In this document: one piece after another, positions 1 through 64,000 of the stretch
How positions within the stretch are numbered: the first letter of the stretch is position 1
Layout: each line of letters starts with the position of its first letter
From: a virus
Virus record (IMG/VR): IMGVR_UViG_3300028569_000031
Coordinates: 14,025 to 78,024 of that record
Strand: one strand, 5' to 3'
DNA length: 64,000 nt
Position numbers and translations under genes: made by a program
The notes under the pieces: generated by a model
Told to the model about the DNA's origin: nothing
Seen by the model: only the letters and a program-made list of their open reading frames with translations
Databases searched by the model: none

Positions 1-34
1 TTTCTATGGTGATTATAAAGATCCACGCGGCTCT

Positions 35-487
35 ATGAGTGCGCAGGATCAAAATGTAATGGATAATTGGATTATTCCAAAATACAATCAAAGCGATTAC
101 GAACAGGAACCTATAAATTGGAATAAATTTGAAGTAGCTGAACCTAGAAAACGTTTTGCCGGAGAAGTGTGGGATGTACTAAATAAAGAACAAAACAGAA
201 ATCGCTATAGTGGTCAGTTAAATGAACCAAGAGGGGCTTATGGTGGTCAACCTTCTACAGGCGGTTCTGGACAAATCTTAGATAACCTTGGTGTTGTTTA
301 TCCACAAACATATAGCCCTATTGTTATACCAGGACAACAGGGCAGTTCAGGAGGAGCTGGCGTTGGTGGTGATATTGGAGCTCTAGCTGGTATGGGTATA
401 GGTGCCTTGATAGGCGGTCCAGCTGGTGCAGCATTTGGAAGCCAGATTGGTCAAAAAGCCGGTAACGTTGCAGGCAGCTTCTTTTAA
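35..487 (+). CDS. putative internal virion/ejection protein
   Basis: Gly-rich C-terminal glycine-zipper-like segment (GALAGMGIGALIGGPAGAAFGSQIG); upstream of terminase cluster. Confidence 0.5.
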   Translation: MSAQDQNVMDNWIIPKYNQSDYEQEPINWNKFEVAEPRKRFAGEVWDVLNKEQNRNRYSGQLNEPRGAYGGQPSTGGSGQILDNLGVVYPQTYSPIVIPGQQGSSGGAGVGGDIGALAGMGIGALIGGPAGAAFGSQIGQKAGNVAGSFF

Positions 488-548
488 TAATATTCTTAAT
501 AATTTAAAAATTACCTAATTTAAAATAGTAATCAAAAGGATTTAGATT

Positions 549-1313
549 ATGTTGCCACTAATACTAGGTAGTGCCGGACTCGGTGCTCTTGTCGGCGGTG
601 TTCAGGGTTATCAAAGAAGTGGCGGTGATCTGGGACGCACACTCACAAGCGCAGCCACTGGAGGCCTACTAGGAGGTGCTACGGGTGGTTTAGGTGGGCT
701 TGCTGGTGGCGCAGTTACTCGTTTTGCAGGACAGAAGCTAGCAATGCCTCTTGTTCCTGGGGGTATTGGACAATCTTTAGTCAACAAAGGAGTCTCCCCT
801 GATCTTCTAGCGCAAGCACCTGGATTCTTAGGTGGTGCAGCTAACATTGGAACACAATTTGCTGCTGGTAGTTTACTTGCACCACTTGCCGGTTCAATCG
901 GACAATTAGGAACACAAGCAGCTGGCGCTGCTACTGCAGGTGTACGCGGAATGCAGCCAGTTCCTGGAATGCCTAATGTTTCAGCGTTACCGCAAGGGAT
1001 ACAAGATCAAAATCGACCAATGAATTTATATGATGTTTATTACGGACCTGGATTGACTGCCAGAACTGCCGAGGAACTAGCCCAAGATGTTCAAATGAAA
1101 GGTTTACAAAAACAATTTAATACAATGTATCCGCAGTTAAGTCAGGCCAAGAAAGATGAAATGCAACGTCAATTAGCTGCAGCACAGATTCGCCAAAATA
1201 TCACTACTGCCGCTAACATGATAGAACGCGGTCAACAAACTGCGCAATCTATAGGAATTAACGCTGCAAATACACTTGGTAATGCATTAGCTTCTCAATA
1301 TCAATATCAGTAA
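549..1313 (+). CDS. putative DNA ejection/pilot protein
   Basis: hydrophobic Gly-zipper N-half and Q/A-rich helical C-half. Confidence 0.55.
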   Translation: MLPLILGSAGLGALVGGVQGYQRSGGDLGRTLTSAATGGLLGGATGGLGGLAGGAVTRFAGQKLAMPLVPGGIGQSLVNKGVSPDLLAQAPGFLGGAANIGTQFAAGSLLAPLAGSIGQLGTQAAGAATAGVRGMQPVPGMPNVSALPQGIQDQNRPMNLYDVYYGPGLTARTAEELAQDVQMKGLQKQFNTMYPQLSQAKKDEMQRQLAAAQIRQNITTAANMIERGQQTAQSIGINAANTLGNALASQYQYQ

Positions 1314-1315
1314 TC

Positions 1316-1945
1316 ATGGCTAATACACCATTTGATTTTGTAAATTCACCTACAAGATTTGCCTCTTTAGGATTGAATTTTAAAACAGGAAGGCGGGATG
1401 ATCCAGCTCAGTCATATTATGCGGATACTAAATCTGCCGAGGCGCTACCCGGATTCTCAACTGATAAAACAGATTATCAATCTCTTTTGTCAGAGTTTGT
1501 CCCAGCAGGTTATCAGGCTCCAACGTTTGGTGCGGCAGTAGACCAACAAATCAACCCAACATTTGGTGCAGTACCTGACTTATCTCCAGCCCAGATGGCA
1601 GCTATTCAATATCAACAAATTATGGGTCCTTACAATAGGGCCGAAAGAAACGAGGCAGCGGATTTTCAACGTCGTTTAACGCAACAACAATTAGCAGAAA
1701 CTTATCCTTTTTTAAGTGCTGCTGCTAATGAAGCAACACAACGTGCTTTAGGTGCTAGTAAAGAATGGGCTGCTTATAAGCAAGGCTTGCCTACTACAGC
1801 ACAGGATATTATGACAGCTAAACAAAATCAACTTACCAGTGCAGCACAAGCTAAATATCTTGAGGATTTAGGAATAGCGTCATTGAATACATCAGCAAAA
1901 CAACAAGCAAAACTTGGCTATACTGGAAAGAGCTTTTCAAGTTAA
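1316..1945 (+). CDS. putative internal virion protein
   Basis: Q/A-rich helical protein tightly coupled to the previous gene. Confidence 0.5.
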   Translation: MANTPFDFVNSPTRFASLGLNFKTGRRDDPAQSYYADTKSAEALPGFSTDKTDYQSLLSEFVPAGYQAPTFGAAVDQQINPTFGAVPDLSPAQMAAIQYQQIMGPYNRAERNEAADFQRRLTQQQLAETYPFLSAAANEATQRALGASKEWAAYKQGLPTTAQDIMTAKQNQLTSAAQAKYLEDLGIASLNTSAKQQAKLGYTGKSFSS

Positions 1946-1990
1946 TTGAACAGCTTTTTATTAAATTAGTTCTTTAATAAAAATTTAATT

Positions 1991-2836
1991 ATGGGATCCT
2001 CAAAACCACCATCGCCAACAGTTATTTACTCACCGCCGCCTCCTCCTCCAACAACAACTGACGTACCTTCTCAGTCTTATGAGACTCAGGTACGTTTAGA
2101 TGAGATTGCTAATGCACAAGCACGTTCAAATGCAGAATTTGGTGCAGAAATAGATCGCAGTCAAAACGAATTCTTTACTAATCAAGACATTAGAAGAGAA
2201 CAGGCTTCTGCTGGTGAACAGCGGATGACAATAGGAAAACAAGGTGAGGAGGAACGCGCAACAGTTGGCGCAAAAGGTGAACAAGAACGCAAGGGTATTG
2301 AAACCTCAGGGGCTCAACAACGTCTAGGTATCGAAACATCAGGTACTCAACAACGTTTAGGGATCCAAGAGACAGGTAAAGAAGAACGTTCAACACAGAG
2401 GGAACGTTATGCAGGCGAACAGGTTTTAATAGGTGCTAGAGGTGTAGAAGAACGTAGGGGTATCGAAACATCAGGCGCTCAACAACGTTTGGGTATTGTC
2501 GAATCAGGTTCCCAACAACGTCTAGGAATTCAAGAGACAGGTAAAGAAGAACGTTCAACACAGAAAGAACGTTATGCTGGCGAAGAATCTTTAACTAAAG
2601 TTAGAGGAACGGAAGAGCGTTCTGGAATTAGAGAAACCGGTAGCGAAACACGTTCTACTGTTCAAACCAGTGGCACAGAACAACGTTTAGGAATTAGAAC
2701 CGCAGGAGAAGAAGAAAGAGAAACTATTGGTAAATCAGCAACCGAACAACGGGCTTCTGATTTACAGAAAGAAATGTACAGACGTTATGCAGAAAATAGA
2801 GATTATGAACAAGCTCAAAATCAGTATCGAACATGA
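1991..2836 (+). CDS. 11-aa repeat virion protein (ejection or ruler-like)
   Basis: N-terminal MGSSKP..PPPPPP followed by many 11-aa repeats such as GIETSGAQQRL. Confidence 0.6.
   Translation: MGSSKPPSPTVIYSPPPPPPTTTDVPSQSYETQVRLDEIANAQARSNAEFGAEIDRSQNEFFTNQDIRREQASAGEQRMTIGKQGEEERATVGAKGEQERKGIETSGAQQRLGIETSGTQQRLGIQETGKEERSTQRERYAGEQVLIGARGVEERRGIETSGAQQRLGIVESGSQQRLGIQETGKEERSTQKERYAGEESLTKVRGTEERSGIRETGSETRSTVQTSGTEQRLGIRTAGEEERETIGKSATEQRASDLQKEMYRRYAENRDYEQAQNQYRT
2294..2623 (+). repeat. two 165-bp (55-aa) super-repeats built from 33-bp units
   Basis: GIETSGAQQRL..GIQETGKEERSTQxERYAGE begins at 2294 and again at 2459. Confidence 0.85.
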
Positions 2837-3318
2837 TTACTTGGATTGAAGAGTTAACGGAGAAGGAAAGAGAATCTTTCCATGCGTTCTGCAAGAAAAC
2901 GCTATCACCAATACAAATGTATCTTTATGCAAGGTTTTTAGGTTTTACTGGAAGCATAGTTGAGTGTGATGAATGGGCGCAAAAAATACATTCAAAGAAA
3001 AATTTTAACGCAATATTAGAAGAAGAAATTGATTTAATGCAGTTAGACATTTCAAAGTTACGTGATGCAATTGATCTTGGAATGGTTAAACAAGATATGG
3101 GGACAGCTCGGATTGCTATGTTGCAAAAAGAATTACGCGGCTCAATAAAACAACTAAATGATGAAAAAGTTTTAACAGATAAACAAGGATTGATTCTTGC
3201 AGGTGCAGACCGTGCCTTACGGGAGATGCTATCAATCTTTCGTGACGACCCTATTGAAGGACCACTTCAAGAAGCGTCTATGGGCGTATGGACAAAAATA
3301 TTGGCAGAAGAGTCTTAA
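2833..3318 (+). CDS. putative terminase small subunit
   Basis: helical 161-aa protein directly upstream of TerL (positional call). Confidence 0.5.
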   Translation: MITWIEELTEKERESFHAFCKKTLSPIQMYLYARFLGFTGSIVECDEWAQKIHSKKNFNAILEEEIDLMQLDISKLRDAIDLGMVKQDMGTARIAMLQKELRGSIKQLNDEKVLTDKQGLILAGADRALREMLSIFRDDPIEGPLQEASMGVWTKILAEES

Positions 3319-3342
3319 GGTTTAGTGCCTTAGTCTAATGGC

Positions 3343-4866
3343 ATGGCAGGTACATCCCTTTACTCCGTTTACCGAAGGACCGCACGTGCTGCAGCAAAAC
3401 AACAGATAGTAAAAAAGAGTTCCAATATTGATATTGACCTGGCAAGAAAAGATTTTGCTTATTTTTGCACGGCAGTCGGTGAAAAACCACCGGCAACACA
3501 CCACCTTCTTTGGCACCAGCACTTATGTACTGGAAATAGTTCGGAATGTTTAATCGATATAGCTGGCCCAAATGTAGATATACTAGGTCCCAGAGGTAGT
3601 GCAAAAAGTACAATTTTAGGTTTATTTACAGCGTGGACAATAGGTGTACATGCTTTAAACAAAAAACCGTTAAAAATTCTTTATATTTCTTACACTGTTG
3701 ATGTAGCCAGACCAAAGAGTGCTGCCATTAAAAGAATCATAGAAGAAAGTAAAACATATAAAGAAGTGTTCCCAATGGTAAAAATTGCTAAGGGAATCAA
3801 TAGTAATGAATACTGGAGTATTGATTGGAAGTTTGCTGGCATTAGATCTACCGGTGAAGAAGAATTTACTCTTTGCTGCGCTGGGTTAAAAGGTGCTGTA
3901 ACCTCAAAACGTAGCCATTTATGTATAATAGATGACCCGATTAAGAGCTCTGACGACATTAAGAACAGAGATATCCGAGTAGCAATGGAAGATAACTGGA
4001 ACTCAGTTATTACTCCTACAATGTTTGAAGGTGGACGTGCAATTTGTCTTGGTACTAGATTTCGACATGATGATGTTCACGCCAGTACTTTTACCCCAGG
4101 TAATGATTGGGTTCAAATTGTTCAGTCTGCAATAACGGTAGATGATCAAGGAGAAGAAGTTTCCTATTGGCCAGAAATGTGGTCTCTTGAGTACCTACAA
4201 GACCGTCGTCGTCAGGCTCCTATAAGTTTCAGTTTTCAATATCAAAATCAAATTGTACAAACAAGTGAGCTATCAGTATCTCCAGATTTAATTGTTAAAG
4301 GTCAAATTGCTACTCAGTTTGATGCTTTAGGTATTGGTGTTGATTTATCTGCTGGGGTAAAGGAACGAAATGACTATACTGTTTTTGTTATGGGCGGAAG
4401 GGTTGGCGACAAGATTCATATTATTGATTGCAAACGAATCAGGATTATGGGTAACCTAGAAAAATTAGAAGCGTTAATGGAAATGATGTATGAGTGGGGA
4501 GTTGTTCACAAAGACGGAAAAGATTACCATCCTACTGGTAACACTATTGATGTATGGTCTGAAGCTGTAGCCTATCAAGCATCTTTAGAAGCTGATTTTA
4601 GAAGAATATGTCAAGGTGATCACGGACTGTATAACGTTAATTGGCATCCTGTTAAAGGATTTCGCGGAGACAAAGTAGCGCGTTTCAGGGGAATTATGGG
4701 TTTATTTGAACAACGTAAGCTAATCTTTAACAGGTACCGTAAATTTATGGCTTTAACCGATGAGATCGTAAATTTCGGTGTCAGTTCTCACGATGATTGT
4801 GTTGATGCTTTAATTTGGCTTTGTAATGGTTTAATGACCAGAGGAAAACTAGAGCTAGAGTATTGA
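3343..4866 (+). CDS. terL: terminase large subunit
   Basis: Walker A GPRGSAKST, Walker B LCIIDDP, GTRF coupling motif, nuclease motifs GVDLS and HDDCVDA. Confidence 0.93.
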   Translation: MAGTSLYSVYRRTARAAAKQQIVKKSSNIDIDLARKDFAYFCTAVGEKPPATHHLLWHQHLCTGNSSECLIDIAGPNVDILGPRGSAKSTILGLFTAWTIGVHALNKKPLKILYISYTVDVARPKSAAIKRIIEESKTYKEVFPMVKIAKGINSNEYWSIDWKFAGIRSTGEEEFTLCCAGLKGAVTSKRSHLCIIDDPIKSSDDIKNRDIRVAMEDNWNSVITPTMFEGGRAICLGTRFRHDDVHASTFTPGNDWVQIVQSAITVDDQGEEVSYWPEMWSLEYLQDRRRQAPISFSFQYQNQIVQTSELSVSPDLIVKGQIATQFDALGIGVDLSAGVKERNDYTVFVMGGRVGDKIHIIDCKRIRIMGNLEKLEALMEMMYEWGVVHKDGKDYHPTGNTIDVWSEAVAYQASLEADFRRICQGDHGLYNVNWHPVKGFRGDKVARFRGIMGLFEQRKLIFNRYRKFMALTDEIVNFGVSSHDDCVDALIWLCNGLMTRGKLELEY

Positions 4867-4896
4867 CGCAACTTAAACTTATACAAACACTCAAAA

Positions 4897-5079
4897 ATGT
4901 CTACCGGCTATTACGTCATCGAGCTTGAACAGGATGCTTACGGCTCCGCCCTGCTCCCACTTCCCGACGAACTTTGTCACGACATGTCCCTCACCCCTGG
5001 GGAACAATTTGATGTCGAGGTAGAGGACGATGTGATTACATTCAAAAGATTGCACGCTGGTTACGAAATTGAGGCATAA
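4897..5079 (+). CDS. AbrB/MazE-family DNA-binding protein
   Basis: LPLPDELCHDMSLTPGEQFDVEVEDDVITF fits the swapped-hairpin pattern. Confidence 0.7.
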   Translation: MSTGYYVIELEQDAYGSALLPLPDELCHDMSLTPGEQFDVEVEDDVITFKRLHAGYEIEA

Positions 5080-5103
5080 TAGAGAAACAGGTATTTTTCA
5101 AAA

Positions 5104-7368
5104 ATGAGCGATAGCAAGTCAGCGTTAGATTCTATCCTCAAATCCGTTGTTAATCGAGACGGAGGTGGCTCTGCGGACACCATGTTGGTGAATGCTCACC
5201 TTGCCCAGATGAAAATGTTTGGGATTCGTCAAGGCGTGGAATTTTATCCTGACCAGGATAATTTTGGTACACAGCGATTTGATTTTGTTCAACAAGTAAT
5301 TCGTTTTAATAAACTTGATGCAAGGTTGGATTCCATTTGGGATCGGTTCCTTTCATTTGGAAAAGGCTTATTCTATATAAGGCCTACTAAAAAAACTTAT
5401 CGTTTATATTGGTTTGATAAAGATGCTTACCGTTCATACTACAGCGCCGATGGTGAACTAGAAGAAGTAGTAATTATCTACCCTTATAAAGTAAAGTCGA
5501 ATCGTGGTTTTTCCGGGGTAGGTTTATCAACAGATAAACGTTACATGAGATTAAGAATTACAGCAACTGAAATTGAAGAGTATCATAGCGAACAAGAATT
5601 AAATTTTGAGTCAACATTAGAGTTTGCAACGTTAGGAAAAAAGACAGTTGTAAACACAATGCAATTTATCCCTTGCGTTGAGGTTTTTAATAATCCAGAT
5701 GCTTTTGGTACTGAGGGTAGTGGGGAATTTGAGTGGTTGAGTAATCAAATTATTGCTCACGATGAGATGGTAAAAAATATCAGAGCTAATCTTTCTTTCT
5801 TTGGAAATCCAACTTTACTGTCTTCTCGCCCCAAACAAGACATTATTGAACAAAAAGATGGAGATGTTTCTCAAAGGCCAAGTATTGCAAGCCAATCTGG
5901 TTTCCAATCTGATTTTCCGCTTTCGAGTTCTACTTATCGCCAAGACAATGTAACCAGGCAAAATCCTGGATACATTGGAAAACCTGGCACTGGTATGCGG
6001 GTACCGCGTGTTATTGCAAACCTTGAGCCAACAGATCGTGTTGGTTTTATTACCCCTAATGCAATAAGCACTGACCAAGCAAGATACGCAGAACAGTTGA
6101 GATCTGAGATACGCCTAGCTCTTGGCGGTATTGACGACTTAAGTATTACAAACGTAACTGCTACTGAAATTAAATCAGCTTATGGTCGTGTAAGTGCGAC
6201 AGCTAAGAAAAAATGTTTACAAATTTATACGTATGGAATTTGTAGATGTTTTGAATTAATGATTTTTCAAGAGGAGCAAATATTCAGAAAAACACTTGCT
6301 TTTAGTTCTGGCTTAAAATATCCTGATCCACCTGAAGATTTAGAAGATCCGAAACTTGAAGCAAAGTATGAGAAAGCAAAAGATAAGTATGAACAGGGTT
6401 TACAAGCTGCAATTGATAATGCAATACAAACAAAAACAATACCGCCAGGGGTCTTAGGTCTTGCTCCAGATGGGGATAGAACTGTTTGTTGGCGATGGAT
6501 GGGTCCTGTTTATGAAGACACCGCTCAAGATAAACTTAACCAATCTATCTTTACACGTAACCTACAGGAATTAGGTGTTGATAGCATTGAAGCACTGAAG
6601 TATTTGTTCCCTTCAAAAACGGACGACGAAATCGCAGGCATGCTCTCCGGTTTCCCGTTCCGCATGGTGGGTGAAGTACAGAGGGCGATGTCTACTTTCA
6701 TTGACCTGGTTAACCAGCAAATGAGGACCCCGCATCCGCAGCAGCCGGATATACCGATGGCTGCGGACCCACGTCTTGATCTTACACCGTTCCTTTACCG
6801 AACTCTCGAAAGCCTACAAAAAGAGGTAACCTATGCAGGCCGATACCGCAATGCCGACCCAATCGGCACCCCAAGTATCTCAGACCCAACCGATCAGCTA
6901 CGCGGCTCCAGTTTCTCAAACAGCAGCCTACGCGCCAACGGTTTCAACAACGTCCCAATGGGTGGCGCCTTACCAGCAGGTAACGGCCCCAGCACCGCAA
7001 ATGCAGGCCCAGATGGGCGTCCCCCAGACGCAATACAGCCCTACAGCGTCGTACCCCCAAGCTTACCAGGCGTCCCCACAATCGCCCCAGTCGGAGAATC
7101 CTTACAAGGAGGCATTCAACCGGGTAGTAGGACTCCTGAGTTCGCCGGTCCAATTCCCGTTCCAGGGTCAACAGTCTCAAACGAGCCCTCAGTACGCCCC
7201 GGCCAACTACAGTTCCCAAGCGGCTCCCCAGTACAGCAACGCGGGGACGCAGACCTATACGCCTGGGATCAACAGCAACCAGGGTTACTCCAACGGTTAT
7301 TCCCAAACTTCTCAGGAACTGACCAGGGAGCAGCTCCAAGCAAACGGAGTAAGCGAAGCAAGTCTTAG
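5104..7368 (+). CDS. portal protein with long Pro/Gly-rich C-terminal extension
   Basis: large gene after terL; portal-like IPCVEVFNNPDAFGTEGSGEF segment; last 178 codons overlap the next gene. Confidence 0.75.
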   Translation: MSDSKSALDSILKSVVNRDGGGSADTMLVNAHLAQMKMFGIRQGVEFYPDQDNFGTQRFDFVQQVIRFNKLDARLDSIWDRFLSFGKGLFYIRPTKKTYRLYWFDKDAYRSYYSADGELEEVVIIYPYKVKSNRGFSGVGLSTDKRYMRLRITATEIEEYHSEQELNFESTLEFATLGKKTVVNTMQFIPCVEVFNNPDAFGTEGSGEFEWLSNQIIAHDEMVKNIRANLSFFGNPTLLSSRPKQDIIEQKDGDVSQRPSIASQSGFQSDFPLSSSTYRQDNVTRQNPGYIGKPGTGMRVPRVIANLEPTDRVGFITPNAISTDQARYAEQLRSEIRLALGGIDDLSITNVTATEIKSAYGRVSATAKKKCLQIYTYGICRCFELMIFQEEQIFRKTLAFSSGLKYPDPPEDLEDPKLEAKYEKAKDKYEQGLQAAIDNAIQTKTIPPGVLGLAPDGDRTVCWRWMGPVYEDTAQDKLNQSIFTRNLQELGVDSIEALKYLFPSKTDDEIAGMLSGFPFRMVGEVQRAMSTFIDLVNQQMRTPHPQQPDIPMAADPRLDLTPFLYRTLESLQKEVTYAGRYRNADPIGTPSISDPTDQLRGSSFSNSSLRANGFNNVPMGGALPAGNGPSTANAGPDGRPPDAIQPYSVVPPSLPGVPTIAPVGESLQGGIQPGSRTPEFAGPIPVPGSTVSNEPSVRPGQLQFPSGSPVQQRGDADLYAWDQQQPGLLQRLFPNFSGTDQGAAPSKRSKRSKS

Positions 7369-7840
7369 TGTAATTGATCATTTTGGTGCTGATTGTCCAG
7401 CAATTCTTAATGATTATTCTTGCAAAATTGAAGACGCTCTTATTGTTACCAATAACCAGTTAATTCACGCAGTTAATCTACTGAAAGAATTATCCGCTGA
7501 GCATAAAGCTTACGAGACAATTCTTACAGATCCTGATGTACTTGCTGATTATACTTGCGAGTTCTTCGGTGAAAACGGTCCTTACCCTGTTCCCGATGAA
7601 TCAGTTTCTTACAGCAGGCCTGTAGGTCAACAGTTTGTTAATCCAACTGTTGCTCCTCAGTATCAGCGTCCTGACATGCCAGTTCCTCCTCAGCCTCAGC
7701 AAACACAAGGCAATCCAGCGGATTTCTGGAATAGTTTTGGTTCGTTGGCTGACCGTGATCCCGCTAATGCATGGCGCTATTTGAATGCAGCACAACAAAA
7801 TCCTGATGTATTCCGCCAGAAACTCCTGGTAATGGAATGA
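6833..7840 (+). CDS. putative capsid scaffolding protein
   Basis: own SD GAGGT 5 nt before ATG; Q/P/Y-rich N-half, helical core; lies between portal and capsid; followed by a terminator. Confidence 0.7.
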   Translation: MQADTAMPTQSAPQVSQTQPISYAAPVSQTAAYAPTVSTTSQWVAPYQQVTAPAPQMQAQMGVPQTQYSPTASYPQAYQASPQSPQSENPYKEAFNRVVGLLSSPVQFPFQGQQSQTSPQYAPANYSSQAAPQYSNAGTQTYTPGINSNQGYSNGYSQTSQELTREQLQANGVSEASLSVIDHFGADCPAILNDYSCKIEDALIVTNNQLIHAVNLLKELSAEHKAYETILTDPDVLADYTCEFFGENGPYPVPDESVSYSRPVGQQFVNPTVAPQYQRPDMPVPPQPQQTQGNPADFWNSFGSLADRDPANAWRYLNAAQQNPDVFRQKLLVME

Positions 7841-7871
7841 TCATTAGTTTGATCTATTAAGTTTAGAATAT

Positions 7872-7897
7872 GGGGTAGTAAATGCTACCCCTTTTTT
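7872..7897 (+). terminator. rho-independent terminator
   Basis: GGGGTAG..CTACCCC hairpin followed by T6. Confidence 0.85.
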
Positions 7898-7917
7898 ATT
7901 AAATATAGAGGCATAAA

Positions 7918-8418
7918 ATGTTTAATGTGCCACCGAACGTACAATCCGCTGTTACCAGTGCTGGAGAAGCAGTTAAAAGCGGCGTTCAAGCAACAGAAAA
8001 AGTAGGAAAACGTGCAGCTAATTTTATTGCTGCAATTGGAACAAGTGGTGGTCCTGTTGGATCCGCTGCGTTAATTGGATTTGGAGCTGGTGCGGTTACC
8101 GGTGCATTAACATCAGCTTACCAACGTGAGCAAGGATTACATCGAATGGCTGGGGAAGCAATTAAAATTGGCAGCCCTCACTCACAGAGTGCAGTAATGC
8201 CAACGGATCTACAAGCCGGATATTTAAATTTAAATACTTTTGGATCGCCCCTACCAACACATGGATTAATGGGTGCTCATAATTTACGTGCCTCACAAAT
8301 AATTCAAGATCAAGCAACTGCATCTGAGCAGCAATATATGTCAGCATATATGCCGCAAACAGGTCAACTTCCTTTTGGGGAACTAACCCAACAACCACAA
8401 CAAAAAGGTCGCCGCTAA
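7918..8418 (+). CDS. hypothetical virion-associated protein
   Basis: ORF with SD in head cluster; hydrophobic Gly segment and RMAGE motif. Confidence 0.55.
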   Translation: MFNVPPNVQSAVTSAGEAVKSGVQATEKVGKRAANFIAAIGTSGGPVGSAALIGFGAGAVTGALTSAYQREQGLHRMAGEAIKIGSPHSQSAVMPTDLQAGYLNLNTFGSPLPTHGLMGAHNLRASQIIQDQATASEQQYMSAYMPQTGQLPFGELTQQPQQKGRR

Positions 8419-8717
8419 TGGACCACAACAAAGCCAAGAAAGCTAAAACAAAAGCTAAGTCACACAACACACAGAAAAAATCTTCCCCAGAACAAGTTGC
8501 CCAGCAACAAGCCGCCACAGCGCAGATGATGGCAATGTCTCAGCAACAGGGCCAGGGTTTTATTAATCCGGAAGTGCAAGCACAGCAAATTTCTTTACAA
8601 CCGCCAACAACTAATCCTTATCACATGATGGGTGCAATGGCGCCTACATCTTACCGTTACGGAAACATGGTAGATGGTTACGCTGGAGTTGATCCGCAAT
8701 TTCGCCCAATGGGTTAA
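8418..8717 (+). CDS. hypothetical protein (basic N-terminus, Q/M-rich)
   Basis: start overlaps previous stop (TAATG). Confidence 0.55.
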   Translation: MDHNKAKKAKTKAKSHNTQKKSSPEQVAQQQAATAQMMAMSQQQGQGFINPEVQAQQISLQPPTTNPYHMMGAMAPTSYRYGNMVDGYAGVDPQFRPMG

Positions 8718-8828
8718 TAATCGGGGTAAGTAAGTCTTTGCTATAATTTTATTAATGGAGCAAATGTTCCAGATACTTTGAGGTAATTAACCTCAGGTTT
8801 CAGCTAATCCTTACGCTGAGTAACCACT

Positions 8829-9971
8829 ATGTTTATCGATAACGACTTTCCCAAGCTGTTGGGCGCGGAGCTGTACCGCCCCCACCCAGCGTATATCGTG
8901 GAGATGGCGGCTGAGCCCGTTGTGGTCCATGACTTCACAAAACAGCCAGGACAGACTGTGCAGCTGGACCGTTATCGTTTCTGGGGTAACCCTGGAACAA
9001 AGACCAGCCGCGAGCGTACCCAAGATCAAACTATCGGTACAGCTAGCAGCCGTGCAATCGTAAAAGACAAGGTTCTTGTTTCTTTGCGTGAGTACACTGG
9101 TCCTGCCGACCCTAACAATACAAACCTTCCCAGCACCTTCAAGATTGCTAGGGAAACCCTGATGACCGCTCAGCGTCTTCTTTTGGACTCCGGGAACCTT
9201 AATATGTTCCACCAGTCCATTGGTTCGTTGACACTTCTGGATGATTATCGTCGTTGGAGGGACCGCGTGTTCCTTGACGAGATGGCGAAATCAGAATCCC
9301 GTGGCGCATCTGGCGACTCACAGGGCGGTTACTACTACCCCAACGGTAAGGCCAAGTCTTCTTCTACCGTACTTAGCTCTTATAGTGCTACCGAGTACGC
9401 TTCTGAGCGTTACAAGTTTAACGTAAAGACCGACCTTCTAGAGGTTGTTCGTCAATTGCGTAAGCGTAACGTTCCTGTATTCCAAGACGGTTACTATCGT
9501 TGTATTGCTGACCCTTCTTTCATGAAGGATCTGCGTGCTGATCAAGGCTTCCGTGAAATCGCCCGTTACCCAGGTATGGGTCAAGGCAACCCTCTCATGG
9601 GTGCTGCTGGTCCTAACCAGGCAATTTATGGTGGTGGTCAATACGGCCAAGCAATGTTTGTTGCTGGTGAGCCCGTGATGCCTACCGGATTTGTATTTGA
9701 AGGAGTACGCTTCTTCGAGTCAACCAACTTTGCTGAAAAATCCATCACTTGTGATATTGGCGATGGTAGCGGTGCCATTACCCACACCACTCCTCCAGGC
9801 CTATTCTTTGGTCCTCAGGCAGTAGGCGTTGGTATCGGTGGCCCTAACGCCCAGGTTCTTATTAACAACAACGATGACTTTAGCCGTTTCATTATCTTGA
9901 TCTGGCAACTGTACGCTGGTTTTGCTAATTTGAACAAGGACTTTATCACCTCTGCTTTCACCATTATTTGA
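8829..9971 (+). CDS. major capsid protein
   Basis: 380 aa, HK97-like pattern (DFTKQPGQTVQLDRY, FEGVRFFES, LIWQLYAGF); C-ending codon bias; TATAAT upstream. Confidence 0.85.
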   Translation: MFIDNDFPKLLGAELYRPHPAYIVEMAAEPVVVHDFTKQPGQTVQLDRYRFWGNPGTKTSRERTQDQTIGTASSRAIVKDKVLVSLREYTGPADPNNTNLPSTFKIARETLMTAQRLLLDSGNLNMFHQSIGSLTLLDDYRRWRDRVFLDEMAKSESRGASGDSQGGYYYPNGKAKSSSTVLSSYSATEYASERYKFNVKTDLLEVVRQLRKRNVPVFQDGYYRCIADPSFMKDLRADQGFREIARYPGMGQGNPLMGAAGPNQAIYGGGQYGQAMFVAGEPVMPTGFVFEGVRFFESTNFAEKSITCDIGDGSGAITHTTPPGLFFGPQAVGVGIGGPNAQVLINNNDDFSRFIILIWQLYAGFANLNKDFITSAFTII

Positions 9972-9990
9972 GAATAAGAGGTACTAACAA

Positions 9991-10821
9991 ATGGCAACTT
10001 ACAAAACAAATGCTGGAAACATTCTCCAGCCCGGCGCTCAGATCAATCGCCTTTCTTCATTCAACGTAGAAGGTGTTTATGGTTGGCCAGGTATTGAAGC
10101 GTATGAGCTGGTTGGTTATGTAAAGATTAGCAATTTAGTTGCCGACAGGGCAAGCTACAAGAGCTTTGACATTACTGTACCTTCACCAGATCGTCGTGTT
10201 GATGACCGTGTACGTGATAACCGTACTTCATTGGTTGTTAATGCTTCTACTTTGCGCCCAGCTTATGTGTACGGTGCTTCTATAGCCGTAGCACAAGACA
10301 TTCCTTCCGGTGGTGTAGTTGGATTCCCCGCGTCTCCTGTAACTGCAGACATCGGCGGAACAACTAGCGATCTCCTCTTCCTTGGCCCTAACAATAGTGG
10401 TGTTCCTTTTGGTATCCCTAGTTCACAGGCCAACGGTTTAGCTGCTGCATCCTCTTACCTAACTGCTGCTTCTAACCTGTTTACTCAAGGTTCAGCCGCT
10501 GTTACAGGTGGTGGTACAGCAGGTATTGCTCCTTTCCTTAACACCGTTACTACTGCGGGTATTGTCGCTGCTAACCTTGCAGACTCAATGCTCTACAAGG
10601 TGACTGCAGATACTACCTTCAAGGTGTTTAGCACCACTGGTGTTACTGCAACCACTGTTAACGGTGCTGGTGTCTTTATCAGCGCAGCTGATTCTGATGC
10701 TGGTAAGGCAGGTTACTTGTTGTGCCGGGTTAATTACCTGCGCACAGCAGCTGCTGTTTCTTGGAATGACATCCAAGGTTTCATTGACTTTGCTTCTCAG
10801 GTTGGCGGCAACGATACTTGA
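9991..10821 (+). CDS. structural protein (minor capsid/decoration or tail)
   Basis: SD GAGGT; A/T/G/S-rich; directly after the capsid gene. Confidence 0.6.
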   Translation: MATYKTNAGNILQPGAQINRLSSFNVEGVYGWPGIEAYELVGYVKISNLVADRASYKSFDITVPSPDRRVDDRVRDNRTSLVVNASTLRPAYVYGASIAVAQDIPSGGVVGFPASPVTADIGGTTSDLLFLGPNNSGVPFGIPSSQANGLAAASSYLTAASNLFTQGSAAVTGGGTAGIAPFLNTVTTAGIVAANLADSMLYKVTADTTFKVFSTTGVTATTVNGAGVFISAADSDAGKAGYLLCRVNYLRTAAAVSWNDIQGFIDFASQVGGNDT

Positions 10822-10881
10822 TACTGGTCAATAAGGGTTAAGGTGGGTATTGTATTGATAGCTGTCATTTCATTTTTTTAA

Positions 10882-11322
10882 ATGCTGTATCAATACAAGC
10901 CCACCGGCTCCCTTCTTGAAGTTGTCTCTAAGCATGGGGAGGGCATCCTCATGTGTGTCGATTCACAAGATGAAGTTTGGTATGTAGCGGAAGAGGACCT
11001 TGTTCCACATCTTGATGCTACAAATGAAAAAATCCGTACAGAAGAACGTCTTACTGCTCAACTAGAAGAAGAAGGCGTTAAACCTGCAAAAGCAACTAAT
11101 CGAGAAACATTTCCACTTGACGTTAGGATTAACATAAATACTGCAAGTGCAAGACAAATTGCTGACGCATTACCTGGAGTAGGATTAAAAACAGCACGGG
11201 ACATTAAAGACTTACAATCTTCAATGACCGGTGAAAAGTTCGTTAAACTAGATCAACTTAAATCCATCAAACGGGTTGACTGGGACGAAATCTTTAAAGA
11301 AAATCTTATCCGCGTTGAGTAA
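10882..11322 (+). CDS. helix-hairpin-helix (ComEA/HHH_3-like) protein
   Basis: RININTASARQIADALPGVGLKTARDI. Confidence 0.75.
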   Translation: MLYQYKPTGSLLEVVSKHGEGILMCVDSQDEVWYVAEEDLVPHLDATNEKIRTEERLTAQLEEEGVKPAKATNRETFPLDVRININTASARQIADALPGVGLKTARDIKDLQSSMTGEKFVKLDQLKSIKRVDWDEIFKENLIRVE

Positions 11323-11801
11323 TGCAACTCGATAGCTTCCTCAAATCAAAAGTCCGCTGGCACCTGGGATATAACACTACAAGCGTCCCCGCTGGTGATC
11401 AGGCTCGTCTTGAGGAAGCTGTCAACAACATCCCAGATTCGTTCTGGTATTCAAAAATTGTCGAACAAGTAGGTAGGTGCGATCAAGCAGAGAAACGTAC
11501 CGACATGACTGGTAGTGTTAACAACAATACTATTCCGCGTAATCGTATTGAAAGTATTGCAGGCGACGTAGATCGTACAATTGCTACTTCTGATTTTAGA
11601 GAAACACTTAAAACTTGGACGGCGATTTATATATACGAGACGGATCGATTAGCCCTACATCTTTATGTTCCAAATTACCGAAACCCTGAACAGGCTAGGT
11701 ATCGATTTGATCGGGAAGGAGCTGAATTCATTCAAGCACTTCCAGGCCCTGCTGACGTTGCTGTTGGCACTAGGCTCATGCTTTCAAATAGTTTCCGCTA
11801 G
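11322..11801 (+). CDS. putative head-tail adaptor
   Basis: position and size; VRWHLGY motif. Confidence 0.5.
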   Translation: MQLDSFLKSKVRWHLGYNTTSVPAGDQARLEEAVNNIPDSFWYSKIVEQVGRCDQAEKRTDMTGSVNNNTIPRNRIESIAGDVDRTIATSDFRETLKTWTAIYIYETDRLALHLYVPNYRNPEQARYRFDREGAEFIQALPGPADVAVGTRLMLSNSFR

Positions 11802-11817
11802 AGAGGTTAACAATAAA

Positions 11818-12435
11818 GTGGCAGCTTTAAACGCAAGTCAGCTTTTACAATTAGCCCAAAAAGCAGGGTTTAAGGATAAAGAAGCCAAGACCATGGCTGC
11901 AATCATCCTTGGTGAGTCCAGTGGTAGACCAGATGCATACAACCCTAATGCAACTACTGGTGATAAATCTTACGGACTGGCCCAGATAAATATGATCGGC
12001 TCCATGGGGCCAGCAAGATTAAAGCAATTTGGTTTACAAAAAAATGAACAGCTTTTTGATCCAGCTACTAATTTAGCTGCCGCACAAAAAGTTTATTCTG
12101 AGGTTGGTAATAAATTTACACCTTGGTCTGTATATAGCTCTGGTGCATACAAACAATTCTTACCTCAAGTAGAGAAGGCGGCCTTAACTTCACAACAGGT
12201 AGCAACAACTCAGCCTGCAGAAGCTACGCAGCCTAAAGCGTTAACTCCAGATGCGGTATCTAAAACAGGTAATACATTTGTTGTTTACACCGGAGACAAA
12301 TCACCAACTGACTTTCTTAATGATTTTATAAAAGAAAAACAATCCGTCGATTCAACTGGTCTTATTAAATCCAGTCAAATTGATCCGATGAAACTTTTGA
12401 CCGATGCTTTTAAGGTTAATTATTTTGACAATTAA
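11818..12435 (+). CDS. lytic transglycosylase (SLT-like), probably virion-associated
   Basis: catalytic GESSG, SYGLAQIN, LFDPATN, FTPWSVY; GTG start at 11818 preferred over the track start. Confidence 0.85.
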   Translation: MAALNASQLLQLAQKAGFKDKEAKTMAAIILGESSGRPDAYNPNATTGDKSYGLAQINMIGSMGPARLKQFGLQKNEQLFDPATNLAAAQKVYSEVGNKFTPWSVYSSGAYKQFLPQVEKAALTSQQVATTQPAEATQPKALTPDAVSKTGNTFVVYTGDKSPTDFLNDFIKEKQSVDSTGLIKSSQIDPMKLLTDAFKVNYFDN

Positions 12436-12464
12436 ATTAGAATTTAATTAAGCGATCTACTATT

Positions 12465-13124
12465 ATGTCAGAAAAATCTATTGTTGATGTAGGTAAGTTT
12501 CTTCAGAAATATGGATTAAAGATTGGTGAAAATCCTGCTTTTGGAGGAGTTTCCAATGTGCATACAAAAGGTTCTTACCATTACACCCCAGGTGGCTCTG
12601 CAATTGATGTTACTGACTGGAGGCCGGACATGGCACCTGCTTACGAAGGGGGTCCTTCTAAGAGCTGGAAACAGCGCACAGGGGAGTTGTCTTGGCGTGC
12701 TAAAAAGTTAGGTGCCTTTACCGAAGCACTTGGGCCTGGTGACCCCGGCCATGACACACATGTGCATTTAGCGTTAGCAAAAAACGCTCCCTTATCTGAG
12801 CAACAATTAGAGTGGCTTGCAACTGGTAGATATAAGACCCCAGACGGTAAGCTTTCTAGCTCCCTTCCTACTAGCTATTCCACCGGCCAATCCCCATCAC
12901 CTACTCCGGCGCAGGCAGCACAACCTCAAACCGCACCGCAAGGAACAGGCAACACAATTGTTCTTGTTCCTGGTATGCCTAATCAACAAAAAACCAGTGA
13001 AGATTACCTTACTGATTTTCTTTCAAAGAACTTTACTAAAACAAGTACAGGTAATACACAGTCTCAAATTGATCCAATTGCAGCGTTAAGACAGGCCTTT
13101 AATACACCATCTACTTTTGAATAA
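12465..13124 (+). CDS. Zn peptidase of LAS/M15 type (peptidoglycan hydrolase)
   Basis: SYHY..GSAIDV and HDTHVHL Zn-ligand motifs. Confidence 0.7.
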   Translation: MSEKSIVDVGKFLQKYGLKIGENPAFGGVSNVHTKGSYHYTPGGSAIDVTDWRPDMAPAYEGGPSKSWKQRTGELSWRAKKLGAFTEALGPGDPGHDTHVHLALAKNAPLSEQQLEWLATGRYKTPDGKLSSSLPTSYSTGQSPSPTPAQAAQPQTAPQGTGNTIVLVPGMPNQQKTSEDYLTDFLSKNFTKTSTGNTQSQIDPIAALRQAFNTPSTFE

Positions 13125-13423
13125 TGAGATTCGCTCAAGTCCCTGGTTACGAACCGAGCTTTCCCGTTACCTACGGTAATTTATATGGAGACAGCACGTT
13201 AACTACTGCAGGTTTTAGTGACCCATTTAACATGAAACGCACTGAGAAAATAATGCATTGTCCATACGTAGTCTCTTACAATGGTATTGAGGAGCCACGG
13301 TTCCAACTAAACAACCCAGCTTATATGAGGGAGGTTGACCGCTCTCATAGCGACCCACTGCCTCCAGTTGGGTTGAGCCGTAACTCAAGACAAAACGATT
13401 TACATGGCGTATACAAAACCTGA
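13124..13423 (+). CDS. hypothetical protein
   Basis: translationally coupled ORF. Confidence 0.55.
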   Translation: MRFAQVPGYEPSFPVTYGNLYGDSTLTTAGFSDPFNMKRTEKIMHCPYVVSYNGIEEPRFQLNNPAYMREVDRSHSDPLPPVGLSRNSRQNDLHGVYKT

Positions 13424-13496
13424 ACTTAGGGAACGACTTAAGAATCGAATAAAATCCGGTTCTAAAGGAGGTAAACCAGGGCAATGTAATGGCTGA
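13404..13496 (+). pseudogene. truncated N-terminal part of a DUF5872-like basic protein
   Basis: unlisted 30-aa ORF MAYTKPELRERLKNRIKSGSKGGKPGQCNG*; this family normally continues WSARKAQ. Confidence 0.65.
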
Positions 13497-13695
13497 TAAA
13501 GCAATACAAGCTGATCACACCAAACGTTACCTACCAGAAAAAGCATGGGCTAATTTGTCCCCAGAAGAACGGAAGAAAACAGATGATAAGAAAAAACGTG
13601 GCTCTAGAGAAGGTAAGCAATTTGTACCTAATACCGAAAGGGCAAAAAAAGCCCGCCTTGCCGTAGAATTAGCAAGTAAGAGAAAAGAACAATGA
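13489..13695 (+). CDS. C-terminal part of DUF5872-like basic protein
   Basis: TKRYLPEKAWANLSPEERKKTDDKKKRGSREGKQFVPNTE. Confidence 0.7.
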   Translation: MADKAIQADHTKRYLPEKAWANLSPEERKKTDDKKKRGSREGKQFVPNTERAKKARLAVELASKRKEQ

Positions 13696-14027
13696 GTATA
13701 CATGGACAACGAACAGTAAGAAAAAAACTCGCCGACCATGCTGAGGATAGGAGAAGACGACCAGATGAGAGACCAGCAAATAGACCTCAAGCAGACCTTG
13801 GCTATACTCTCGGTGTACGTCAAGACTCTTTACCTTTTGACGAACCATTAAAAACCAACGCTGAAAAATTTGTCTCTCCTCAACGAACTGATCAAAAAAA
13901 ACAACGAATGGCCGGTGATGTATTAGGCGCTTTAAACTATGATATAAAACAAGGTACCGGACTACCGTCTGCATTTAAACAATTGCAAGTCGGCAGTTCT
14001 GAACTCCGTAACCCCGAAATTTCTTAG
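13692..14027 (+). CDS. hypothetical basic protein
   Basis: ATGA overlap with previous gene; contains RMAGD. Confidence 0.55.
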   Translation: MSIHGQRTVRKKLADHAEDRRRRPDERPANRPQADLGYTLGVRQDSLPFDEPLKTNAEKFVSPQRTDQKKQRMAGDVLGALNYDIKQGTGLPSAFKQLQVGSSELRNPEIS

Positions 14028-14032
14028 TAGCA

Positions 14033-14224
14033 ATGCCTGGTAAAAACCAAATGCCGCCACAGCTGTTGGCACATTTTAAAAAGAAAGCAGCTAGCAAAAA
14101 CGAGTCAGAGGAAGCTACGCCAGAAGTAAAAAAAGAAAACGATAAGGCAAAGCGCAAGGAAGCACTGACAAAAGCTCGTACCCAATTGGAAGAAAAAAAC
14201 AGAGCAAAACGAAAAGAAAAATAA
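14033..14224 (+). CDS. small Lys-rich protein
   Basis: MPPQLLAHFKKK; very basic. Confidence 0.6.
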   Translation: MPGKNQMPPQLLAHFKKKAASKNESEEATPEVKKENDKAKRKEALTKARTQLEEKNRAKRKEK

Positions 14225-14282
14225 TCAGACCACTGGTTAGTGGAAATACGCTACAATTAAAACAACGTAATTAAGTAGAGCC

Positions 14283-15056
14283 TTGTCGTCATCCTCTTCA
14301 AACAAGCAGCCTATGCTTATTGATAGGCCTGCTAATTTAAGCACCCTAGTTACGGTAGCATCTGGTCAGTTATTTTCTACAAGCTTAATACCGACAGCAA
14401 TTGGAAATTGTACAAGAGTTTTTGATTGCGATTCCGCACAAACAGACACCTCAATTAGTGGAGCATATATAGATGAAATATGGTTTCGTTATACAAAAAA
14501 TAATAATACTTTTATAGATGCACAGACCGCTGGTGCCGGGACATATGCTCAGACAGGAACATCTTCAGTAGTCGTAACATTAGCCAATCACAATCTACGT
14601 GTTGGCCAAAAAGTAGGACTTGATTATACAAGTGGTACTGCTGTTGATGAAATTGCGGTTGTTTCCGCCGTAACATCTACAACATTTACAGTTACTAGCG
14701 CAGGAACTTTAACAACAAGCGGAAACGTAAGTGTATACCAACCAACTGATTTCGGGTTCTATTTATTAAATACATCAACAATTACTAATACCAACCAGTT
14801 TTTTCCTTTGTTTGTTGCAAGCGTACCGTCAACTTATGATAACGTTGAGTATAGTCTTACTACAAATTTAGTTCTTCCTTTGATCAACCACCCAGTACCG
14901 CAAGCCGGGGCAAACTTTAGTAGTACTAATAGTACTGTATCTCCAAAAATGCGCGGGTTAATGTTACAACGTGGACAAGCTTTATATGTTTCTGTTAGTG
15001 GTACAACCTCATTAACAAATGGTTTTTACTGTAACGTGCAAGCGGGTTACTATTAA
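14283..15056 (+). CDS. tail/structural protein
   Basis: T/S-rich with one beta module (NHNLRVGQKV..TFTV). Confidence 0.6.
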   Translation: MSSSSSNKQPMLIDRPANLSTLVTVASGQLFSTSLIPTAIGNCTRVFDCDSAQTDTSISGAYIDEIWFRYTKNNNTFIDAQTAGAGTYAQTGTSSVVVTLANHNLRVGQKVGLDYTSGTAVDEIAVVSAVTSTTFTVTSAGTLTTSGNVSVYQPTDFGFYLLNTSTITNTNQFFPLFVASVPSTYDNVEYSLTTNLVLPLINHPVPQAGANFSSTNSTVSPKMRGLMLQRGQALYVSVSGTTSLTNGFYCNVQAGYY

Positions 15057-15064
15057 GAACTAAA

Positions 15065-17362
15065 ATGCCTTTTGGATCTAAAGGTTTTAGTGGTAAGCCA
15101 TTAAAAAGTTTTGATGGCGGCTTGTCCAAAGGGTTTGAGGATGTTAGTAAACCAGTAATACCTGATTTTCTTTTAGATGAAAACCCGTTTAAATTTACCC
15201 CTAAAGATTTAAAATACAGAAGCAATATCCGATTCTACGATCAGGATGCGTTGTGGACCAGATGGAGACGTGGTTATGAACTATACACAATTACACAAAA
15301 TGTTTTAGGTTCTTTTTCTCAAGAAAGAGCACAGCGTGGTGATTATAGAATGTACTGCTCATTTCAGCAGTTTCCAGGTGTATTTATACCTATACGTGTT
15401 TTTACTTTTCCCACAACAAATTCAGAACTCGGTAATCAATTAGTCGGCATAAGAGATGCAAACTCATTAAATTTTTATAATTTCGGCTTGCCAATACTGG
15501 AAGTACGTTACCTAGGGACAGCAAGAAATGCAACATATTCCCAAAGTGGTACAACAATAACAGTTTCAAAACAAGATCATGGTTTTTTTGTAGGGGAGAA
15601 TGTTTACCTTGTGTTTACTTCTGGGGCCGGAGTAAATGCAACACTTCCAATTACTTCAACAACTCAAAACTCTTTTACTTGTATTGCTGCTGCACCGTTA
15701 ACCACAGGAGGTAATTTAACAGTACAATTATCAACAATATTTACAGACACTCGTTGGACTGAGCTCAGAACAAGACTTAGAAGTTTACCAACTGCAGCAA
15801 GTTTTCTTTTGGGTGAGCGGTTGGTAGATAGGGTGATTGAGAAAGATCCGGGCATATCTGCAACTTATTCAAGAACGAGTTCTACGTTAACTGTAACTTG
15901 CTCTTCTGTACACGGCCTTTCAACTGGTAACACTGTTTATTTATTAGTTAGTAGCGGGCTTATTACTTCTGGTCAATATACTATTACTGTTACTTCAACA
16001 ACACAGTTTACAATAACAACAATTACTAGCGGCACAACAAGCGGTAATGTAACAGTAATTCGTTTAATAATGGGATTTAGATATGATGATTATGTTGGTT
16101 ATACGGTAAGTGCAATTGATGCAACTTCAAATGAAATTGTTTTTTATCGCACTGATAGTTATGGTGCACAAACAATAAACAATAAAACAGAGACAGTGGT
16201 ACCAGCTTCAAGAGGATTTGAAGTGGGTAGGTTTCTGACAACCGAAGTTCGTTATCAATGTACATGTCAAGATTATACTAGGCGATCAGGATATAATTTT
16301 TTTGAAGAGGTAATGCACAAGAAGTTCCCAGTTACTGCAATTGGTTCCACAAAACCTGGTCAGTATCTAGATAAAGATGGGTCTTTAATTAATCAACGGG
16401 ATAATGTAGGTGTTTTTTCGGACTTAGGTCACGTAGCTATTAATAATTTTTATCAACTACCGACTTATGAAGATACATCAGATACATCATTTCCTAATTT
16501 AATGTATTATCAATTGAGATGGTGTAAGCATATATACGCCGCAATGTTTTCTTTAAAGCATGATGAAGGAAATTCTCCGTTATCTATTAGCGCCAAGTAT
16601 GTTCAATCTGGTGTGAACATTACAATTAACGCAGAAAATCACGGATTACAGGCTAATACAAAAGTTGAACTTGTATTTACAAGTGGCGGCGCAACGTCAG
16701 GACAGTATACTATTACGCAAATTATTAACAATAATAGTTTTATTATTGTTTATCCATTTTCAAACAACACAAGCGGTTACTGCGTTGTAGAAAACCTGAA
16801 AGAACATGATTATGTTAATACATGGCTTTTAGAACCTAGTGATAAACCTGTCGGTGATTCTTTGGATACATTTTATATATCTTTTGACAAGGAAAATAAA
16901 AACTTACGAAAAGCTGCAGAACGTTTTGCCTTGGTTAAGCAGGGTGAAAAGTGGGTTGGCACGCAGTCAATTATAGGTTCCAGGAACCTGCCAGAAGATG
17001 TTGCTAATATTGACCCACAACTTTTGGTAATGTTAATGACTGACGAAATACGTAGAGGGTCTTCAGGAACATTAGATAATCAAGGTGTTTTACAAAACAG
17101 TACACAAAGAATGATTTCAATGATCAGTAAATTATTAAACTTGCAACCAGAGTTTATTCTTGGCACTAAATTTGCCATGTTAGATGAACCTCTGATTAAT
17201 TACATGCCGACATTCGATGCTGGTGCAATTAGGGGAGGCGCTTATTTAAATGGAACACCTACGGAAGATCCAGCCACATTGACCGCTATTAATTGCTCCA
17301 GCTATGATCCGTATGTGCAGCAAGATACGGTAGTATCTTCTGGACGTTATATTAATTCTTAA
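15065..17362 (+). CDS. large tail protein with three beta modules and a SWIM-like Zn motif
   Basis: HGF/HGL..GxxV modules x3; YQCTCQDY...WCKHIYA. Confidence 0.6.
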   Translation: MPFGSKGFSGKPLKSFDGGLSKGFEDVSKPVIPDFLLDENPFKFTPKDLKYRSNIRFYDQDALWTRWRRGYELYTITQNVLGSFSQERAQRGDYRMYCSFQQFPGVFIPIRVFTFPTTNSELGNQLVGIRDANSLNFYNFGLPILEVRYLGTARNATYSQSGTTITVSKQDHGFFVGENVYLVFTSGAGVNATLPITSTTQNSFTCIAAAPLTTGGNLTVQLSTIFTDTRWTELRTRLRSLPTAASFLLGERLVDRVIEKDPGISATYSRTSSTLTVTCSSVHGLSTGNTVYLLVSSGLITSGQYTITVTSTTQFTITTITSGTTSGNVTVIRLIMGFRYDDYVGYTVSAIDATSNEIVFYRTDSYGAQTINNKTETVVPASRGFEVGRFLTTEVRYQCTCQDYTRRSGYNFFEEVMHKKFPVTAIGSTKPGQYLDKDGSLINQRDNVGVFSDLGHVAINNFYQLPTYEDTSDTSFPNLMYYQLRWCKHIYAAMFSLKHDEGNSPLSISAKYVQSGVNITINAENHGLQANTKVELVFTSGGATSGQYTITQIINNNSFIIVYPFSNNTSGYCVVENLKEHDYVNTWLLEPSDKPVGDSLDTFYISFDKENKNLRKAAERFALVKQGEKWVGTQSIIGSRNLPEDVANIDPQLLVMLMTDEIRRGSSGTLDNQGVLQNSTQRMISMISKLLNLQPEFILGTKFAMLDEPLINYMPTFDAGAIRGGAYLNGTPTEDPATLTAINCSSYDPYVQQDTVVSSGRYINS

Positions 17363-17364
17363 CC

Positions 17365-17802
17365 ATGACCGTTCAAATATTAAGTCGCTTCTCAGACCTT
17401 CTTTATGACCGGCCTTTTCCAACAAGATTAGGCGTACTCCCCGATGGCGTAGAAATGGCTTTAAACCATAACGCTAATGATCCGGGTTTATATTTTGCAG
17501 ATAATACGTCAGGGCCTACACGCGGCTTAATAAAAGTAGGTCCCACACACGTAGGCAGTACCGCCCCCAACCTTACGCCAACTGGCCACACAAGTTACTC
17601 TAAGGGTGAATCCTGGTTAGATACGGCCAGTACAAAAATCTTTAAGGTGTACGATGGATCAGCATTTCAAGCGACAAATGCTGTCGCTTCTGTTAGTTCT
17701 GGTAAACCATCTAATCCAATAAACGGACAACTTCATTACGACTCAGCTATACCAGGTTTATTTATATACTTAACAAGTAGTGCTAACTGGGTTGCTGTTT
17801 AA
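17365..17802 (+). CDS. tail fibre-associated protein
   Basis: GESWLDT and GQLHYDS fibre motifs. Confidence 0.6.
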   Translation: MTVQILSRFSDLLYDRPFPTRLGVLPDGVEMALNHNANDPGLYFADNTSGPTRGLIKVGPTHVGSTAPNLTPTGHTSYSKGESWLDTASTKIFKVYDGSAFQATNAVASVSSGKPSNPINGQLHYDSAIPGLFIYLTSSANWVAV

Positions 17803-18038
17803 CGCATTACCCTGTCAAGAATCCTATCTAATTTACTATGTACAGCCTGCATTTCCCGAAGAAAGTCTTCTTTTAATACGTAATCCCTGATTAAACGATC
17901 TTCTAAAGAGTCGAGTTTGTCTTCAATTTTTTCAAAACGTTTATTCAAACGCTCTTGCGAATTATACAAGGCCTTGGACAGACCGGCAAATGCCGCAATT
18001 CCTGCAGAAAGAGCAGTTATAATTGTTTCTATTGGCAT
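17799..18038 (-). CDS. small membrane-anchored coiled-coil protein
   Basis: N-terminal hydrophobic helix, then coiled coil with YVLKEDF and KLDRI. Confidence 0.65.
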   Translation of the reverse strand: MPIETIITALSAGIAAFAGLSKALYNSQERLNKRFEKIEDKLDSLEDRLIRDYVLKEDFLREMQAVHSKLDRILDRVMR

Positions 18039-18110
18039 TGTTTTAGTCCTCTTACTATCTATTCTAAAGGATTTAACAACTTAGAATAACATCAGAAAAA
18101 TAAAGGTATC

Positions 18111-18644
18111 ATGTCAACAGGGTACGATCCCAATATAGAAGGGGCTATTACTGTACTCGTTGATTTGATGTCCGGTAATGGGTTCACGCTTACTAGGAAA
18201 CCCTATGCTCCTAATTATAGGGGTTTGGTGGATTGCATTATTGATTTAAAAGATGGTTTGTATGCATATGTTCCACATAGAGTTGGATTTAATGCTGTGG
18301 TTTTTGAGAACGTAAATAAAAATGATGCGGTTTACCTTAGAGTAGCAGATGGTCAGGCAGGCAAAGCTATTGCAAGCGGCGTTTCTTTTGACGCTGCCTG
18401 TGTTATTGGGTTTGCTGAAGAGGCCGTTCTCTCAGGCGGAACAGCAAGAATTATTGTTGCAGGGTTTCAAACTTTTACAACTACTTTAGATCCAGGGGAT
18501 TTGTATTTCCTATCCGCTGCAACTGCTGGCCAAATCACAACAACGCCACCAAGTACCGCTGGTCAATATGTAACAAGAGTAGGAGAAGCATCAACAACCA
18601 GCGAATTTGTTATCCAAATAGAACCGCCAATTAGGTTAAGGTAA
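18111..18644 (+). CDS. structural protein (cement/fibre-like beta domain)
   Basis: paralog of next gene (AVYLR..GKA.A; YFLSA..G.I.TT.PST; TRVG; EPPI). Confidence 0.6.
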   Translation: MSTGYDPNIEGAITVLVDLMSGNGFTLTRKPYAPNYRGLVDCIIDLKDGLYAYVPHRVGFNAVVFENVNKNDAVYLRVADGQAGKAIASGVSFDAACVIGFAEEAVLSGGTARIIVAGFQTFTTTLDPGDLYFLSAATAGQITTTPPSTAGQYVTRVGEASTTSEFVIQIEPPIRLR

Positions 18645-18646
18645 AT

Positions 18647-19462
18647 ATGTCAATCACACCAATAAGTAATACTGGTTTATACCCAGGTCTTTCTTGGGCC
18701 ACTGTATTCACGTCAGGTAACCAGAGCGGTATATATGCAATAAATAGTACGACAGCAACTGGGACACTTTTTGATTTTAAAAATTATTCCACGTCCGTTG
18801 AACTACTTTGTTGTTCTACTGATGGGATAGCTACAGTCTACGCAAATGGTGTTGCCGCAACGGGAATTGCGGTTGGTAGTACATATGCGTCAGCTACTTG
18901 GATAACGGTTCTTTCTGGAGCAGGTACATTAACAAGCATAGCTGTTGAATCCATAGGTACACAAAGGGGAATACTATTTCAAATTCGTGTTGATGGAACT
19001 CAACTTATTGATTTAAATCCTTACGCACCAAATGATCTTGGTGTAATTGAATCTTTAATAGATTTAAAAACAAATATAGCAAATATTTTACCAGTAAGAT
19101 CAAGCTTGTCAATTATAGGAACTACATTTGAGCCGGTTTCACAAGGTGAGGCAGTTTATATGCGTAGCAGTGACGGAAAGTTGGGTAAGGCCGTCGCTAA
19201 TTCCACTGTTGAACTAGCTACTGTTATTGGTTTTGCCCGTGAAACAAAAACAACAGGCCAACTTTTACAAGCCTCTTTTGCTGGTATACAGGGAACAACA
19301 GGACTTACCCCAGGTAGCATTTATTTTTTATCTGCCAGTTCTCCTGGTGCAATAGTAACTACTGCTCCATCTACTTCTTCTTACTACATCACAAGGGTGG
19401 GTAAGGCTGTGACTTCTACCCAACTTGCCGTGGAATTAGAACCACCTATACTTTTAACGTAG
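18647..19462 (+). CDS. structural protein, paralog of 18111 with an N-terminal insertion
   Basis: shares PYAPN..IDLK and the C-terminal domain with 18111. Confidence 0.6.
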   Translation: MSITPISNTGLYPGLSWATVFTSGNQSGIYAINSTTATGTLFDFKNYSTSVELLCCSTDGIATVYANGVAATGIAVGSTYASATWITVLSGAGTLTSIAVESIGTQRGILFQIRVDGTQLIDLNPYAPNDLGVIESLIDLKTNIANILPVRSSLSIIGTTFEPVSQGEAVYMRSSDGKLGKAVANSTVELATVIGFARETKTTGQLLQASFAGIQGTTGLTPGSIYFLSASSPGAIVTTAPSTSSYYITRVGKAVTSTQLAVELEPPILLT

Positions 19463-19514
19463 TGTCTAACTATACCCTTGATAATATAGATAATAAGGTG
19501 AGACCTGTGCACGC

Positions 19515-20978
19515 ATGACAACTAGAAAACCTATTGTTTTAATTTCAGGGCTTTTTGAAGAAGTAAATACTCCGACGGATGGACTGGACTTTGCTGGAAA
19601 TACAACAACAAATTTAACAGAGGGTACAAATCTTTATTACACAGATACTAGAGCACGGTTATCAATTTCTGCTGGAAACACAGGAACTGGATATGGGTCT
19701 ATAAGCTATAACAACAGTACAGGAGTTCTTACCTATTCAGTAGTTACAGACTTAAATATTAGAGGTGCTTTAAGTGTAGCTGGTGGTTCAGGTTTAACGT
19801 ACAACAGTACTACTGGAGTATTTGGTACAAGTGCTATTCCAAACTCTCAATTAGCCAACAGTAGTATTACTTTTGGTGTTACACCTGCTGCTTTAGGTTC
19901 TACAGTAACAAGTTTTGATATTACCAATCTAAAAACCGCTGGGCTTGAAATAAAACATCCATCTACCAGTGCTTCACATATAATAGCTGATTACGCGGGT
20001 ATTCTTTTTACGGGCGCCACAATTACAGTTGGTCAGTATATTGACCTAGTACCTGCACAGCCGACCGGCGCACGTGTTATTACTCTTCCAGATGCAACAG
20101 GTACGGTTGCTCTGTTGTCATCAATAAGTGCAACAAATACTGGAACTGGATACGGGTCCATAAGCTATAACAACACGACCGGAGTACTTACATATTCAGT
20201 AGTTACAGATTTAAACATTAGAGGTGCTTTAAGTGCTACTAACAGCGGTAGTGGTTATGGGTCAATAAGTTATAACAGTACTTCTGGCGCTATTACCTAT
20301 TCAGTAGTTACAGACTTAAATATTAGAGGTTCTTTAAGTGTAGCTGGTGGTTCAGGTTTAACGTACAACAGTACTACTGGAGTATTTGGCACAAGTGCTA
20401 TTCCGAACGCACAGCTTGCTAATAGCAGCCTCACCGTTGGTTCTACGTCAATTGCTCTTGGAAGCACTGCAACCAGCATTGCTGGCTTAACTGCTTTAAC
20501 AGCAACAACATTAACCGCTGGTACCGGCGGACATATATTTACTGGTTCCTCATCAGGAACTACTACAGTTGTTGCCACAGCAGCAGCATCTGGAACCTTA
20601 ACTCTTCCTGCTACTACCAGCACACTTGCCGTTCTAGGCTTAGCCCAAAGCTACAGTGCGGCGCAACGTGGAACGATCAGTGTCCTTACAAGTAGTTCTT
20701 CCATTACTCCAGATTTTGCTGTTGCTAATAACTTTTCCTTAACCTTAGGCGTAAGTACTACAATCCAAAATCCGTCAAACTTAACTGCTGGACAAAGCGG
20801 TGCAATAGTTATTACTCAGGACGGTACCGGCTCCAGAACAATTGCCTATGGTTCATATTTTAAATTTTCAGGTGGTACACCAACAGCTACGACAACTGCA
20901 AATGCCGTTGACGTATTAGTTTATTATGTTGAATCAGCTACGAGAATAACAGCTAGACTGATAACAAACGTGGCATAA
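19515..20978 (+). CDS. tail fibre protein
   Basis: NLTEGTNLYYTDTRAR and YNSTTGV repeats; C-terminal ITPDF..QDGTGSRT domain. Confidence 0.8.
   Translation: MTTRKPIVLISGLFEEVNTPTDGLDFAGNTTTNLTEGTNLYYTDTRARLSISAGNTGTGYGSISYNNSTGVLTYSVVTDLNIRGALSVAGGSGLTYNSTTGVFGTSAIPNSQLANSSITFGVTPAALGSTVTSFDITNLKTAGLEIKHPSTSASHIIADYAGILFTGATITVGQYIDLVPAQPTGARVITLPDATGTVALLSSISATNTGTGYGSISYNNTTGVLTYSVVTDLNIRGALSATNSGSGYGSISYNSTSGAITYSVVTDLNIRGSLSVAGGSGLTYNSTTGVFGTSAIPNAQLANSSLTVGSTSIALGSTATSIAGLTALTATTLTAGTGGHIFTGSSSGTTTVVATAAASGTLTLPATTSTLAVLGLAQSYSAAQRGTISVLTSSSSITPDFAVANNFSLTLGVSTTIQNPSNLTAGQSGAIVITQDGTGSRTIAYGSYFKFSGGTPTATTTANAVDVLVYYVESATRITARLITNVA
19731..20404 (+). repeat. 110-bp direct repeat within the fibre gene (19731-19840 and 20295-20404)
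   Basis: 2 mismatches in 110 nt by eye; a more diverged related copy lies near 20140-20235. Confidence 0.85.
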
Positions 20979-20984
20979 TAGATT

Positions 20985-21389
20985 ATGGCAACTCAAGTAC
21001 AACTAAGGCGTGGTACGACTGCTCAGACAGCTTCTTTTGCTGGTGCACTGGGGGAGGTTACTGTTGATACACAGAAACTTACAGCCATAGTTCATGATGC
21101 GATAACACTTGGCGGGTTTCCGCTTTTACGAGAAGACGGTACCAACTGTTTACTTTCTCCCGGCGCACTCAATAGTTGCGCTCTTAAGTTTGCCAACAGC
21201 ATTAATACTGGTATTATTAGTTCAGTACAGGCCCAATTATCTTTGGTGACGAACGGTGTTGCAAGGCTTACAATAGATTCTTCAGGGAGTGCAACCTTCT
21301 CTGGAAACCTAACCGTTAATGGAAGTCTTAGTGTCGCTGGCACTACTACTTCATCTGACACTTTAACCTTAATTATTGCTCTAAGTTAA
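20985..21389 (+). CDS. fibre protein with Mtd N-terminal-like domain
   Basis: MATQVQLRRGTT..GEVTVDT..VHD..GGFPL. Confidence 0.7.
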   Translation: MATQVQLRRGTTAQTASFAGALGEVTVDTQKLTAIVHDAITLGGFPLLREDGTNCLLSPGALNSCALKFANSINTGIISSVQAQLSLVTNGVARLTIDSSGSATFSGNLTVNGSLSVAGTTTSSDTLTLIIALS

Positions 21390-21734
21390 ATGGCAAACAC
21401 TTTTAAAAAAGATACAAAGTCAAGCCTTTTGACAGCTGATGTAACATCAAGCGCAACTACTAATATACTTACAGCGGGTGGCTCTGCTACTCTTGTTATT
21501 CTTAGTGTATTAGTTTCAAACAAAACTGGTAGCAGTGCAAACGCAAATGTATATATTTCTTCCGCAGTTGGTGATTCAGTATTTCTTATAAAGAATGGGC
21601 CGGTGCCAGCAGGCTCCTCGTTAGAACTTGTACAAGGTAATAAACTGATTGTAGAACCATCAGATGTTATCCGCGCCAGTTCAGATACGGGCTCGGCACT
21701 TGACATAATGATTAGCTACCTGGAGCAAACATAA
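21390..21734 (+). CDS. small structural protein
   Basis: MANTFK.. beta-sandwich type protein common in aquatic phage tail clusters. Confidence 0.6.
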   Translation: MANTFKKDTKSSLLTADVTSSATTNILTAGGSATLVILSVLVSNKTGSSANANVYISSAVGDSVFLIKNGPVPAGSSLELVQGNKLIVEPSDVIRASSDTGSALDIMISYLEQT

Positions 21735-22141
21735 TGACAACAGGACTAACAACGATTGGTGACATTGACATTCTGTACAAACAGGTGAGTTCTTTAAAAG
21801 AAGATATTAAAAACAAAGGAGAACTAAAAGAAGAAACATATAATTTAAAAATTATTGAAATAGAAAAGCGTCTTCAAGATTTAGAATCAAGAATCTTTGA
21901 AGAACGTGTTCTTGAACTGGATGACACTTCTTGGGATAATATTATTTTGAAAAGAAATTACCTACTTAAGTCAACAGACTGGACCGTTACTTCTGGTTGC
22001 ACTGTAGATCAATCTGCTTGGGTATCTTATAGACAACAATTAAGGGACTTACCACAAACGTTTTTCGGTGTAAAATTAAATGAGGTCCGATGGCCAGCAG
22101 CACCTGCTACTACTGGCCCAAACTCAATAAAAAATAAATAG
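21734..22141 (+). CDS. tail fibre assembly chaperone
   Basis: RNYLLKSTDW..WVSYRQQLRDLPQ..WP. Confidence 0.8.
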   Translation: MTTGLTTIGDIDILYKQVSSLKEDIKNKGELKEETYNLKIIEIEKRLQDLESRIFEERVLELDDTSWDNIILKRNYLLKSTDWTVTSGCTVDQSAWVSYRQQLRDLPQTFFGVKLNEVRWPAAPATTGPNSIKNK

Positions 22142-22149
22142 GAACTGAC

Positions 22150-22980
22150 ATGCGTTATATAGGAAACACAACATTAACACCTGGTATAAGTTACCAACGT
22201 ATTGATAATATTGGGTCTAGTTTTAACGGCGTTACAACGTCTTTTCCATTATTAGTTTCTGGTATTTCACCTGTCCCATTTCCATCTAACCCACAACAGT
22301 GTTTAATTTCTGTTAACGGTGTAATTCAAAAGCCAGACCCAACCGGTGCAGCTGGCTTTAATTTAGTGGGTACGAACATAGTATTTGCCTCTGCTCCGAC
22401 AGGAGGTTGGGCTTTCTTCGGGGTTGTTCTTGCTGGGTCTGATTTTGTTGCGGTTGGGGCCAGTTTCCCAGATGGTTCAAATAGTGCACCGAGTATTACA
22501 TTTGATAATGCACCAACCACTGGTTTTTATCGCAGCGGCTCAAATGAAATTAGTGTTACTACTGGAGGTGTTCAACGTGCTGTTTTTGACGCTAACGGTA
22601 ATCTTGCTATAGGAGCATCTGTAGGTAATACAAAAATATATGTTCAAGGCACCGGAGCAATGAACATTGCAACTTTAACCGATGGGTCTACAATTACTCC
22701 TGATTTTACAGTTGCCAATAACTTTACAGTCACTTTGACCGGAACACCTCGAACACTTGCTAACCCAACTGGCATGACTGTTGGGCAGAGTGGTTTGATT
22801 TATATTCTGCAGGATGCAACTGGAAACAGGATTTTAAGTTACGGCAGCCATTGGAAATTCCCTGGCGGCCAATCGTTTAAAAATTTAACTACTACAGCAA
22901 ACGCAGTTGACTTAATTGGTTATACTGTACGTACAAGTACAAGCATTGCTTGTCAACTCGTAAACAACCTTACCCAATAA
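22150..22980 (+). CDS. tail fibre adaptor protein
   Basis: ISVNGVIQKP, DGSNSAPSITF; C-terminal ITPDF..QDATGNR domain. Confidence 0.7.
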   Translation: MRYIGNTTLTPGISYQRIDNIGSSFNGVTTSFPLLVSGISPVPFPSNPQQCLISVNGVIQKPDPTGAAGFNLVGTNIVFASAPTGGWAFFGVVLAGSDFVAVGASFPDGSNSAPSITFDNAPTTGFYRSGSNEISVTTGGVQRAVFDANGNLAIGASVGNTKIYVQGTGAMNIATLTDGSTITPDFTVANNFTVTLTGTPRTLANPTGMTVGQSGLIYILQDATGNRILSYGSHWKFPGGQSFKNLTTTANAVDLIGYTVRTSTSIACQLVNNLTQ

Positions 22981-22982
22981 TT

Positions 22983-25448
22983 ATGTCTATTCCAGGTTCT
23001 ACCAACCCCCTTTTATTATTTGGTGACCCCACTGGCGGACAGTACCAAATACAACGTTCGCTCAGATTCAATAGTAGTGACAGTGCCTACTTGTCTAAAA
23101 CCTTCTCATCTTCAGCGACAAGTTCTAGAAAACTTACTTATTCAACTTGGGTAAAACGAGCGGCATTAGATGTTGGATCGGTCCAACACTTTGGACTGTC
23201 TGCTGCAGTGTCTGGAAGCTCAAGAGACGCTATTAGATTTTCTGGCGACAGTATTCAAGTTTATTTCAATGAAGGAGCCTCTGGAATCGTAACTACAAAC
23301 GCAGTATTTCGTGATCTTTCCGCTTGGTATCATATTGTTATTTCAATTGACACCACTAACTCTACCCCCGCTGATCGGGTCATAATATATGTCAACGGTA
23401 GCCGTCAGTCTACTTCTGGAACACAACCCTCTCAGAATTACGACTTTACCGGTTTTCTAGTATCGGGAAAACAGCAAAACATCGGCAGAAATCCGGCACC
23501 CGATTATTATGTAAACGCCTACTTGGCCGATGTATTCCTAATCGACGGCCAGGCATTAACCCCCAGCAGTTTCACAGAAGTCAGTGCCACTACTGGGCAA
23601 CTCATACCCAAGGCATACACCGGCACATTTGGTACGAATGGATTCTGGCTGAAGTTCAGCGATAACTCCGCTCTAACCAGTGGCAGCAATGTTGGGGTCG
23701 GCAAAGATTACTCAGGTAATGCAAATTACTTTAATACTTCTGGCCTCAGCGTTACTGCTGGTGCTGGGAATGACAGCCTCGTAGACACCCCGACTTCTTA
23801 CGGCACCGATACCTACGTGGGTGGTGAGGTGAGGGGGAATTACTGCACGTGGAATCCGCTTGATCAAAAAAACTCCAATACTTTTTCTAATGGCAATCTT
23901 GATTGCGTGATTGCTGGGGCAGGAGAAATCTTTGGTACGCAAGGTGTAAGCAGTGGTAAGTGGTATTTTGAAATTGTTGGCACTGCTACAGCGGATTTCC
24001 TTGGTAGGTATGCAATTATTATGGGAGTTTGCAATTTATCAGTTACGCAAACAAGTCGATCTAGTGCAGGGTCGTGGTTATTCTATACCTATCTGGGGAC
24101 AAAAATTTCAAACGGAGTGGAAACTTCTTACGGAAACCAAGCAGCATTAAACGCAGTTGTTGGTGTTGCAGTTGATCTCGACAACTCAAAAATATGGTTT
24201 AGTGTTAATAATACTTGGCAAGCATCAGGAGATCCGGCGGCAGGGACAAACGCTGCGTTTACCAACGTATCTGGAGTTATTTCTCCTGTTGTATTCAATG
24301 GTAGCTCAAACTCTACAAATACTTTCGTATTAAATACAGGTTCTCGCGCATTTGCCTACACCGCCCCCAGCGGCTTCAAGGCACTATGCGATACCAACCT
24401 CGGCGCCCCATTAGTCGCCAAGCCTTCCACTGTATTCGATGTTATTACTTATACCGGCACAGGATCTAGCCTTACGCTGCCAAATGGTAGTAGTACTCCT
24501 ACCAGCATTTCATTTACACCAGATTTTGCATGGTTGAAAGGTCGCTCAGGTGCAACAAACCATGCGCTGTATGACGCAGTCCGTGGTGTGCAAAAAGATT
24601 TAGTTAGCAACAGTACGTCTGCTGAAACAACGGAAACCACCGGGTTAACTGCGTTTGGAACTAATACCTTTACTGTTGGCAGTTTGGCAAAACTGAATAC
24701 TAGTAGTTCTACATATGTTGCCTGGGCTTGGAATGCTGGCGGCACAACAGATCCTTCCAACACAGCAGGCTCCATCACTAGTCAGGTGAGGGCGAATGTT
24801 AGTGCTGGGTTTAGCGTTGTTGGATGGACTTCAAACGGCACCTTTGGCATTGAAACAACGGGTCATGGGTTAGGCGTATCACCGGATTTGATCATTGTAA
24901 AAAACAGAGACTCCGGTACTGATCCATGGCAAGTATTTCATTCTTCTTTTAGCAATACAGCCTCCGATTATCTGTTCTTGAATACAACTGCGGCGAAGGC
25001 TACGTCTGGCGCAACTATTTGGACCAGAAGTTCAACAACGTTTGGTTATAGGCAGTCTTCTATTTTCACCAATGGACAAAAAGGAATTGCTTACTGCTTC
25101 GCCCCAGTAGTCGGGTACTCTTCTTTCGGCAGCTACACCGGCAATGGCAGCGCAGATGGGCCGTTTGTGTATACCGGATTTAGGCCGAGGTGGATTATGG
25201 TGAAACGTACCGATTCTGCAATCCAGTGGACAATTCTGGACACATCTAGAAGCCCCAACAACGTCGCTGATGCTCGCCTTTTCCCAAACCTAGCTCAGGC
25301 AGAGACGGTCAACGGTGACGGCAACACCGATCTGCTTTCAAACGGTTTTAAGCCACGCAACATTGATAGCTCCTTTAACACAAACGGTGGCACTTACATA
25401 TTTGCAGCCTTTGCAGAAAACCCATTCCAATACGCCCGTGCCAGGTGA
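22983..25448 (+). CDS. long tail fibre / receptor-binding protein (LamG-like, SPRY-like and C-terminal domains)
   Basis: RSLRFN, WYHIV, GKWYFE, APSGFKAL, AFAENPFQYARAR; ATG 22983 preferred as start. Confidence 0.8.
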   Translation: MSIPGSTNPLLLFGDPTGGQYQIQRSLRFNSSDSAYLSKTFSSSATSSRKLTYSTWVKRAALDVGSVQHFGLSAAVSGSSRDAIRFSGDSIQVYFNEGASGIVTTNAVFRDLSAWYHIVISIDTTNSTPADRVIIYVNGSRQSTSGTQPSQNYDFTGFLVSGKQQNIGRNPAPDYYVNAYLADVFLIDGQALTPSSFTEVSATTGQLIPKAYTGTFGTNGFWLKFSDNSALTSGSNVGVGKDYSGNANYFNTSGLSVTAGAGNDSLVDTPTSYGTDTYVGGEVRGNYCTWNPLDQKNSNTFSNGNLDCVIAGAGEIFGTQGVSSGKWYFEIVGTATADFLGRYAIIMGVCNLSVTQTSRSSAGSWLFYTYLGTKISNGVETSYGNQAALNAVVGVAVDLDNSKIWFSVNNTWQASGDPAAGTNAAFTNVSGVISPVVFNGSSNSTNTFVLNTGSRAFAYTAPSGFKALCDTNLGAPLVAKPSTVFDVITYTGTGSSLTLPNGSSTPTSISFTPDFAWLKGRSGATNHALYDAVRGVQKDLVSNSTSAETTETTGLTAFGTNTFTVGSLAKLNTSSSTYVAWAWNAGGTTDPSNTAGSITSQVRANVSAGFSVVGWTSNGTFGIETTGHGLGVSPDLIIVKNRDSGTDPWQVFHSSFSNTASDYLFLNTTAAKATSGATIWTRSSTTFGYRQSSIFTNGQKGIAYCFAPVVGYSSFGSYTGNGSADGPFVYTGFRPRWIMVKRTDSAIQWTILDTSRSPNNVADARLFPNLAQAETVNGDGNTDLLSNGFKPRNIDSSFNTNGGTYIFAAFAENPFQYARAR

Positions 25449-25478
25449 GTAGTGAACACGGATACGATGCTGGGGGCA

Positions 25479-25673
25479 ATGACACGTTTCTTCTCTGACC
25501 TTACCAAAAGCATCAGCGAAAAACGCCGCGAACAAATCGAACGCCGCAAAGCCGAGCTTCGGCAACGATTTTCTTCCAAAACCATCCATCGCCTTGCCGA
25601 TAACAAACTTTACAAACTCACAGTCGATGGCTGGGTCGAGGTCCAGCCCAGACTCGATTCAGACAGGGCTTGA
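25479..25673 (+). CDS. small hypothetical protein (cassette-like)
   Basis: begins just after the first TAGT site; C-ending codon usage unlike core genes. Confidence 0.5.
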   Translation: MTRFFSDLTKSISEKRREQIERRKAELRQRFSSKTIHRLADNKLYKLTVDGWVEVQPRLDSDRA

Positions 25674-25854
25674 CACAAAAGTTTAGAACGCCCCACTTTT
25701 AACCCCGTGGAAATCGACGGGTTTGCTGTTTGCAAATAGCGAACAGTCAGGTACTTTTTCATGGATTCACAAATTTGCAAAATCGTGAAAAAGCCTTAAC
25801 ATGATTAGGCAGCGAGTATCAGCTCCTGCTGCCGGCCACAATCCTCTGGAGATC

Positions 25855-26160
25855 ATGACCACCGAACTGTACGAGATCCGTGACTACGCATACGAGCCAG
25901 GATGGGTTCATTACGTCACGGAAACAACCACTTCTATTGCAGACTCTTGGACAACTGCATTACCTCTTGACTCAGAAAATATTGAGAAGTTTGGTGCAGC
26001 AACACCGCCAAAAAGATTTAAAACAAAAGCAGAAGCCAAACCTTATCTTGATGCACTAAAAGCAGCACGTCTAGAAAATTGGGCAAAAGACGGCTATTTA
26101 GATAAAGCACGTGGGCGTTGTCGTCCTGCCTGGAAGATCTATGCTGCTAAAGCCTCCTAG
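25855..26160 (+). CDS. hypothetical protein (cassette-like)
   Basis: GGAG SD before ATG 25855; stop codon TAG forms the start of a TAGT site. Confidence 0.6.
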   Translation: MTTELYEIRDYAYEPGWVHYVTETTTSIADSWTTALPLDSENIEKFGAATPPKRFKTKAEAKPYLDALKAARLENWAKDGYLDKARGRCRPAWKIYAAKAS

Positions 26161-26413
26161 TCCTTGGCTCTACTCACCCGTGGAAGCCAAAGGGCTACCG
26201 ATCAAGTACTGTGCACATACTGCACATTGCAACTCTCTGGAAATTCCGGACAGTTCAGGTGTGCCTAGTAGTCCCGCACACTAGTCCGGTCAACTACGAT
26301 TGGGCTGGGTTGTAATTTTCTAGTACTTATTCAAAGAAAGCGGCTCAATTTTGAATAAGCCTCAATCTTATTCAAGTTTGACGCGGTAAAATAAGGCTGC
26401 TTATCACCAATCC

Positions 26414-26671
26414 ATGACTAACCCCGCTCCAGTAGCAACTATTCTTACAGTTTCTATCCACCGAACAAGTACGAATCCTGTCCATGGCCGTGGGGTCCTA
26501 CAGATTTCTATTGACGACGAAGGCGCAGGAGGTTTTATAAAAATACGTGAATTAGGTGATGATCTAGATAATTGCGTGCGCCTGGATGCTGATGAACTGG
26601 ATTTGGTTTTCCAGGAAGCCAAAAAACTTATTGATCAGAAAACACTGCTTCCTTTTAAGGATCTGATTTAG
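26414..26671 (+). CDS. hypothetical phage protein
   Basis: ISIDDEGAGGFIKI motif; TAAAAT upstream. Confidence 0.65.
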   Translation: MTNPAPVATILTVSIHRTSTNPVHGRGVLQISIDDEGAGGFIKIRELGDDLDNCVRLDADELDLVFQEAKKLIDQKTLLPFKDLI

Positions 26672-26675
26672 TAAC

Positions 26676-26987
26676 ATGACACCACAACAAAACGACGTAC
26701 TCTTAGCTGCTGTTGATCTGATCAACGGTGGAATGGACATGGAAGAAGCATTGGGTTGTTACCGAGTTATTGCTCAATACGTTGTGAAAACAATTCCACC
26801 TGATTCTGTAGAGAACAAGTACAATCTATTAAAACCGTTACCTGATCTTGAAAGGCAAGAAATAATGTGGCGCGTTGCTGTTACGTCCGCACTGGAAACA
26901 GGAGAGGCTCCATATGAACTTTTTGCTAATCGTCTTCATAGCTATCTTGCTGGTAAAAACCTCATGGAGATAGAGCAGCTATCTTGA
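26676..26987 (+). CDS. hypothetical protein
   Basis: follows previous ORF by 4 nt. Confidence 0.55.
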   Translation: MTPQQNDVLLAAVDLINGGMDMEEALGCYRVIAQYVVKTIPPDSVENKYNLLKPLPDLERQEIMWRVAVTSALETGEAPYELFANRLHSYLAGKNLMEIEQLS

Positions 26988-27077
26988 GAATCCTAGATTG
27001 TTTGAAACATCTAATCACTATATATATATATGATATAAAAGAGATTGTTTAACAATTTTTATGGACATCTTACCAAT

Positions 27078-27103
27078 AAAAAAGACCCTCCGAAGAAGGT
27101 CTT
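27078..27103 (-). terminator. psbA rho-independent terminator
   Basis: minus strand AAGACCTTC-TTCG-GAGGGTCTT plus T run (cUUCGg loop). Confidence 0.85.
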
Positions 27104-27123
27104 AAGAACTGTTAATTTATTTA

Positions 27124-28203
27124 TCAACCAATAGAAGGTGCAGTAAGAGCAACAGAAGTTAACTCAGAAGCAGCAAGATCTAAAGGAAAGTTATGAGCAT
27201 TTCTTTCATGCATTACTTCTAAACCAAGTCCAGCACGGTTCAGAATATCCGCCCAAGTTGGTACAACACGGTTCTGACTGTCAACAATTGACTGGTTAAA
27301 ATTAAATCCATTAAGATTAAACGCCATTGTAGAAACACCTAGAGCAGTGAACCAGATGCCAACAACCGGCCAAGCAGCTAAGAAAAAGTGAAGTGAACGA
27401 CTGTTGTTGAACGAAGCATACTGGAAAATAAGTCTTCCAAAGTACCCGTGAGCAGCAACAATGTTGTAGGTCTCTTCTTCTTGGCCAAACTTATAGCCGT
27501 AGTTATGCGATTCATTCTCTGTGGTTTCACGAACCAAGCTGGAGGTAACCAATGAACCGTGCATTGCACTAAACAAGCTGCCACCAAACACACCTGCTAC
27601 GCCGAGCATGTGGAAGGGGTGCATAAGAATGTTATGCTCAGCTTGGAACACCAACATGTAGTTGAATGTACCAGAGATACCCAATGGCATCGCATCAGAA
27701 AAAGAACCTTGACCGAAAGGATATACAAGGAATACAGCAGTCGCAGCAGCAACAGGTGCTGAGTAAGCAACGCAGATCCAAGGGCGCATTCCTAATCGAT
27801 AGCTAAGTTCCCATTCGCGTCCCATGTAAGCAAAGATGCCAATGAGGAAGTGGAATACGACGAGTTGGAACGGCCCGCCGTTGTAGAGCCATTCATCAAG
27901 GGAAGCAGCTTCCCAAATTGGATAGAAATGTAATCCGATTGCATTTGAGGAGGGGACAACCGCTCCTGAAATAATGTTGTTTCCATAAAGTAAAGAGCCA
28001 GATACAGGCTCGCGGATCCCATCTATATCGACAGGTGGAGCACCAATAAAAGCTATGGTGAAGCAGACGGTAGCAGCAAGAAGTGTTGGAATCATTAGGA
28101 CTCCAAACCAACCAACGTATATCCGATTTTCAGTTGAGGTTACCCAACGGCAAAATTGTTGCCATAGGTTCGTTTGTTCTTGTAAGGCAATTGAAGCAGT
28201 CAC
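27124..28203 (-). CDS. psbA: photosystem II D1 protein (E130 form)
   Basis: unmistakable D1 sequence ([42 protein letters not shown]); GTG start. Confidence 0.99.
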
Positions 28204-28290
28204 TTTTAAAAGGGTAGGTATGAGTCCGGGGGACGAACGGGTTGTGTTATTCCCACATCACCCTCAGATGCGGGTATTAGAGATGATTTA
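28204..28290 (-). ncRNA. PhotoRC-II-like cis-regulatory RNA in the psbA leader
   Basis: minus strand CTCTAATA-CCCGCATC-TGAGGGT-GATGTGGG-AATA hairpin with GAGGG loop and a downstream CCCCC; resembles the cyanophage psbA leader motif from memory. Confidence 0.7.
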
Positions 28291-28313
28291 CTTCTGATGA
28301 TCTCGGTTTCAGA

Positions 28314-28364
28314 AGTGTAAGGAATTGTAAAGTTTTATCTTCATTCCCTGACTTATTCAGTATA
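28314..28364 (-). promoter_or_regulatory. psbA promoter with HLR1-like (RpaB) direct repeat
   Basis: -10 TATACT at 28364-28359; TTTACAAT-TC-CTTACACT at 28331-28314. Confidence 0.55.
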
Positions 28365-28474
28365 GCTTGTTTAAACACAAATTGTGGGGGTGACCGAAGA
28401 ACTTAAGTGGCTAAGAGTTCCTAAAGTGTACTAAAAAAACAAGTCTATAATTAGTAAAGAAAGGCTCAATTCAG

Positions 28475-29269
28475 TTGGCTGTTAATCCTAACAATTTTTT
28501 AAAAGAATACCTTGATCCAATCAAAGAGTCAGGGGAAGGTACGTTTGCTTATAATCCGAACTTGGAGTACGAAGATACGGCAGGACTGTTCGGAAGCATT
28601 TTACAAAAAGCACAACAATTTGTTAATAGCGCGAATAAATTAGGAACCGATGTTTACAGTGGCGCTGGTAGAGCTTATGAAAATGTTGATAAGACAGTAT
28701 TTAAAGGGTCACTTCCCTATGGTTCAGATTATGTTAAACCAAGTAGAAGCATTCCGGCAATTTTCAACGATGTCTTAGATAAAGGATTAATTCCAGTTCC
28801 AACAACAGATAGAAACACCTGGGCAGCAGCCACTGGCGTCAAGGCCTACGCTGGTCCATTGGGTAAACCATTTAGAGTAATGGATAATCCAGATGCGGCA
28901 AAGTATAGGTATGAAACCCTTGGCTACGCTCAACCATCAAACAATGATATTAATTATGGATTAAGTACCACCGGAAAATATAGACAAGGGTATGAAAAAT
29001 TAAGGGATGAGCCTGCAAATATGGCAATTGGCCAATATTCAGCAACCCCAGATCGTTTTGGTTTTGTCAATGTAACAGATAATTACAATACAAACAACCC
29101 TCTTAGCTGGTATTTTAATAAAGTTGTTGAAGGTTCTCCAAGTGAGAAAGGTTTTTACGCAGTTGCCGGGGCGGGTAAGGCCTTGGAAAACATTGGGTGG
29201 TTAAATCAACGACCACTGGGTTCAAGTGTCCCCATGGGATTTGTGAATCCCACAAACCGAGACAACTGA
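28475..29269 (+). CDS. hypothetical protein, possibly virion cargo
   Basis: TATAAT promoter upstream, TTG start, N-terminal NFLKEYL. Confidence 0.55.
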   Translation: MAVNPNNFLKEYLDPIKESGEGTFAYNPNLEYEDTAGLFGSILQKAQQFVNSANKLGTDVYSGAGRAYENVDKTVFKGSLPYGSDYVKPSRSIPAIFNDVLDKGLIPVPTTDRNTWAAATGVKAYAGPLGKPFRVMDNPDAAKYRYETLGYAQPSNNDINYGLSTTGKYRQGYEKLRDEPANMAIGQYSATPDRFGFVNVTDNYNTNNPLSWYFNKVVEGSPSEKGFYAVAGAGKALENIGWLNQRPLGSSVPMGFVNPTNRDN

Positions 29270-29458
29270 AATCACAACTCCAAGTAAAATCCACGTTCCG
29301 TCCGCAAAAACATTGATTCTATGTCGTAACTCCGCATGGTTATTCTGTGTTTCATATGCTTTATTTAACTGATACATATCAGTAAGCCCCCAGTAAGATG
29401 ACACGGTGGCTGCACCAAGACCAAATATAAAGGAACAAGAAAGAAAAAAGTTTTTCAT
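29222..29458 (-). CDS. small two-TM membrane protein
   Basis: two hydrophobic segments. Confidence 0.55.
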   Translation of the reverse strand: MKNFFLSCSFIFGLGAATVSSYWGLTDMYQLNKAYETQNNHAELRHRINVFADGTWILLGVVISVVSVCGIHKSHGDT

Positions 29459-29590
29459 ATGCCTTGTGAAAATTTGAGAAGGTTTGTGGATAGGATTGAG
29501 ATTAGATCTAAGCAGTTTAACGTCATGTTTAGGACGATTATTTAAAATAAAAACAAAACACTTGTTACAATTGATTTAACAGTTGCTTGC

Positions 29591-29848
29591 GTGGTCATGC
29601 CTAACTGGCTCTGGCGTTCAATACTTGCTACAGCGGCTTCAATCATGTTGCTTACTGTCGCTCAGTGGGGGGCCTGTAGATTTTATGTTTTTCCAACAGC
29701 ATGGCCTTGGTACGCTAAGTATGTAGGCACTCCTGAAGGTAAAGCTATCGAAGCTCAACCAACCTGTGCAGACAGTGATAGCAGAGCCATAACATCTATG
29801 ATGGCTGTGTTAACAACATTAATAAGCCTTAGTCGTAAGGCTGATTAA
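29591..29848 (+). CDS. small membrane protein
   Basis: two hydrophobic segments; TACAAT upstream. Confidence 0.55.
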   Translation: MVMPNWLWRSILATAASIMLLTVAQWGACRFYVFPTAWPWYAKYVGTPEGKAIEAQPTCADSDSRAITSMMAVLTTLISLSRKAD

Positions 29849-29868
29849 CTCAATTTAATAAGCATGCA

Positions 29869-30051
29869 ATGAAAGTTAAAACCCGTGTAGTTCTTGAAGA
29901 TGCTATAGATAGGGGTATTCGAGATGGTTATCGTCGTGCCCATAAACACGTTGAAAATCCAGAAGAAGACTCAATTCACCTGGCAATAGAAGACGCTATC
30001 TGGCATGAACTTGATAAAGTTTTTTGTTTTGATGATGAATACACTACTTAA
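29869..30051 (+). CDS. hypothetical phage protein
   Basis: GYRRAHKHVENP motif typical of cyanophage small ORFs. Confidence 0.65.
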   Translation: MKVKTRVVLEDAIDRGIRDGYRRAHKHVENPEEDSIHLAIEDAIWHELDKVFCFDDEYTT

Positions 30052-30056
30052 TGGTT

Positions 30057-30908
30057 TTATAAAACAGGCATTTCATACTCCTGAGTAACGTTTACATAAT
30101 GCTTCCAAATAACTTCTGAACTGTTACCTGCCCAGTTTGCAACTTGTGCTACCGGAATCTGAGCTTCAATCCACCGGCTAATTGCCGTATGCCGCAAGTC
30201 ATACGGTCTATACCTATTTTGAATAAGTTTTTCTTCATGCAACTCTTTCATTCGATCATAAAAATAACTTTGAAACGCATACCTATTCCAAGGGAAAATA
30301 TATTCACTAGTTTTTGATACGGCTTCCATGATTTCTTGGCACCTATTATTTAAAGGAACCCACCGTTTCCTATTTGTTTTTGTTGAATTTTTATACCCAT
30401 GAGTAAGAGTATAGTTACTATGTACAAGGATTTTATTTTCTTTTATATCTTCCCATTTAAGTGCACGCACTTCGCCAGTACGCATTGCGGTTTGCAACAT
30501 AAACTCAGAATAGAATGCCCAGTTAGCCCCGTTACGGGCTTGTTTTGATCCAAGTGCTTTCAGAACTAACTCTGTTTCTTGCCGTGGAATTACAATAATA
30601 TCTACATCTTCCTGCGGTGGTTTTGGCATTTTAAAACTAACAATTGGGTTCTTATCAATTAACCTAATATCTTCACTAGATGCCCAACGATATAACGATT
30701 TTATGTACATTGTTACACGCCGACTAGATTTAACAGGTTTTTGACTTAATATCCATGTTAATATTTTTCTTCCTTCATTCAAATCTGTAATTGGACATTT
30801 GTTTAACCAGTTACCCACCTGCCTGTAGTCTGCAACCAGACTGGTCGGACATAGTGCAATGGCTCTTTCAGTTTTGAATTGCTCCCAGGCTTCAAGTAGT
30901 GTTGTCAT
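30057..30908 (-). CDS. int: tyrosine recombinase/integrase
   Basis: TAMRTGEVRALKW, STKT, YDLRHTAIS, AGNS..IWKHY catalytic motifs; short, with no arm-binding domain. Confidence 0.9.
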   Translation of the reverse strand: MTTLLEAWEQFKTERAIALCPTSLVADYRQVGNWLNKCPITDLNEGRKILTWILSQKPVKSSRRVTMYIKSLYRWASSEDIRLIDKNPIVSFKMPKPPQEDVDIIVIPRQETELVLKALGSKQARNGANWAFYSEFMLQTAMRTGEVRALKWEDIKENKILVHSNYTLTHGYKNSTKTNRKRWVPLNNRCQEIMEAVSKTSEYIFPWNRYAFQSYFYDRMKELHEEKLIQNRYRPYDLRHTAISRWIEAQIPVAQVANWAGNSSEVIWKHYVNVTQEYEMPVL

Positions 30909-31025
30909 TGGTGGGAATTTTGTTGGCCTAGCTTAGCATAAAATCGGTTAATGTGCCAGGATGGCTTCGGTTTCCTACACCACAGGGGCTAAGAAGGCTT
31001 ACAATGATTAAAAACCTGAAGCATA

Positions 31026-31592
31026 ATGTTTCTTTTAAACGGTAAGCCTATATCTCCAGATTCTCCGTTTGTGACGCCGGATGGGACCCAGTACCCTTCA
31101 AACTGGATCCGATTTGCTTCCCCTGAAGACCGAAAAGCAATTGGAATTACTGAAGTTCCTGATCCCCCTTACTATGATCAACGGTTTTATTGGGCACCAG
31201 GAATACCTAAAGACCACGACCAGTTGGTTACTCAGTGGGTGGATCAAACCAGGCAGACTGCTAATACTTTAATTAGCCCTACGGATTGGATGATTGTGCG
31301 TTCTGTTGATAACGGGAAAGAAACAGATCCAGTCATTAAAACCTGGAGAGAAAACATACGTACTACATCAGGTCTTAAGGTTTCAAAAATTAAAGCTACA
31401 AAAACAACAAATGATTTAGCTAATTTTGTTACTTCACCTGAGTATTCTTCCTGGCCTGTGCAGGGTGCTAGTGACAACTTAGTTACGTCAGATACAGTGA
31501 TTGATTCTGGTACAACGGATTACGTTACCAATTCTGGTGGTATAGATTATCTTTCATTTAATTCAGGCACAACGACTTCTGGTATAGTTTAG
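31026..31592 (+). CDS. tail fibre assembly/partner protein
   Basis: DGTQYPSNW..AIGITEV..YDQRFYW..TDWMIVR..WRENIR. Confidence 0.75.
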   Translation: MFLLNGKPISPDSPFVTPDGTQYPSNWIRFASPEDRKAIGITEVPDPPYYDQRFYWAPGIPKDHDQLVTQWVDQTRQTANTLISPTDWMIVRSVDNGKETDPVIKTWRENIRTTSGLKVSKIKATKTTNDLANFVTSPEYSSWPVQGASDNLVTSDTVIDSGTTDYVTNSGGIDYLSFNSGTTTSGIV

Positions 31593-31612
31593 TATTAACA
31601 CTTGCCACCATT

Positions 31613-32863
31613 GTGAAAACATCTGTACAAGGATTAAAATTAATAAAAGGATTTGAAGGCCTCAGGCTTACTGCTTATTACGACGTGGTTGGCGTGTTGA
31701 CAATAGGATATGGTCACACAGGAGATGACGTATACGTTGGCCAAACTATTACAGAACAACAGGCTGAACAATTACTTCAAAAAGATTTAGACTTTTTTGA
31801 ACAATCAGTAAGTAAATTAATTTCAATAAATTTAAATCAGAATCAATTCGATGCACTTGTAAGTTTTACTTATAATGTTGGAGCTGGTGCGTTAGGTGAA
31901 TCTACTCTACGCAAACGTTTGAATAGCGGAGAGAACACCAATATTGCAGCAACACAGGAATTAGTAAAGTGGACAAAAGGCGGTGATGGTCAGAGTATAG
32001 CTGGTTTAATAAGACGCCGAACAGAAGAAATTAAGTTATTCTGTGCTGTTAATAACCAGAAAGAAGAAATAACCACCATTAGTGTTACCTCTCTTCAGCA
32101 AACTTGGTTTAAGAAAGAGCCTAAGCATGCAGACAAACTTGCTAATGACAGTAAAGCAAAGGTTTATCAGGGACGGACTTACCCAGGTAATCAAGTTTTA
32201 GAAAAAAAAGATAAACATACTTTGCTTGAAATGGGAAACAAAATGGGCAGATGGTGGATTTATGATGATCATTGGAGTGGACTAACACCGAAGATACATC
32301 CTTATGCACAGGATGGAGATTTACGTTATCTACGTAACTTTCCTTTCTTTGATCAAAAAGATAACGGCCCCGAGGGCTGGCGCCAATGTCAGACAAGCTC
32401 AATTGCAATGTGTTTAAAATACACTAACGTAAAAGAAATAAAAGATGATACAGATTATTTAAAAGTTGTTGAACGCTTTGGTGATACGACCACTAGGGAT
32501 GCTCATTATAAAGCGTTAGAATCTCTTAACGTATCTGCAAAATTTTATACAAACTTAGAAGAACAAGATATTAAAGATCAGATTGATAAAGGTAAGCCCG
32601 TGGCTGTTGGTATACTTCATCACGGCATGATAGACGCCCCACGTGGAGGTGGACATTTCATAACCATCTCTGGATATAGTAGCAGTTACTGGCTGGTTCA
32701 GGACCCTTATGGGGACCTAGACTTAGTTAATGGAGTATGGGAGAACCAGTCACCTGGTGCAGGTAAAAACAGGCACTATAGTTTTAAAAACTTAAATCCA
32801 CGTTTGTTTTACGGCGGCTGTGCTAATGGCTGGGGTTGGATCATTAAGGGAAGTAAGGGGTAA
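31613..32863 (+). CDS. endolysin: GH24 lysozyme plus C39-like peptidase
   Basis: IKGFEGLRLTAYYD..TIGYGH, QFDALVSF; QCQTSSIAM, GGHF, QDPYG. Confidence 0.88.
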   Translation: MKTSVQGLKLIKGFEGLRLTAYYDVVGVLTIGYGHTGDDVYVGQTITEQQAEQLLQKDLDFFEQSVSKLISINLNQNQFDALVSFTYNVGAGALGESTLRKRLNSGENTNIAATQELVKWTKGGDGQSIAGLIRRRTEEIKLFCAVNNQKEEITTISVTSLQQTWFKKEPKHADKLANDSKAKVYQGRTYPGNQVLEKKDKHTLLEMGNKMGRWWIYDDHWSGLTPKIHPYAQDGDLRYLRNFPFFDQKDNGPEGWRQCQTSSIAMCLKYTNVKEIKDDTDYLKVVERFGDTTTRDAHYKALESLNVSAKFYTNLEEQDIKDQIDKGKPVAVGILHHGMIDAPRGGGHFITISGYSSSYWLVQDPYGDLDLVNGVWENQSPGAGKNRHYSFKNLNPRLFYGGCANGWGWIIKGSKG

Positions 32864-32914
32864 CCTTGCGTTTAAATAAAAATCTGTTAATATTTAAAGA
32901 GTTATCTTAGGCTG

Positions 32915-33133
32915 ATGATTGAAAACGTATTAGAACTGGAAAAAGGATTGCAAGAGCAACTAAAGTCTTTAACATCAGAAATTAGGACAGCAGAGGCCAA
33001 TTTAATTTCTAGCAAAGAAGGCTATCTAAAAGTCCAGGGAGCTTTAGAAGTTCTTAATATTTTAAAGCAACAGTTAGAAGAAAAGGCCAATAAACAAATC
33101 TTGGAAGCGTGTCAAATCATGAGTCCAGATTAG
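32915..33133 (+). CDS. small coiled-coil protein
   Basis: heptad pattern; LKVQGALEVL. Confidence 0.6.
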   Translation: MIENVLELEKGLQEQLKSLTSEIRTAEANLISSKEGYLKVQGALEVLNILKQQLEEKANKQILEACQIMSPD

Positions 33134-33229
33134 CTGCACGTGTGTGGTTTACATTGAACCATGTATTTTATTGTTAGTAAGTATACAGATGTATGCGCCA
33201 TATCTTTTATTTAGAAGCATGAGCTCACC

Positions 33230-33640
33230 GTGTTTCACACTGAGAATGAACTCTTAGCTGAACTAATTGTTCTCACTCCAAAACTTGCTCGAAAAAAATT
33301 CCGTCAAAGTATTTTTGAGGCGTGGAAGTGGAACTGCGCTTATTGTGAAAAACAACTTTGTCATAATACCGCTACAATTGATCACATTGTTCCAAAACAT
33401 AAAGGTGGTCACAACACAAGAAATAATCTCGCTTGTTGTTGCGGTTTTTGTAACTCATCTAAAGGATCTCAAAAACTTGACTTATGGTATACAGACGGTA
33501 ACCCTAAATACACTAAAGAAAGGGCTGATAAGATTAAAGAATGGACAGAGCAGAAACCAAAGTCCTTAAACCTAGCCGCTGCTCATCAGGCTATTCCGTA
33601 TATTTGTGAGGATGCATATGTTGGATGGATCGCAACCTGA
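33230..33640 (+). CDS. HNH endonuclease
   Basis: CAYC..TIDHIVPKHKGG..NL..C..CN..KG. Confidence 0.9.
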   Translation: MFHTENELLAELIVLTPKLARKKFRQSIFEAWKWNCAYCEKQLCHNTATIDHIVPKHKGGHNTRNNLACCCGFCNSSKGSQKLDLWYTDGNPKYTKERADKIKEWTEQKPKSLNLAAAHQAIPYICEDAYVGWIAT

Positions 33641-33656
33641 TAGACAACAAACAGCA

Positions 33657-33788
33657 ATGGTGCCATCTGAGTTTCTTGCTGGCTATGTTCAAAAATTAAA
33701 TTCTTACAGAAGGCCAGACCCTTTTGAAATTGCAGATAACGGCGCTGTGCCTCAGGATGTAGCAACTAATTTAGCCGGTCGAATGTAG
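33657..33788 (+). CDS. small hypothetical protein
   Basis: ATG 33657; contains EFLAGYV. Confidence 0.45.
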   Translation: MVPSEFLAGYVQKLNSYRRPDPFEIADNGAVPQDVATNLAGRM

Positions 33789-33790
33789 GT

Positions 33791-34063
33791 ATGGCAGACC
33801 ACGCTAAAGCTAAGCGTTTATCGAAAGAGCACATGAAGTGTAATAAACCACAACGTGCTCCAGCTGGCGATACCCATAAATGGGTTGTTAAGTCTTGTCA
33901 CGACGGGAAAGAGGCTATAGTGCGTTACGGGCGAAGGGGTTACGAAGACTACACCCAGCATGGAGATAAAGAACGCAGGAAAAATTTTAGGGCTAGAATG
34001 GGATGTGATAAACCCACGGATAAAAATACGCCTAAATACTGGGCGTGCTCACACCTTTGGTAA
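33791..34063 (+). CDS. conserved small basic phage protein
   Basis: RRKNFRARMGC..TPKYWACSHLW. Confidence 0.7.
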   Translation: MADHAKAKRLSKEHMKCNKPQRAPAGDTHKWVVKSCHDGKEAIVRYGRRGYEDYTQHGDKERRKNFRARMGCDKPTDKNTPKYWACSHLW

Positions 34064-34068
34064 TTTAA

Positions 34069-34539
34069 ATGGTAAAAGACCTAACCGATAAAAAAACTTC
34101 TTGCTACTGCCTTCTAGTGCAGTGCTTAAGGGATTCCGTAAATGTTTACCACCAAACTCAACTTGTCCATTGGGGACTAATGGGAGGTAAATTTTATGAA
34201 ATCCATCTGTTGACAGAAAAAATATACCGTGAAATGGAGGAAGGCATAGATACAATTGCTGAACATATCCGTTCTTTAGGTATTGCCACACCTAAGACCG
34301 TAATGGATTTAACATATTCAAATATGCCTGAGTTACCGTTTGAAGATTGTTTTAGCCAGGACAAAATTATTCTCCAAATAGCCGCAAACCACGACACACT
34401 TGCTTGCAATTTCAATGATTTGATTACTGAATCAAACCTCATTGGAGATCAGTTGACCTTAGATCTTGGAGTTGAACGGGCTAGGGTGCATAAAAAAAAT
34501 CAATGGCTGCTAAAATCCAATTTAGATTACAAAAAATAA
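34069..34539 (+). CDS. dps: Dps/ferritin-like protein
   Basis: HW.LMG..FYEIH..E.Y..ID.IAEHIRSLG; HKKNQWLL. Confidence 0.88.
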   Translation: MVKDLTDKKTSCYCLLVQCLRDSVNVYHQTQLVHWGLMGGKFYEIHLLTEKIYREMEEGIDTIAEHIRSLGIATPKTVMDLTYSNMPELPFEDCFSQDKIILQIAANHDTLACNFNDLITESNLIGDQLTLDLGVERARVHKKNQWLLKSNLDYKK

Positions 34540-34542
34540 ATC

Positions 34543-34899
34543 ATGAGCTTTGATCCTAGTTTTATTGATAGCGTATTTTTTAACTCAGGAGCACTTTCGG
34601 CAGCAGGTGCAACAGCAACCTTTCAAGTTGCAGAGCAGAATATATCATCTTTAACTGACTTTTTAATTCAAGTCACTGCCGCATCAATCCCCGCTGGTGG
34701 TAATGTTGTTTTTAAAATAGAAGGCAGTTTAGATGGAACAAATTACTTTAATTTAAATACGGCAGGCAATACTACTGTTGCCAGTAATGGCACAACTTTT
34801 GTAACTTACTCTAATATGCCATTAAAGTATATCCGTTGTAATTTAGTTTCATTTTCATCAGGCTCGCCAACCGCTTCTTTTGTTATTGGCGCTAAATAA
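34543..34899 (+). CDS. small beta-rich structural protein
   Basis: IEGSLDGTNYF; paralog of next gene. Confidence 0.6.
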   Translation: MSFDPSFIDSVFFNSGALSAAGATATFQVAEQNISSLTDFLIQVTAASIPAGGNVVFKIEGSLDGTNYFNLNTAGNTTVASNGTTFVTYSNMPLKYIRCNLVSFSSGSPTASFVIGAK

Positions 34900-34902
34900 G
34901 TC

Positions 34903-35247
34903 ATGAGTTATTTCGAGGGTTATCAGCAAACAGTATTTTTTGATTTCCCAGAACTGTCCGCCCCCGGTATTACTGATGCTGTTGATGTTTATATTACAAA
35001 CTATTTATCCACACGTAACTATACATTTATTGTTATAGTTGCAAATGTAAATAACCACGTTGATGTTAATTTAGAGGGTAGTCTTGACGGTATAAATTTC
35101 GGTGTAATGCGTACTGAAAAAATCACCGCAAATGGTACCTATGCATATAATGTCAGTGGGTTCCCGGTAAAAAAAATACGTGCTAATTTTTTCCATGAGT
35201 CCGGCGGTAGTTCTGCAACAGTTAAATTTAATATTGCCGCCAATTAA
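34903..35247 (+). CDS. small beta-rich structural protein
   Basis: LEGSLDGINF; paralog of previous gene. Confidence 0.6.
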   Translation: MSYFEGYQQTVFFDFPELSAPGITDAVDVYITNYLSTRNYTFIVIVANVNNHVDVNLEGSLDGINFGVMRTEKITANGTYAYNVSGFPVKKIRANFFHESGGSSATVKFNIAAN

Positions 35248-36137
35248 ATTAACGCCCAAGACCTGAACCATTTAGTAATTACATATTTATTGTTGCTTAC
35301 TGGTGGCAATGCTTCGTGAAGTGTTTTGTAATTAGGCATACCGTTTCTATATAGATTATTCCAAATAACAGCCGTTCCTTTTTCAGGTTTAACCTTTAGT
35401 TTTAGATGTTTAAAATAAGTTTCTCCACCTTCTTCTACATCGTTCAAATAACACATAACAGTCCAGGTTCTTTGTCCCATCCATTCTGTATATATAGAAA
35501 ACTCTTTTGTTCTGGGATGAAAGAAATCATGATGCTCCTTGTAATATTCACCGGGTAAATAGCTTTGCCCTTGCAGTGTTTCGCCGGTAAATGGTTCTAG
35601 ATCCATAAATTGACAGATTTTCCAATCCAACGCATTTAAAAATGGTGAATAAAAATAATGCAGATCAGTTGTCTTACTTGTTCTATAGTCAGACGTAACA
35701 GCTTGATCACTTGGATCAGCAACCGTAGAGGGTCTTGACCTTGCGTTAATTACTTCTATTAGTTGCTTGCACGTTGCTGACGATAAAAAATTCTTATGTA
35801 TAAAGAGCTGAGTAAAAGGAAAACTTATATCTTGTTTTATTTTTGTTATTGGTCGATTAGAAAATAAGTTATAATTAATTCTTTTTGGTTTCTTGTTGAA
35901 AGAACAAGCATTTATAAGCTCTTCAATATTTTTATCGGTATATTTATATTTTTCTTTAAAGTGACGAATCACCTGTGTTTTACTTACACCAGCAACAGCT
36001 GCCTTTATAAACTCAGCTGTTATGGTACTATTGATCACTGTGTACTGAGTGTAGGGTTGCTTAAAATATAGTAGTTTAAAAGCGGGTTTGCAAGTGTTTG
36101 CTATTATTCTTTTATCAGGATTAATCTTTGGAAGCAC
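35244..36137 (-). CDS. prolyl 4-hydroxylase-like 2OG-Fe(II) oxygenase
   Basis: RTS, HHD, YLNDVEEGGETYF, TLHEALP, KYVITKW; true start probably near 36039. Confidence 0.88.
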   Translation of the reverse strand: MLPKINPDKRIIANTCKPAFKLLYFKQPYTQYTVINSTITAEFIKAAVAGVSKTQVIRHFKEKYKYTDKNIEELINACSFNKKPKRINYNLFSNRPITKIKQDISFPFTQLFIHKNFLSSATCKQLIEVINARSRPSTVADPSDQAVTSDYRTSKTTDLHYFYSPFLNALDWKICQFMDLEPFTGETLQGQSYLPGEYYKEHHDFFHPRTKEFSIYTEWMGQRTWTVMCYLNDVEEGGETYFKHLKLKVKPEKGTAVIWNNLYRNGMPNYKTLHEALPPVSNNKYVITKWFRSWALI

Positions 36138-36322
36138 CTACGCTTTAGGCACAATATGTCTAAACAAGCAATGGAGCAAAAATGGATTACGTTCTTGCCA
36201 AACAAGTATGGAACGCCTTGGTAAATGTAAAACGTTAACAAGGGTCAACTCTGGTTTATCCTAGAGAACAAGCGACAAAGCAACTTAGAACTGCTAAAAT
36301 AACAGTATAAGTTGGAAAGCCG

Positions 36323-36544
36323 ATGGACACTCACGCCTTAGAGCTACCAGTGGATGCACAGTTTGCTTTACATGCTGCTGCGCTAAGCTTAAAACAACTT
36401 GACAGAGATGAACTAGAAGAAGCGTTTATCGACATGCTCCATCAAAAAATGATGGACAAACAGTTGTTCTTTGGTATCATGAAAGAACACGGCATAGACG
36501 CTGAAATTAAGTTTAACTACCTGACAAAAAGCCAACTCTCCTAA
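36323..36544 (+). CDS. nblA: NblA-like phycobilisome degradation adaptor
   Basis: LPVDAQFAL..LKQLDRDELEEAFIDMLHQKM fits the NblA helix-loop-helix pattern; own TAAAAT promoter. Confidence 0.7.
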   Translation: MDTHALELPVDAQFALHAAALSLKQLDRDELEEAFIDMLHQKMMDKQLFFGIMKEHGIDAEIKFNYLTKSQLS

Positions 36545-36549
36545 TTACC

Positions 36550-36936
36550 ATGCCTACCAGAACAATCAAAGGGACCATTGACAACTTTTTTGTTAATGCT
36601 GGAAGTGAAGTTACTTACCAAGGAACAACGTCCGCATCCTCAACCCCTGGCCTGAACATTAGGGGCTTTCGCGTTGACCCAGCCAGTACTGGTAGTCTAA
36701 TAGTTACGTTAGACAGAAGTAATGGTGTCAATACCATGGAAATTTTTCAAGAGGACGTTTACAACGGCTCTACTGCACCAGCAGGGTACAAAACTTTTGC
36801 TAACATAGCAAAGGATGGTCGCAGTAAAGGCGTAGTTGCTGTTACCGTAACAGATGCAACCAAAAACTACATTGTCCTCCTGGAGCTAGATGGGTATTCA
36901 GAAGTCACTTACAACGGCAGCGTTGTTGTCCCATAA
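36550..36936 (+). CDS. hypothetical beta-rich protein
   Basis: T/V/G-rich ORF. Confidence 0.55.
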   Translation: MPTRTIKGTIDNFFVNAGSEVTYQGTTSASSTPGLNIRGFRVDPASTGSLIVTLDRSNGVNTMEIFQEDVYNGSTAPAGYKTFANIAKDGRSKGVVAVTVTDATKNYIVLLELDGYSEVTYNGSVVVP

Positions 36937-37636
36937 GGAAACTTTACCTTTATTTTTGAATCAAGACGGAATAAAATTAATACAATTATATACAACGCCA
37001 AGAATTTACTTAGGTTCTGGACGCTTTGGTTGCTATAAAGAAGAAGGAGCTGATCACTACAAAATTGGTTATGGCAGTGAAAAAATTAAAAAACATGCAG
37101 TTAATTGGCACACTAAATCTACAGTAAAAGAAATTAACAACCAATTAATAGAAGACCTTAAACCCTTTGCTGAAAAGGTGCAGGCCTATGTACTTGTAAG
37201 TTTAAATAATAAAAAAAGAGCCGCACTATTAAGCTATGCTCATAGCATAGGCCTAGCTGCTTTTAAAGAATCTTATTTACTTGAGTTAATAAACTCTTAC
37301 GCCAGTAAGAAGTTGATTATTAAGGAGTGGAGTCCACTGATAAATTCAATTTATTTTGGCGCTGATAATAAGTTAAAAGAACGCCGCCGCGTTGAACTAA
37401 ACATGTACATGGCACCTGATAAAGAAGTGCCATTATTTTTTGAACATAAATGCAAACTTAATCAATGCCTTCTAAACATAGGAGAAAGTTATCTAGGTAC
37501 GCCAAATCAAGTAAAAGCAATTGAATATTTAGAACGCAAATTACTTGAATTTGATCCCTCCCAAGAAACTTTGCGGCGTTTTTGGCGTTATTGGAATCAA
37601 GAACAGGGTTGCCTTGGCTCTAATAAAACTATTTAA
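36890..37636 (+). CDS. degenerate GH24 lysozyme-like protein
   Basis: GIKLI..IGYG..LN...RAALLSYA..LKERRRVE, but the catalytic FEG is replaced by YTT. Confidence 0.65.
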   Translation: MGIQKSLTTAALLSHKETLPLFLNQDGIKLIQLYTTPRIYLGSGRFGCYKEEGADHYKIGYGSEKIKKHAVNWHTKSTVKEINNQLIEDLKPFAEKVQAYVLVSLNNKKRAALLSYAHSIGLAAFKESYLLELINSYASKKLIIKEWSPLINSIYFGADNKLKERRRVELNMYMAPDKEVPLFFEHKCKLNQCLLNIGESYLGTPNQVKAIEYLERKLLEFDPSQETLRRFWRYWNQEQGCLGSNKTI

Positions 37637-38031
37637 TTATTTTCATGAGAAGCAATAAGCCTATCTAAATACCACCGGCTTTTTTTTAAATCTTCTAAAG
37701 TATTGTTTTTATGGTCGGCACGCCACACATACTTTATTACATTGCCTTGACAGTAGCCACGAAATTTTTCAGTTCCTAGTGCCGCTTTAATTGCTTCTAT
37801 GCATTCTATATCTTCATTTTTTGTATAATGCACTGGCGCGTAAACGTTATCCGAAACGCCTTCGCTTAACTTATTTGAAATTAAGTTAGGCGTAGAAAAA
37901 ATATTTTTAGTTTCTGTCTCCCAGTTGTCGTCTGCATACCAATCAAAACTACCAGTGGGGAAATTACAGCCTGGGTTGGCAGAGTTAAAAGAGATGGTAT
38001 CCTCACCTGGGGTAGACTGAAAAGTAATCAC
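37633..38031 (-). CDS. DUF3310 (T7 gp1.7-like) protein
   Basis: PVHY..IECIEAI..YCQGNVIKYVWR..EDLKKSRWYL. Confidence 0.85.
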   Translation of the reverse strand: MITFQSTPGEDTISFNSANPGCNFPTGSFDWYADDNWETETKNIFSTPNLISNKLSEGVSDNVYAPVHYTKNEDIECIEAIKAALGTEKFRGYCQGNVIKYVWRADHKNNTLEDLKKSRWYLDRLIASHENN

Positions 38032-38061
38032 GGCAGTAAGTGCATCTGCCCAAATACTAGC

Positions 38062-38316
38062 ATGAAATTAGAAACAAGTCAGGATTATGACGTTGATAAT
38101 CGGTATGAGGAAACCGATGGTCCTAATGGTTCAAGTGTGTCCGACAATACCTCTGGTAAAAAATTCTTAACTAGGTATATAAACAATTCAAAAGATTTGA
38201 TTAAGCAGAACGCAGCTTCAGATGGTCAAGATGAGGATAGGTTTATCATGTCTGGCCCAGGTGACGTTACCTATGGCTTTAGAAATGCGTTTCGCGCCAG
38301 CTTGTTTAACAGATGA
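38062..38316 (+). CDS. hypothetical protein
   Basis: isolated + strand ORF; contains KFLTRYI. Confidence 0.55.
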   Translation: MKLETSQDYDVDNRYEETDGPNGSSVSDNTSGKKFLTRYINNSKDLIKQNAASDGQDEDRFIMSGPGDVTYGFRNAFRASLFNR

Positions 38317-38926
38317 CTTTACCTATATTAGAAAAAATTTGTTGAAACTTTTCAATTTGATTAAAACCTAAATCCGTACTAGGTAAGTAAACAAAAAACC
38401 CCCACGTAAACGGTGCGCCTAAGACCTTCATAAATTTACCGTGTATCAGCCTTGCCCTATCTTTTGGTATACACACTGGATAGTTCCATATCTCTGGACA
38501 GCTTCTTAATATTTCATGGCTAGTAGAAAAAAATAAAGCTTCTGAAACATTACGAAGTTTCCATTCTTTTTCTAATCTTTTAAACCAAACAGAAGAGGGG
38601 GACTTACCGGTGTGGCCTCCTTTTAATCCCCATCTCCATGTACCACGTTGTTTATTGAAAGAGCAACGTCCGTATGTAGGGGGGAATAAATATGTTTTTC
38701 CCAACCACTGTTCATGAGTATTTAAACCATCTTCTTTTAATGTATAAATTTTTTTTGCACGTAAATATTCCTTATTAGCGTGTTCTGTTGTGCAAGGGTC
38801 TAAATCAATGTCGCCAAGTAAAGCATATATATAAGGTAGGTATTCAACGGGAGTCAACCAATCCTCTTCAATTCTTAAGATTCTTGTGAGAAATAAATGT
38901 CGAGGCAGGTTTTTGTAATAACTCAT
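38306..38926 (-). CDS. phage Dam-like N6-adenine methyltransferase fold with altered motif IV
   Basis: DWLTP, IDLDPC, EDGL, and FPPTY in place of NPPY. Confidence 0.7.
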   Translation of the reverse strand: MSYYKNLPRHLFLTRILRIEEDWLTPVEYLPYIYALLGDIDLDPCTTEHANKEYLRAKKIYTLKEDGLNTHEQWLGKTYLFPPTYGRCSFNKQRGTWRWGLKGGHTGKSPSSVWFKRLEKEWKLRNVSEALFFSTSHEILRSCPEIWNYPVCIPKDRARLIHGKFMKVLGAPFTWGFFVYLPSTDLGFNQIEKFQQIFSNIGKVIC

Positions 38927-39330
38927 GTAGGTACAAGATCCGCAACACCTTTTTCACGCTTATAATGTAGCAACGACATGTGCTGGGGGTCTTGAATAAT
39001 AAATAAAGCTTCTTTTTCTAGGTCAAGTGACTCAGCTTTAACAATAGCTTTACGCATTATCTCAGCAATTCCATCCATGTCTTTTGATTGCATATCCTCT
39101 CTGGCTGCAATTAGAGCTGCAACCGACATGTAAAACATTGAATCCTTTTCTTCTTTGGCCGTTGGAACATATACCATAGCTCCGGGGCCTTCAAAATAAT
39201 AAAACCGATCATAAAAATCACACATGTCATCGCAAATTCTTTCAATGACAAGCTTGGTCAGCACACGTTCCGTTTCAGTTGGCGTGTTGCCAGCTAATTT
39301 AGCTAGTTTTTGTTTCCTGTAGTCAGTCAT
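38923..39330 (-). CDS. hypothetical protein
   Basis: coupled ORF in operon. Confidence 0.6.
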   Translation of the reverse strand: MTDYRKQKLAKLAGNTPTETERVLTKLVIERICDDMCDFYDRFYYFEGPGAMVYVPTAKEEKDSMFYMSVAALIAAREDMQSKDMDGIAEIMRKAIVKAESLDLEKEALFIIQDPQHMSLLHYKREKGVADLVPT

Positions 39331-39400
39331 TTTTGAAGTTGCAAGTTAATAACGATAATAACAAAGAAAGAATAAAAAAACAGGTCGGATAACCAGAAAA

Positions 39401-39982
39401 TTATTTTGTTCCAGTCTCCCCTGGGGCTTGCTTTATAAATGCAAACAACCCTGAACGTTTCAATGTTTCTCTTATTTTGGGTAGCGGCCTATAAATTACC
39501 ACCATTTTACCAAGATTACCGACTTCCTTAATTAATTTTCCTGACTCGTCTCTCATCTTAATTAATTCTTCTTGCCGAATCAAATATTCTGCAACACATC
39601 TATATCTTCGTTTTGTTGCAAGGTCAATGTCAGGGAATTTAGCACATATTTTTGCCGGTACCATATCGCTAAAACATATTCTTATTTGATCAGCAAGTGA
39701 TAGCCCCAAAACCAAATCATTTGTGGATGTTTCGTAGCTACAAACAAGTTCTAAATACCTTCTCAGATCTGCGTCTTCAAAGCTACCTGACGGCGGCAAA
39801 AACATTTCCACCTGGTCTGCTAACGAGGGTACTAATTTTTCCTTGATATTTTCAATTGTGACTTCTGAAATGTTTAAACCGTTAAACCTATAGCTTACGT
39901 ATTTATTTGGGTCAATAGAAGTTTTTTTTACTGGCGATAGCGCCGGTAACTCCCCTTCTTCAATCAAATAATCCGACAACAT
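39401..39982 (-). CDS. hypothetical protein
   Basis: 193-aa ORF. Confidence 0.6.
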   Translation of the reverse strand: MLSDYLIEEGELPALSPVKKTSIDPNKYVSYRFNGLNISEVTIENIKEKLVPSLADQVEMFLPPSGSFEDADLRRYLELVCSYETSTNDLVLGLSLADQIRICFSDMVPAKICAKFPDIDLATKRRYRCVAEYLIRQEELIKMRDESGKLIKEVGNLGKMVVIYRPLPKIRETLKRSGLFAFIKQAPGETGTK

Positions 39983-39991
39983 GGTGTTCCA

Positions 39992-40378
39992 TTACGTTTC
40001 TATAGGTATCTTAACGTTTTTTAAGAACTTGTCACATTGTATTGCATGCGTAATACGTAGTACCCATGCATAGTAAATTCTCTTGTCTTCCATGTTTTTT
40101 AAATCCCCTGGTTTTGGCCTACCCCCATAATTGCAAGCTTCCCAAAAAGCCTTTGCTATTTGTTTTTCTTGCTGAGTCATTAATGAATGCATAACCTTTG
40201 TAGACATACTGGCCAATAGTTCGTTAAACTGGGCCATATGTAAAGGATTTTCTTCCCCATGAAAAAAACCATCACTTACGCTGAGCTGATTTTGTTCCTC
40301 GTCTTCATGCCCCTTGGGACAGTAGGGGTGGTCCATCTGGCGCAGTTTATTAGTAGTAATATCAGTATAGAGATCCAT
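39992..40378 (-). CDS. hypothetical protein
   Basis: 128-aa ORF. Confidence 0.5.
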   Translation of the reverse strand: MDLYTDITTNKLRQMDHPYCPKGHEDEEQNQLSVSDGFFHGEENPLHMAQFNELLASMSTKVMHSLMTQQEKQIAKAFWEACNYGGRPKPGDLKNMEDKRIYYAWVLRITHAIQCDKFLKNVKIPIET

Positions 40379-40396
40379 GTAAAAAAATAGGTAATT

Positions 40397-41365
40397 ATGG
40401 GAAGCAAGAAATCAACCGCACCTACGGTAATTATGCCTGCGCCAACGGCGCCTTCCCTGTATCGTTCCATTACAACGCCAGAGGCTTTTGCTGTTGGCGA
40501 GAAATATTTAAAAAGCCTCCAAGATATGGGGGCACTTAGCAAAGCAAGTCGTGAGGCTGCCGTAGGAACAGATAAAGATTTACGCGAAACTCAGGAACAA
40601 ACAAAATACCAAGCCGCCGCAACTTATGCATCTTCTCTCCCCAAAGGAGATAAATACTTAGCTGAAAGCACCGGTATTCCTAGAGAACTTTTATACAAAA
40701 CTGCAACTACAGCAGCAACTACAATTGCTGACGAGAAACAGAAAGATTATCTTGATGCAGTAAAAAACAATACAACCCCTGTAACTGAAGCAGGTTCTAA
40801 GTTACGCGAATTTAATCGTTACTATAATCCAAGTACTCGACAACATTTTTATAGCTCAACGCCAGACACAGAATTATTAAGTGGTTGGAATAAAGAAGGT
40901 GATACTGCATTCAAAACACTGGATCCTAGTGATACTACTGCCGGTGCAAGTACTTTGTATCGTTTGTATAGACCAGGTGATAAGCCGGGTGGACCTAACC
41001 ATTTATTTACAACATCAAAAGAAGAACGGGATTCTGCCATTTCTCAAGGATTTAATTATGAAGGTGATGTAGGTAAGGTTTATGATACTGCTCAGGCAGA
41101 TACACAAGAAGTACAACGTTTTTATAATCCTGAACTAAACCGACATATGTATACTGCTGATTTAGAAGAAATTAAAACCTTAGCAGGTAAGGGTTACAAC
41201 AGAGAAGGATCTTTCTTTACTCCAACAAAAGCAGCACCTGCTGCACCTGCTGCACCTGCACCTGCTGCGCCTTCTACACCAAGTGAAGACGCCGCTGCTG
41301 TTGACAAAGCAAGAGCAGATTTACTCGCTAAAGCAGCAGCGCAAAACCCAGTTAAAACACCTTAA
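40397..41365 (+). CDS. putative virion protein with DUF5648-like repeats
   Basis: three R.YNP..H.YT..E..G...EG repeats; N-terminus resembles that of 1991; Pro/Ala linker. Confidence 0.65.
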   Translation: MGSKKSTAPTVIMPAPTAPSLYRSITTPEAFAVGEKYLKSLQDMGALSKASREAAVGTDKDLRETQEQTKYQAAATYASSLPKGDKYLAESTGIPRELLYKTATTAATTIADEKQKDYLDAVKNNTTPVTEAGSKLREFNRYYNPSTRQHFYSSTPDTELLSGWNKEGDTAFKTLDPSDTTAGASTLYRLYRPGDKPGGPNHLFTTSKEERDSAISQGFNYEGDVGKVYDTAQADTQEVQRFYNPELNRHMYTADLEEIKTLAGKGYNREGSFFTPTKAAPAAPAAPAPAAPSTPSEDAAAVDKARADLLAKAAAQNPVKTP

Positions 41366-41398
41366 TAAACAGGGTTATAGGGTTTTAAATATTGATTA

Positions 41399-41593
41399 TT
41401 AAACAGTAGTTGACAGTTTTTCTGTTTCTATCCACTCGTCATAGGCCTCAAGCAATATACCGTAAGACTCCACCGGTAAAAGCATCACAGCAAAAGTTTC
41501 AGTGATAATTTTATAATGTTCTAAATTTATAACAACATCGTCCATGATAGCGTCAAAATCTGACTGAAGCTGCTCAACAGTGACAACTTTCAT
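41399..41593 (-). CDS. Phd/YefM antitoxin-like protein
   Basis: MKVVTVEQLQSDFDAIMDDV..YKI..AVMLLP.ESY. Confidence 0.6.
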   Translation of the reverse strand: MKVVTVEQLQSDFDAIMDDVVINLEHYKIITETFAVMLLPVESYGILLEAYDEWIETEKLSTTV

Positions 41594-41629
41594 GGTACAA
41601 GTGATTTGCTACTAATAGAGTAGCATAAA

Positions 41630-42322
41630 CTAAGTCACGTCGCCAAAATCAAACGCAAGGTCTACTGTTCCTGTTATTGCATCAAAGTTAATATCTTTTT
41701 CAGATGTTTCATCGGAATACCTCCAATCATTAATAGATGTTATTAATCCAATTGAGTAAGTTGTTTCAATGTAACGAATATCATTTGTTATTAAAAATAA
41801 ATAATCTCTAGGTGCAAGCATAATGTTCGGATAATCTTTTGACTGACTTTCAACTATATCCGTATCTGAATCAGAATATGGAACACCGGACATGTCGTAA
41901 ACGTAACCATTGGAGTTTATTGGGAGCTCTCTTCTGTGCGTACCATCTTCAATTACGTAAAACGAAAGTATTGTATTTCTATTCGTTTTGGAGTCGTAAG
42001 AAGTTTGGCTAAAGTTCTGTGTAAACTGTATTGCACGCGCTTGAAGTAAACGCATTTTATAAAATGTTGTTTGAATTCTTGTTAAGCCGCCATGAGAATT
42101 TGAAATTGTTAACGACTTAGAAATCGAACTAAATGAACTTAAATCACCAAGGTTAATTGGGTTGTTAACACTATCGCCAGGTCTTGGAGGCAGGGGGTCA
42201 CTACCAAAATAACTTGTTGGACCATAAGCGGTTGGCCCTGTACCGCCGGTTGGGTAAGCCTGAACTGTGCCTAGGTTTGTAAAGCCCAGGTTAGTCGGTA
42301 GTGCTGTCAGGTATAGTGCCAT
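41630..42322 (-). CDS. structural-like protein
   Basis: T/S/G-rich; PGDS..NPINLG; C-terminal DFDAI/DFGDV. Confidence 0.5.
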   Translation of the reverse strand: MALYLTALPTNLGFTNLGTVQAYPTGGTGPTAYGPTSYFGSDPLPPRPGDSVNNPINLGDLSSFSSISKSLTISNSHGGLTRIQTTFYKMRLLQARAIQFTQNFSQTSYDSKTNRNTILSFYVIEDGTHRRELPINSNGYVYDMSGVPYSDSDTDIVESQSKDYPNIMLAPRDYLFLITNDIRYIETTYSIGLITSINDWRYSDETSEKDINFDAITGTVDLAFDFGDVT

Positions 42323-42635
42323 TGATTAAATTTAAGCCAGTGTATAGTCCGTTGTCCCTACCACTTGCTTGATATTTTTCTTCTATTATTGTAGCGCGTT
42401 CAGGGTAAACCCCTTCCATTTCTGTTGTTTCTATTAATTCATAAGTTAATCTTTTTTGTAATATACGTAAATCGCTTTCAATCTCATCTTTATCAGCGTT
42501 AGGTTCTGTCCAGTAGTTATCAGGTCCTATAGCTATTACTCCAATCCACTTAGAATTTTTTTCGTGGTAGCAGGTAGGTAAAATTTCACTGTGCTTCTGC
42601 GTTACTTTTTCTAACTTGTTCAAAAATGTTTCCAT
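42291..42635 (-). CDS. hypothetical protein
   Basis: SGRDNGLYTGL motif. Confidence 0.55.
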   Translation of the reverse strand: METFLNKLEKVTQKHSEILPTCYHEKNSKWIGVIAIGPDNYWTEPNADKDEIESDLRILQKRLTYELIETTEMEGVYPERATIIEEKYQASGRDNGLYTGLNLINGTIPDSTTD

Positions 42636-43722
42636 AGGTAAGGTCGTAGTTAGTAAGCTGTTCTGGCTGGTCTCCTAACTTTAATCCTTTTATTGTTAGA
42701 TGGGTTGGGTTACAGCAACCGGGTTCACAATTTTGTGTGTGCATGATTCTGTACTTTCCTGTATACCCCCTTGAGACCCAGAACGCAACTCGCGGTGCTG
42801 TCTGTGCTTTAGCGGAATGGAAAGGACTTGGCATATACGCAACGGTTTCGTTGTTAGGTTTCCTGCCACCTTTCCAAACCCAACATTTTTTGGAGTCTAA
42901 ATCTTTTGGTATATCAACCTTGTCCCAAAAACTACGGACAGTCCAATATTTATCAAAAGCAAAAGATTTAAGATTTATTTCACATTTGCCCTTCTCTATT
43001 CCTTCCATACAGGTCAAGCACTCACCCATTAATCCAAACCTACCCTTATGACCCCATATGCATTCAATGTTGGAGTAGTCCATTACATCCTCTTCTGTAA
43101 TTTCAAGTGATTCAGAGCTGATGCCTAGCTTCTCTGGAACTATAACAAGCTTCTGCGTTGTTGGATCGGACGGTAAGTAAATACCCTTATTACAGATTCC
43201 ACGTATAACACTATAAGAAAGATGGAATTCCTCAGAAAGTTTCTGATAGGTGTATCGCTGTGGATCAGTATTCCTTAAAGTCCTAATTTCTTTAATTGTC
43301 TCCCGTGACAACGAAGTTCCGTTGCGTCTTAACCGCTCCAACTGAACATCACTCCTACTTCCCCAGTAGTAATGGTTTGGGTTGACACAGTAATGGGAAG
43401 AACAAGAAACATTCCTTACAACAACCTGTCCTGGCTCCCCGTACCTACCAGCAATAGCGAGAATTAAAGCACGTGCATCCCTGCCTCTATATCGAGGCCT
43501 ACCAGTAGAGACCCCAGTCAACGCTGAGGGATCCTCAAAGGGGTTCTTTCGCTGGAGTGTGAACCCGTGGAAGAAGGCATGGTTGATCTTATCCAGGGGC
43601 CAGCAGCAGTCATCTGGGAGCCGTTCCTTTAACAGCTTTAAACACTTAAGGATCCAAACCAAGTCTTCGGTTCCTAAACCCCTTTCAATAAAAAATTTCC
43701 CTGTCTTTTTAGCGTTAAGCAA
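42586..43722 (-). CDS. protein with two His-Me finger (HNH-like) domains and a central HTH
   Basis: CWP..CSSHYCVNPNHY; FWDKV..CWVWKG..CCNPTHL; YQKLSEEFHLSYSVIRGI. Confidence 0.7.
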   Translation of the reverse strand: MLNAKKTGKFFIERGLGTEDLVWILKCLKLLKERLPDDCCWPLDKINHAFFHGFTLQRKNPFEDPSALTGVSTGRPRYRGRDARALILAIAGRYGEPGQVVVRNVSCSSHYCVNPNHYYWGSRSDVQLERLRRNGTSLSRETIKEIRTLRNTDPQRYTYQKLSEEFHLSYSVIRGICNKGIYLPSDPTTQKLVIVPEKLGISSESLEITEEDVMDYSNIECIWGHKGRFGLMGECLTCMEGIEKGKCEINLKSFAFDKYWTVRSFWDKVDIPKDLDSKKCWVWKGGRKPNNETVAYMPSPFHSAKAQTAPRVAFWVSRGYTGKYRIMHTQNCEPGCCNPTHLTIKGLKLGDQPEQLTNYDLTYGNIFEQVRKSNAEAQ

Positions 43723-43819
43723 GTTGATAGGGTTCCGCGCTGACTGACAATAGCCTGTGCTGCAGTAGATGTCAAGGCCGCCTCCACGGAAGCTAAAAAA
43801 CTGAGTCCACTCTTAATTA

Positions 43820-43907
43820 CTATAGAAAGAAAAAGGGGTAGTGCCTAACAGACACCATAACAACCCTATCGCTGTGTGCTACGCACGACCTCTTTTTTTG
43901 TCTATAG
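43820..43907. repeat. 20-bp imperfect inverted repeat in non-coding DNA
   Basis: CTATAGAAAGAAAAAGGGGT vs ACCTCTTTTTTTGTCTATAG (17/20). Confidence 0.7.
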
Positions 43908-44035
43908 GAGTTACGAGCGGCGACACCTTATTACGGATCAGCCAACTCACCAGCCAAACTCATTGCACTGCAGTCGATTGTCACCCAGTGTCAGAACCCT
44001 ATCAACTCACCTTAAGAACGTCTGTACTAACAACT

Positions 44036-44281
44036 TTAGGCTCCTGGCCACGGTTCCCCTCTTTCAATAGTGTTGAAATGTTCCGCATGTGTCATTGCAA
44101 TATATAAAGAACTGGCAGAACGACAAATATCACCACTAGGTTTACAGGTTAAGTACACATCAGAACCATCTGTGCCCGTGGCTTGAAATATTTTTATACC
44201 GGTATCGTATTTTTTCACAAGAATTTCTAACATACAAAAGTTTCTGGAGAGTATTATTGTAAGAAAGCTAAGTGCAGTCAT
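44036..44281 (-). CDS. hypothetical protein
   Basis: short ORF; true start probably MLEILV. Confidence 0.45.
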   Translation of the reverse strand: MTALSFLTIILSRNFCMLEILVKKYDTGIKIFQATGTDGSDVYLTCKPSGDICRSASSLYIAMTHAEHFNTIERGEPWPGA

Positions 44282-45173
44282 GCCGGTTAATAGTCAGTTC
44301 CTTCAAGAGGTTAAAAAATACGCAGCAGATCAAGCTGCACAGATGACTGCAAATAAATATTTTTCAGAACGTTACCCCAGCAAACCAGTACCCGGATTAC
44401 CTTCGTGGGCAGCCGGTATAACTACTGGAATTAATGCCGGTAAAAATTTAATGTCTCCCGAGGCCTACAAATATGTTTCCAATGAACTTGATTCGGTAAG
44501 GAAGCAACCCGCCTCGTTTAGCCCCAGCACAGGAGTTTCAGGATTACCTTCGTCATTAAGGGGACAAATATCTCCATGGGTGCGTGCCCTTACTGGGTCG
44601 CCGTCTGCGTCTCCTAACCCTACGTTAAGTCTTATGGAAGGCGCTCAAAGGATTGCTGCTACTGAAGCTGCTAATAGAATGGTTACTGATTCCTTTAAAG
44701 GTAATTTCAAACAGCCAATACAACGCCCCACTATTGACGGTGCAATTGGATTAGGAGCAGGCACTGTACCTATTGTTCTAGGGACAAGGGACGGCGTTAC
44801 CGCAGACCCTACACAAAGCGATCAATACAGGGCTGAGCTTTCACGTTATATGAATACGGTTGCCGGACCTTCTAAAGAACAATTAGGATTACAGATATGG
44901 GCGCAAGCAAATCCAGGTCTTGCAGCTAAGTTAAAACCAGGTCAGTCTGGTTACAATCAATCAGCAGATTACTTTAACAATAGGTATCGTGATTACGGAG
45001 ATATGCCACCTACAGGGGCAGCTGGATCTGCACCTTTAACCCAAATGCCTTTAGAAGGACAGCAGCCGGTACAGATGACGCAACCAGAGATGGAAGGCGT
45101 TGCTCCTGAAAGCACTAATGACAGAGTTCAAAATTTTCTTAGAATGTTGACAGAGGTTGGTCAAGGTCAATGA
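44280..45173 (+). CDS. putative internal virion protein
   Basis: P/Q/G-rich; GLQIWAQANPGLAAKLKPGQSGY; C-terminal DRVQNFL. Confidence 0.55.
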   Translation: MPVNSQFLQEVKKYAADQAAQMTANKYFSERYPSKPVPGLPSWAAGITTGINAGKNLMSPEAYKYVSNELDSVRKQPASFSPSTGVSGLPSSLRGQISPWVRALTGSPSASPNPTLSLMEGAQRIAATEAANRMVTDSFKGNFKQPIQRPTIDGAIGLGAGTVPIVLGTRDGVTADPTQSDQYRAELSRYMNTVAGPSKEQLGLQIWAQANPGLAAKLKPGQSGYNQSADYFNNRYRDYGDMPPTGAAGSAPLTQMPLEGQQPVQMTQPEMEGVAPESTNDRVQNFLRMLTEVGQGQ

Positions 45174-45406
45174 TGAACCAGCAGTGCGGCCCATCTGGGT
45201 TTGACTATAGTCAGATGGGGGTTGTTGACGGTGTGCAACGACAGGGAATGCTACCTGGTGGTTGGTCTAATCAAGGTCAGATGGTGAGTAATCAATATCA
45301 AGAAGCTAACCGCGAGGCGGCCAAAAAAATTAATCCCCAGAATGCTTCTTCTCAAATGCCGATAGGGGACCGGGTAACCCAATTCCTACATACCATGGGG
45401 CAATGA
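45170..45406 (+). CDS. small Q/M/G-rich protein
   Basis: coupled ORF; C-terminal DRVTQFL. Confidence 0.55.
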   Translation: MMNQQCGPSGFDYSQMGVVDGVQRQGMLPGGWSNQGQMVSNQYQEANREAAKKINPQNASSQMPIGDRVTQFLHTMGQ

Positions 45407-45918
45407 TGGTTGATAACGATTTTCCTACCTCATATGCTAATTATGGGGATGTAGCTCAGGGAACGTCACCGGTTAATGAGGATCTATATAACTGGATGCA
45501 TAAAACATACGGCATAAAACCTGCGGAGTGGTATCGTAACAACCCAGATAAAAAACCAGGAGCAAATCCAATGCTTCCTAGAGGTGCTTATGTTCCTTTA
45601 GCCGAAGGCAGTACTGAGGGGAATGGGGCTGTTGGTTTTCTTCAACAATATGCACGTGGTGTTCAAGATTATAGTCAAGAGGGTACAGATATTCCTTCAT
45701 TTAGTTTTGAGAATAAATATGCTCAGGAACAGGGCGGGCCTATAGCCAGGTCATTTAAAATTGGACCGAGAACTATAGCGACTCCGATTGATGATGTACC
45801 GGTTAGGGGTAATTACTCTTTACCTTCCATAAACAAGCAAATCCAAAATGTAAATGAGTATCGAGGTGAGAGAGGCATGGGACCAATAACTGCCGGACAA
45901 TTCATGGGAGGGGTATGA
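45403..45918 (+). CDS. hypothetical protein, possibly virion cargo
   Basis: coupled ORF; contains GFLQQYA. Confidence 0.55.
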   Translation: MMVDNDFPTSYANYGDVAQGTSPVNEDLYNWMHKTYGIKPAEWYRNNPDKKPGANPMLPRGAYVPLAEGSTEGNGAVGFLQQYARGVQDYSQEGTDIPSFSFENKYAQEQGGPIARSFKIGPRTIATPIDDVPVRGNYSLPSINKQIQNVNEYRGERGMGPITAGQFMGGV

Positions 45919-46056
45919 ACTTAACACCTGATGAACATCAACTTATTGAAAGCCTAGCTAAAGTACTCAGGAATTTAGATAGTTATGATGATTGGGAATA
46001 CGGAACAGAAGTAATACCGAACGATACAACTTGGGGACAATCTAAACATAAAGTTC

Positions 46057-48651
46057 TTACTGATCCTTGCCTTCAGGAAGAATAGTAGGTAGGTCCATAT
46101 AAGCTTGATCAGAAGCACGAATTGCGATACCTTTAAAGAAAGTACGTCCCGCCTTATTAAATACATTTACGCCATCTAATCCAAGTTGGTTCCTACAACA
46201 ATCTTGCAATAAATTAACAAATCTTTTTTGCCCTACGGGTTTGGATCCTGTTGAATCACAGTGTTCGCAATAACTAGGATACAACTGAGTATGTGTATTG
46301 TAATAACGGGTATTACTATCTTTAGCTGCTGGCACTTTTTTACCTACAGCAGAAACACTATTAGCACAAAGTACAACTTCTGATTGTAACCATTCAATTA
46401 AATTATTACTACTAAGGAGAATATTATTTCTCACACGACGTAGTGCGGGAACCATTTCTGTGGTATCGAGAAGGTAACGGCGCATTGATCTTTCATCCAT
46501 TTCAAGCACCCAGTTAACAAGTCCTGGTAAGTATTCCTTCCAGTTACCGCTAATTCGCCCCTTATCAATCTTAATCATATCTTTAGCTTCGCTACTTTTA
46601 TCATAGAGCTTACGGTTGAACTCAATTGTCAGCCTTCTACGTGCCAACCCACTGGTGTTATCCGTAGTTTGAATAGGTTCATTAGCTGCAACCATGACCA
46701 TTCCTGTGTACACAAATGGTTCACCGATTGCTTTTAATTTTTCTTCATAACGTAAAGAATCTCCACCAGTCAACGCTTTAAATATCTGTGCCGAACCGCC
46801 GTAACGTTCCGAATCATTTATTAATGTCAACCGCTTATCTTTAATAGAAGATAATTCAAATCTACTTTGTTCTAATTGATTTAATGATGTACTGGCATAG
46901 TTACCAGCACCAACCATGGCGCAACATAAGTTAGCATAAGTGGATTTACCACGTCCACCGGGTCCAATAACTTCAAGAAAACGTTGTAATTCGTTTCCAC
47001 GTCCGACTAAGCACGCTCTTAACCAGGCTCTAAGCACCTGTAAGCGATCATCGTCACCGTACTGGGTACGTGACAGCCAATCAACAATAGGACCTGGTAG
47101 AACCTGGGGGTTGTAATCAAAATCTAGTCCCCAGGTAATGTAATTGTTGCGGTTATGCTCTAGGAAGTTACCCGAATCGAGTTCAAGAACACCGTTACGA
47201 AAGGCGAGTAAAGACGCATCATCATTCCAGTCTGAGTGGGCAAGGTGGCCTTCGAGGAGCCCGCAAATATCATTAATAAGGTTGTTGCTATAACCACCAG
47301 GGAGCGATAAATTACAAAGTGTGAACTGAATTTCGTGTTTAAAGTCTTTACTGTACCCTTGTCGAGACCAGATCCCACGTTTTTCGTCATAGCGCATGAA
47401 GACATCGAACCTAGGATCATATAGCCAACCGTTCTTTCTGCAAAGCGGCATAACAAAATCCGCAATCTCAGATGGTGGTGGGTTACGAGCAGATTTTTTA
47501 CTATCTTTATTTTTAGAACCTGCTGCATTTAAAAAATTATTTACTTCAGAAACATAATCTTCACCTATATCTTCAAAATATTCTGGATCACCACCAGATT
47601 CTAAGTAATCAGCAAATGCTTCGTTATGTTCGGCAGCTACTCTTTTAGCAACTTCCTCAATATTTGGAACAGTAAATCCATGCATATCAATGAACCCGTC
47701 TTCTTTTGCTTTTGCTCGTAATGTTTTCAAACCCCTTGCCCCTTCAGGGTTTGGTCCACCTGGCAGTCTTTCAAATGAATCCCATTTCTCTTCACAACAA
47801 CCTTCTTGAAAAGATTCAGATTGCATAGACCATTCAATCCAATCACCAAGAAGAGTGTCATCAATTTGATGTAAAGACATACCAACTGCTATCCATTCTT
47901 CATAATCATCCGCTCTTTCTGGAGCCAAAGCTTGAAGGTATTCAATTACATCATCAAGAATAGATTCTAAATGGTATTGACTGTCTTCTTCATAACTTAA
48001 AGTAATATTTTGTGTCAATAATGAACCTGGACCTGCTGTTTTTCTTCTATATTTACTTGAAGGATATGCATTACTTATTTCTTTATATAACCAGTCTGGC
48101 ATTTCCGGTAGGTTTTTAACGTGTTCAAAACCGCCGTGTTTACCGGTGCAATAACCGTTTGTATCAGGGTGTGCGCCCATTAGTGCGCCTTGCCTGCTAC
48201 GCCAGAGTATTTCCCAGGGGGCTTTATCTAATTTCAGGGTTGCTTTATCTGGCAGTAAATCAATTTTTCCGTTTGGCACACGGAATAACATTCTGGACTT
48301 ACCAGGCTTCCCACTGGTTATGGTTAAAGTAGGAGGGAAAATAGCATCAAGCGGCCCTCCACCTAAAGCTTCGATAATTGGTATAGCTTCTTCACCGTCA
48401 ATATCAACCCAGATCAGACCGTATTCGTTACAATGCTGACCGCTTAACAAGCCTACCCCTGTTGCACGACCAGCATCTAATTCTTCTTTGATCTGGTTAA
48501 GGGTGTATGGATTGGTTGTCCATCCACCTACGTAAGCTCTTTTGCCGTTAAGAGGAGTTAAAGCCCAGTCCTTAGGGATCAGTTCTAAGTTTATTTCCCC
48601 AGGATTTAATTCCCTTTTGGGTGGCCTGGGATCCATGGCAGCGAGGGGCAT
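46057..48651 (-). CDS. Prim-Pol + PriCT-2 + D5/P4-family SF3 helicase (primase-helicase)
   Basis: WVDIDG, GAHP; DYEEWIAVGMSLH; FRNGVL; Walker A GPGGRGKST; FKALTGGD. Confidence 0.9.
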   Translation of the reverse strand: MPLAAMDPRPPKRELNPGEINLELIPKDWALTPLNGKRAYVGGWTTNPYTLNQIKEELDAGRATGVGLLSGQHCNEYGLIWVDIDGEEAIPIIEALGGGPLDAIFPPTLTITSGKPGKSRMLFRVPNGKIDLLPDKATLKLDKAPWEILWRSRQGALMGAHPDTNGYCTGKHGGFEHVKNLPEMPDWLYKEISNAYPSSKYRRKTAGPGSLLTQNITLSYEEDSQYHLESILDDVIEYLQALAPERADDYEEWIAVGMSLHQIDDTLLGDWIEWSMQSESFQEGCCEEKWDSFERLPGGPNPEGARGLKTLRAKAKEDGFIDMHGFTVPNIEEVAKRVAAEHNEAFADYLESGGDPEYFEDIGEDYVSEVNNFLNAAGSKNKDSKKSARNPPPSEIADFVMPLCRKNGWLYDPRFDVFMRYDEKRGIWSRQGYSKDFKHEIQFTLCNLSLPGGYSNNLINDICGLLEGHLAHSDWNDDASLLAFRNGVLELDSGNFLEHNRNNYITWGLDFDYNPQVLPGPIVDWLSRTQYGDDDRLQVLRAWLRACLVGRGNELQRFLEVIGPGGRGKSTYANLCCAMVGAGNYASTSLNQLEQSRFELSSIKDKRLTLINDSERYGGSAQIFKALTGGDSLRYEEKLKAIGEPFVYTGMVMVAANEPIQTTDNTSGLARRRLTIEFNRKLYDKSSEAKDMIKIDKGRISGNWKEYLPGLVNWVLEMDERSMRRYLLDTTEMVPALRRVRNNILLSSNNLIEWLQSEVVLCANSVSAVGKKVPAAKDSNTRYYNTHTQLYPSYCEHCDSTGSKPVGQKRFVNLLQDCCRNQLGLDGVNVFNKAGRTFFKGIAIRASDQAYMDLPTILPEGKDQ

Positions 48652-48710
48652 ATCAACCTAGTCTACGGACAGTTCTTACAAATTTCAAGTTACCGCGCAT
48701 AAATCTGCCA

Positions 48711-49646
48711 TTAAGTTGTTTCCAACTTGTCCCCGTCCACGACTTCCATATCAATTTCATTTTGAGCCGGTAGAATTTCAGAGTAATATTTCGCAACAGC
48801 TTCCAGCCACTTGCATTTATATTTCTCAATTGTCCCACTTTGTACGGCAAAGACTTGTGTACGCTCCCTAGTAGCAACAAATATCATTAGAACTTCTGGT
48901 ACCACTCCTATAGTATGTTCCAAACCCAGAGCATAGGCGCCCATCTGCAGCATGCACTTTTGGTACTTCATGAACCCAGAACGGCGCATGGCATACTCAC
49001 TTTTCAGTGTTTCTGGACCTGGCCATCTACTATAATAAGGTCCATTTGATGTTTTCAGATCTCCTAAAACAATTTTTCCTTTGTATTCAGCCACAATATC
49101 AGGAGCACCAGCCCATCCCCAGTTCTCTGTTTCATGTACCCCTGGATGCCAGACTCTACTGATACCGTCACCTCCTATTGTCCAAGAAAAGTTATCACCG
49201 ACAGGGTTTTCTGCCCATAGTATTCGACCAAGCTTGTCTAGTTTCTCTGGAAGTCCGTTCCAAAAAGCTTGGATTTCCTCATTCTCAATGACTGGATTTT
49301 TATCAATACCTAATAAATAATTTTCCATGAGTCCGTGGACTCTTGTACCCCTTGCTGCAGCAGCTTCTCGTCCACCTGGATTTTTTTTTGCCCACCTCTC
49401 AAGTGCTACTTTATTACCTCCTGTTGCAGATAAGATTGTAGTCACAGAGGGCAAAGTACCATAGGGAGTCTTATAGTGACGGCTCCCATTAATGGTTAAC
49501 CTAGTGTCTCCGTCGCTTTGGTATTGCAAGAATTGCACATATGGCGCAGTTCGAGAGTACACTGGGTGAATTTTGCGTTCTAAACAGACGCTTTCTAGTA
49601 CTTGGACCTCAATATCCGTACAAGATCCGTACATAAAATCTCCCAC
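48711..49646 (-). CDS. PD-(D/E)XK exonuclease
   Basis: PSVTTIL, RGTRVH, AGAPD, DLKTS, LQMGAYA. Confidence 0.85.
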   Translation of the reverse strand: MGDFMYGSCTDIEVQVLESVCLERKIHPVYSRTAPYVQFLQYQSDGDTRLTINGSRHYKTPYGTLPSVTTILSATGGNKVALERWAKKNPGGREAAAARGTRVHGLMENYLLGIDKNPVIENEEIQAFWNGLPEKLDKLGRILWAENPVGDNFSWTIGGDGISRVWHPGVHETENWGWAGAPDIVAEYKGKIVLGDLKTSNGPYYSRWPGPETLKSEYAMRRSGFMKYQKCMLQMGAYALGLEHTIGVVPEVLMIFVATRERTQVFAVQSGTIEKYKCKWLEAVAKYYSEILPAQNEIDMEVVDGDKLETT

Positions 49647-49726
49647 CTGCTCAAAAGGTAACAGATTTTTTTGCTTTTACAAGTATTTTGGACCTTAGAA
49701 TAGCTAGAAATGCGTGTTTTAAAAAA

Positions 49727-50095
49727 GTGCATGAGTTAGCAACCTTAGGACGACACTGCATACTTGATGCATATGGGTGTAATCCACTATATTTAGACGA
49801 TGAAACTTTTGTAAAAGAAGCTATTAAAAAGGCTGTTATTTGTTCAGGAGCAACCTTGCTTCAGTTGATTGCGCATAAGTTTGAACCGCATGGAGTTACA
49901 GCACTAGCACTTTTATCTGAGTCACATATAGCACTTCACACGTGGCCCGAATTAAATTATGTAGCAGTCGATGTGTTTACTTGTGGCAAACATACAGACC
50001 CAGATGCTGCATGTACCTTATTAAAGAAAGAATTTGAAGCCGAATCAAGCATAATTAAAGTTTTTGATCGTGCTACAAAACAAATAAACGTTTAA
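49727..50095 (+). CDS. speD: S-adenosylmethionine decarboxylase proenzyme
   Basis: GRH, F.PHGVT, LSESHIALHTWPE, DVFTCG; GTG start assumed. Confidence 0.92.
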   Translation: MHELATLGRHCILDAYGCNPLYLDDETFVKEAIKKAVICSGATLLQLIAHKFEPHGVTALALLSESHIALHTWPELNYVAVDVFTCGKHTDPDAACTLLKKEFEAESSIIKVFDRATKQINV

Positions 50096-50404
50096 TTAAT
50101 CCCCATCAACTTCCGGGGCTCGCTCAAAACAGCCTTCAATATTATTAGCAAATTGCATGTTCTGATATTTTGCAACGTGGCCTTGAATTTTACTATAAAT
50201 ATCAAAGCTACTTCTTACCGCATCTTCTGGGCTAATCATTAGTTTTGAATTGGCAAGTAATCCAGCAGTCAAAACACAAATTGCAAGCTCCTGGGGATGA
50301 TTTATAAATGAACGCAGTGACCTACCGTTATCCGTAAACGAAGCCAGTAGATAAGCTATGTCTACTGCTGGGTTGTTTTTGTTTTGTTCTGGTTCTTGGA
50401 TCAT
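50096..50404 (-). CDS. hypothetical protein
   Basis: coupled ORF. Confidence 0.55.
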   Translation of the reverse strand: MIQEPEQNKNNPAVDIAYLLASFTDNGRSLRSFINHPQELAICVLTAGLLANSKLMISPEDAVRSSFDIYSKIQGHVAKYQNMQFANNIEGCFERAPEVDGD

Positions 50405-50667
50405 TAGTTTTCTTCTTCTTCTTTAACGTAATAAAGGGTAGTGTAGTCCTTCTTAATTATTGGTAACAACAAACCATGTTCTTTCAAGGCGGATAAACGT
50501 CTAGCAATTGTTCTATGGTTACGTTCAAACTTTTTTACAATAGCAGTTACTGGAATCAATACTAGGTGATCGCCTTTATATTCGGTCGCTTCCTCCAATA
50601 AGAACTCATGAATCTGGTAAGCCAGATCATCCATGAGTGCTTCATGGTTCATACTCGGTCTTGCCAC
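50404..50667 (-). CDS. winged-HTH protein
   Basis: VTAIVKKFERNHRTIARRLSALKEHGLL. Confidence 0.6.
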   Translation of the reverse strand: MARPSMNHEALMDDLAYQIHEFLLEEATEYKGDHLVLIPVTAIVKKFERNHRTIARRLSALKEHGLLLPIIKKDYTTLYYVKEEEEN

Positions 50668-50738
50668 TGTGTTTATTCCGGAATTAAAGTTACATTTTGA
50701 TTCTATAGGAGTTTATTCCCCAGGAAGTGTGGGGACAA

Positions 50739-50969
50739 CTAATTTTCTATGTTCTTTGCTGCTTGTTTTCTTGCCTTCATGATACCTTTTTTAGCGGTTT
50801 CAAGATCCATACCCCAGCACGGCTCCCCATCCTCTAACCTGGGGTAACGATACAGGGTGTGATTAGTGCTGCCGTGTTTTAGTGCTTTAATTTCATAGCC
50901 TTCGAAATCAATTGAAGGCAGGATCTCAGAGGCGTTGCCTCGATACTTAAACTTTTTTACGTCCCTCAT
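50739..50969 (-). CDS. hypothetical protein
   Basis: ORF with upstream -10-like box. Confidence 0.55.
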   Translation of the reverse strand: MRDVKKFKYRGNASEILPSIDFEGYEIKALKHGSTNHTLYRYPRLEDGEPCWGMDLETAKKGIMKARKQAAKNIEN

Positions 50970-51229
50970 GATTGAGTGCTGACTGCTTTATTAGCATACT
51001 TCCATACATGTAGACTGCGACCACCTTACCGGATTAAAAACGGATAAAAGCAAAAATCCGCCCACTTTCAAACAAAAGAGGACGGACTGCTTACATAAAT
51101 GAGCCTTAATCAATGGAGTTATTTACGTATAATTCTGCTTCTTCTAAGTAAGTCATTACATCTTTAAGGCATTTTTCATAACCACGAATGTATTCATCGG
51201 TTTTCTTTTGCCCAATAAAAGAAATAACA

Positions 51230-51433
51230 TTAAGAAGTAACCGCCTTCTCAATCTGTCCCGATAGAGCTTCTCCATTATCTTCCTCAATAGCTTTTACAA
51301 TAATGGTACCATCCTTTTGCATTGAAAAATCCAATAAAGTTCCTTCTTTCCAGCCCATCTTATTTAATAGTTCGTCTGGCAGTGTGAGAAAACCTTCTTC
51401 ATCACATGTTAAATATTTTCCTGAAGTATCCAT
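51230..51433 (-). CDS. AbrB/MazE-family protein
   Basis: LTLPDELLNKMGWKEGTLLDF..GTIIV. Confidence 0.75.
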   Translation of the reverse strand: MDTSGKYLTCDEEGFLTLPDELLNKMGWKEGTLLDFSMQKDGTIIVKAIEEDNGEALSGQIEKAVTS

Positions 51434-51649
51434 TACTTATCTCCTTTCACTTGAAACCATTCGGACACAATCATTGGTAAAAGGTTTTTCATTGTTGTGT
51501 AGAATTTTTTATTCTCACTAGAATCAAGTGGCTTGATTTGGTTTTTGTAATGCTTTGTTAATAGCATAAAAAAGTTTTGGCGGTGGTACATAGTTAAGAT
51601 AAAGGGACCCTCACTTTTACGCAAGGGGTTTTATTATTTCTACATATTA

Positions 51650-52249
51650 TTATGAAGAGATTAAACGCTTCCTGCGTTCGTAGACCAGGCTGTAACCGGG
51701 AATTAATTGTGCAATTGCCGGTACTGAGCTTCGGTTTGCAAGGATGTCTTGCCTGACCCTATCCTTATCTGGTAACTCTTCTTGTTTAGCATCTAAAACA
51801 GCTTCATCCCTTATTCTTACAAGGGTAGTTGTTTTCCTTAGGCCGTACTCTACCTTATCCTGGTCTGACCATAGCTCAAAGTTATCAACTAACCTTGGTT
51901 TTGTAGACCTGATGGTAGCTTGGTATTTCGCACCTGTTGGCGTACTGTTGATAAGGTTTTGCTGATAAGCAAATTTGATAATTTTAACAAGATTTTCCTT
52001 ATTACGTTTCCATGCATCTCTATTGTTTTTTACTTCTTCCATTTCTTTTTCTAATGCTTCAATATAAATATCACATTTTTTTATTATTTCTATAATGTTA
52101 TCAAATTTATTTTCATGCCTAGATGCAAGGTCTTCAATATGTTTTTGAAGGTATGAACGATCTTCTTCACTTGTGTCAGGAAGATCTTTTAAAAACGAAA
52201 CGTGTTGGATTGCTTCAGAAAGTTGAACGTAGCTTTGTTTGTCTGACAT
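51650..52249 (-). CDS. Gp157-like protein
   Basis: KFDNI..I..LEKE coiled coil; PDKDRV..PG. Confidence 0.6.
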   Translation of the reverse strand: MSDKQSYVQLSEAIQHVSFLKDLPDTSEEDRSYLQKHIEDLASRHENKFDNIIEIIKKCDIYIEALEKEMEEVKNNRDAWKRNKENLVKIIKFAYQQNLINSTPTGAKYQATIRSTKPRLVDNFELWSDQDKVEYGLRKTTTLVRIRDEAVLDAKQEELPDKDRVRQDILANRSSVPAIAQLIPGYSLVYERRKRLISS

Positions 52250-52277
52250 GATGATAATAAAAAATGGTGATTAAAAA

Positions 52278-53147
52278 TTAAGATTTAATTTGACCCATTA
52301 TGTATGCAACAGATTGACTATACTTAATCAATTGATAAGGCGGAACATGTGTTAAAGCTTTGGTAAAAACTTTCCAACAGTTGCCAGTTGGGTTATTATC
52401 AGCAGTATAAACCTGTTGTTCTTTCCAGGAATTTTTAGGTATCCAGTTCATCTTATCTTTTATACCATCATTTGTTACACGATAAAGTAACCGGCCAGTT
52501 CTATAATCAAAATGGTATATACACATATTCAGGTTATATCCTTTCTTTCTTGATTGCTCTTGCACGATATAACGTAAAGTTTCTAATTCTAAGTTTGCAT
52601 TATTCCAACTAATGTGTTTGCAAATCGGTACGTATTCATCTTTACATACTTCATATACCTCTTTAGCTAGTTCGTTTTTGTTGGCGCTTAACTGTACCCA
52701 AGAAGGACAACTACATTCTTGTTCTTTAACTTTAATAAAGTAAATTTTTTGTTCACCATTTGAATCAGTTAAGATTTTTGGTGGCCTACCAATATTGCTA
52801 GAGATAGTAGAATGTGTTTGATCAGAAGAATAATCGAGAGCTGCAATAGGAATACCGTTGCTTAGGTCTTTAGATTTGTATTTTTTCCATACTGTGTAAT
52901 TAAAATATGAAGGTGTCCTTGTTCTATGCACTAGAAAATTATTTAGTACATGATGACGTTCTAATGAGAGTAGGGTATTGTCTACATTGCATACAACTTT
53001 AGAACCTTCAAGAGAAATTGAATTAATGTCTGTTGCTATTAAACTTTTAAATTTATCTGGGTTTAACGTATACAGGCAATCAATGATTCTTTTTCGACCA
53101 TAGATCAATTCCTGAGCTTTATTTAGTTGATTTACTAATAAAGGCAT
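52278..53147 (-). CDS. SWIM-type Zn finger protein
   Basis: CSCPSW...CKHI. Confidence 0.6.
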   Translation of the reverse strand: MPLLVNQLNKAQELIYGRKRIIDCLYTLNPDKFKSLIATDINSISLEGSKVVCNVDNTLLSLERHHVLNNFLVHRTRTPSYFNYTVWKKYKSKDLSNGIPIAALDYSSDQTHSTISSNIGRPPKILTDSNGEQKIYFIKVKEQECSCPSWVQLSANKNELAKEVYEVCKDEYVPICKHISWNNANLELETLRYIVQEQSRKKGYNLNMCIYHFDYRTGRLLYRVTNDGIKDKMNWIPKNSWKEQQVYTADNNPTGNCWKVFTKALTHVPPYQLIKYSQSVAYIMGQIKS

Positions 53148-53188
53148 TTTAATTGGTTTCCTAATAGAACTGTGGTGAGCATGTTGTG

Positions 53189-53332
53189 TTAACGTTTCCC
53201 TTGACCACGACTAGGTTTTTTGCGTTTTAGTGTCCAGGAACCACGCTTGCGTAGACCTGAACCAATTGATGTGCGCTTAGCAGTTGATACAACTGTGTGG
53301 CTGCCGGAGGGAGCTTTTTTTTGGGTTGCCAT
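53189..53332 (-). CDS. small basic protein (unlisted 47-aa ORF)
   Basis: MATQKKAPSG..KRTSIGSG..KKPSRGQGKR*, the RGQG-ending small phage protein type. Confidence 0.65.
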   Translation of the reverse strand: MATQKKAPSGSHTVVSTAKRTSIGSGLRKRGSWTLKRKKPSRGQGKR

Positions 53333-53447
53333 GTGGTTTACAAGAACAAGGAGAGTTTAGTCTTTAATTAGGTGTTAGCAGATGAAGTTTTGTTTCAACT
53401 TGACATTTTGATGACCTGTTATAAAGTGGTTGATATGCTTTAAACGC

Positions 53448-53720
53448 ATGTCAGAATTTGATTTGACAACAGCTTTTTTTTCTGTTGAAGATTTTCAAGG
53501 TACGATGGAAGATAAATTTTCTGTTGCCAGGTTAAAACAAGGAATTGAAAATACTGATAGTAAACAGGAACTAAAACAAATTGCATCTACACTTGCTGAA
53601 TTGGCTACACAAAGACAAAGTTTAATTCGTGGTTTATGTAGACGTTTAGCTAAGTTTGAATCCGAATTAATTTCTAGATCTTATGAAGATAAATTAAAAG
53701 CCGCCCATAAGGACGGCTGA
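53448..53720 (+). CDS. second NblA-like protein
   Basis: TMEDKFSVARLKQGIE..KQELKQIASTLAEL..RQSLIRGL; TTGACA promoter at 53400. Confidence 0.5.
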   Translation: MSEFDLTTAFFSVEDFQGTMEDKFSVARLKQGIENTDSKQELKQIASTLAELATQRQSLIRGLCRRLAKFESELISRSYEDKLKAAHKDG

Positions 53721-53737
53721 TAACTATAGGGAATTGT

Positions 53738-54667
53738 TTAAGTTAGTTCAATTTCACCTGTGTCCGCACTTCTAGCACCGAACAAGGCTTTCATGCCGCT
53801 TTTATCACTTGAATCACTGACGGAGGGGAGAGTGAAATCAAGTCCTGGCTTAATCGCATGGAAGCCAATTTCTTTTTCACATTGCTGGAAAAAAGATTTA
53901 GCATACACTTCAGGTGGACATGTTTCCCATACTTCTTCAATAAAGTCAATATCTTCATTGGTAGAAGGAAAGAACTCTTCAATAGTTTCAGAAGTTGGTA
54001 CGACCCAAGATTTGGGATAAGCAATCCAGCTTTTTTGTTTGTCTCCGTATTGTTGTGCTCCAAAGGTAGGAGTAAAAATAGCGGCAGCGGCTTGCTTTGG
54101 ATCGAAACCAGAGCCACCCTTGGAGCCAGCATAGTCAGCAAAAGCTGATTCAAGTTGTTCAACAAAGGTTCCGTAGGCATCTGTAAACAAATTAGATGCA
54201 CCACCATGTATTGAAAGTAGTAACGGTTTTTTGTGTACTGGGCTACCCTTTTCATTTACAAGAAAAGTTAATACAAGACGACGACGCTTGTATGGGTTGG
54301 GTTTGTCTGGATTTTTTTCTTCCCAGTCATCATATAAAAATGAATCACGTGGATAAAGACCTTCAATCCCACCTTTGTCTGAGTTCTCAATGAAGGTTAC
54401 ATCTTTACGAAATCCGCAATGCAGAATTAACATGCGTGGCGTCTTAAAGAACACACCTTTATTGGAATCACCGTTGTTATAAGTGTGTTCGTATTCTTCA
54501 GCTCCTGGAAACAGAGCTGCTGTACCAGACCAGCCGATACGAGCTAAGACAGTATCCTTAAGAAAAAGCCCTGGTTTGGACTTATCGTTGAGGATCTGAC
54601 AATTACAAAAGTCCCTGAGGACACCTTGATACCTTTCGGTATTTTGGTAACGATCTAGTACGGACAT
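53738..54667 (-). CDS. DUF5895-like protein
   Basis: CQILN, TPRMLIL, HKKPLLL; next to SSB. Confidence 0.55.
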   Translation of the reverse strand: MSVLDRYQNTERYQGVLRDFCNCQILNDKSKPGLFLKDTVLARIGWSGTAALFPGAEEYEHTYNNGDSNKGVFFKTPRMLILHCGFRKDVTFIENSDKGGIEGLYPRDSFLYDDWEEKNPDKPNPYKRRRLVLTFLVNEKGSPVHKKPLLLSIHGGASNLFTDAYGTFVEQLESAFADYAGSKGGSGFDPKQAAAAIFTPTFGAQQYGDKQKSWIAYPKSWVVPTSETIEEFFPSTNEDIDFIEEVWETCPPEVYAKSFFQQCEKEIGFHAIKPGLDFTLPSVSDSSDKSGMKALFGARSADTGEIELT

Positions 54668-54693
54668 TACGTTCAGTGGGTGGTTAGTGGATT

Positions 54694-54763
54694 TGTCTCC
54701 AGCGCAGGAGTTGCACCTGCACTAAGCACTGGCCTGGAGGAGAAAGCCTGTCATGCAACAGGC
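54694..54763 (-). ncRNA. tRNA-like minihelix plus upstream hairpin
   Basis: CUCCAG..GCAGG-UGCAACU-CCUGC-G-CUGGAG-ACA; GCCUGU..ACAGGC. Confidence 0.4.
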
Positions 54764-54787
54764 AGTAACTATCTCACACGGCTGACG

Positions 54788-55522
54788 TTAAAACGGAACT
54801 GCGTCTTCGTCAACAGAACAAGAGATTGTTACCGGAATAGGCTTTTCAGGTAACCGTGAATCGGTAGCAGGTGAATACAGTACCTCCCCACTTAATTCAT
54901 TCTTAACCTTCGCTTGCTCCTCTCTGTTTTTGTTCTTACCAAATACTGAATACATTCCCGCACGTACTCTTACCTGATATGTACCGCGTTGGCTACCGTC
55001 TTGTGCTTGCCAAACGTTATACCTTAAGACACCTTCAATGCTTAACTGTCGGCCAACATGAAGTAATGTTGTCAAACGTTTTGCATCATCACCCCATGAC
55101 TCCATCCTAAAGCTGAGACTGTCTTCCCAGGTGTGATTAAGTATCATTTGAGCAGGTGCTGACACCATTGTTGTAAATGTAAGTAGATCCTCTTTATTTT
55201 GTTCTGGGATGAACCCGACACCACCAGCAAGATTTACACGGTTTATTTGTAAATTTTTATCATTAACAATAGTTATTGCCTGATTTGGAACTAAATACAT
55301 TTTGTAATCCTGTCGGCTTGGATATAGCCTTCCGCCAACGAGGAGCCGTACACCTGGTTGAAACACATCAAATGTTTCTCCTGCCGCTTTATTAGGAACT
55401 AAATAAATTGGTACATCAGAACCACTTTTACCTATTTTTGGTAAGCTTATACCCATAAAACGCAGGCCGTTTTCGTGAAACTTTTCTCCTGTAAAGGTCC
55501 CTATCCCGGTGAAAGAATTCAT
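54788..55522 (-). CDS. ssb: single-stranded DNA-binding protein (tandem OB folds)
   Basis: INRVNLAG, ESWG, GRQLSIEG.L; acidic tail DEDAVPF. Confidence 0.8.
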   Translation of the reverse strand: MNSFTGIGTFTGEKFHENGLRFMGISLPKIGKSGSDVPIYLVPNKAAGETFDVFQPGVRLLVGGRLYPSRQDYKMYLVPNQAITIVNDKNLQINRVNLAGGVGFIPEQNKEDLLTFTTMVSAPAQMILNHTWEDSLSFRMESWGDDAKRLTTLLHVGRQLSIEGVLRYNVWQAQDGSQRGTYQVRVRAGMYSVFGKNKNREEQAKVKNELSGEVLYSPATDSRLPEKPIPVTISCSVDEDAVPF

Positions 55523-55564
55523 TTTTTAGTGCAGGTGTTTGTGTGTGCAGGTAAGTGTAGCAGG

Positions 55565-56014
55565 TCAAGGGTCAATCGAAACTAACGGTACCCCGGCTTC
55601 TTCTAATAATTTTGAAGATAAAATAAAATTTTCAATCCATCTACTTGGAACTGTGTCCCAACTCTTTACATAAACATTCTTGATTCCAGCATTGATAAGT
55701 GCTGCAGCACAACGGCTGCATGGATGCATAGTGATATAAGCACTACAACCATTGGTACTAACACCATGAATTGCAGCCGTAATAATGGCATTTGTTTCTG
55801 CATGGATTGTGAGCTCATATTTTTCTTCACGATCCATTAATCTATTTATATCATCATTTATGCCTTTTGGGAATCCATTGAAACCAGTTGAAATAATTCG
55901 ACGTTCTTTTACCAGAACACAAGCTACTTTTGTTGATGGATCTTTACTCCACCCAGCTACGAGTTCTGCTAACTTCATAAAGCGTTGGTGCCATACGTAT
56001 TCAGGTCCGTTCAT
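55565..56014 (-). CDS. dCMP deaminase
   Basis: SKDPSTKV, GFNG, HAETNAI, PCSRC. Confidence 0.92.
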   Translation of the reverse strand: MNGPEYVWHQRFMKLAELVAGWSKDPSTKVACVLVKERRIISTGFNGFPKGINDDINRLMDREEKYELTIHAETNAIITAAIHGVSTNGCSAYITMHPCSRCAAALINAGIKNVYVKSWDTVPSRWIENFILSSKLLEEAGVPLVSIDP

Positions 56015-56026
56015 AATTTGTAATAC

Positions 56027-56197
56027 TTATGAATTGTTTACATCTTCAAAATGTTGGCCAATTACGTCTTGAATAATACTTTGCCTCTGGAGTAGAGCGG
56101 AAATTAAGTCTTCAATGTCTTTACTCATTAAAAAAAGTTCTTTTAAATCCATTTCCTCAAGAGATTTTTTTGTGAGTTCGGTTGCGGAATTTGTCAT
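56027..56197 (-). CDS. small coiled-coil protein (unlisted 56-aa ORF)
   Basis: MTNSATELTKKSLEEMDLKELF..; fills the gap between pol and deaminase. Confidence 0.55.
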   Translation of the reverse strand: MTNSATELTKKSLEEMDLKELFLMSKDIEDLISALLQRQSIIQDVIGQHFEDVNNS

Positions 56198-56243
56198 TTT
56201 GGTGACTGTGGTGTGAAAAGTATACTAGATAACGAGTCGGTGG

Positions 56244-58109
56244 TTAGTGGCTTTCCATCCAATTTCGACCGACCCTTGCTTCGCCGGTTAATGGGCACTT
56301 GAGATTAAAGTATTCTCCAGCTTTTTTAAAGGAATTGATAGCTAACTTCATATAAACTTCAACATGTTCAGGTCTAACAAGAGTTTGAAATTCATCATGA
56401 ATATGCGCAACATATCCCCAATCTTCACCGAATCTTAACCCAAGCGCCTCTAAATCTTCATACAAAATACATGTTGCCTTCTTAACTGTTATTGCTCCAG
56501 TTGATTGTAGTAATTGATTTAAGGCTGAATGTTTAGATCTTATTTGTAGTTTTCTTCCGTCAACACCAACAAGGTGACCCTTTTCTGTAACTCTTTTTTC
56601 AATTAAATCTTTCAACTGTTTAATAGCTGGTAGATTCTTATAAAATGTTTCCATTGTTTTCTTTCCTTGCGTATATTGTTTATCCTCATCTTCAAGTGGT
56701 GAAATAATACTACCAACTTTTTTTGCGCCTGCACCATAAGCTAGAGCGAATATTAATTTCTTTGATAAATCTCTCTCCGCCTTGGTTATAGGCCGATCAC
56801 CACTATACAAACCGAACATACGAGCGTTATAACTATGAATATCGCCATTACTGTCACTAACAAGCTTTGCATATTCTCCTCCATCGAAATATGCAAGCCA
56901 GGCTCCGAGCGCCCGTAATTCAAGTCCAGATGCATCGGCGCCAACTAATTTCCACCCATCAGGAGCATAAAAAAGAGCGCGGCATTCAGCCCCATAAGCG
57001 TGACCAACACTTGGTACTTGGGCCATATTTGGACGTTTATGGCTACAACGCCCGCTGATACAAGCATTTGTAATAACTTGTCCGTGAATCCTGCCGTCGT
57101 TATAAACTTGAACATGTTTAAGCCATGCTTCCTTTCCTTCTGCAATTTGTCCAAGTCGTTTATTTAAGGTTTGATATTCAGCTAGTATCTTAGCCTCAGG
57201 ATATTTTGCCCCTAGTTTTTCTAGAACATCATCATCTACTTTAGGATTACCTTTTTCTGTAGCACAAAAAGTAATTTCTGGGTACAGTGTTTGCAATCTC
57301 TTTGAGGTTTGTGTTCTTGATCCTGGATTAAATACTTCAGTTTTATTATTTAAGCGTTTTCCTGTTTTTGTAGACCATCTTTCTTGTACCACTGGAGGAA
57401 ACACTATTTGTAATTTATCATTAATTTCATTTCTTTTTGTTTTTAAAGTATTAACTAAGGCATAAGCAGCTTTTTCATTAAAAGGAAATCCAAAGTTTTC
57501 TTGTTTATCCATTATTAAAGCAAACTGGTGTTCTAGATCTAATGAACGTTTATCTCCTTGCTGGCTTAACATATACTTATATAATTCAATAGATACTTTA
57601 ACGTCACCTTCGCAATAATATTGCATTGTTTTAGACCATATCTCCCAAACACTTTTTGTATTTTCTTCTCCTTCTTCTTCCTCTTGATTTTTTAATTCAG
57701 ATTTAAAATCAATTTTATTTACACCAATTCGTTCACCCCAAGCAGCAAGTGAATGGCTGCCAAAGTATTTACGGTTTATATGACCATGCTTTGCGTAATC
57801 AAGTGGTGCCAGCTCTGGCCAAAACAATCTACTTGTTATCAATGTATCAAAATAATCACAATCTGCTCTTAATGTAAGTTTTGGATATATTTTTCTTAAT
57901 GCTGGTAAGTCAAATTTTATTATGTTATGTCCTACCAATAATGTAGCTTCAGATATGTAGTCCAAAGCATGTGCAATTGGTAAATAACCATCTTGATCAG
58001 CACAACTAATAAACTTGTCGCTATCTAAATCATAAAGAACAATGCAATGAATTTTGTTTAAAGCTGGTAACAGACCGTTAGATTCTAAATCAAGAATGAA
58101 TCTTGTCAT
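56244..58109 (-). CDS. polA: family A DNA polymerase (T7-like, with 3'-5' exonuclease)
   Basis: DLESNGL, GHNIIKFD, DASGLELR, KKLIFALAYG, HDE. Confidence 0.95.
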   Translation of the reverse strand: MTRFILDLESNGLLPALNKIHCIVLYDLDSDKFISCADQDGYLPIAHALDYISEATLLVGHNIIKFDLPALRKIYPKLTLRADCDYFDTLITSRLFWPELAPLDYAKHGHINRKYFGSHSLAAWGERIGVNKIDFKSELKNQEEEEGEENTKSVWEIWSKTMQYYCEGDVKVSIELYKYMLSQQGDKRSLDLEHQFALIMDKQENFGFPFNEKAAYALVNTLKTKRNEINDKLQIVFPPVVQERWSTKTGKRLNNKTEVFNPGSRTQTSKRLQTLYPEITFCATEKGNPKVDDDVLEKLGAKYPEAKILAEYQTLNKRLGQIAEGKEAWLKHVQVYNDGRIHGQVITNACISGRCSHKRPNMAQVPSVGHAYGAECRALFYAPDGWKLVGADASGLELRALGAWLAYFDGGEYAKLVSDSNGDIHSYNARMFGLYSGDRPITKAERDLSKKLIFALAYGAGAKKVGSIISPLEDEDKQYTQGKKTMETFYKNLPAIKQLKDLIEKRVTEKGHLVGVDGRKLQIRSKHSALNQLLQSTGAITVKKATCILYEDLEALGLRFGEDWGYVAHIHDEFQTLVRPEHVEVYMKLAINSFKKAGEYFNLKCPLTGEARVGRNWMESH

Positions 58110-58342
58110 TAATAGAAATTTTTATAAAGGGCAGAAATGTTAGTAATTTCAAGCTCTTCATTTACTTTTTCATTTTGGATGCGGCTAAGAATGTTTTTAG
58201 CCTCTGTTAAGTCTGGTAGACACATGGCCTTATTCAACACCTTTGTGTCGTTTATTGGTAGCAATGTAAAACCGCTACCATTTTGATTAATACAAAGAAT
58301 TCTTGTAAATTCTTTATTACAAAACACAAAACCTCTTTGCAT
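58109..58342 (-). CDS. hypothetical protein
   Basis: coupled to the polymerase gene. Confidence 0.55.
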   Translation of the reverse strand: MQRGFVFCNKEFTRILCINQNGSGFTLLPINDTKVLNKAMCLPDLTEAKNILSRIQNEKVNEELEITNISALYKNFY

Positions 58343-58345
58343 GGC

Positions 58346-58630
58346 TTAGTCCTTAATGCTGGCATGATCTGGTACAGCACGCATCAAGAAAAGATCTAGA
58401 GCGATGTGCAGGAACAGTGGCGCCATCTTAAATGCTTGTGGTGGAAGCCCACCAAACAAAGCAGAAAGTTTGTCGCTGAGGTCTGTGCGATGCATTTCTT
58501 CAAACTCAACGCTTAGCATTTGAGCTATATTAAGGATGAAGTCACTTAGATCTTCGTCCTGATGCTTCAGCTGTTCAACAACTTCCCACAATAGTGGGTC
58601 GCTTTGAATCATTTTAATCAACTCTTCCAT
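58346..58630 (-). CDS. hypothetical protein
   Basis: 94-aa helical ORF. Confidence 0.55.
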   Translation of the reverse strand: MEELIKMIQSDPLLWEVVEQLKHQDEDLSDFILNIAQMLSVEFEEMHRTDLSDKLSALFGGLPPQAFKMAPLFLHIALDLFLMRAVPDHASIKD

Positions 58631-58631
58631 A

Positions 58632-59228
58632 ATGAGCTATCGTATCTGCCGACAGATTAACACCCGTACATTCCAGTGCAAGTCCGGACTTTGTAAAGTT
58701 TTTATGGAACCCTGTGAACCGATCAAAAAGGGTCACTGGTCTTGGAATTTTGGTTTTGCTGTTGGTAAATCTAAAAGACAGTTAAATGATTGGTACAATA
58801 ATCGAAATAGCAAAAGTGTAGGTAAATTAAAAAATAAATTTACTGGAAAAGAAGGTGCTATTTTACTTTTAAAAAGTGTCAATCTTTGTTTTAATATGAG
58901 GTGGAAGATACCACCAGGAGATTTAATTATTGTAAGTTGCGATTCAGGTGAACCAGAAAAACAATTTAGAGTTTATAAAAAACTTATCCAGGGGGAAGGT
59001 AAAAGAAAACATCCGGATTGGGTTATAGACGAAGAAAATAAAAAATTCTTTTGGTATCGTCCCCCATATCCAGATGATTTAGTTTGGGAAAGTGTCAAAC
59101 AACACAATGTAAGGATTATTTCTGCTGAAGTTCGGAATCCCCTACAAGACAGCCTAACGGACTTTGCGTACTTTCAAAGTTTTGATACTGTTCGACTGAA
59201 GCAGAATACTCATCTACCCAGTGGCTAA
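58632..59228 (+). CDS. hypothetical protein
   Basis: 198-aa + strand ORF among - strand genes. Confidence 0.55.
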   Translation: MSYRICRQINTRTFQCKSGLCKVFMEPCEPIKKGHWSWNFGFAVGKSKRQLNDWYNNRNSKSVGKLKNKFTGKEGAILLLKSVNLCFNMRWKIPPGDLIIVSCDSGEPEKQFRVYKKLIQGEGKRKHPDWVIDEENKKFFWYRPPYPDDLVWESVKQHNVRIISAEVRNPLQDSLTDFAYFQSFDTVRLKQNTHLPSG

Positions 59229-59397
59229 AAGCAGACTGCAAAACCCCTGGCTCAATCCATATAGTAAGTTGTCTATGAGCGTATTTAATAAGTTCTAGTG
59301 ATTCCTTATCATTTTTTGTTATAGCATTATCCAACAAACGCATAAGCATTGCTTCTAACCATTTGTTAGGTTGTTTTCTAGGATCTAAGTACTCCAC
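59116..59397 (-). CDS. hypothetical protein
   Basis: 93-aa ORF; 3' end overlaps the convergent gene. Confidence 0.5.
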   Translation of the reverse strand: MEYLDPRKQPNKWLEAMLMRLLDNAITKNDKESLELIKYAHRQLTIWIEPGVLQSAFSHWVDEYSASVEQYQNFESTQSPLGCLVGDSELQQK

Positions 59398-59549
59398 TAT
59401 GATTTTTGCGTTGACATTATTGCAGCTAATACAAAAGTGAAATTAATTATTGCTAAATAAACTCCACTTAACACTGGGTTGAAAATAAAAACAAGGGTAC
59501 ATAAAATCCACAAAATGAATGCGATTAGTCCGGTGAACTCAGGTGTCAT

Positions 59550-59777
59550 TCAATCAATTTCAATTACAATACGACGTAAAAGGCCTTTATTGTCTCGTTG
59601 TTCATAAATATTAAATTCACCGTCACCTACTTCTGTATTAAAACTAGCACCAAAAGAGACGGAAGAACGACCGATAGCACTTGAAAGGTTTTCAAGATAA
59701 CACGGGTCAACAATGCAGATACTACCAGAATCACAGCTTACGGAATTGATTTTGCGTGGTTGACATAAGATAGACAT
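59550..59777 (-). CDS. hypothetical protein
   Basis: DSGSICIVDPCY..GDGEF motif. Confidence 0.6.
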   Translation of the reverse strand: MSILCQPRKINSVSCDSGSICIVDPCYLENLSSAIGRSSVSFGASFNTEVGDGEFNIYEQRDNKGLLRRIVIEID

Positions 59778-59793
59778 AATAATTAGGCATAAT

Positions 59794-59826
59794 AAAAAGG
59801 GACCATTTTCTCGAAAGAAGTGTCCC
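59794..59826 (-). terminator. rho-independent terminator-like hairpin
   Basis: GGGAC..TTCT-TTCG-AGAA..GTCCC followed by T5. Confidence 0.65.
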
Positions 59827-59984
59827 AGTAGGAGTGTTGTACGTTTATTATAGCAGTTGGGGCGAAGAAGAACCGTTGACAGCCCCGTCCAGAAAGGGAA
59901 TCAGGATTTTTACGGTTTCCCCTGATTGGTAACAGATGGGCCGTGCCACTGATCACGGTGCGGCCCCTCCCTTATGTCAAAAAA

Positions 59985-60617
59985 TTAATTCTTCTTAAAT
60001 GCAGCACTTGCAATTACTGGGAACTGCCCGATAAAAATCATCTTTATTGTGTCAGCAATAGTTCTATGTTCTTGTTGGGTTTCTTCTGCTGTTCTAGCCT
60101 GGAGGTAATGAATCCAGGAACGTAAACTAGCATTTGCATAGAGTGTTGTTTTTGTACATAAGGGTAATATCCTGCGTGCAGTTTCTTTTGCTATATCTGC
60201 TTTTATCATTTCATCATAAAGTTCTCTTGTTTTAGTAAATAATTCACTAGAACGAGCCATAAATTTAGTGGCTATTGAATCGTCTAAATCATTAAAACTG
60301 TTTTGACGATTTTTATAATCTTGTCTTCTAAAGGATGGCGGGTTAATCTCTTGAGCTTCAGAATATCTGGTTGAGTATTCTTGAAATGATATAGATCTGT
60401 GTCTAATAATTTGTGCTGCGATATCACGCTCAGTATTTATTTTTACGCACATGTTTGCCATTTCAAATGGCGACCAATGTTTATGACTAATTAAATATTT
60501 CAAAAGTCGTTCTGATGTTTCAACATTAGTTGCATTTTCTGGTGAACTGACGCGAGCCATTTGCACAATCATTTTCTCTGCATCTGGAGTGACCCAGATA
60601 AGTCCTACTGAGCTCAT
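59985..60617 (-). CDS. thyX: flavin-dependent thymidylate synthase
   Basis: HWSPFE, RHRSISFQEYSTRY, E.AR..LP, RSWIHY, QQEH. Confidence 0.95.
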   Translation of the reverse strand: MSSVGLIWVTPDAEKMIVQMARVSSPENATNVETSERLLKYLISHKHWSPFEMANMCVKINTERDIAAQIIRHRSISFQEYSTRYSEAQEINPPSFRRQDYKNRQNSFNDLDDSIATKFMARSSELFTKTRELYDEMIKADIAKETARRILPLCTKTTLYANASLRSWIHYLQARTAEETQQEHRTIADTIKMIFIGQFPVIASAAFKKN

Positions 60618-60650
60618 TTGTTTAGTGAGTTGTTAATTTAAAAATACTTT

Positions 60651-60887
60651 TTAAGTTTTTTGAATGTTATTTATTTGTTCAATTACGTCGGTACATTTAT
60701 ATTTTGTACCAAGAAATTGAATAACGTAGTATCTTTTATTTTTGTGCAATGTCCCGGCAGGAGCGCCGGGAGCAATACGACCGTTTTGTCTTACCCACCT
60801 TAAACCACTTGGGAGAGAAGAATCTTTTACCAAGTAGTCTGTGAACTTACTCATTCTCTGTTTCTGTAGTAAAGACATTTTCTTCAT
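60651..60887 (-). CDS. HNH-endonuclease N-terminal-like fragment
   Basis: PSGLRW..GAPAGT..YYVI without the downstream HNH core. Confidence 0.45.
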   Translation of the reverse strand: MKKMSLLQKQRMSKFTDYLVKDSSLPSGLRWVRQNGRIAPGAPAGTLHKNKRYYVIQFLGTKYKCTDVIEQINNIQKT

Positions 60888-61092
60888 TGGTGAATTCTTC
60901 TAAAAGGCCTTTTAATATATCTATAAGAGTTTTTTCCAGTTCTTCTTTTCCCATCGTACTCAAACAATTGTATTCAGGATTTATATCTTCATCCCAACTT
61001 ACTCTCATCCCCTCATCATCTATAACTATTGCAAATGTATCTTTAATTAGGGTTTTTTCGTCTTGTTGCGTTGACATAGATTCTGTTGTCAT
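60847..61092 (-). CDS. hypothetical protein
   Basis: acidic small ORF. Confidence 0.55.
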   Translation of the reverse strand: MTTESMSTQQDEKTLIKDTFAIVIDDEGMRVSWDEDINPEYNCLSTMGKEELEKTLIDILKGLLEEFTNEENVFTTETENE

Positions 61093-61262
61093 TGTGCGTA
61101 GGTTGTTGGAGAGTTGTTGATGTTTTTAACAAGAGCCCGTCGCGCACAGGGGTAACGCTTTAGAGCTTGTTCTTGTGCAGCAAAAGCAGTTTTTGCTATT
61201 ACTACAGTTTTTAGTGGTTGACCGTTACCGAATAAAACAGTAACGTTGTAAGTTTTTTCCAT
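61089..61262 (-). CDS. small hypothetical protein (unlisted 57-aa ORF)
   Basis: MEKTYNVTVLF..; overlaps both neighbours at start/stop codons. Confidence 0.55.
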   Translation of the reverse strand: MEKTYNVTVLFGNGQPLKTVVIAKTAFAAQEQALKRYPCARRALVKNINNSPTTYAQ

Positions 61263-61708
61263 TAAATTGATACGTGTTTCCAGGTTAAATTATTGTCAAT
61301 TTGATATATACAGCTTGCGTTTACTTCATAACATTTAGCAAGTTCTCTGTGAACAGCTGTTCTAGATGGGTAACTAGTTATAAAATTATTGTCAGATAAA
61401 AATAGTTTAATTTCTCTTACCTGGGCGACATTAAGTTTTGCGTTACTGTTATTTTCTCCTACATTTTTGCAGGTTGTCGCTAACATCCGTCCTTTTGTAC
61501 GTCTGTAAGTTTTAACAGTTGTGGGGCCTGAATTAACAGTTGTTTGTATTGGACGTGGGATTATTTTATCAAGCGGTGCTGTAATCATTATTTTGTTTTC
61601 TCCGCGAGTTGCAATTAGTACTAGATAACCATCTTTTACATCAATGGTTGGCTTATCTTCTTCAGTAATCTGCAGAGACTGGATTGATTGAAAAGGGAAG
61701 TGATCCAT
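61262..61708 (-). CDS. DNA-binding protein with endonuclease-associated HTH
   Basis: GENNSNAKLNVAQVREIK..ELAKCYEV..I..TWKHV. Confidence 0.65.
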   Translation of the reverse strand: MDHFPFQSIQSLQITEEDKPTIDVKDGYLVLIATRGENKIMITAPLDKIIPRPIQTTVNSGPTTVKTYRRTKGRMLATTCKNVGENNSNAKLNVAQVREIKLFLSDNNFITSYPSRTAVHRELAKCYEVNASCIYQIDNNLTWKHVSI

Positions 61709-61809
61709 GGCAGGTGAGGAGCAAAGTAGGGGTTTGGATTTAGGTACCCCTTTGGACTTGCACACTATAGAGGTGATGAGGTAGGATTACAAGTGTGCAA
61801 AGGATAGAT

Positions 61810-61848
61810 GAACCGGTTCCGTGCAGGAGGCCGGTTCTTTTTTTTTTT
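61810..61848 (+). terminator. strong + strand terminator
   Basis: GAACCGG..CCGGTTC followed by T11. Confidence 0.75.
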
Positions 61849-61959
61849 GCATAAAAAAGCCGACCAATTGGCCAGCTCTTCTATTTATTGGTATATCTAT
61901 ATACTATTTGTTACTTATATAGTAACTTTGGCGACAGACGCGAGGTAAGAAAGATTATT

Positions 61960-62211
61960 TTACTTATCTTCTTCAAATACTAAGAATTTCTTAACTTCTT
62001 TATCTGAAGCATTAATTAAATTTAATATTGTCTTAAGTTTTTTCTCTGCTGTTAAGGCCCTACCGCTCCAATACACAAGGTGTTGGTTGGTTTTGTTAAG
62101 TTCTGTTTCTAAGGCAGTTTGGAATAAAGATGATGGACTTAAATCTAAGTTAGATTCTTTCCATCGATGATGAAGAGCATCTGGGACTGAAACGCTGACT
62201 ACTATTGCCAT
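61960..62211 (-). CDS. ribbon-helix-helix (CcdA-like) protein
   Basis: VVSVSVPDALHHRWKESNLDLSPSSLFQTALETEL. Confidence 0.55.
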   Translation of the reverse strand: MAIVVSVSVPDALHHRWKESNLDLSPSSLFQTALETELNKTNQHLVYWSGRALTAEKKLKTILNLINASDKEVKKFLVFEEDK

Positions 62212-62309
62212 GTATAAAAAAATTGTGCTACCTAAACGATAGCACAACCTCGGTAGCTGTGTATTTTAATTGGTTTTGTAGTGGAGACATACACTACGTG
62301 ATGGGTTAT

Positions 62310-64000
62310 TTATGTTATTGCTGACTGTACGTCAAAGTTGACAATATAGTTTTTACTAGCAATTACTGGGAGTGGTTCGCTTATTGAAGTACCGTCTGTG
62401 ATAAGTTTCATTGCGTTACTGAACTCTTCTGCTTCATCCATAGAAGGGAAGTGAGGTGCAAAAGTTCCCACTCCCTGGTGATGTATTAATACAGTGTAAC
62501 CAAGAACCGGTAGTTTCATAGAAGTAGTTGTGATGCTGTTTCACGCTAGCAGGACAGGCCCCGATTTGTAAAACATAGAAGGATTGTCTTGAACTGCGAG
62601 GTCTGCTTCCTCGTGGCTGCTGACCACCCTTACGATCTCACTTCTGCCTGTAGCTGTCTTTGTCATGACAGCCCAAACTAGTGTAGAGGTGAAAGGTCTT
62701 ATCTGGCAGGCTGAATTGATGACTTCTGACGAGTCCATGACTTATTGATCTCTGGTATCTCATTATGCGAGGCATGAATCTGCGCTTTTGCATGAGATTG
62801 TGTGAGTCAAAGCCATTGGCACCACTACATAGTCAACTCATTTACGCTACCAGACAACCGTCTAATACAAGTTAAGAAGAAGTTAAATTGTATTGTATGT
62901 TACATTAAGATTTTTAATGAAAGGATGGCATGAAGTTATTTCTAAAATTATTAAGCATTCTTGGGAACCTTTCAATAAGCTGTGCTACTTGCCAGGTTTT
63001 AATCACCTTGAAACTTTTATACTTATAGACCTTATCAAAACTCATGATGATTACAAGAACTGAACTGATGTCATACAGTGTTTTGATAATCATCTTGATC
63101 TTTCGATAGATCTTCCAGAATTTTCTCACACCTTCATGATTGCTGTGGATCTGATCGTAGTCTTTTGGTTTGTAGAACTGGTGTGACTTGGTTCTATACA
63201 TTAGTAAGCAAAGAGTTGGAGGTTACTTGAATTAATTAGCTTGATGTCTGATCTTGGCTGCAAGGATTTTGCAACCAAGAAGAAAAATCTAGCTGTGTTC
63301 CTTTGTATCCAATACAAAGTTTTCTTTCCATATGCTTTTATTAGTAAAGCAGTTAAGGCCAACGAAGCTATAAGAAGTGTTGTTGTCATAAAAATAAGAT
63401 AAAAAAAAAATCGACCAGCTACCTATATAAAGGTAGATGATCGGTTAATTTCCGATTTAAGTAGTTAATTTAATCTTCTGTCTCGTTTTCTTTATCTTGT
63501 TCAAACCGCCATTTGATTGGGTCGTCTATAACCTTCTCTTCTGGTGGGCTAGCCAGTAGCTCTATTACGTAGAACAGTTCTAGAGCTTCATCTAAAGAGA
63601 TCTCTGCTTCACTGGTTAGTAAGCTCAAGAATTCAGGATTTTCTATGAGCTCTTCAATTGATCCAATGATTGTGTTGATCTTTTCAAGATAGTTCACAAG
63701 ACGATAGCAATTACTAAAATTGTATCAGGTTAAATCTTAAGACCTGAAAAAACCTCCACCAGACTTAAAAAGTTTATCTTTGAACGTTTTTACTTCATTT
63801 TCTGGGTTTTCTACATTGGATACAATGAAGTGCTCGCCTGTTTTGGTAATAAAACCGCAGACGATACTGGCCCCAACCTTGTCAGCAGCCTCTTTCATTT
63901 TGGTTACAACTTGCATTGATTGAAGCTGTTGCATGCTTAGCTCATCACGGCTGCTTAGATCCTTGGAGTCGTCGCGTTGTTCAGAATTAATTCTGGTCAT
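62310..64000 (-). other. cluster of small early-type hypothetical ORFs (62310, 62541, 62914, 63201, 63470, 63737)
   Basis: co-oriented 60-95 aa ORFs; terminator-like hairpin near 63401-63445. Confidence 0.5.

Follow-up and report, generated by a model that had tools for sequence, protein, structure and literature searches.

The DNA analysed here comes from a freshwater cyanophage with a dsDNA genome of ~78 kb, and the stretch under study, 64,000 nucleotides long, is referred to as the window. Apart from the pair described below, almost all the genes of this phage lie end-to-end, with trivial overlaps. In the head module the portal gene adjoins that of the large terminase (TerL at 3343-4866), and inside it a second ORF, in the +1 frame, begins at an ATG placed 6 nt after an SD-like GAGG, the final 536 bases of the portal ORF being the first 178 codons of this scaffold-like ORF. 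A preliminary description of this DNA had noted a portal frame open for 178 codons beyond an SD-led start and ending in a basic tail, and all three elements were recovered, with both ORFs found and 536 nt common to them. The features considered in this study are the following:

5104..7368, + strand: portal gene, ORF of 754 aa ending ...PSKRSKRSKS
6562..6612, + strand: ultra-conserved block of the portal gene, 220-270 nt before the internal ATG, with TTGATA-N17-TATTTG at 6578-6606
6790..6880, + strand: nucleotide-invariant block at the internal start, with the SD-like GAGG (6823-6826), TAA (6827-6829) and ATG (6833)
6833..7840, + strand: scaffold-like head gene, ORF of 335 aa, +1 frame relative to the portal
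6833..7368, + strand: dual-coding segment, 536 nt (OLGenie frame ss13, portal as reference)
6944..7381, - strand: antisense ORF of 145 codons, open in the window, not part of the system
7100..7138, + strand: conserved helix of the scaffold-like protein, residues 90-102, NPYKEAFNRVVGLL, from AF2 and the alignment
7129..7185, + strand: portal-tail motif PIPVPGST, residues ~676-694, a block with pLDDT of ~80
7172..7365, + strand: distal portal tail, DADLYAWDQQQPGLLQRLFPNF ... KRSKRSKS, where a portal-frame coding pattern is seen
7872..7901, + strand: terminator-like hairpin and T-run just 3' of the scaffold-like gene

A portal fold is recognised in the 754-aa protein. It matched phrog_20475 over its full length (E 1e-209), while the search against Pfam returned no match and that against PDB profiles a weak one (E 0.27). 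In the AF2 model (pLDDT 72.8) residues 1-578 form a confident folded core, and the top Foldseek matches were all portal proteins (LME-1, SaPI1/80alpha and T7, E ~1e-10); among the PDB matches listed, essentially all were portal chains or portal-containing complexes, with E values down to 4e-10. Residues 577-754, encoded in the overlap, form a C-terminal extension that is predicted to be mostly disordered and is rich in P, G and S, with short conserved motifs (PIPVPGST and ADL...LFPNF) and a Lys/Arg-rich end. The PIPVPGST block is the sole element of this extension modelled with confidence, and P.PGST was conserved when 47 portal-family sequences were aligned (the portal of the window and 46 database relatives, 26-89% identical to it).

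More than 1700 portal homologues were found. LFP[TN]F and a basic end occur throughout the family, the tail motifs and basic end were present in most representatives with 30-60% core identity, and PxPGST, LFP[TN]F and the basic end persisted at 30-40% identity. Extension lengths in the representatives ranged from 105 to 272 aa, with a few short ones of 20-85 aa. In the portal tree long extensions occur on either side of the midpoint root, and the short ones fall inside long-extension clades. P0184 and P0125 are among the representatives with short extensions, and single-protein scans with P0184 and P0131 gave no matches.

The predicted product of the second ORF begins with MQADTAMPTQ, and its N-terminal half is Q/P/S/Y-rich and predicted to be disordered, with one conserved helix. 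In the AF2 model, whose mean pLDDT is only 50.6, residues 1-161 are disordered save for this helix (90-102), and further helices are predicted at 165-245 and 296-328. In distant clades the helix carries the motif NPW..AF..L. We found 803 homologues of ~330-345 aa, all labelled 'hypothetical' and none with a Pfam domain. Searches for a known scaffold family gave no Pfam or PHROG match, the alignment matched nothing among PDB profiles, the Atlas structure search with the model gave no usable match, and the BFVD fold search with the same low-confidence model returned solely the truncated S-EIV1 ORF, which was uninformative. Because the gene sits between the portal gene and the major capsid gene (8829-9971), an interval that also holds two more small ORFs, a scaffolding or core-type role is the likeliest for this helical protein, as judged from its position and architecture.

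The composition of the overlap is distinctive. Its GC content is 0.54-0.62, compared with ~0.31-0.46 across most flanking genes, as expected from its earlier description as a C/G-rich segment; that description needs one correction, since the climb in GC and in portal GC3 already begins ~230 nt 5' of the overlap, near 6600. The avoidance of T at scaffold third positions, also reported previously, was reproduced: its frequency was 0.08-0.16 in the bins starting at 6833, 6983 and 7133, and 0.37-0.48 in the bins from 7283 onward.

IMG/VR, with at least 578 relatives, was scanned with alignments to cover the genomic context of the short-extension representatives. Across 81 close loci, S-EIV1 included, there were no stops in the portal frame or in the scaffold frame, compared with means of 4.6 stops in the third forward frame and of 10.2, 5.4 and 1.8 in the antisense ones. 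The overlap in these loci measured 515-563 nt, and every length was 2 modulo 3. A distant clade, represented by 57 distinct overlaps, likewise had no stops in either frame (3.9 in the third forward frame), and 14 loci from farther lineages kept the +1 ORF with overlaps of 65-542 nt. Both frames were thus open in every relative examined, and the portal did not stop near 6840, where an earlier end had been envisaged. The antisense ORF at 6944..7381 was also considered as a gene and rejected as a by-product of composition: it is stop-free in only 9 of the 81 close loci and is broken in S-EIV1.

Nor are the open frames explained by chance. When the scaffold codons of the window were permuted the portal frame stayed open in 1.4% of trials, and when the scaffold protein was recoded with the phage's own codon usage it was open in 0/20000, with a mean of 10 stops. 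Permuting the portal codons left the scaffold frame open in 0/20000, and recoding the portal tail left the +1 frame of the window open in 12%. Shuffling and recoding figures were similarly low in six other diverged lineages, making seven in all. The open portal frame is therefore not predicted by shuffling, in contrast to the suggestion that it might simply follow from a scaffold segment poor in K, N, D and E codons.

Diversity at wobble positions also changes along the locus. In the flanks pi3 was ~0.5, compared with values of 0.22/0.10/0.20 in the overlap, and scaffold pi3 returned to 0.43-0.52 directly after 7368. In clade 2 the drop starts and stops where the overlap does. In clade 1 the suppression of synonymous change begins upstream of it, near 6540, and therefore some non-coding constraint (a promoter, a leader or RNA structure) adds to the signal; no alternative ORF that could explain the suppression was found in 6540-6832.

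Selection in each frame was estimated in two clades with OLGenie-style ratios (wP for the portal, wS for the scaffold) against in-locus controls (PMC7531306). In clade 1 wP was 0.41 [0.31-0.53] against 1.24 in the non-coding control, and wS was 0.30 [0.23-0.38] against 0.75-0.83 in the controls, the latter to be read with an estimator for the +1 frame that is biased low (0.33 [0.15-0.65] in 6538-6828, a region without a +1 ORF). The corresponding values in clade 2 were 0.66 against 1.58 for wP and 0.60 against 0.82-0.91 for wS. With synonymous variation suppressed in the overlap and both ratios below their controls in two clades, the earlier proposal that both frames are constrained is borne out.

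The constraint is a mosaic, dominated by the scaffold frame in ~6893-7171 and by the portal frame in ~7172-7321. The segments 6893-6982 and 7076-7171 show a classic scaffold coding pattern (pi of 0.03-0.10, 0.02-0.09 and 0.20-0.39; wS 0.05-0.21), which peaks at 7076-7171 with a wS of 0.05. The portal ratio reached significance in just two cases, the overlap taken as a whole and its final 194 nt. Over 6833-7171 the confidence intervals of this ratio span 1, and the first ~110 residues of the extension may therefore be little more than spacer. In the distal tail (7172-7365), portal pi3 exceeds pi1 and pi2, scaffold pi2 is high, and wP falls to 0.29 [0.18-0.44]; judged by these patterns both frames are constrained in the last 194 nt. 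Selection being partitioned in this way, the conserved elements of the two proteins interleave along the DNA, and where one protein has such an element the other has a disordered stretch that tolerates change.

These results bear on the possibility that the scaffold-like frame alone is constrained, the portal tail to 7368 being tolerated and largely neutral, with no stop happening to intervene. The wP values not significantly below 1 in 6833-7171, the predicted disorder of the tail and the few representatives with 20-85-aa extensions would all fit such a scenario. The portal frame, however, is free of stops in all ~150 loci, although scaffold recoding with normal usage gives 5-13 stops, and keeping it open thus requires sustained avoidance of T at scaffold third positions. 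Moreover, the wP of the distal tail lies well below the non-coding control, the tail motifs and basic end survive at 30-40% identity, and the position of the short extensions within long-extension clades does not favour neutrality. We consider a neutral tail unlikely.

The internal start is itself conserved. The ATG of the +1 ORF was kept in 146 loci, with the consensus ...GA..T.AC.TATGCAGGAC over 47 distinct contexts. The TAA at 6827-6829 is a +1-frame stop, and most loci have their first ATG one codon after an upstream stop of this frame. In clade 1 the portal synonymous sites of 6790..6880 are frozen around the SD and the ATG.

This conservation weighs on a second alternative, in which the +1 ORF before 7368 is a compositional by-product and the true gene starts after the portal stop, leaving the 178 N-terminal codons untranslated. 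It would agree with the GenBank record of S-EIV1, where the homologous ORF of 325 codons is annotated just for its final 133, those after the portal stop; in addition, the P/G-rich portal tail lowers the frequency of +1 stops (hence the 12% null) and the +1-frame estimator is biased low. However, no in-frame Met lies near 7369 in the window and the Met used in S-EIV1 is not conserved, while the placement of the first ATG just past the +1 stop, its conserved context, the frozen portal sites around it, the scaffold coding pattern upstream of 7171 and the retention of the NPW..AF..L helix in distant clades all speak for translation of these codons. A by-product is accordingly a highly improbable explanation.

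A programmed frameshift, acting beside or instead of an independent start, would produce either a +1 portal-scaffold fusion, as the preliminary description had suggested, or a -1 scaffold product ending in the basic portal tail. The frame geometry permits it, and two products would in that case have the conserved distal tail (7172-7365) in common. Yet there is no X_XXY_YYZ heptamer in the scaffold frame within the overlap, the sole heptamer in the portal frame (7302) leads to the third frame, which has stops in the overlap, and a search for a conserved pause, stop or rare-codon site revealed none. As the +1 ORF carries a conserved ATG and SD of its own and no slippery heptamer links the frames, the suggested fusion finds no support, and the chances of any programmed frameshift here seem very slim.

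Upstream of the start, block 6562..6612 shows almost no synonymous change, S-EIV1 included, and contains no alternative ORF; it may act as an internal promoter or cis element. A scan of 6540-6830 for the sigma-70 consensus called no promoter, the conserved 23-mer at 6578-6600 has no second copy in the window, and Rfam returned nothing relevant for 6300-7900. Contigs from RNA libraries span 6620-7849 and 6606-7805, and contig ends fall at 7805, 7849 and 7906; since these are assembled contigs, in which true 5' ends are not shown and DNA carry-over is possible, uncovered stretches are not evidence of absence. Read in this light, they hint at an internal transcript from ~6606-6620.

Taken together, the 536 nt are very probably read in two frames, giving parts of two head-assembly proteins, and comparison across loci gives good support for this dual use having been conserved, with both frames under selection, throughout a large lineage of phages. 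Frame 1 would carry the portal past its folded core into the ~178-residue, mostly disordered extension, whose basic tail may lie inside the capsid and touch DNA or the core. The +1 frame would start independently at ATG 6833 behind the GAGG, perhaps also from a more abundant internal transcript beginning near 6606-6620, which would supply the scaffold-like protein, in its presumed scaffolding role, in excess over the 12-copy portal. It is also conceivable, though doubtful, that the overlap is functional as a unit: the portal-to-scaffold ratio would be set by an internal promoter and leader (6562-6832) together with portal-frame ribosomes crossing the scaffold start, and the interdigitated motifs of the portal tail and the scaffold N-terminus would bind each other, in an Rz/Rz1-like fashion, recruiting the portal into the nascent procapsid.

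Tiny ssDNA and RNA viruses are the textbook setting of long out-of-frame overlaps; in tailed dsDNA phages such overlaps are, to our knowledge, rare and usually unannotated. The overlap described here adds a new and unusually long case to the same-strand dual-coding gene pairs already known. General treatments of gene overprinting are given in PMC8227390 and PMC2992710. Throughout the S-EIV1-like lineage of freshwater and other aquatic phages, two core structural genes have kept about half a kilobase in common, and the reference annotation of S-EIV1 needs correction, since it gives 133 codons for an ORF of 325. Gene callers that bar long overlaps will truncate one of the two genes in hundreds of metagenomic contigs. 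With its abundant sequence diversity, the locus is also a natural system in which to study two disordered segments on one DNA and how portal-to-scaffold stoichiometry is set.

Among known systems, lambda Rz1 is embedded in the +1 frame of Rz over ~180 nt, in the spanin genes for lysis. Both cases are same-strand, out-of-frame overlaps in tailed dsDNA phages, involving two proteins of one module, one of them proline-rich and of low complexity; Rz1, however, is short and fully embedded, whereas the present overlap is terminal, three times longer and in the head-assembly module, and its two products are putative interaction partners. In the 5.4-kb ssDNA microvirus phiX174, under extreme size constraint, genes B within A, E within D, and K are overprinted. 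Shifted-frame dual coding with scaffolding genes, selection partitioned between frames and disorder of the overprinted parts are shared with our locus, but that genome is tiny and single-stranded, and ours belongs to a ~78-kb dsDNA phage with nearly all its other genes abutting.

In-frame nesting of assembly genes with a shared C-terminus is known from lambda C/Nu3 and the herpesvirus protease/scaffold. There too, head-assembly proteins are encoded on shared DNA and an internal start gives the more abundant scaffold product, as proposed here; unlike those pairs, which use one frame, the two proteins described here are read in different frames and have no residues in common. Finally, P22 gp1 has a long C-terminal portal extension, the barrel, which is a helical coiled coil on DNA that is not shared. 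Like it, the cyanophage portal has ~180 residues past the crown, with a charged end, that are expected to project into the capsid interior; in contrast to the barrel, this extension is predicted to be disordered, is P/G-rich and lies on DNA shared with a second gene.

The window derives from a 78-kb viral contig in IMG/VR, and the only match to its portal by tblastn among 50,697 phage records was a relative, Synechococcus phage S-EIV1 (53% identity). The region is laid out as follows:

3343-4866, large terminase gene, upstream of the portal ORF
5104-7368 (+), portal ORF, 754 codons
6833-7840 (+), scaffold-like ORF, 335 codons, +1 frame, starting inside the portal ORF
6833-7368, overlap of the portal and scaffold-like ORFs, 536 nt
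7918-8717, two small ORFs between the scaffold-like gene and the capsid gene

Since the 335-codon ORF begins within the 754-codon ORF in the +1 frame, positions 6833-7368 are common to both. An SD-like GAGG lies 6 nt upstream of the internal ATG, and a +1-frame TAA one codon upstream of it. The GC content of the overlap is 0.54-0.62, compared with about 0.31-0.46 in most flanking genes, and third-position T in the scaffold frame is 0.08-0.16 in the bins from 6833, 6983 and 7133, rising to 0.37-0.48 in those from 7283 onward. The ORF coordinates, the GAGG and TAA, and the GC and T3 bins thus bear out the preliminary description, which had reported a GC-rich, 536-nt +1-frame overlap with an SD-led start and avoidance of T3. 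Both GC and portal GC3 climb upstream of the overlap, from near 6600, where portal GC3 steps up from ~0.25 to 0.66.

The 754-aa protein had no match in Pfam but aligned along its entire length with phrog_20475 ("virion structural protein"; E 1e-209). Its AF2 model, built from 47 sequences, gives residues 1-578 with confidence and 579-675 as disordered, with a single confident element near 676-694 followed by low confidence to the C-terminus. Because the top Foldseek matches of this model in the PDB were portal proteins throughout (E down to 4e-10), the model-based assignment as a portal holds. The 335-aa protein found no match in Pfam, PHROG, PDB-profile or Atlas searches and no informative one in BFVD, and all of its 803 database homologues are "hypothetical". 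Its AF2 model (mean pLDDT 50.6) is disordered over residues 1-161 except for a helix at 90-102, beyond which residues 165-245 form long helices and 296-328 a helical hairpin; position and predicted architecture would fit a scaffolding or core protein. The two small ORFs downstream, one of 166 aa (rich in Gly and Ala and bearing an RMAGE motif) and one of 99 aa (basic N-terminus, otherwise Gln-rich), had no family match, and either could be an additional scaffold or core component.

The arrangement is the same in S-EIV1 (KJ410740.1), where the portal occupies positions 3992-6295 of that record and a homologous open frame of 325 codons occupies 5742-6719, overlapping by 554 nt. Only its last 133 codons, after the portal stop (6318-6719), are annotated in GenBank, a shortfall that probably stems from the overlap rules of gene callers. 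Both frames are open in 80/80 IMG/VR relatives (cut-off at least 80% identical), with overlaps of 515-563 nt that are always 2 mod 3. Across the 81 close loci, S-EIV1 included, neither frame has an internal stop, against means of 4.6 in the third forward frame and 10.2, 5.4 and 1.8 in the antisense frames. A profile built on distant portals retrieved a second set, also of 80 loci, with the same +1 ORF in essentially every complete locus (overlap 458-584 nt); in 57 distinct overlaps there are no stops in either frame against 3.9 in the third. In still farther lineages (loci L163-L173 and L085-L087) the +1 ORF always spans the portal stop and begins with a Q/P-rich stretch, followed by a short helix motif, a coiled-coil segment and a hairpin at the C-terminus. 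Since the overlap varies there from 65 to 542 nt while this architecture is constant, the portal stop has moved in the course of evolution against an internal start that is itself fairly fixed; the internal ATG and its context are kept in 146 loci.

When the portal core alone was searched against 1.8 billion cluster representatives, 294 relatives were recovered, the full-length ones mostly of 690-840 aa, with an extension of 105-272 aa past E-L-x-Y-G that carries an LFP[TN]F-like motif and finishes in basic residues. In a quick tree long extensions fall on either side of the midpoint root, with the few short ones nested among them. Both frames were found in all lineages sampled, and as they are open across close, distant and farther loci, relatives do not end the portal near 6840, the outcome that would have spoken against dual coding.

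Chance does not account for the open frames. With the scaffold codons of the window permuted, the portal frame stayed stop-free in 1.4% of trials, and with the scaffold protein recoded in phage codon usage it did so in 0/20000 (mean 10 stops). Conversely, the scaffold frame was stop-free in 0/20000 trials when portal codons were permuted and in 12% when the portal tail was recoded. Run on six further diverged lineages, these four nulls left the tested frame stop-free in 0.7-5%, up to 0.2%, up to 0.08% and 0.2-10% of trials, in the order given.

Nucleotide diversity (pi) at codon positions 1/2/3 was computed for 70 distinct sequences of the close clade. It was 0.12/0.06/0.51 where only the portal is encoded, 0.14-0.17/0.07-0.12/0.45-0.49 where only the scaffold is, and 0.22/0.10/0.20 (portal phase) in the overlap, where none of the three positions varies like a free wobble; directly past the portal stop scaffold pi3 is back up to 0.43-0.52. 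Independently, in the distant clade, portal pi3 drops from 0.52-0.58 to 0.27 at the overlap start and scaffold pi3 recovers from 0.30 to 0.61 at its end. In sliding windows over the close clade, variation is frozen at all positions in 6790-6890; the coding pattern then follows the scaffold frame at 6893-6982 and 7076-7171 and the portal frame at 7172-7321.

With our own OLGenie-style estimator (after PMC7531306), dNN/dSN for the portal in the close clade was 0.41 [0.31-0.53] in the overlap against an in-locus control of 1.24, and dNN/dNS for the scaffold 0.30 [0.23-0.38] against 0.75-0.83; in the distant clade the ratios were 0.66 against 1.58 and 0.60 against 0.82-0.91. Scaffold-frame constraint runs throughout the overlap and peaks at 7076-7171 (0.05). 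The scaffold-phase coding pattern and the conserved start contradict the alternative that the N-terminus of the +1 ORF is untranslated. Taken segment by segment, portal-frame constraint reaches significance in the final 194 nt alone (0.29 [0.18-0.44]); this value, the family-wide motifs of the tail and the sustained T3 avoidance that an open tail needs contradict neutral read-through of the portal, although the proximal roughly 110 residues of the extension may be only a spacer.

On the best reading, two proteins are translated independently from shifted frames. A portal-scaffold fusion made by a +1 shift, which the preliminary description had entertained, finds no support: no slippery heptamer linking the frames was found, and a conserved start of its own precedes the +1 ORF's coding sequence. 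With independent translation, the conserved elements of each protein would coincide with segments of the other that are disordered and tolerant:

7100-7138, scaffold helix
7129-7185 and 7172-7365, portal motifs

Constraint extends beyond the overlap. In the close clade synonymous diversity is already lost from near 6540, about 300 nt upstream of the ATG, and the +1-frame ratio there, where there is no +1 ORF, is 0.33 [0.15-0.65]. Since an alternative ORF was looked for at 6540-6832 and none is present, the +1-frame estimator is biased low and part of this upstream constraint is non-coding. The alignment has two nucleotide-invariant blocks. That at 6790-6880 is the translation-initiation region of the internal gene; that at 6562-6612, inside the portal gene, shows almost no synonymous change even with S-EIV1 included (58% nucleotide identity overall) and may be an internal promoter or leader of the scaffold-like gene. 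It contains TTGATA-N17-TATTTG (6578-6606), whose -10-like hexamer is not preserved in S-EIV1, and a consensus promoter scan called no promoter in this region. A 58-codon antisense ORF (6525-6701, minus strand), whose peptide looks conserved in S-EIV1, uses the antisense frame whose wobble positions coincide with those of the portal frame, opposite a strongly conserved stretch of the portal. Stops interrupt this frame in nearly all relatives (mean 2.6 stops, 1/81 loci stop-free), and the ORF is most likely a mirror effect rather than a gene.

RNA-library contigs (X16, X17 and X18) map here:

6620-7849, X17
6606-7086 and 7069-7805, X18
6333-7538 and 7571-7906, X16

X17 and X18, which carry two study codes yet have year, habitat and library type in common, cover the capsid gene but lack the portal gene's first 1.1-1.5 kb. 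Directly past the scaffold-like gene, ahead of the next ORF at 7918, lies a terminator-like element (7872-7901) with a strong hairpin of 8 pairs (7872-7891) followed by TTTTTT. Together with the invariant block and the hairpin, these assembled contigs, in which 5' ends and DNA carry-over are undecidable, give a weak hint of an internal transcript running from just past the 6562-6612 block to the 7872 hairpin, by which the scaffold-like protein could be made in excess of the portal.

Out-of-frame overprinting is familiar from phiX174, lambda Rz/Rz1 and many RNA viruses. PMC8227390 and PMC2992710 deal with the subject in general terms. This portal/scaffold overlap, or anything similar in cyanophages, was not found reported in the literature searched, and the overlap is unannotated in the reference genome, S-EIV1. 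On these grounds, and since overprinting itself is already known, the overlap is not a new kind of system; it is a new, unusually long case of known overprinting, located in core structural genes that belong to a large lineage of dsDNA phages.

Follow-up and report, generated by a model that had tools for sequence, protein, structure and literature searches.

An optional-gene island carrying psbA and a dispensable tyrosine recombinase separates the tail fibre gene from its partner in a freshwater cyanophage

The stretch of DNA analysed here (the window; 64,000 nucleotides) comes from an IMG/VR genome of 78 kb that belongs to a freshwater cyanophage, a distant relative of S-EIV1. Its tail fibre gene, whose product matches Pfam DUF7483 (1.5e-105) and SPRY and falls among the virion structural and tail fibre proteins of PHROG, lies 5.5 kb from the gene for the DGTQYPSNW protein, as the initial annotation of the window had stated, and the eight accessory ORFs that it counted in the interval are all conserved as proteins in relatives (Table 1). 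The two flanking genes were also said to be usual neighbours, and this agrees with the adjacency of their homologues in MEP301, MedDCM-OCT-S37-C6, CRP-811 and SS120-1 and with a gap of 6-90 bp between them in about 25 IMG/VR relatives lacking the recombinase gene (int). A search of relatives for empty sites found them in L011, L013-L017, L022, L026, L040 and about 15 more, and close relatives were found to differ in island content cassette by cassette. An empty site between the same conserved flanking genes, cassette-wise differences in content and a cargo gene, psbA, with expression signals of its own are the features of an optional-gene (moron) island or hyperplastic region, and the interval is supported as a real, insertion-prone island; its ancestral state would have been the fibre gene followed directly by the partner. 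Variation sets in near 23100, inside the fibre gene rather than at its stop, and close relatives also exchange the fibre body: L072 shows 92.6% identity as far as 23096 and only 48% at the amino acid level beyond it.

Table 1. Features of the fibre-partner interval and its flanks, in window coordinates.
Feature	Position	Strand	Description	Basis or occurrence
Tail fibre / virion structural protein	22950..25448	+	832 aa; SPRY + DUF7483; ends YARAR*	Pfam, PHROG
Left GTGCCAGG copy	25438..25445	+	fibre R-A-R codons and stop	sequence
a73	25452..25673	+	accessory ORF between fibre stop and the fibre's conserved hairpin	80-92% aa in L033/L035
Hairpin copy 1	25704..25721	+	conserved CCCGTGGAAATCGACGGG, then T run	terminator-like
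a119	25801..26160	+	accessory ORF bounded by two hairpin copies	direct repeat D14
Degenerate junction site	26158..26172	+	TAGTCCTTGGCTCTA; TAG forms the stop of a119	site search
Hairpin copy 2	26177..26194	+	78% identical to copy 1	direct repeat D14
Invariant 15-mer junction	26269..26283	+	TAGTCCCGCACACTA, TAGT-N7-ACTA	single-copy in 78-kb genome
Overlapping second site	26282..26296	+	TAGTCCGGTCAACTA	near-copy after 15-mer in L131, one base differing
a85	26414..26671	+	accessory ORF	80-86% aa in several relatives
a103	26676..26987	+	accessory ORF	93% aa in L004/L005; not in L012
psbA terminator	27082..27103	-	intrinsic; 9-bp stem and T run	terminator search
psbA	27124..28203	-	photosystem II D1, 359 aa	Pfam Photo_RC, 1.4e-91
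PhotoRC-II RNA motif (RF01717)	28239..28330	-	phage-type psbA leader	52.8 bits; gathering score 39
a264	28475..29269	+	accessory ORF	missing in L069, L071, L074; present in L072
a78m	29222..29458	-	accessory ORF; two hydrophobic helices	92-96% aa in L009 and L012
a85b	29591..29848	+	accessory ORF; membrane-like	86-99% aa in relatives
a60	29869..30051	+	accessory ORF; separate cassette (29864-30056)	missing in L072/L074; replaced in L071
Tyrosine recombinase (int)	30057..30908	-	283 aa; core-binding and catalytic domains	Pfam, PHROG integrase, fold, family conservation
int-partner intergenic region	30909..31025	.	divergent promoter-like boxes	holds right GTGCCAGG copy (30953-30960)
Partner gene	31026..31592	+	188 aa; tail-fibre-assembly-like, DGTQYPSNW protein	phrog_4912, 4.7e-4
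Endolysin	31613..32863	+	first conserved gene right of island	PHROG endolysin, 1e-60

Presence and absence of single cassettes are seen among relatives that are 90-95% identical. ORFs a264 and a78m form one such cassette (28387-29537), its loss being marked in X3 by a joint 28404->29541, and lake metagenomes, the probable source run among them, contain variants lacking either this cassette or a119. In that run (X1) the a119-less variant co-occurs as a joint 25727->26200 at a depth of 44, with X1 contigs at depths of 357-526 on either side of it. An exact 15-nucleotide stretch of the hairpin is found in eight contexts with differing flanks, and in L012, L129 and L029 the hairpin directly follows the fibre stop. 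Homology maps of the locus show many short blocks and no whole-arm exchange, with many cassette-sized breakpoints and not one or two sites.

Among the relatives, psbA is confined to the subclade of the window, and its PhotoRC-II leader also occurs in L069, L071, L072 and L074. The initial annotation had credited psbA with a promoter and a terminator of its own; the terminator was found, and the promoter is plausible at most, with a TATACT box 29 nt ahead of the leader and a promoter consensus scan at chance level. That psbA arrived as cargo is supported by its confinement to the subclade and by the phage-type leader of its cassette, and leader, gene and terminator form one self-contained cassette, which probably came from the cyanophage gene pool. 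Whereas psbA is usually described in T4-like and T7-like cyanophages, the gene and its phage-type RNA leader are here placed in a freshwater lineage outside both groups, and the finding shows psbA sited in a fibre-adjacent hot spot. Descriptions of PhotoRC-II are limited to marine samples and one cyanophage (PMC2864571); as in cyanophage psbA, the motif lies directly upstream of the gene and scores above the Rfam gathering score, but its setting here is a freshwater lineage distant from S-EIV1 and an island adjacent to the fibre.

The product of int is matched by PF00589 over residues 126-276 (2e-17; 63.9 bits against a cut-off of 27.1) and by the phrog_1 integrase family (2e-36), and is 67% identical over 99% coverage to the integrase of S-LBS1. 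Across 23 family members, residues R143, K177/K181, R239, H240 and Y271 do not vary, and by eye Y236 and N262 appear at the motif positions of the first His and of the His/Trp, respectively. NCBIfam returned only weak Xer-type matches, XerD/XerC being the best, at 22-31 bits and far below the cut-offs. An AF2 model (pLDDT 81) has a two-domain fold composed of a core-binding helical bundle and a catalytic domain, and Foldseek ranks lambda Int first, with the 75-356 construct included, followed by Tn1549 Int, XerH and Cre (probability 1.00). The model opens directly with the core-binding helices, and its full length aligns to lambda Int 75-356, a construct without the arm-binding part; as had been claimed, the recombinase thus lacks an arm-binding domain.

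A further proposal of the initial annotation, that the recombinase is the engine of gene capture or shuffling at the locus, is not supported by the relatives. Between L078/L077 and L011, which are 96-98% identical, int is itself a precise 898-bp single-gene indel without flanking repeats, and the same genomes also differ by a 622-bp ORF indel with 5-bp microhomology. Large islands exist without int, as in L035/L130 (7.2 kb), and L033 has int and an island of 1.9 kb; G001, which is 91% complete, retains the conserved island junction (the 15-mer) and has no int homologue. The recombinase is one more optional single-gene cassette that is not needed for island turnover, and the identity of Int rises and falls with that of the backbone, in keeping with vertical descent and repeated loss. 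A Pfam search of the 130 ORFs of the 78-kb genome detected no repressor, excisionase or antirepressor at E <= 1e-3, although divergent regulators could escape it. No close Int homologue was found in 185,579 species genomes by a scan that reaches close relatives only, and the best 120 of 1347 Int homologues (>=67% identity) all lie on contigs of <=86 kb. Neither Rfam nor ARAGORN detected a tRNA fragment in the island, and no tRNA overlaps the 15-mer in 113 loci.

We consider it rather probable that the locus is a mosaic optional-gene island remodelled between co-infecting relatives, with psbA as cargo and Int as an optional, host-integrating orphan. We infer that each ORF-sized cassette would come, go or be exchanged on its own during co-infection of a cell by related phages, with exchange at many breakpoints, some of which may be short conserved junctions (the 15-mer TAGTCCCGCACACTA, the related TAGTC-N5-CACTA sites and the repeated small hairpin) and others 5-bp microhomologies. 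Int, a conserved two-domain enzyme in a phage without other recognisable lysogeny genes, probably serves, by analogy with T7-like cyanophages, rare, possibly transient, integration into the host chromosome at a putative attP/attB pair. Counting against this account, no attP or attB was found, and by synteny int is next to the partner gene in all relatives, on one side or the other, a placement that the account leaves unexplained. Logan contigs, moreover, lose rare variants, and excised circles or host junctions could have escaped notice.

The 15-mer, a finding beyond the initial annotation, counts for the mosaic account through its reassorted flanks and against it through its strict invariance. 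This non-coding sequence is an imperfect inverted repeat, palindrome-like, around a 7-bp centre, and occurs exactly in at least 17 family loci and never with one or two mismatches (0.003 expected). Its flanks comprise at least 12 left and at least seven right types, of which the combinations A1, F1, A4 and F4 all exist, and at its edges identity falls from 83-99% to random, such that left and right flanks reassort exactly there; across the window TAGT-N7-ACTA occurs at chance frequency. Such strict invariance of a 15-bp palindrome-like site resembles the target of a site-specific recombinase, and generic recombination gives no account of its never varying. Int might then act on the 15-mer, and perhaps on TAGTC-N5-CACTA too, as a lox-like or attP x attP site for conservative exchange of island segments, in trans on phages lacking int as well. 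Consistent with this, the 622-bp indel begins 3 nt past the 15-mer, all clades with the 15-mer include int-bearing members, and TAGTC-N5-CACTA is found 11 times in int loci against 0.6 expected, always in one orientation, with one site abutting the int stop in L085 and one 26 nt upstream of the start of int in L081/L082. However, L011, L130 and L104, like G001, keep the exact 15-mer without int, and L085, L091, L094, L096 and S-LBS1 have int without the 15-mer; the conserved arms span only 4-5 bp, which is little for a half-site of a tyrosine recombinase, most breakpoints of the island lie elsewhere, and site and int are separated by anything from 1 bp to 5 kb. We regard this reading as unlikely; if true, it would amount to a lox-like system, with Int working in cis or in trans during co-infection, through which phages trade accessory-gene and host-range segments, and it would be neither an integron nor lysogeny. 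The 15-bp junction with its reassorted flanks offers a concrete, testable handle on how accessory-gene islands of phages are remodelled.

Less likely again is a Cre/Xer-like housekeeping role, in which the recombinase, through a site on the phage, would circularise the phage genome (or a plasmid-like carrier form of it) or resolve its multimers, with no connection to island or host chromosome. The two-domain architecture, the Xer-type NCBIfam and Cre and XerH fold matches, and the lack of chromosomal copies in the species-genome scan and among the best 120 of 1347 homologues would suit such a role, but near-identical phages do without the recombinase, which is thus not essential for replication or packaging, and the 130 ORFs include no partition genes by Pfam, nor is there a long-arm inverted-repeat site near int. 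A further model, built on the initial annotation, would make the whole 5.5-kb interval one element bounded by GTGCCAGG that the recombinase inserts or excises, or into which it captures genes in the manner of an integron; we regard it as extremely improbable. An 8-mer at both ends and int at one end speak for this model, but GTGCCAGG occurs three times in the window against 1.2 expected, a count reached by 10 of 100 shuffles, and neither copy is conserved in relatives: those ending in ARAR* encode it with different DNA, and the right copy sits inside a small indel where the 91%-identical, int-bearing L072-L075 read GTGCTGCAAG. On the right, empty-site relatives regain homology only at 30987-30994 and not already at 30960, and on the left variability starts within the fibre gene. 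The 8-mer is a chance repeat, a role as recombinase site is not supported, and its chance-level frequency, its unconserved copies and the mismatched homology borders largely refute a single bounded element. The repeat search also gave no attC-like imperfect palindromes beyond chance, cassettes occur on either strand, and no model of an integron integrase reached its cut-off. No joint spanning the whole island was among those listed from the metagenome contigs.

The mosaic island that we favour has counterparts among known systems. Arbiol et al. in 2010 reportedly described hyperplastic regions of T4-type phages that are shuffled at promoter-early stem-loops (PeSL elements). Those regions share with the present locus small optional ORFs between conserved genes, content that varies among close relatives, short conserved intergenic elements at cassette boundaries (here the hairpin and the 15-mer) and cassette loss between repeated copies (here of a119 between two hairpins). 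PeSL elements differ in combining a promoter with a stem-loop, whereas the junction in this other phage lineage is a 15-bp palindrome-like sequence, and no excised circles were observed. Integrons (IntI, attI, attC) likewise combine a terminally placed tyrosine recombinase with a row of small ORFs poor in promoters, and have short palindrome-like sites overlapping ORF stop codons, but here there is no IntI signature, cassettes are not each followed by an attC hairpin, the main site occurs only once, psbA and a78m lie on the opposite strand, and the array persists without the recombinase. The freshwater cyanosiphovirus S-LBS1 (PMC6157547) encodes a recombinase of the same family directly after a tail-fibre gene within the structural module, lysogeny not having been demonstrated, but has an unrelated backbone (34.6 kb, 60% GC), a non-homologous fibre, no psbA and no 15-mer. 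The T7-like cyanophages S-TIP37 and P-SSP7 carry an orphan integrase and an attP matching a host tRNA gene, and their integration has been shown, providing a precedent for integration without lysogeny (PMC8776855). As here, a variably present tyrosine integrase occurs in a lytic-looking cyanophage without a repressor and with psbA as an auxiliary gene; the enzyme family differs, the closest relative here being that of S-LBS1, the gene sits beside a tail-fibre helper, and neither attP nor attB was found. An integrase that is dispensable and polymorphic among near-identical phages adds to the question of what integrases do in lytic-looking cyanophages.

The 78,024-bp IMG/VR viral contig of which the window forms bases 14025-78024 is a single sequence classed as linear and approximately 91% complete. 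Its terminase, portal-like, capsid, primase, polymerase and ThyX proteins share 36-70% amino acid identity with those of Synechococcus phage S-EIV1, and we therefore regard the phage as a distant relative of S-EIV1. The window DNA recurs chiefly in lake-water metagenomes from several studies. A Pfam scan of ORFs genome-wide identified a Phage_tail_APC chaperone domain and Mtd_N (major tropism determinant N-terminal) among the tail ORFs, together with AdoMet decarboxylase, a ferritin-like protein, a 2OG-Fe(II) oxygenase and dCMP deaminase. There is no tRNA in the window, and a tRNA-Pro gene lies near the lysis/HNH region in relatives of the L011/L078 clade. Synteny comparison revealed that homologues of the fibre, partner, integrase and psbA are all absent from the corresponding place in S-EIV1, which proved too distant to act as a synteny reference, and closer relatives were thus drawn from IMG/VR (L-numbers denote comparison loci, including those of relatives from IMG/VR).

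ORF calls confirmed the layout described in the initial annotation, in which a tail fibre gene and its partner gene are separated by an island of approximately 5.5 kb holding eight accessory ORFs (named by length), psbA, and the tyrosine recombinase gene int. As all eight small ORFs have protein-level homologues in relatives, they are considered to be genes. The fibre contains SPRY and DUF7483 domains, and the 188-residue partner weakly matches a tail-fibre-assembly PHROG. The usual adjacency of these two genes stated in the initial annotation was borne out by MEP301, MedDCM-OCT-S37-C6, CRP-811, and SS120-1, in which their homologues abut, and the fibre end lies 6-90 bp from the partner gene in approximately 25 distinct int-less IMG/VR relatives. 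The comparison across relatives that had been proposed yielded both empty sites, in these int-less relatives, and content that varies by cassette.

Coordinates of features in the window and in related loci
Feature	Sequence	Position	Strand
Tail fibre gene	window	22950-25448	+
Receptor-binding fibre body	window	23100-25448	
8-bp repeat GTGCCAGG	window	25438-25445; 30953-30960	
Small hairpin CCCGTGGAAATCGACGGG	window	25704-25721; 26177-26194	
Small hairpin CCCGTGGAAATCGACGGG	L012	3876; 4143	
Degenerate TAGTCC-N6-CTA site	window	26158	
15-mer TAGTCCCGCACACTA	window	26269-26283	
Overlapping site TAGTCCGGTCAACTA	window	26282	
psbA (photosystem II D1)	window	27124-28203	-
PhotoRC-II RNA motif (RF01717)	window	28239-28330	-
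Cassette a264+a78m	window	28387-29537	
Cassette a60	window	29864-30056	
int (tyrosine recombinase, 283 aa)	window	30057-30908	-
Partner gene	window	31026-31592	+
MTDHPITPP ORF family	L018	1052; 1273	
MTDHPITPP ORF family	L078rc	659-1280	
MTDHPITPP ORF family	L085		
tRNA-Pro gene	L132	6781-6856	
tRNA-Pro gene	L133	4902-4977	
Fibre gene and integrase	S-LBS1 (L099/L101)	8292-10939	

The island is real. Among relatives that are 90-95% identical, the cassettes a264+a78m, a60, a103, and a73+a119 are independently present or absent, and some relatives carry other ORFs in place of the missing cassettes. Island variants also co-exist in lake-metagenome contigs: the run that is the probable source includes a form skipping from 25727 to 26200, in which a119 is lost from between the two copies of a small hairpin, at a depth of 44 versus 357-526 in the neighbouring contigs, and a form skipping from 28404 to 29541 was found in a different run. 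Among the joints listed from the Logan contigs, none spanned the whole island; contigs cannot exclude rare forms, and neither stretches lacking coverage nor the lack of circles carries weight as evidence. This conserved hairpin comes after the fibre stop codon in a subset of relatives and also occurs as duplicate copies around cassettes. Divergence also begins within the fibre gene near 23100, as L072 is 92.6% identical up to this point while the fibre body is 48% identical at the amino acid level. Comparison with L072/L012 showed this receptor-binding body to have been exchanged among phages that are 92-98% identical in the genes flanking it. Host-range determinant and accessory island together make up a single variable region. 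A shufflon-like role was rejected, as inverted repeats for a fibre-inversion switch were not above chance.

The 8-bp repeat at the two island ends, which the initial annotation itself called weak evidence on its own, was not upheld. Three copies occur in the window versus 1.2 expected, with as many in 10 of 100 shuffles. The left copy comprises the Arg-Ala-Arg-stop codons of the fibre, a peptide that relatives encode using other codons, and the right copy falls in a short indel between int and the partner gene, at which position the int-bearing L072-L075 (91% identical overall) have GTGCTGCAAG. On the right, homology with the empty-site relatives picks up again at 30987-30994, and on the left divergence already begins within the fibre gene near 23100. 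GTGCCAGG is thus a chance repeat that bounds nothing. Clustering of AGTAGT[CG] near the island ends, a post-hoc observation at chance frequency across the window, was dropped.

Following the junction between L011 and L078 led to a 15-mer, TAGTCCCGCACACTA, of the form TAGT-N7-ACTA, which is single copy in the 78-kb genome. At least 17 IMG/VR relatives, and approximately 25 metagenome contigs, carry an exact copy in the island between fibre and partner, in constant orientation, against a chance expectation of 0.003 in 1.4 Mb; copies with one or two mismatches were not found. The sequences flanking it are mosaic: at least 12 types occur on the left and at least 7 on the right, and the combinations A1, F1, A4, and F4 were all observed. 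Between pairs of loci, identity drops from 83-99% to random precisely at the edges of the 15-mer, and a k-mer screen placed it among the top mosaic-flanked motifs. Related TAGTC-N5/6-(C)ACTA sites are enriched in islands on the same strand (20 versus 3 expected), their leading TAG often being the stop codon of the upstream ORF, and the looser TAGT-N7-ACTA occurs at chance frequency genome-wide. Together with TAGTCCGGTCAACTA, which overlaps it, and a degenerate site, the 15-mer makes up three TAGTCC-N6-CTA sites within 140 bp. A family of small paralogous ORFs, starting with MTDHPITPP and ending with ...ELEAQ-TAG-TC, is often arranged in tandem and usually lies directly after the 15-mer, to its right at many loci. 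Scanning metagenomes for the 15-mer listed at least 80 loci, of which approximately 25 belong to the phage family, the others being unrelated contexts that arise by chance. Among the loci listed, neither a tRNA at the site nor a host context that recurs was seen, and the scan gives no indication for or against an attB. The 15-mer was also present in two unrelated repeated sequence families from marine and other metagenomes (L141, L142, L158, L161, L188, and L211; L136, L140, L151, and L194), which are probably chance occurrences in abundant elements.

It is doubtful that Int uses this 15-mer as its site. The strict invariance of the 15-mer, its palindromic arrangement around 7 bp and its single copy would be consistent with such use, as would the two variant sites that abut int (in L085 and in L081/L082), but the exact 15-mer is present in the 91%-complete relative G001, from which an Int homologue is absent, and is retained without int by L011, L130, and L104, whereas the int-bearing L085, L091, L094, L096, and S-LBS1 do not have it. 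In addition, the conserved arms of the 15-mer are only 4-5 bp, and instead of exchange of whole arms the homology maps show numerous further breakpoints on the scale of single cassettes. The most likely mechanism is that related phages co-infect a cell and recombine where they share a short conserved junction or a microhomology, which would remodel the island. The 15-bp junction is the part of the finding that merits experiment.

The initial annotation had also cast the recombinase as the engine of the island, a role that did not hold. Over more than 9 kb, L078 and L077 share 96-98% identity with L011, from which they differ by exactly 898 bp, corresponding to the int ORF and 47 bp upstream, in place of which L011 has 12 unrelated bases; no flanking repeats were found at this indel. 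int itself is therefore optional, and island size is independent of it, with L035/L130 having 7.2 kb without int and L033 having 1.9 kb with it. Int identity to the window declines in parallel with backbone identity, and on these alignments its history would fit vertical descent with repeated loss and may also include gain. Where present, int invariably adjoins the partner gene on the opposite strand, 68-149 bp upstream or approximately 50-160 bp downstream, with a few clade-level switches of side. The recombinase is thus an optional passenger and not the builder of the island.

Int matches PF00589. PDB sequence searches gave no useful match and a fold search was needed; the AlphaFold model, with a pLDDT of 81, aligns over its full length with Tn1549 Int, XerH, Cre, and the arm-less lambda Int 75-356 construct, the last of which confirmed the reported lack of an arm-binding domain. 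The family is large, with 1347 homologues, the best 120 of which are all on contigs of at most 86 kb, and it is strongly conserved. Scanning 185,579 species, each represented by a single genome, reaches close relatives only and returned no close homologue; the lone match was an unrelated Clostridia integrase, and this negative argues only weakly against prophages. Pfam, run on 130 ORFs, identified no gene for a repressor, excisionase, antirepressor or partition function, and no conserved attP-like motif was found beside int, whose upstream regions are unrelated across clades except for -10-like boxes.

The view of psbA as cargo was upheld. Megablast of the region against phages gave psbA as the sole match (76-80% to marine myoviruses), and the gene is confined to the window's own subclade (L004-L007 and L012). 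Its best outside homologues (93% amino acid identity) are on short contigs, so nothing was learned of the donor; the gene is cargo drawn from the pool of phage genes. Of the promoter and terminator previously ascribed to it, the terminator is strong and lies 21 nt past the stop codon, while the promoter is only plausible. Directly upstream of psbA is a PhotoRC-II RNA motif that the initial annotation did not report, scoring 52.8 bits versus an Rfam gathering score of 39 and found in every psbA-bearing relative. Descriptions of PhotoRC-II are confined to marine samples and a cyanophage, with cyanobacteria carrying PhotoRC-I (PMC2864571), whereas the present lineage is a freshwater one and distantly related to S-EIV1.

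The nearest described enzyme to Int is the integrase of S-LBS1 (67% amino acid identity), a phage for which lysogeny could not be shown (PMC6157547). By analogy to T7-like cyanophages (PMC8776855), the orphan integrase would probably serve rare host integration. S-LBS1 is an unrelated siphovirus in which an integrase of the same family directly follows a non-homologous fibre gene midway through the structural module, and its fibre and downstream ORF have no similarity to the fibre and partner of this phage. The link between the integrase and fibre genes is a recurrent one.

Follow-up and report, generated by a model that had tools for sequence, protein, structure and literature searches.

A 17-bp bipartite motif at small-gene junctions in the accessory island of a freshwater cyanophage

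An accessory island downstream of the tail-fibre gene

The source contig of this study is a 78 kb virus from IMG/VR with an estimated completeness of 91%, of which we analysed a stretch of 64,000 nucleotides (bases 14025-78024), hereafter the window. The window derives from an uncultured freshwater cyanophage related to S-EIV1. The large terminases of this virus and of the polar freshwater Synechococcus phage S-EIVl share 66% identity, and most of the runs in which the stretch occurs are metagenomes from lakes or freshwater. The plus strand of the window encodes the terminase and the structural genes, and the minus strand encodes a replication module composed of a primase-helicase, a family A polymerase, an SSB, and ThyX. 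A search for tRNA and tmRNA genes returned none in the window.

The tail-fibre gene (22950-25448, plus strand) displayed SPRY and DUF7483 domains according to its Pfam and PHROG matches, and it ends with a TGA codon at 25446-25448. Downstream of it follow, in this order, small ORFs, a psbA gene on the minus strand, further small ORFs, a tyrosine recombinase gene on the minus strand, ORF 31026, and an endolysin. The first of the small ORFs (25482-25673, plus strand), whose start was chosen by homology, displayed 86.6% nucleotide identity to the related contig L035 over positions 25491-25676. Next come an accessory ORF of 101 amino acids with no family match (25855-26160, plus strand; 86% amino acid identity to contig L002) and a possible ORF of 34 amino acids (26180-26284, plus strand), which ends with SSPAH* inside the junction motif described below. 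Within the latter, a 41-nt stretch (26210-26250) is 97.6% identical to L002, and the differences to L035 are mostly synonymous, a pattern that would favour a coding function. Two more small accessory ORFs on the plus strand (26414-26671 and 26676-26987) are common to L002, L020, and L023.

The psbA gene (27124-28330, minus strand) is cargo of the island and carries a PhotoRC-II leader (28239-28330) recognised by Rfam. Contigs from RNA libraries of public runs cover positions 26412-28357, which is not proof of transcription. The tyrosine recombinase (30057-30908, minus strand) has 283 amino acids and matched PF00589 (2e-17) and PHROG 1. ORF 31026 (31026-31592, plus strand), the fibre partner gene, forms the right edge of the island.

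To place these genes in context, 48 relatives were fetched with the C-terminal domain of the fibre. In most of these fibre-anchored relatives the fibre is followed by a homologue of ORF 31026, at a distance of mostly 3-90 nt from the fibre stop. Among the 37 relatives with at least 3 kb of downstream sequence, 36 had no match there to the integrase of the window and no plus-strand copy of the junction motif in its array form (C at both inner positions, see below). Because most relatives place the homologue of ORF 31026 right after the fibre stop, with neither integrase nor array motif, positions 25449-31025 are an inserted accessory island of approximately 5.5 kb between the tail-fibre gene and the fibre partner and lysis genes. 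The stretch that holds the four sites discussed below is the left part of this island of small ORFs, psbA, and tyrosine recombinase. A comparison of empty and occupied fibre ends was also considered and rejected as evidence of site-specific insertion. Homology to island-free relatives ends after GTAGTGAACACG, yet the island-free genomes diverge from each other right there too, so the break proves nothing of the kind.

Four candidate sites in the left part of the island

An earlier note on this DNA had drawn attention to four sites with conserved inverted arms around a variable 7-bp core. All four strings were found where that note had placed them. The first (S1, 25449-25465) reads GTAGT-GAACACG-GATAC and lies directly 3' of the fibre stop. 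The second (S2, 26157-26173) reads CTAGT-CCTTGGC-TCTAC, and its TAG at 26158-26160 is the stop codon of ORF 25855-26160. The third and fourth (S3, 26269-26283; S4, 26282-26296) are both exact TAGT-N7-ACTA sequences which overlap by TA. Complementary arms are present in S3 and S4 only, with one mismatch in S2 and two in S1 (GATA for ACTA).

The local enrichment of TAGT-N7-ACTA that the note had expected did not appear. Two exact occurrences were found in the window for an expectation of 1.38, and when up to one mismatch was allowed the window contained 29 occurrences for an expectation of 33.4. A cluster of at least three sites within 150 nt was reached in 28 out of 300 dinucleotide shuffles (9%).

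A bipartite motif shared by related cyanophages

Comparison with related sequences led to a different definition of the element. The 17-mer AGTAGTCCCGCACACTA (26267-26283), which corresponds to S3 plus two bases to its left, recurs without a mismatch in 10 other viral contigs, where one or both of its flanks are unrelated. Since the differences of mismatched copies are confined to the central five bases, we define the motif as AGTAGTC-N5-CACTA, a TAGT-N7-ACTA whose two inner positions are both C. A scan of 356 kb of related loci, after de-duplication, detected 22 exact copies in the forward orientation and none in the reverse, although counts of the allele found in the window are biased, as six of these loci had been fetched with the 17-mer itself. 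In the same loci the spacing was strict, with copies at a gap of five and none at gaps of 3, 4, 6, or 7, and each of 30 arm-shuffled controls yielded 0-2 matches. Across about 28 distinct contexts, the information content is confined to the 12 arm positions and drops to background just outside of the 17 nt. Within the conserved AGTAGTC and CACTA only TAGT and ACTA are complementary, and the arms vary independently, with no compensatory changes. Each genome carries 1-3 copies. S-EIVl displayed no motif above the control level.

The position of the motif relative to the genes is equally regular. In most copies the TAG of the left arm is the stop codon of the upstream ORF, even though only 10 of the 98 stop codons of this genome are TAG, the least frequent of the three. 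The remaining copies have the stop a few bases ahead of the motif, or a TAA or TAG formed at the right arm, as in the case of the 34-amino-acid ORF. In about a dozen contexts the next ATG occurs 0-5 nt after CACTA. In other contexts a CGGTCAAC box or the hairpin CCCGTGGAAATCGACGG comes next, and several copies have no following start codon. Taken at the level of sequence, the motif is real, specific to this group of freshwater cyanophages, always on the coding strand, and located at small-gene junctions.

The fibre end carries a second form of the motif, AGTAGTG-AACAC-GACTA, in which G..G replaces C..C. A perfect TAGT-N7-ACTA was found at the fibre stop of three island-free relatives (L071, L079, and L080), and three others displayed TCTA as the right arm (L072, L083, and L110). 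The combined consensus is AGTAGTS-N5-SACTA, with C..C in the small-gene array and G..G at the fibre stop.

The four sites of the window can be read in the light of this consensus. Site 1 (25449-25465, plus strand) is a decayed copy of the fibre-end form, in which the left arm and the spacer were kept and the right arm is GATA. Site 2 (26155-26173, plus strand) is a degenerate copy, CCTAGTC-CTTGG-CTCTA, with homologues reading ACTAGAC-TTTGA-CACTA in L002 and AGTAGTC-TTTGA-CACTA in L008. Its CTCTA variant followed by a CCCGTGGAA hairpin occurs at site 2, where the hairpin copy is degenerate, and in L033. Site 3 (26267-26283, plus strand) is an exact copy, AGTAGTC-CCGCA-CACTA. Site 4 (26280-26296, plus strand) is a second, overlapping unit, ACTAGTC-CGGTC-AACTA, whose conserved part is the CGGTCAAC box and not the arms. 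This box, which had been taken as a spacer, also lies 3' of the motif in L056, L023, L025, and L022, and in these contigs the right arm at that position varies. We read S4 as a partial copy rather than as conserved arms around a variable core. The description of conserved arms with a variable core holds for a genuine, recurrent motif at small-gene boundaries in relatives, of which two of the four sites can be counted as members.

These comparisons also bear on the simplest explanation, namely, that the four sites are a chance pattern with no function. The lack of enrichment in the window, the frequency of comparable clusters in shuffled sequences, and the non-complementary right arm of S1 would all be compatible with it. 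We nevertheless regard it as very improbable, since S3 is identical to a 17-mer that recurs in 10 related contigs, relatives contain the refined motif far more often than chance would allow, and both S2 and S1 have positional homologues there. Chance is contradicted for S3, S2, and S1, and at most the arm-like appearance of S4 could be due to it.

Promoters, leaders and hairpins around the motif

The DNA around the motif is rich in promoter, operator, and leader modules. Ahead of ORF 25855 lies a terminator-like hairpin, CCCGTGGAAATCGACGGG (25704-25721, plus strand), which is the left of the repeats that flank the unit of this ORF and is also present in L023 and L033. It is followed (25754-25853, plus strand) by a palindrome overlapping a promoter-like site, a leader hairpin at 25808-25833, and a GGAG ahead of the ATG at 25855. 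The leader and ribosome binding site of ORF 25855 were kept in 8 other contigs, ahead of different genes. An RNA stem-loop (26158-26197, plus strand) with a degenerate CCCGTGGAA repeat at 26178-26186 follows the stop codon of the ORF. ORF 25855 with its promoter and hairpin constitutes a moron-like unit.

The bulged hairpin at 26158-26197 had been likened to those of integron attC sites. It is real as plus-strand RNA: the segment 26155-26200 folds with -20.9 kcal/mol and a z-score of -4.0 relative to shuffles. As single-stranded DNA, the same segment folds no better than shuffles (z-scores of -1.2 and +0.1 for the two strands). At 26281-26308 (plus strand) lies a further terminator-like RNA hairpin, whose stem requires four G-U pairs and whose tail is T-rich. 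The hairpins beside sites 2 and 4 are transcript-level, terminator-like stem-loops and not recombination substrates.

We compared the motif with known regulatory elements and rejected several candidates. Rfam detected only PhotoRC-II at psbA and nothing in 25449-26420, which leaves no known RNA family for this stretch. A T7-type phage promoter, suggested by the similarity of CACTA to promoter cores recognised by single-subunit RNA polymerases, was discarded, as no such polymerase was found among the 20 large ORFs of the window that were scanned and the centre of the motif varies within one genome. The spacing and half-sites also do not seem to fit a cyanobacterial LexA or NtcA box. An RNA hairpin formed by the arms of the motif would have a stem of only 4 bp, and the arm variants are uncompensated.

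Could the motif nevertheless be mainly an expression signal, with recombination as a by-product? It might act as an operator for a dimeric phage DNA-binding protein in the style of the 434 repressor, whose operators combine short conserved arms one helical turn apart with a variable centre, or as an mRNA element involved in re-initiation, processing, or translational repression. The strict spacing, the strict coding-strand orientation, and the fixed relation to stops and starts are what such a signal would display, and in our reading the independent, uncompensated changes of the arms argue for sequence recognition rather than pairing. The motif also occurs at the backbone junction between fibre and partner gene in island-free genomes, and the abundant regulatory modules nearby suit the same idea. 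On the other hand, no candidate binding protein was identified, the motif has no Shine-Dalgarno-like content, and it matches no Rfam family. The low copy number and the several copies that precede a terminator hairpin or non-coding DNA are also difficult to accommodate. Selection on the arms alone fails to explain why the identical 17-mer, variable centre included, occurs between unrelated flanks. We therefore consider a mainly regulatory role possible, if somewhat unlikely.

Gene gain, loss and exchange at the motif

The flanks of the motif provided insights into how genes move at these junctions. Among 48 pairs of contexts that share an identical 17-mer, neither flank was alike in 37, only the left in 6, and only the right in 3. 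Identity in these pairs ends 0-3 nt from the edges of the motif. Two classes of left flank and two of right flank were, in addition, found in each of the four possible combinations.

A survey of indels between contigs at least 93% identical yielded eight independent indel or replacement events. L003 and L005, which are 99% identical around the event, differ by a 314-bp gene indel between two copies of the motif, with the crossover inside GTAGTCA and the centres ATTCC and ACTTG. L029 and L057 differ by a 631-bp gene indel, again between two copies, with the centres CCGCA and TGAAC. The indel left in L057 a fused pair, AGTAGTC-CCGCA-CACTAATC-TGAAC-CTCTA, whose architecture is the same as that of S3/S4 in the window. 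The tandem S3/S4 had been likened to an empty cassette, and it indeed looks like the product of gene loss, as L057 carries the same fused structure where L029 has a gene. A replacement between L008 and L009 has one of its ends at a motif copy. Meanwhile, 7-nt GTCAACT repeats, one of them inside an S4-type box, bound a 373-bp deletion that distinguishes L023 and L025, and four of the eight events did not involve the motif, including an 892-bp indel that removes just the integrase gene.

The motif is used as a breakpoint far above its roughly 1% share of the DNA, since two of the eight events are bounded on both sides by copies and one more on one side. The earlier expectation that indels in relatives would break at the sites holds exactly for L003/L005 and L029/L057, but most other breakpoints fall elsewhere.

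Further variants were detected by aligning the assembled contigs of public runs to the window, an approach in which stretches without coverage carry no information. The source sample contains minority variants that lack the ORF 25855 unit: a joint 25727->26200, at a depth of 44 compared with about 500, removes promoter, ORF 25855, and hairpin and is flanked by CCCGTGGAA repeats. Further joints were found at 28404->29541 and 26684->26792. A joint 26157->26269 that shares TAGTCC is weakly suggested in the lake run X2 by a single short contig, which covers 24 nt on one side of the joint. Short-repeat deletion without a recombinase is active at this locus anyway, as the case of L023/L025 and the loss of the ORF 25855 unit illustrate. 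Collectively, the motif marks where genes are swapped or lost.

The tyrosine recombinase of the island

The recombinase at 30057 had been proposed as the driver of the system. This protein has no arm-binding domain, and its gene lies 3.8 kb from the array in convergent orientation, with psbA and other genes in between. Among the NCBIfam models, XerD-, XerC-, and XerA-like ones scored 22-32 bits, far below their cut-offs. No IntI-specific model matched at E <= 0.01, and the label of the XerA_Arch model mentions integron integrase. No sequence relative was found among the solved structures of the PDB at E <= 0.01. By our own reading of the sequence, box II is YDLRHT and not HxLRH, and Tyr273 is the presumed nucleophile.

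The recombinase shares 67% identity with the integrase of Synechococcus phage S-LBS1, an unrelated siphovirus. In that phage the motif-like TAGTAGTCCCCTTCACAT at the fibre stop precedes the integrase gene by 86 nt. Lysogeny has not been demonstrated for S-LBS1, and its integrase has no validated attachment site (PMC6157547). Among relatives of the window, the array lies within 0-320 bp of the 3' end of the integrase gene in L028/29, L036, L038, L041, L045, and L048, and in L034 and L040 the stop codon of the integrase is inside the fibre-end site. The position and orientation of the integrase gene differ among relatives.

These associations raise the possibility that the motif is the core site of the island recombinase, with TAGT/ACTA arms around a 7-bp overlap, so that the enzyme would swap units and possibly the whole island at the fibre end, while integrase-less arrays would be relics on which it acts in trans. 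The dyad arms and the spacer do fit a tyrosine-recombinase core. Sharp edges, identical 17-mers between unrelated flanks, and indels exactly between direct copies are also in line with such an enzyme. So are the proximity of array and integrase in many relatives, the integrase stops inside the fibre-end site, and the shifting place of the integrase gene. The same clade of enzyme beside TAGTAGTCCCCTTCACAT in S-LBS1, a phage with no known lysogeny or validated attP, could be counted here too. Against this stands the length of the conserved arms, only 4-7 bp, and the fact that copies joined in the observed indels differ in their spacers (ATTCC with ACTTG, CCGCA with TGAAC). Classical tyrosine recombination does not tolerate unlike spacers. 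The unusual box II, as we read it, is a further point against.

The distribution of gene and motif also speaks against the recombinase as the driver. G001 (91% complete) carries two copies of the motif and no PF00589 gene. Island-free relatives with the fibre-end form or near variants of it displayed no integrase within up to 10 kb downstream. G004 encodes the integrase but has no good motif copy. The consistent co-occurrence with this recombinase clade that had been anticipated was thus not observed. Moreover, the integrase has been gained or lost without motif ends at its breakpoints, and most other breakpoints lie elsewhere. On balance, we find it unlikely that the motif is the core site of this enzyme. 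The broader proposal is that the 283-amino-acid protein uses 17-bp sites as a phage-borne cassette platform of double-stranded mini-sites. Such a platform would move single units as well as the whole psbA island at the fibre-end site, and would be common to S-EIV1-like and S-LBS1-like lineages, with integrase-less arrays as its relics. This, too, strikes us as improbable.

Two other observations were set aside. An inverted repeat of 15 nt (30035-30049 and 30894-30908) exactly flanks the integrase gene; it is not conserved in relatives without ORF 29869 and was treated as chance. A reading of the motif as a phage or host attachment site (attP/attB) was rejected. The 17-mer followed by RTC had no match in one genome per species of 185,579 prokaryote species, and the bare 17-mer had 5 matches, none of them cyanobacterial and all in unrelated taxa, a chance-level result.

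A proposed short-homology handle for gene exchange

Based on these findings, we postulate, with a probability of about 50%, that a conserved stop/start junction motif doubles as a handle for recombination by short homology. This proposal builds on direct observations, namely, the existence and polarity of the motif, its placement at stops and starts, the unrelated flanks, and the two indels that end exactly at copies. The motif supplies the stop codon of the upstream gene, either through the TAG of the left arm or through a TAA/TAG at the right arm, usually 0-5 nt ahead of the next start. Its copies lie in direct orientation at gene junctions and are common to co-infecting relatives, which would allow the motif to act as a handle of short homology. 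Homology- or microhomology-dependent recombination would delete, insert, and exchange genes, crossing over within TAGTC or immediately behind it. The joining would probably be performed by general or phage recombination functions rather than by a dedicated enzyme, and the arms would be kept for their double role as stop/start context and recombination handle.

Some observations sit uneasily with this proposal. A shared arm of 7 or 8 bases is very short for ordinary homologous recombination, and an SSAP or comparable recombination protein was not identified in the window. A site-specific enzyme, too, would leave motif edges this sharp between stretches of unrelated DNA. The several copies with no start codon behind them also do not suit a stop/start motif. 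Short homology alone leaves the conserved arms and the varying N5 unexplained, and the proposal has to assume that the arms serve a separate purpose in expression or in the binding of a protein. Their conservation could be due to recombination itself, to a DNA-binding protein, or to a function in the mRNA.

These findings have implications for the understanding of gene flow among freshwater cyanophages. Islands beside tail-fibre genes are where cyanophages carry psbA-type host genes along with many small genes of no known function. The entry and exit of genes in such islands is mostly put down to rare illegitimate recombination. A portable 17-bp junction motif at which genes are lost and gained between near-identical genomes, and which links unrelated genes in different phages, would represent a concrete and testable route of gene flow among lake cyanophages. 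It might also be used as a simple sequence tag to find such islands in viromes. Should the neighbouring recombinase act on the motif after all, it would represent a new kind of cassette system and would account for an integrase with no lysogeny found so far.

Comparison with known systems

The original description of the four sites is partly confirmed and its interpretation, an integron-like array, is partly supported. Integrons share with the present locus co-oriented small genes, sites at or overlapping the stop codon, outer boxes that are in part complementary around a variable middle, gene units lost exactly between sites, and the possibility of arrays with no integrase nearby. However, an integron attC site spans 57-141 nt, folds as single-stranded DNA, and has a GTTRRRY core, whereas the motif described here has 17 nt, no such fold, and no GTTRRRY. 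DNA folds of both strands around S2 and S3/S4 were no better than shuffles, unlike those of attC. The integron integrase is adjacent to the array and divergent, with attI and Pc, whereas here it is distal and convergent, and ORF 25855 differs from integron cassettes in having its own conserved promoter and leader. The integron reading fails: with no IntI-type enzyme, no attC-like folded DNA, and no attI/Pc layout, gene units gained or lost exactly at sites (L003/L005, L029/L057) are the only tested hallmark that was found.

The loxP, FRT, and dif sites also consist of inverted arms around a spacer of 6-8 bp (7 bp in our case) whose asymmetry gives them polarity. Their arms have 11-13 bp and bind one monomer each, whereas those of the motif have 4-7 bp. 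The overlap of loxP, FRT, and dif is identical in both partners, whereas joined copies of the motif have unlike spacers. These sites also co-occur with their recombinase, in contrast to the inconsistent co-occurrence at our loci.

Closer parallels come from phages themselves. PeSLs (promoter-early stem-loops) are mobile regulatory cassettes of T4-type phages (PMC2839356, PMC4122927). Like the motif, they are short conserved non-coding repeats between small accessory genes of a plastic region, the indels and replacements of close relatives end at them, and recombination of neighbouring copies deletes the gene in between. A PeSL comprises a sigma-70 promoter and a terminator stem-loop over some tens of bases, whereas the 17-nt motif, with its variable centre, has neither and instead overlaps a stop codon and precedes a start codon. 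The island does contain promoter and hairpin modules, and hairpin repeats bound the ORF 25855 unit, but these are separate from the motif. That unit also resembles the morons of temperate phages, as it has a promoter-like site, a leader, and a terminator-like hairpin and is present or absent as a block, a likeness that concerns one unit of the island and not the junction motif.

The boundary sequences of lambdoid phages are short sequences at gene junctions proposed as foci of homologous module exchange (PMC3029335), and at both kinds of element the junctions coincide with gene ends. The motif differs from them in being a defined bipartite sequence with fixed spacing and several centres, found in one island and at the fibre end only. 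Like boundary sequences and PeSLs, it is repeated at the gene boundaries of a plastic region, and mosaic junctions and indels coincide with it. The best-supported comparison would therefore place the motif in a kind of element already known from boundary sequences and PeSLs, with its compact bipartite sequence as the new trait.

Variable position of the integrase gene

The gene of the 283-aa tyrosine recombinase (hereafter integrase; 30057-30908, minus strand) lies within the accessory island (25449-31025), the region between the tail-fibre gene (22950-25448) and the fibre partner gene ORF 31026. Its location and orientation vary between the window and the related viral contigs L002, L030, L031, L037, L046, L034, L040, and L057. 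Among relatives, the gene was placed before the fibre partner gene, after it, or directly convergent with the fibre gene. In the otherwise near-identical pair L029 and L057, the integrase gene is a clean 892-bp presence/absence difference. Within window 30050-30075, the integrase stop codon falls in a 12-bp palindrome, GTTTTATAAAAC, which is also perfect in L030 and only partial in L022 and L046.

The final fibre codons read GTGCCAGG (25438-25445), and a second copy is found at the right end of the island (30953-30960), 73 nt before ORF 31026. This recurrence involves 8 bp only and may be due to chance.

Gene content and conserved elements of the island

A module composed of promoter/operator, leader hairpin, and RBS (...GGCAGCGAGT..CTCCTGCC..GGCCACAATCCYCTRGAGATCATG; window 25754-25853) is conserved in eight viral contigs besides the window (L002-L009; e.g., L008 5960-6055), occurring once per contig and ahead of differing first genes. 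The upstream operator varies by genome: in some it is the palindrome AACCATTTTGTTGAC..CCAAAATGGT, in L023 it consists of three direct repeats of CTCCCCTCGATCCA, and in the window it is another palindrome. In L002, the closest full-length relative, the fibre gene is separated from this module by an inserted ORF that the window lacks (L002 5440-5922). The sequence of this ORF, read by eye, suggests a putative HNH endonuclease with an AP2-like domain, and a search of NCBIfam returned no match.

In the window, the first gene after the module is ORF 25855, and this unit is bordered by imperfect direct repeats of a hairpin element (CCCGTGGAA..; 25704-25721 and 26178-26197), which was found again in L023 and L033. 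In the lake sample of origin, minority variants lack the entire promoter-ORF 25855-hairpin unit, with a joint 25727->26200 in its place. Shortly downstream, a stretch of 41 nt (26210-26250) displayed 97.6% identity to L002, while the adjoining genes reached only 77-88%. This stretch is part of a 61-aa ORF in L002 (..CAYTAHCNSLEIP..) and of a possible 34-aa ORF in the window. Two palindromes, TGTGCA-N5-TGCACA and CTGGAAATTCCGG, lie within the 41 nt.

Further downstream, a PhotoRC-II RNA motif (28239-28330, minus strand; score 52.8 bits, gathering score 39) is positioned immediately upstream of psbA. In L002, which carries no psbA, the integrase comes straight after the homologue of the small accessory ORF 26676; in the window, psbA is cargo of the island.
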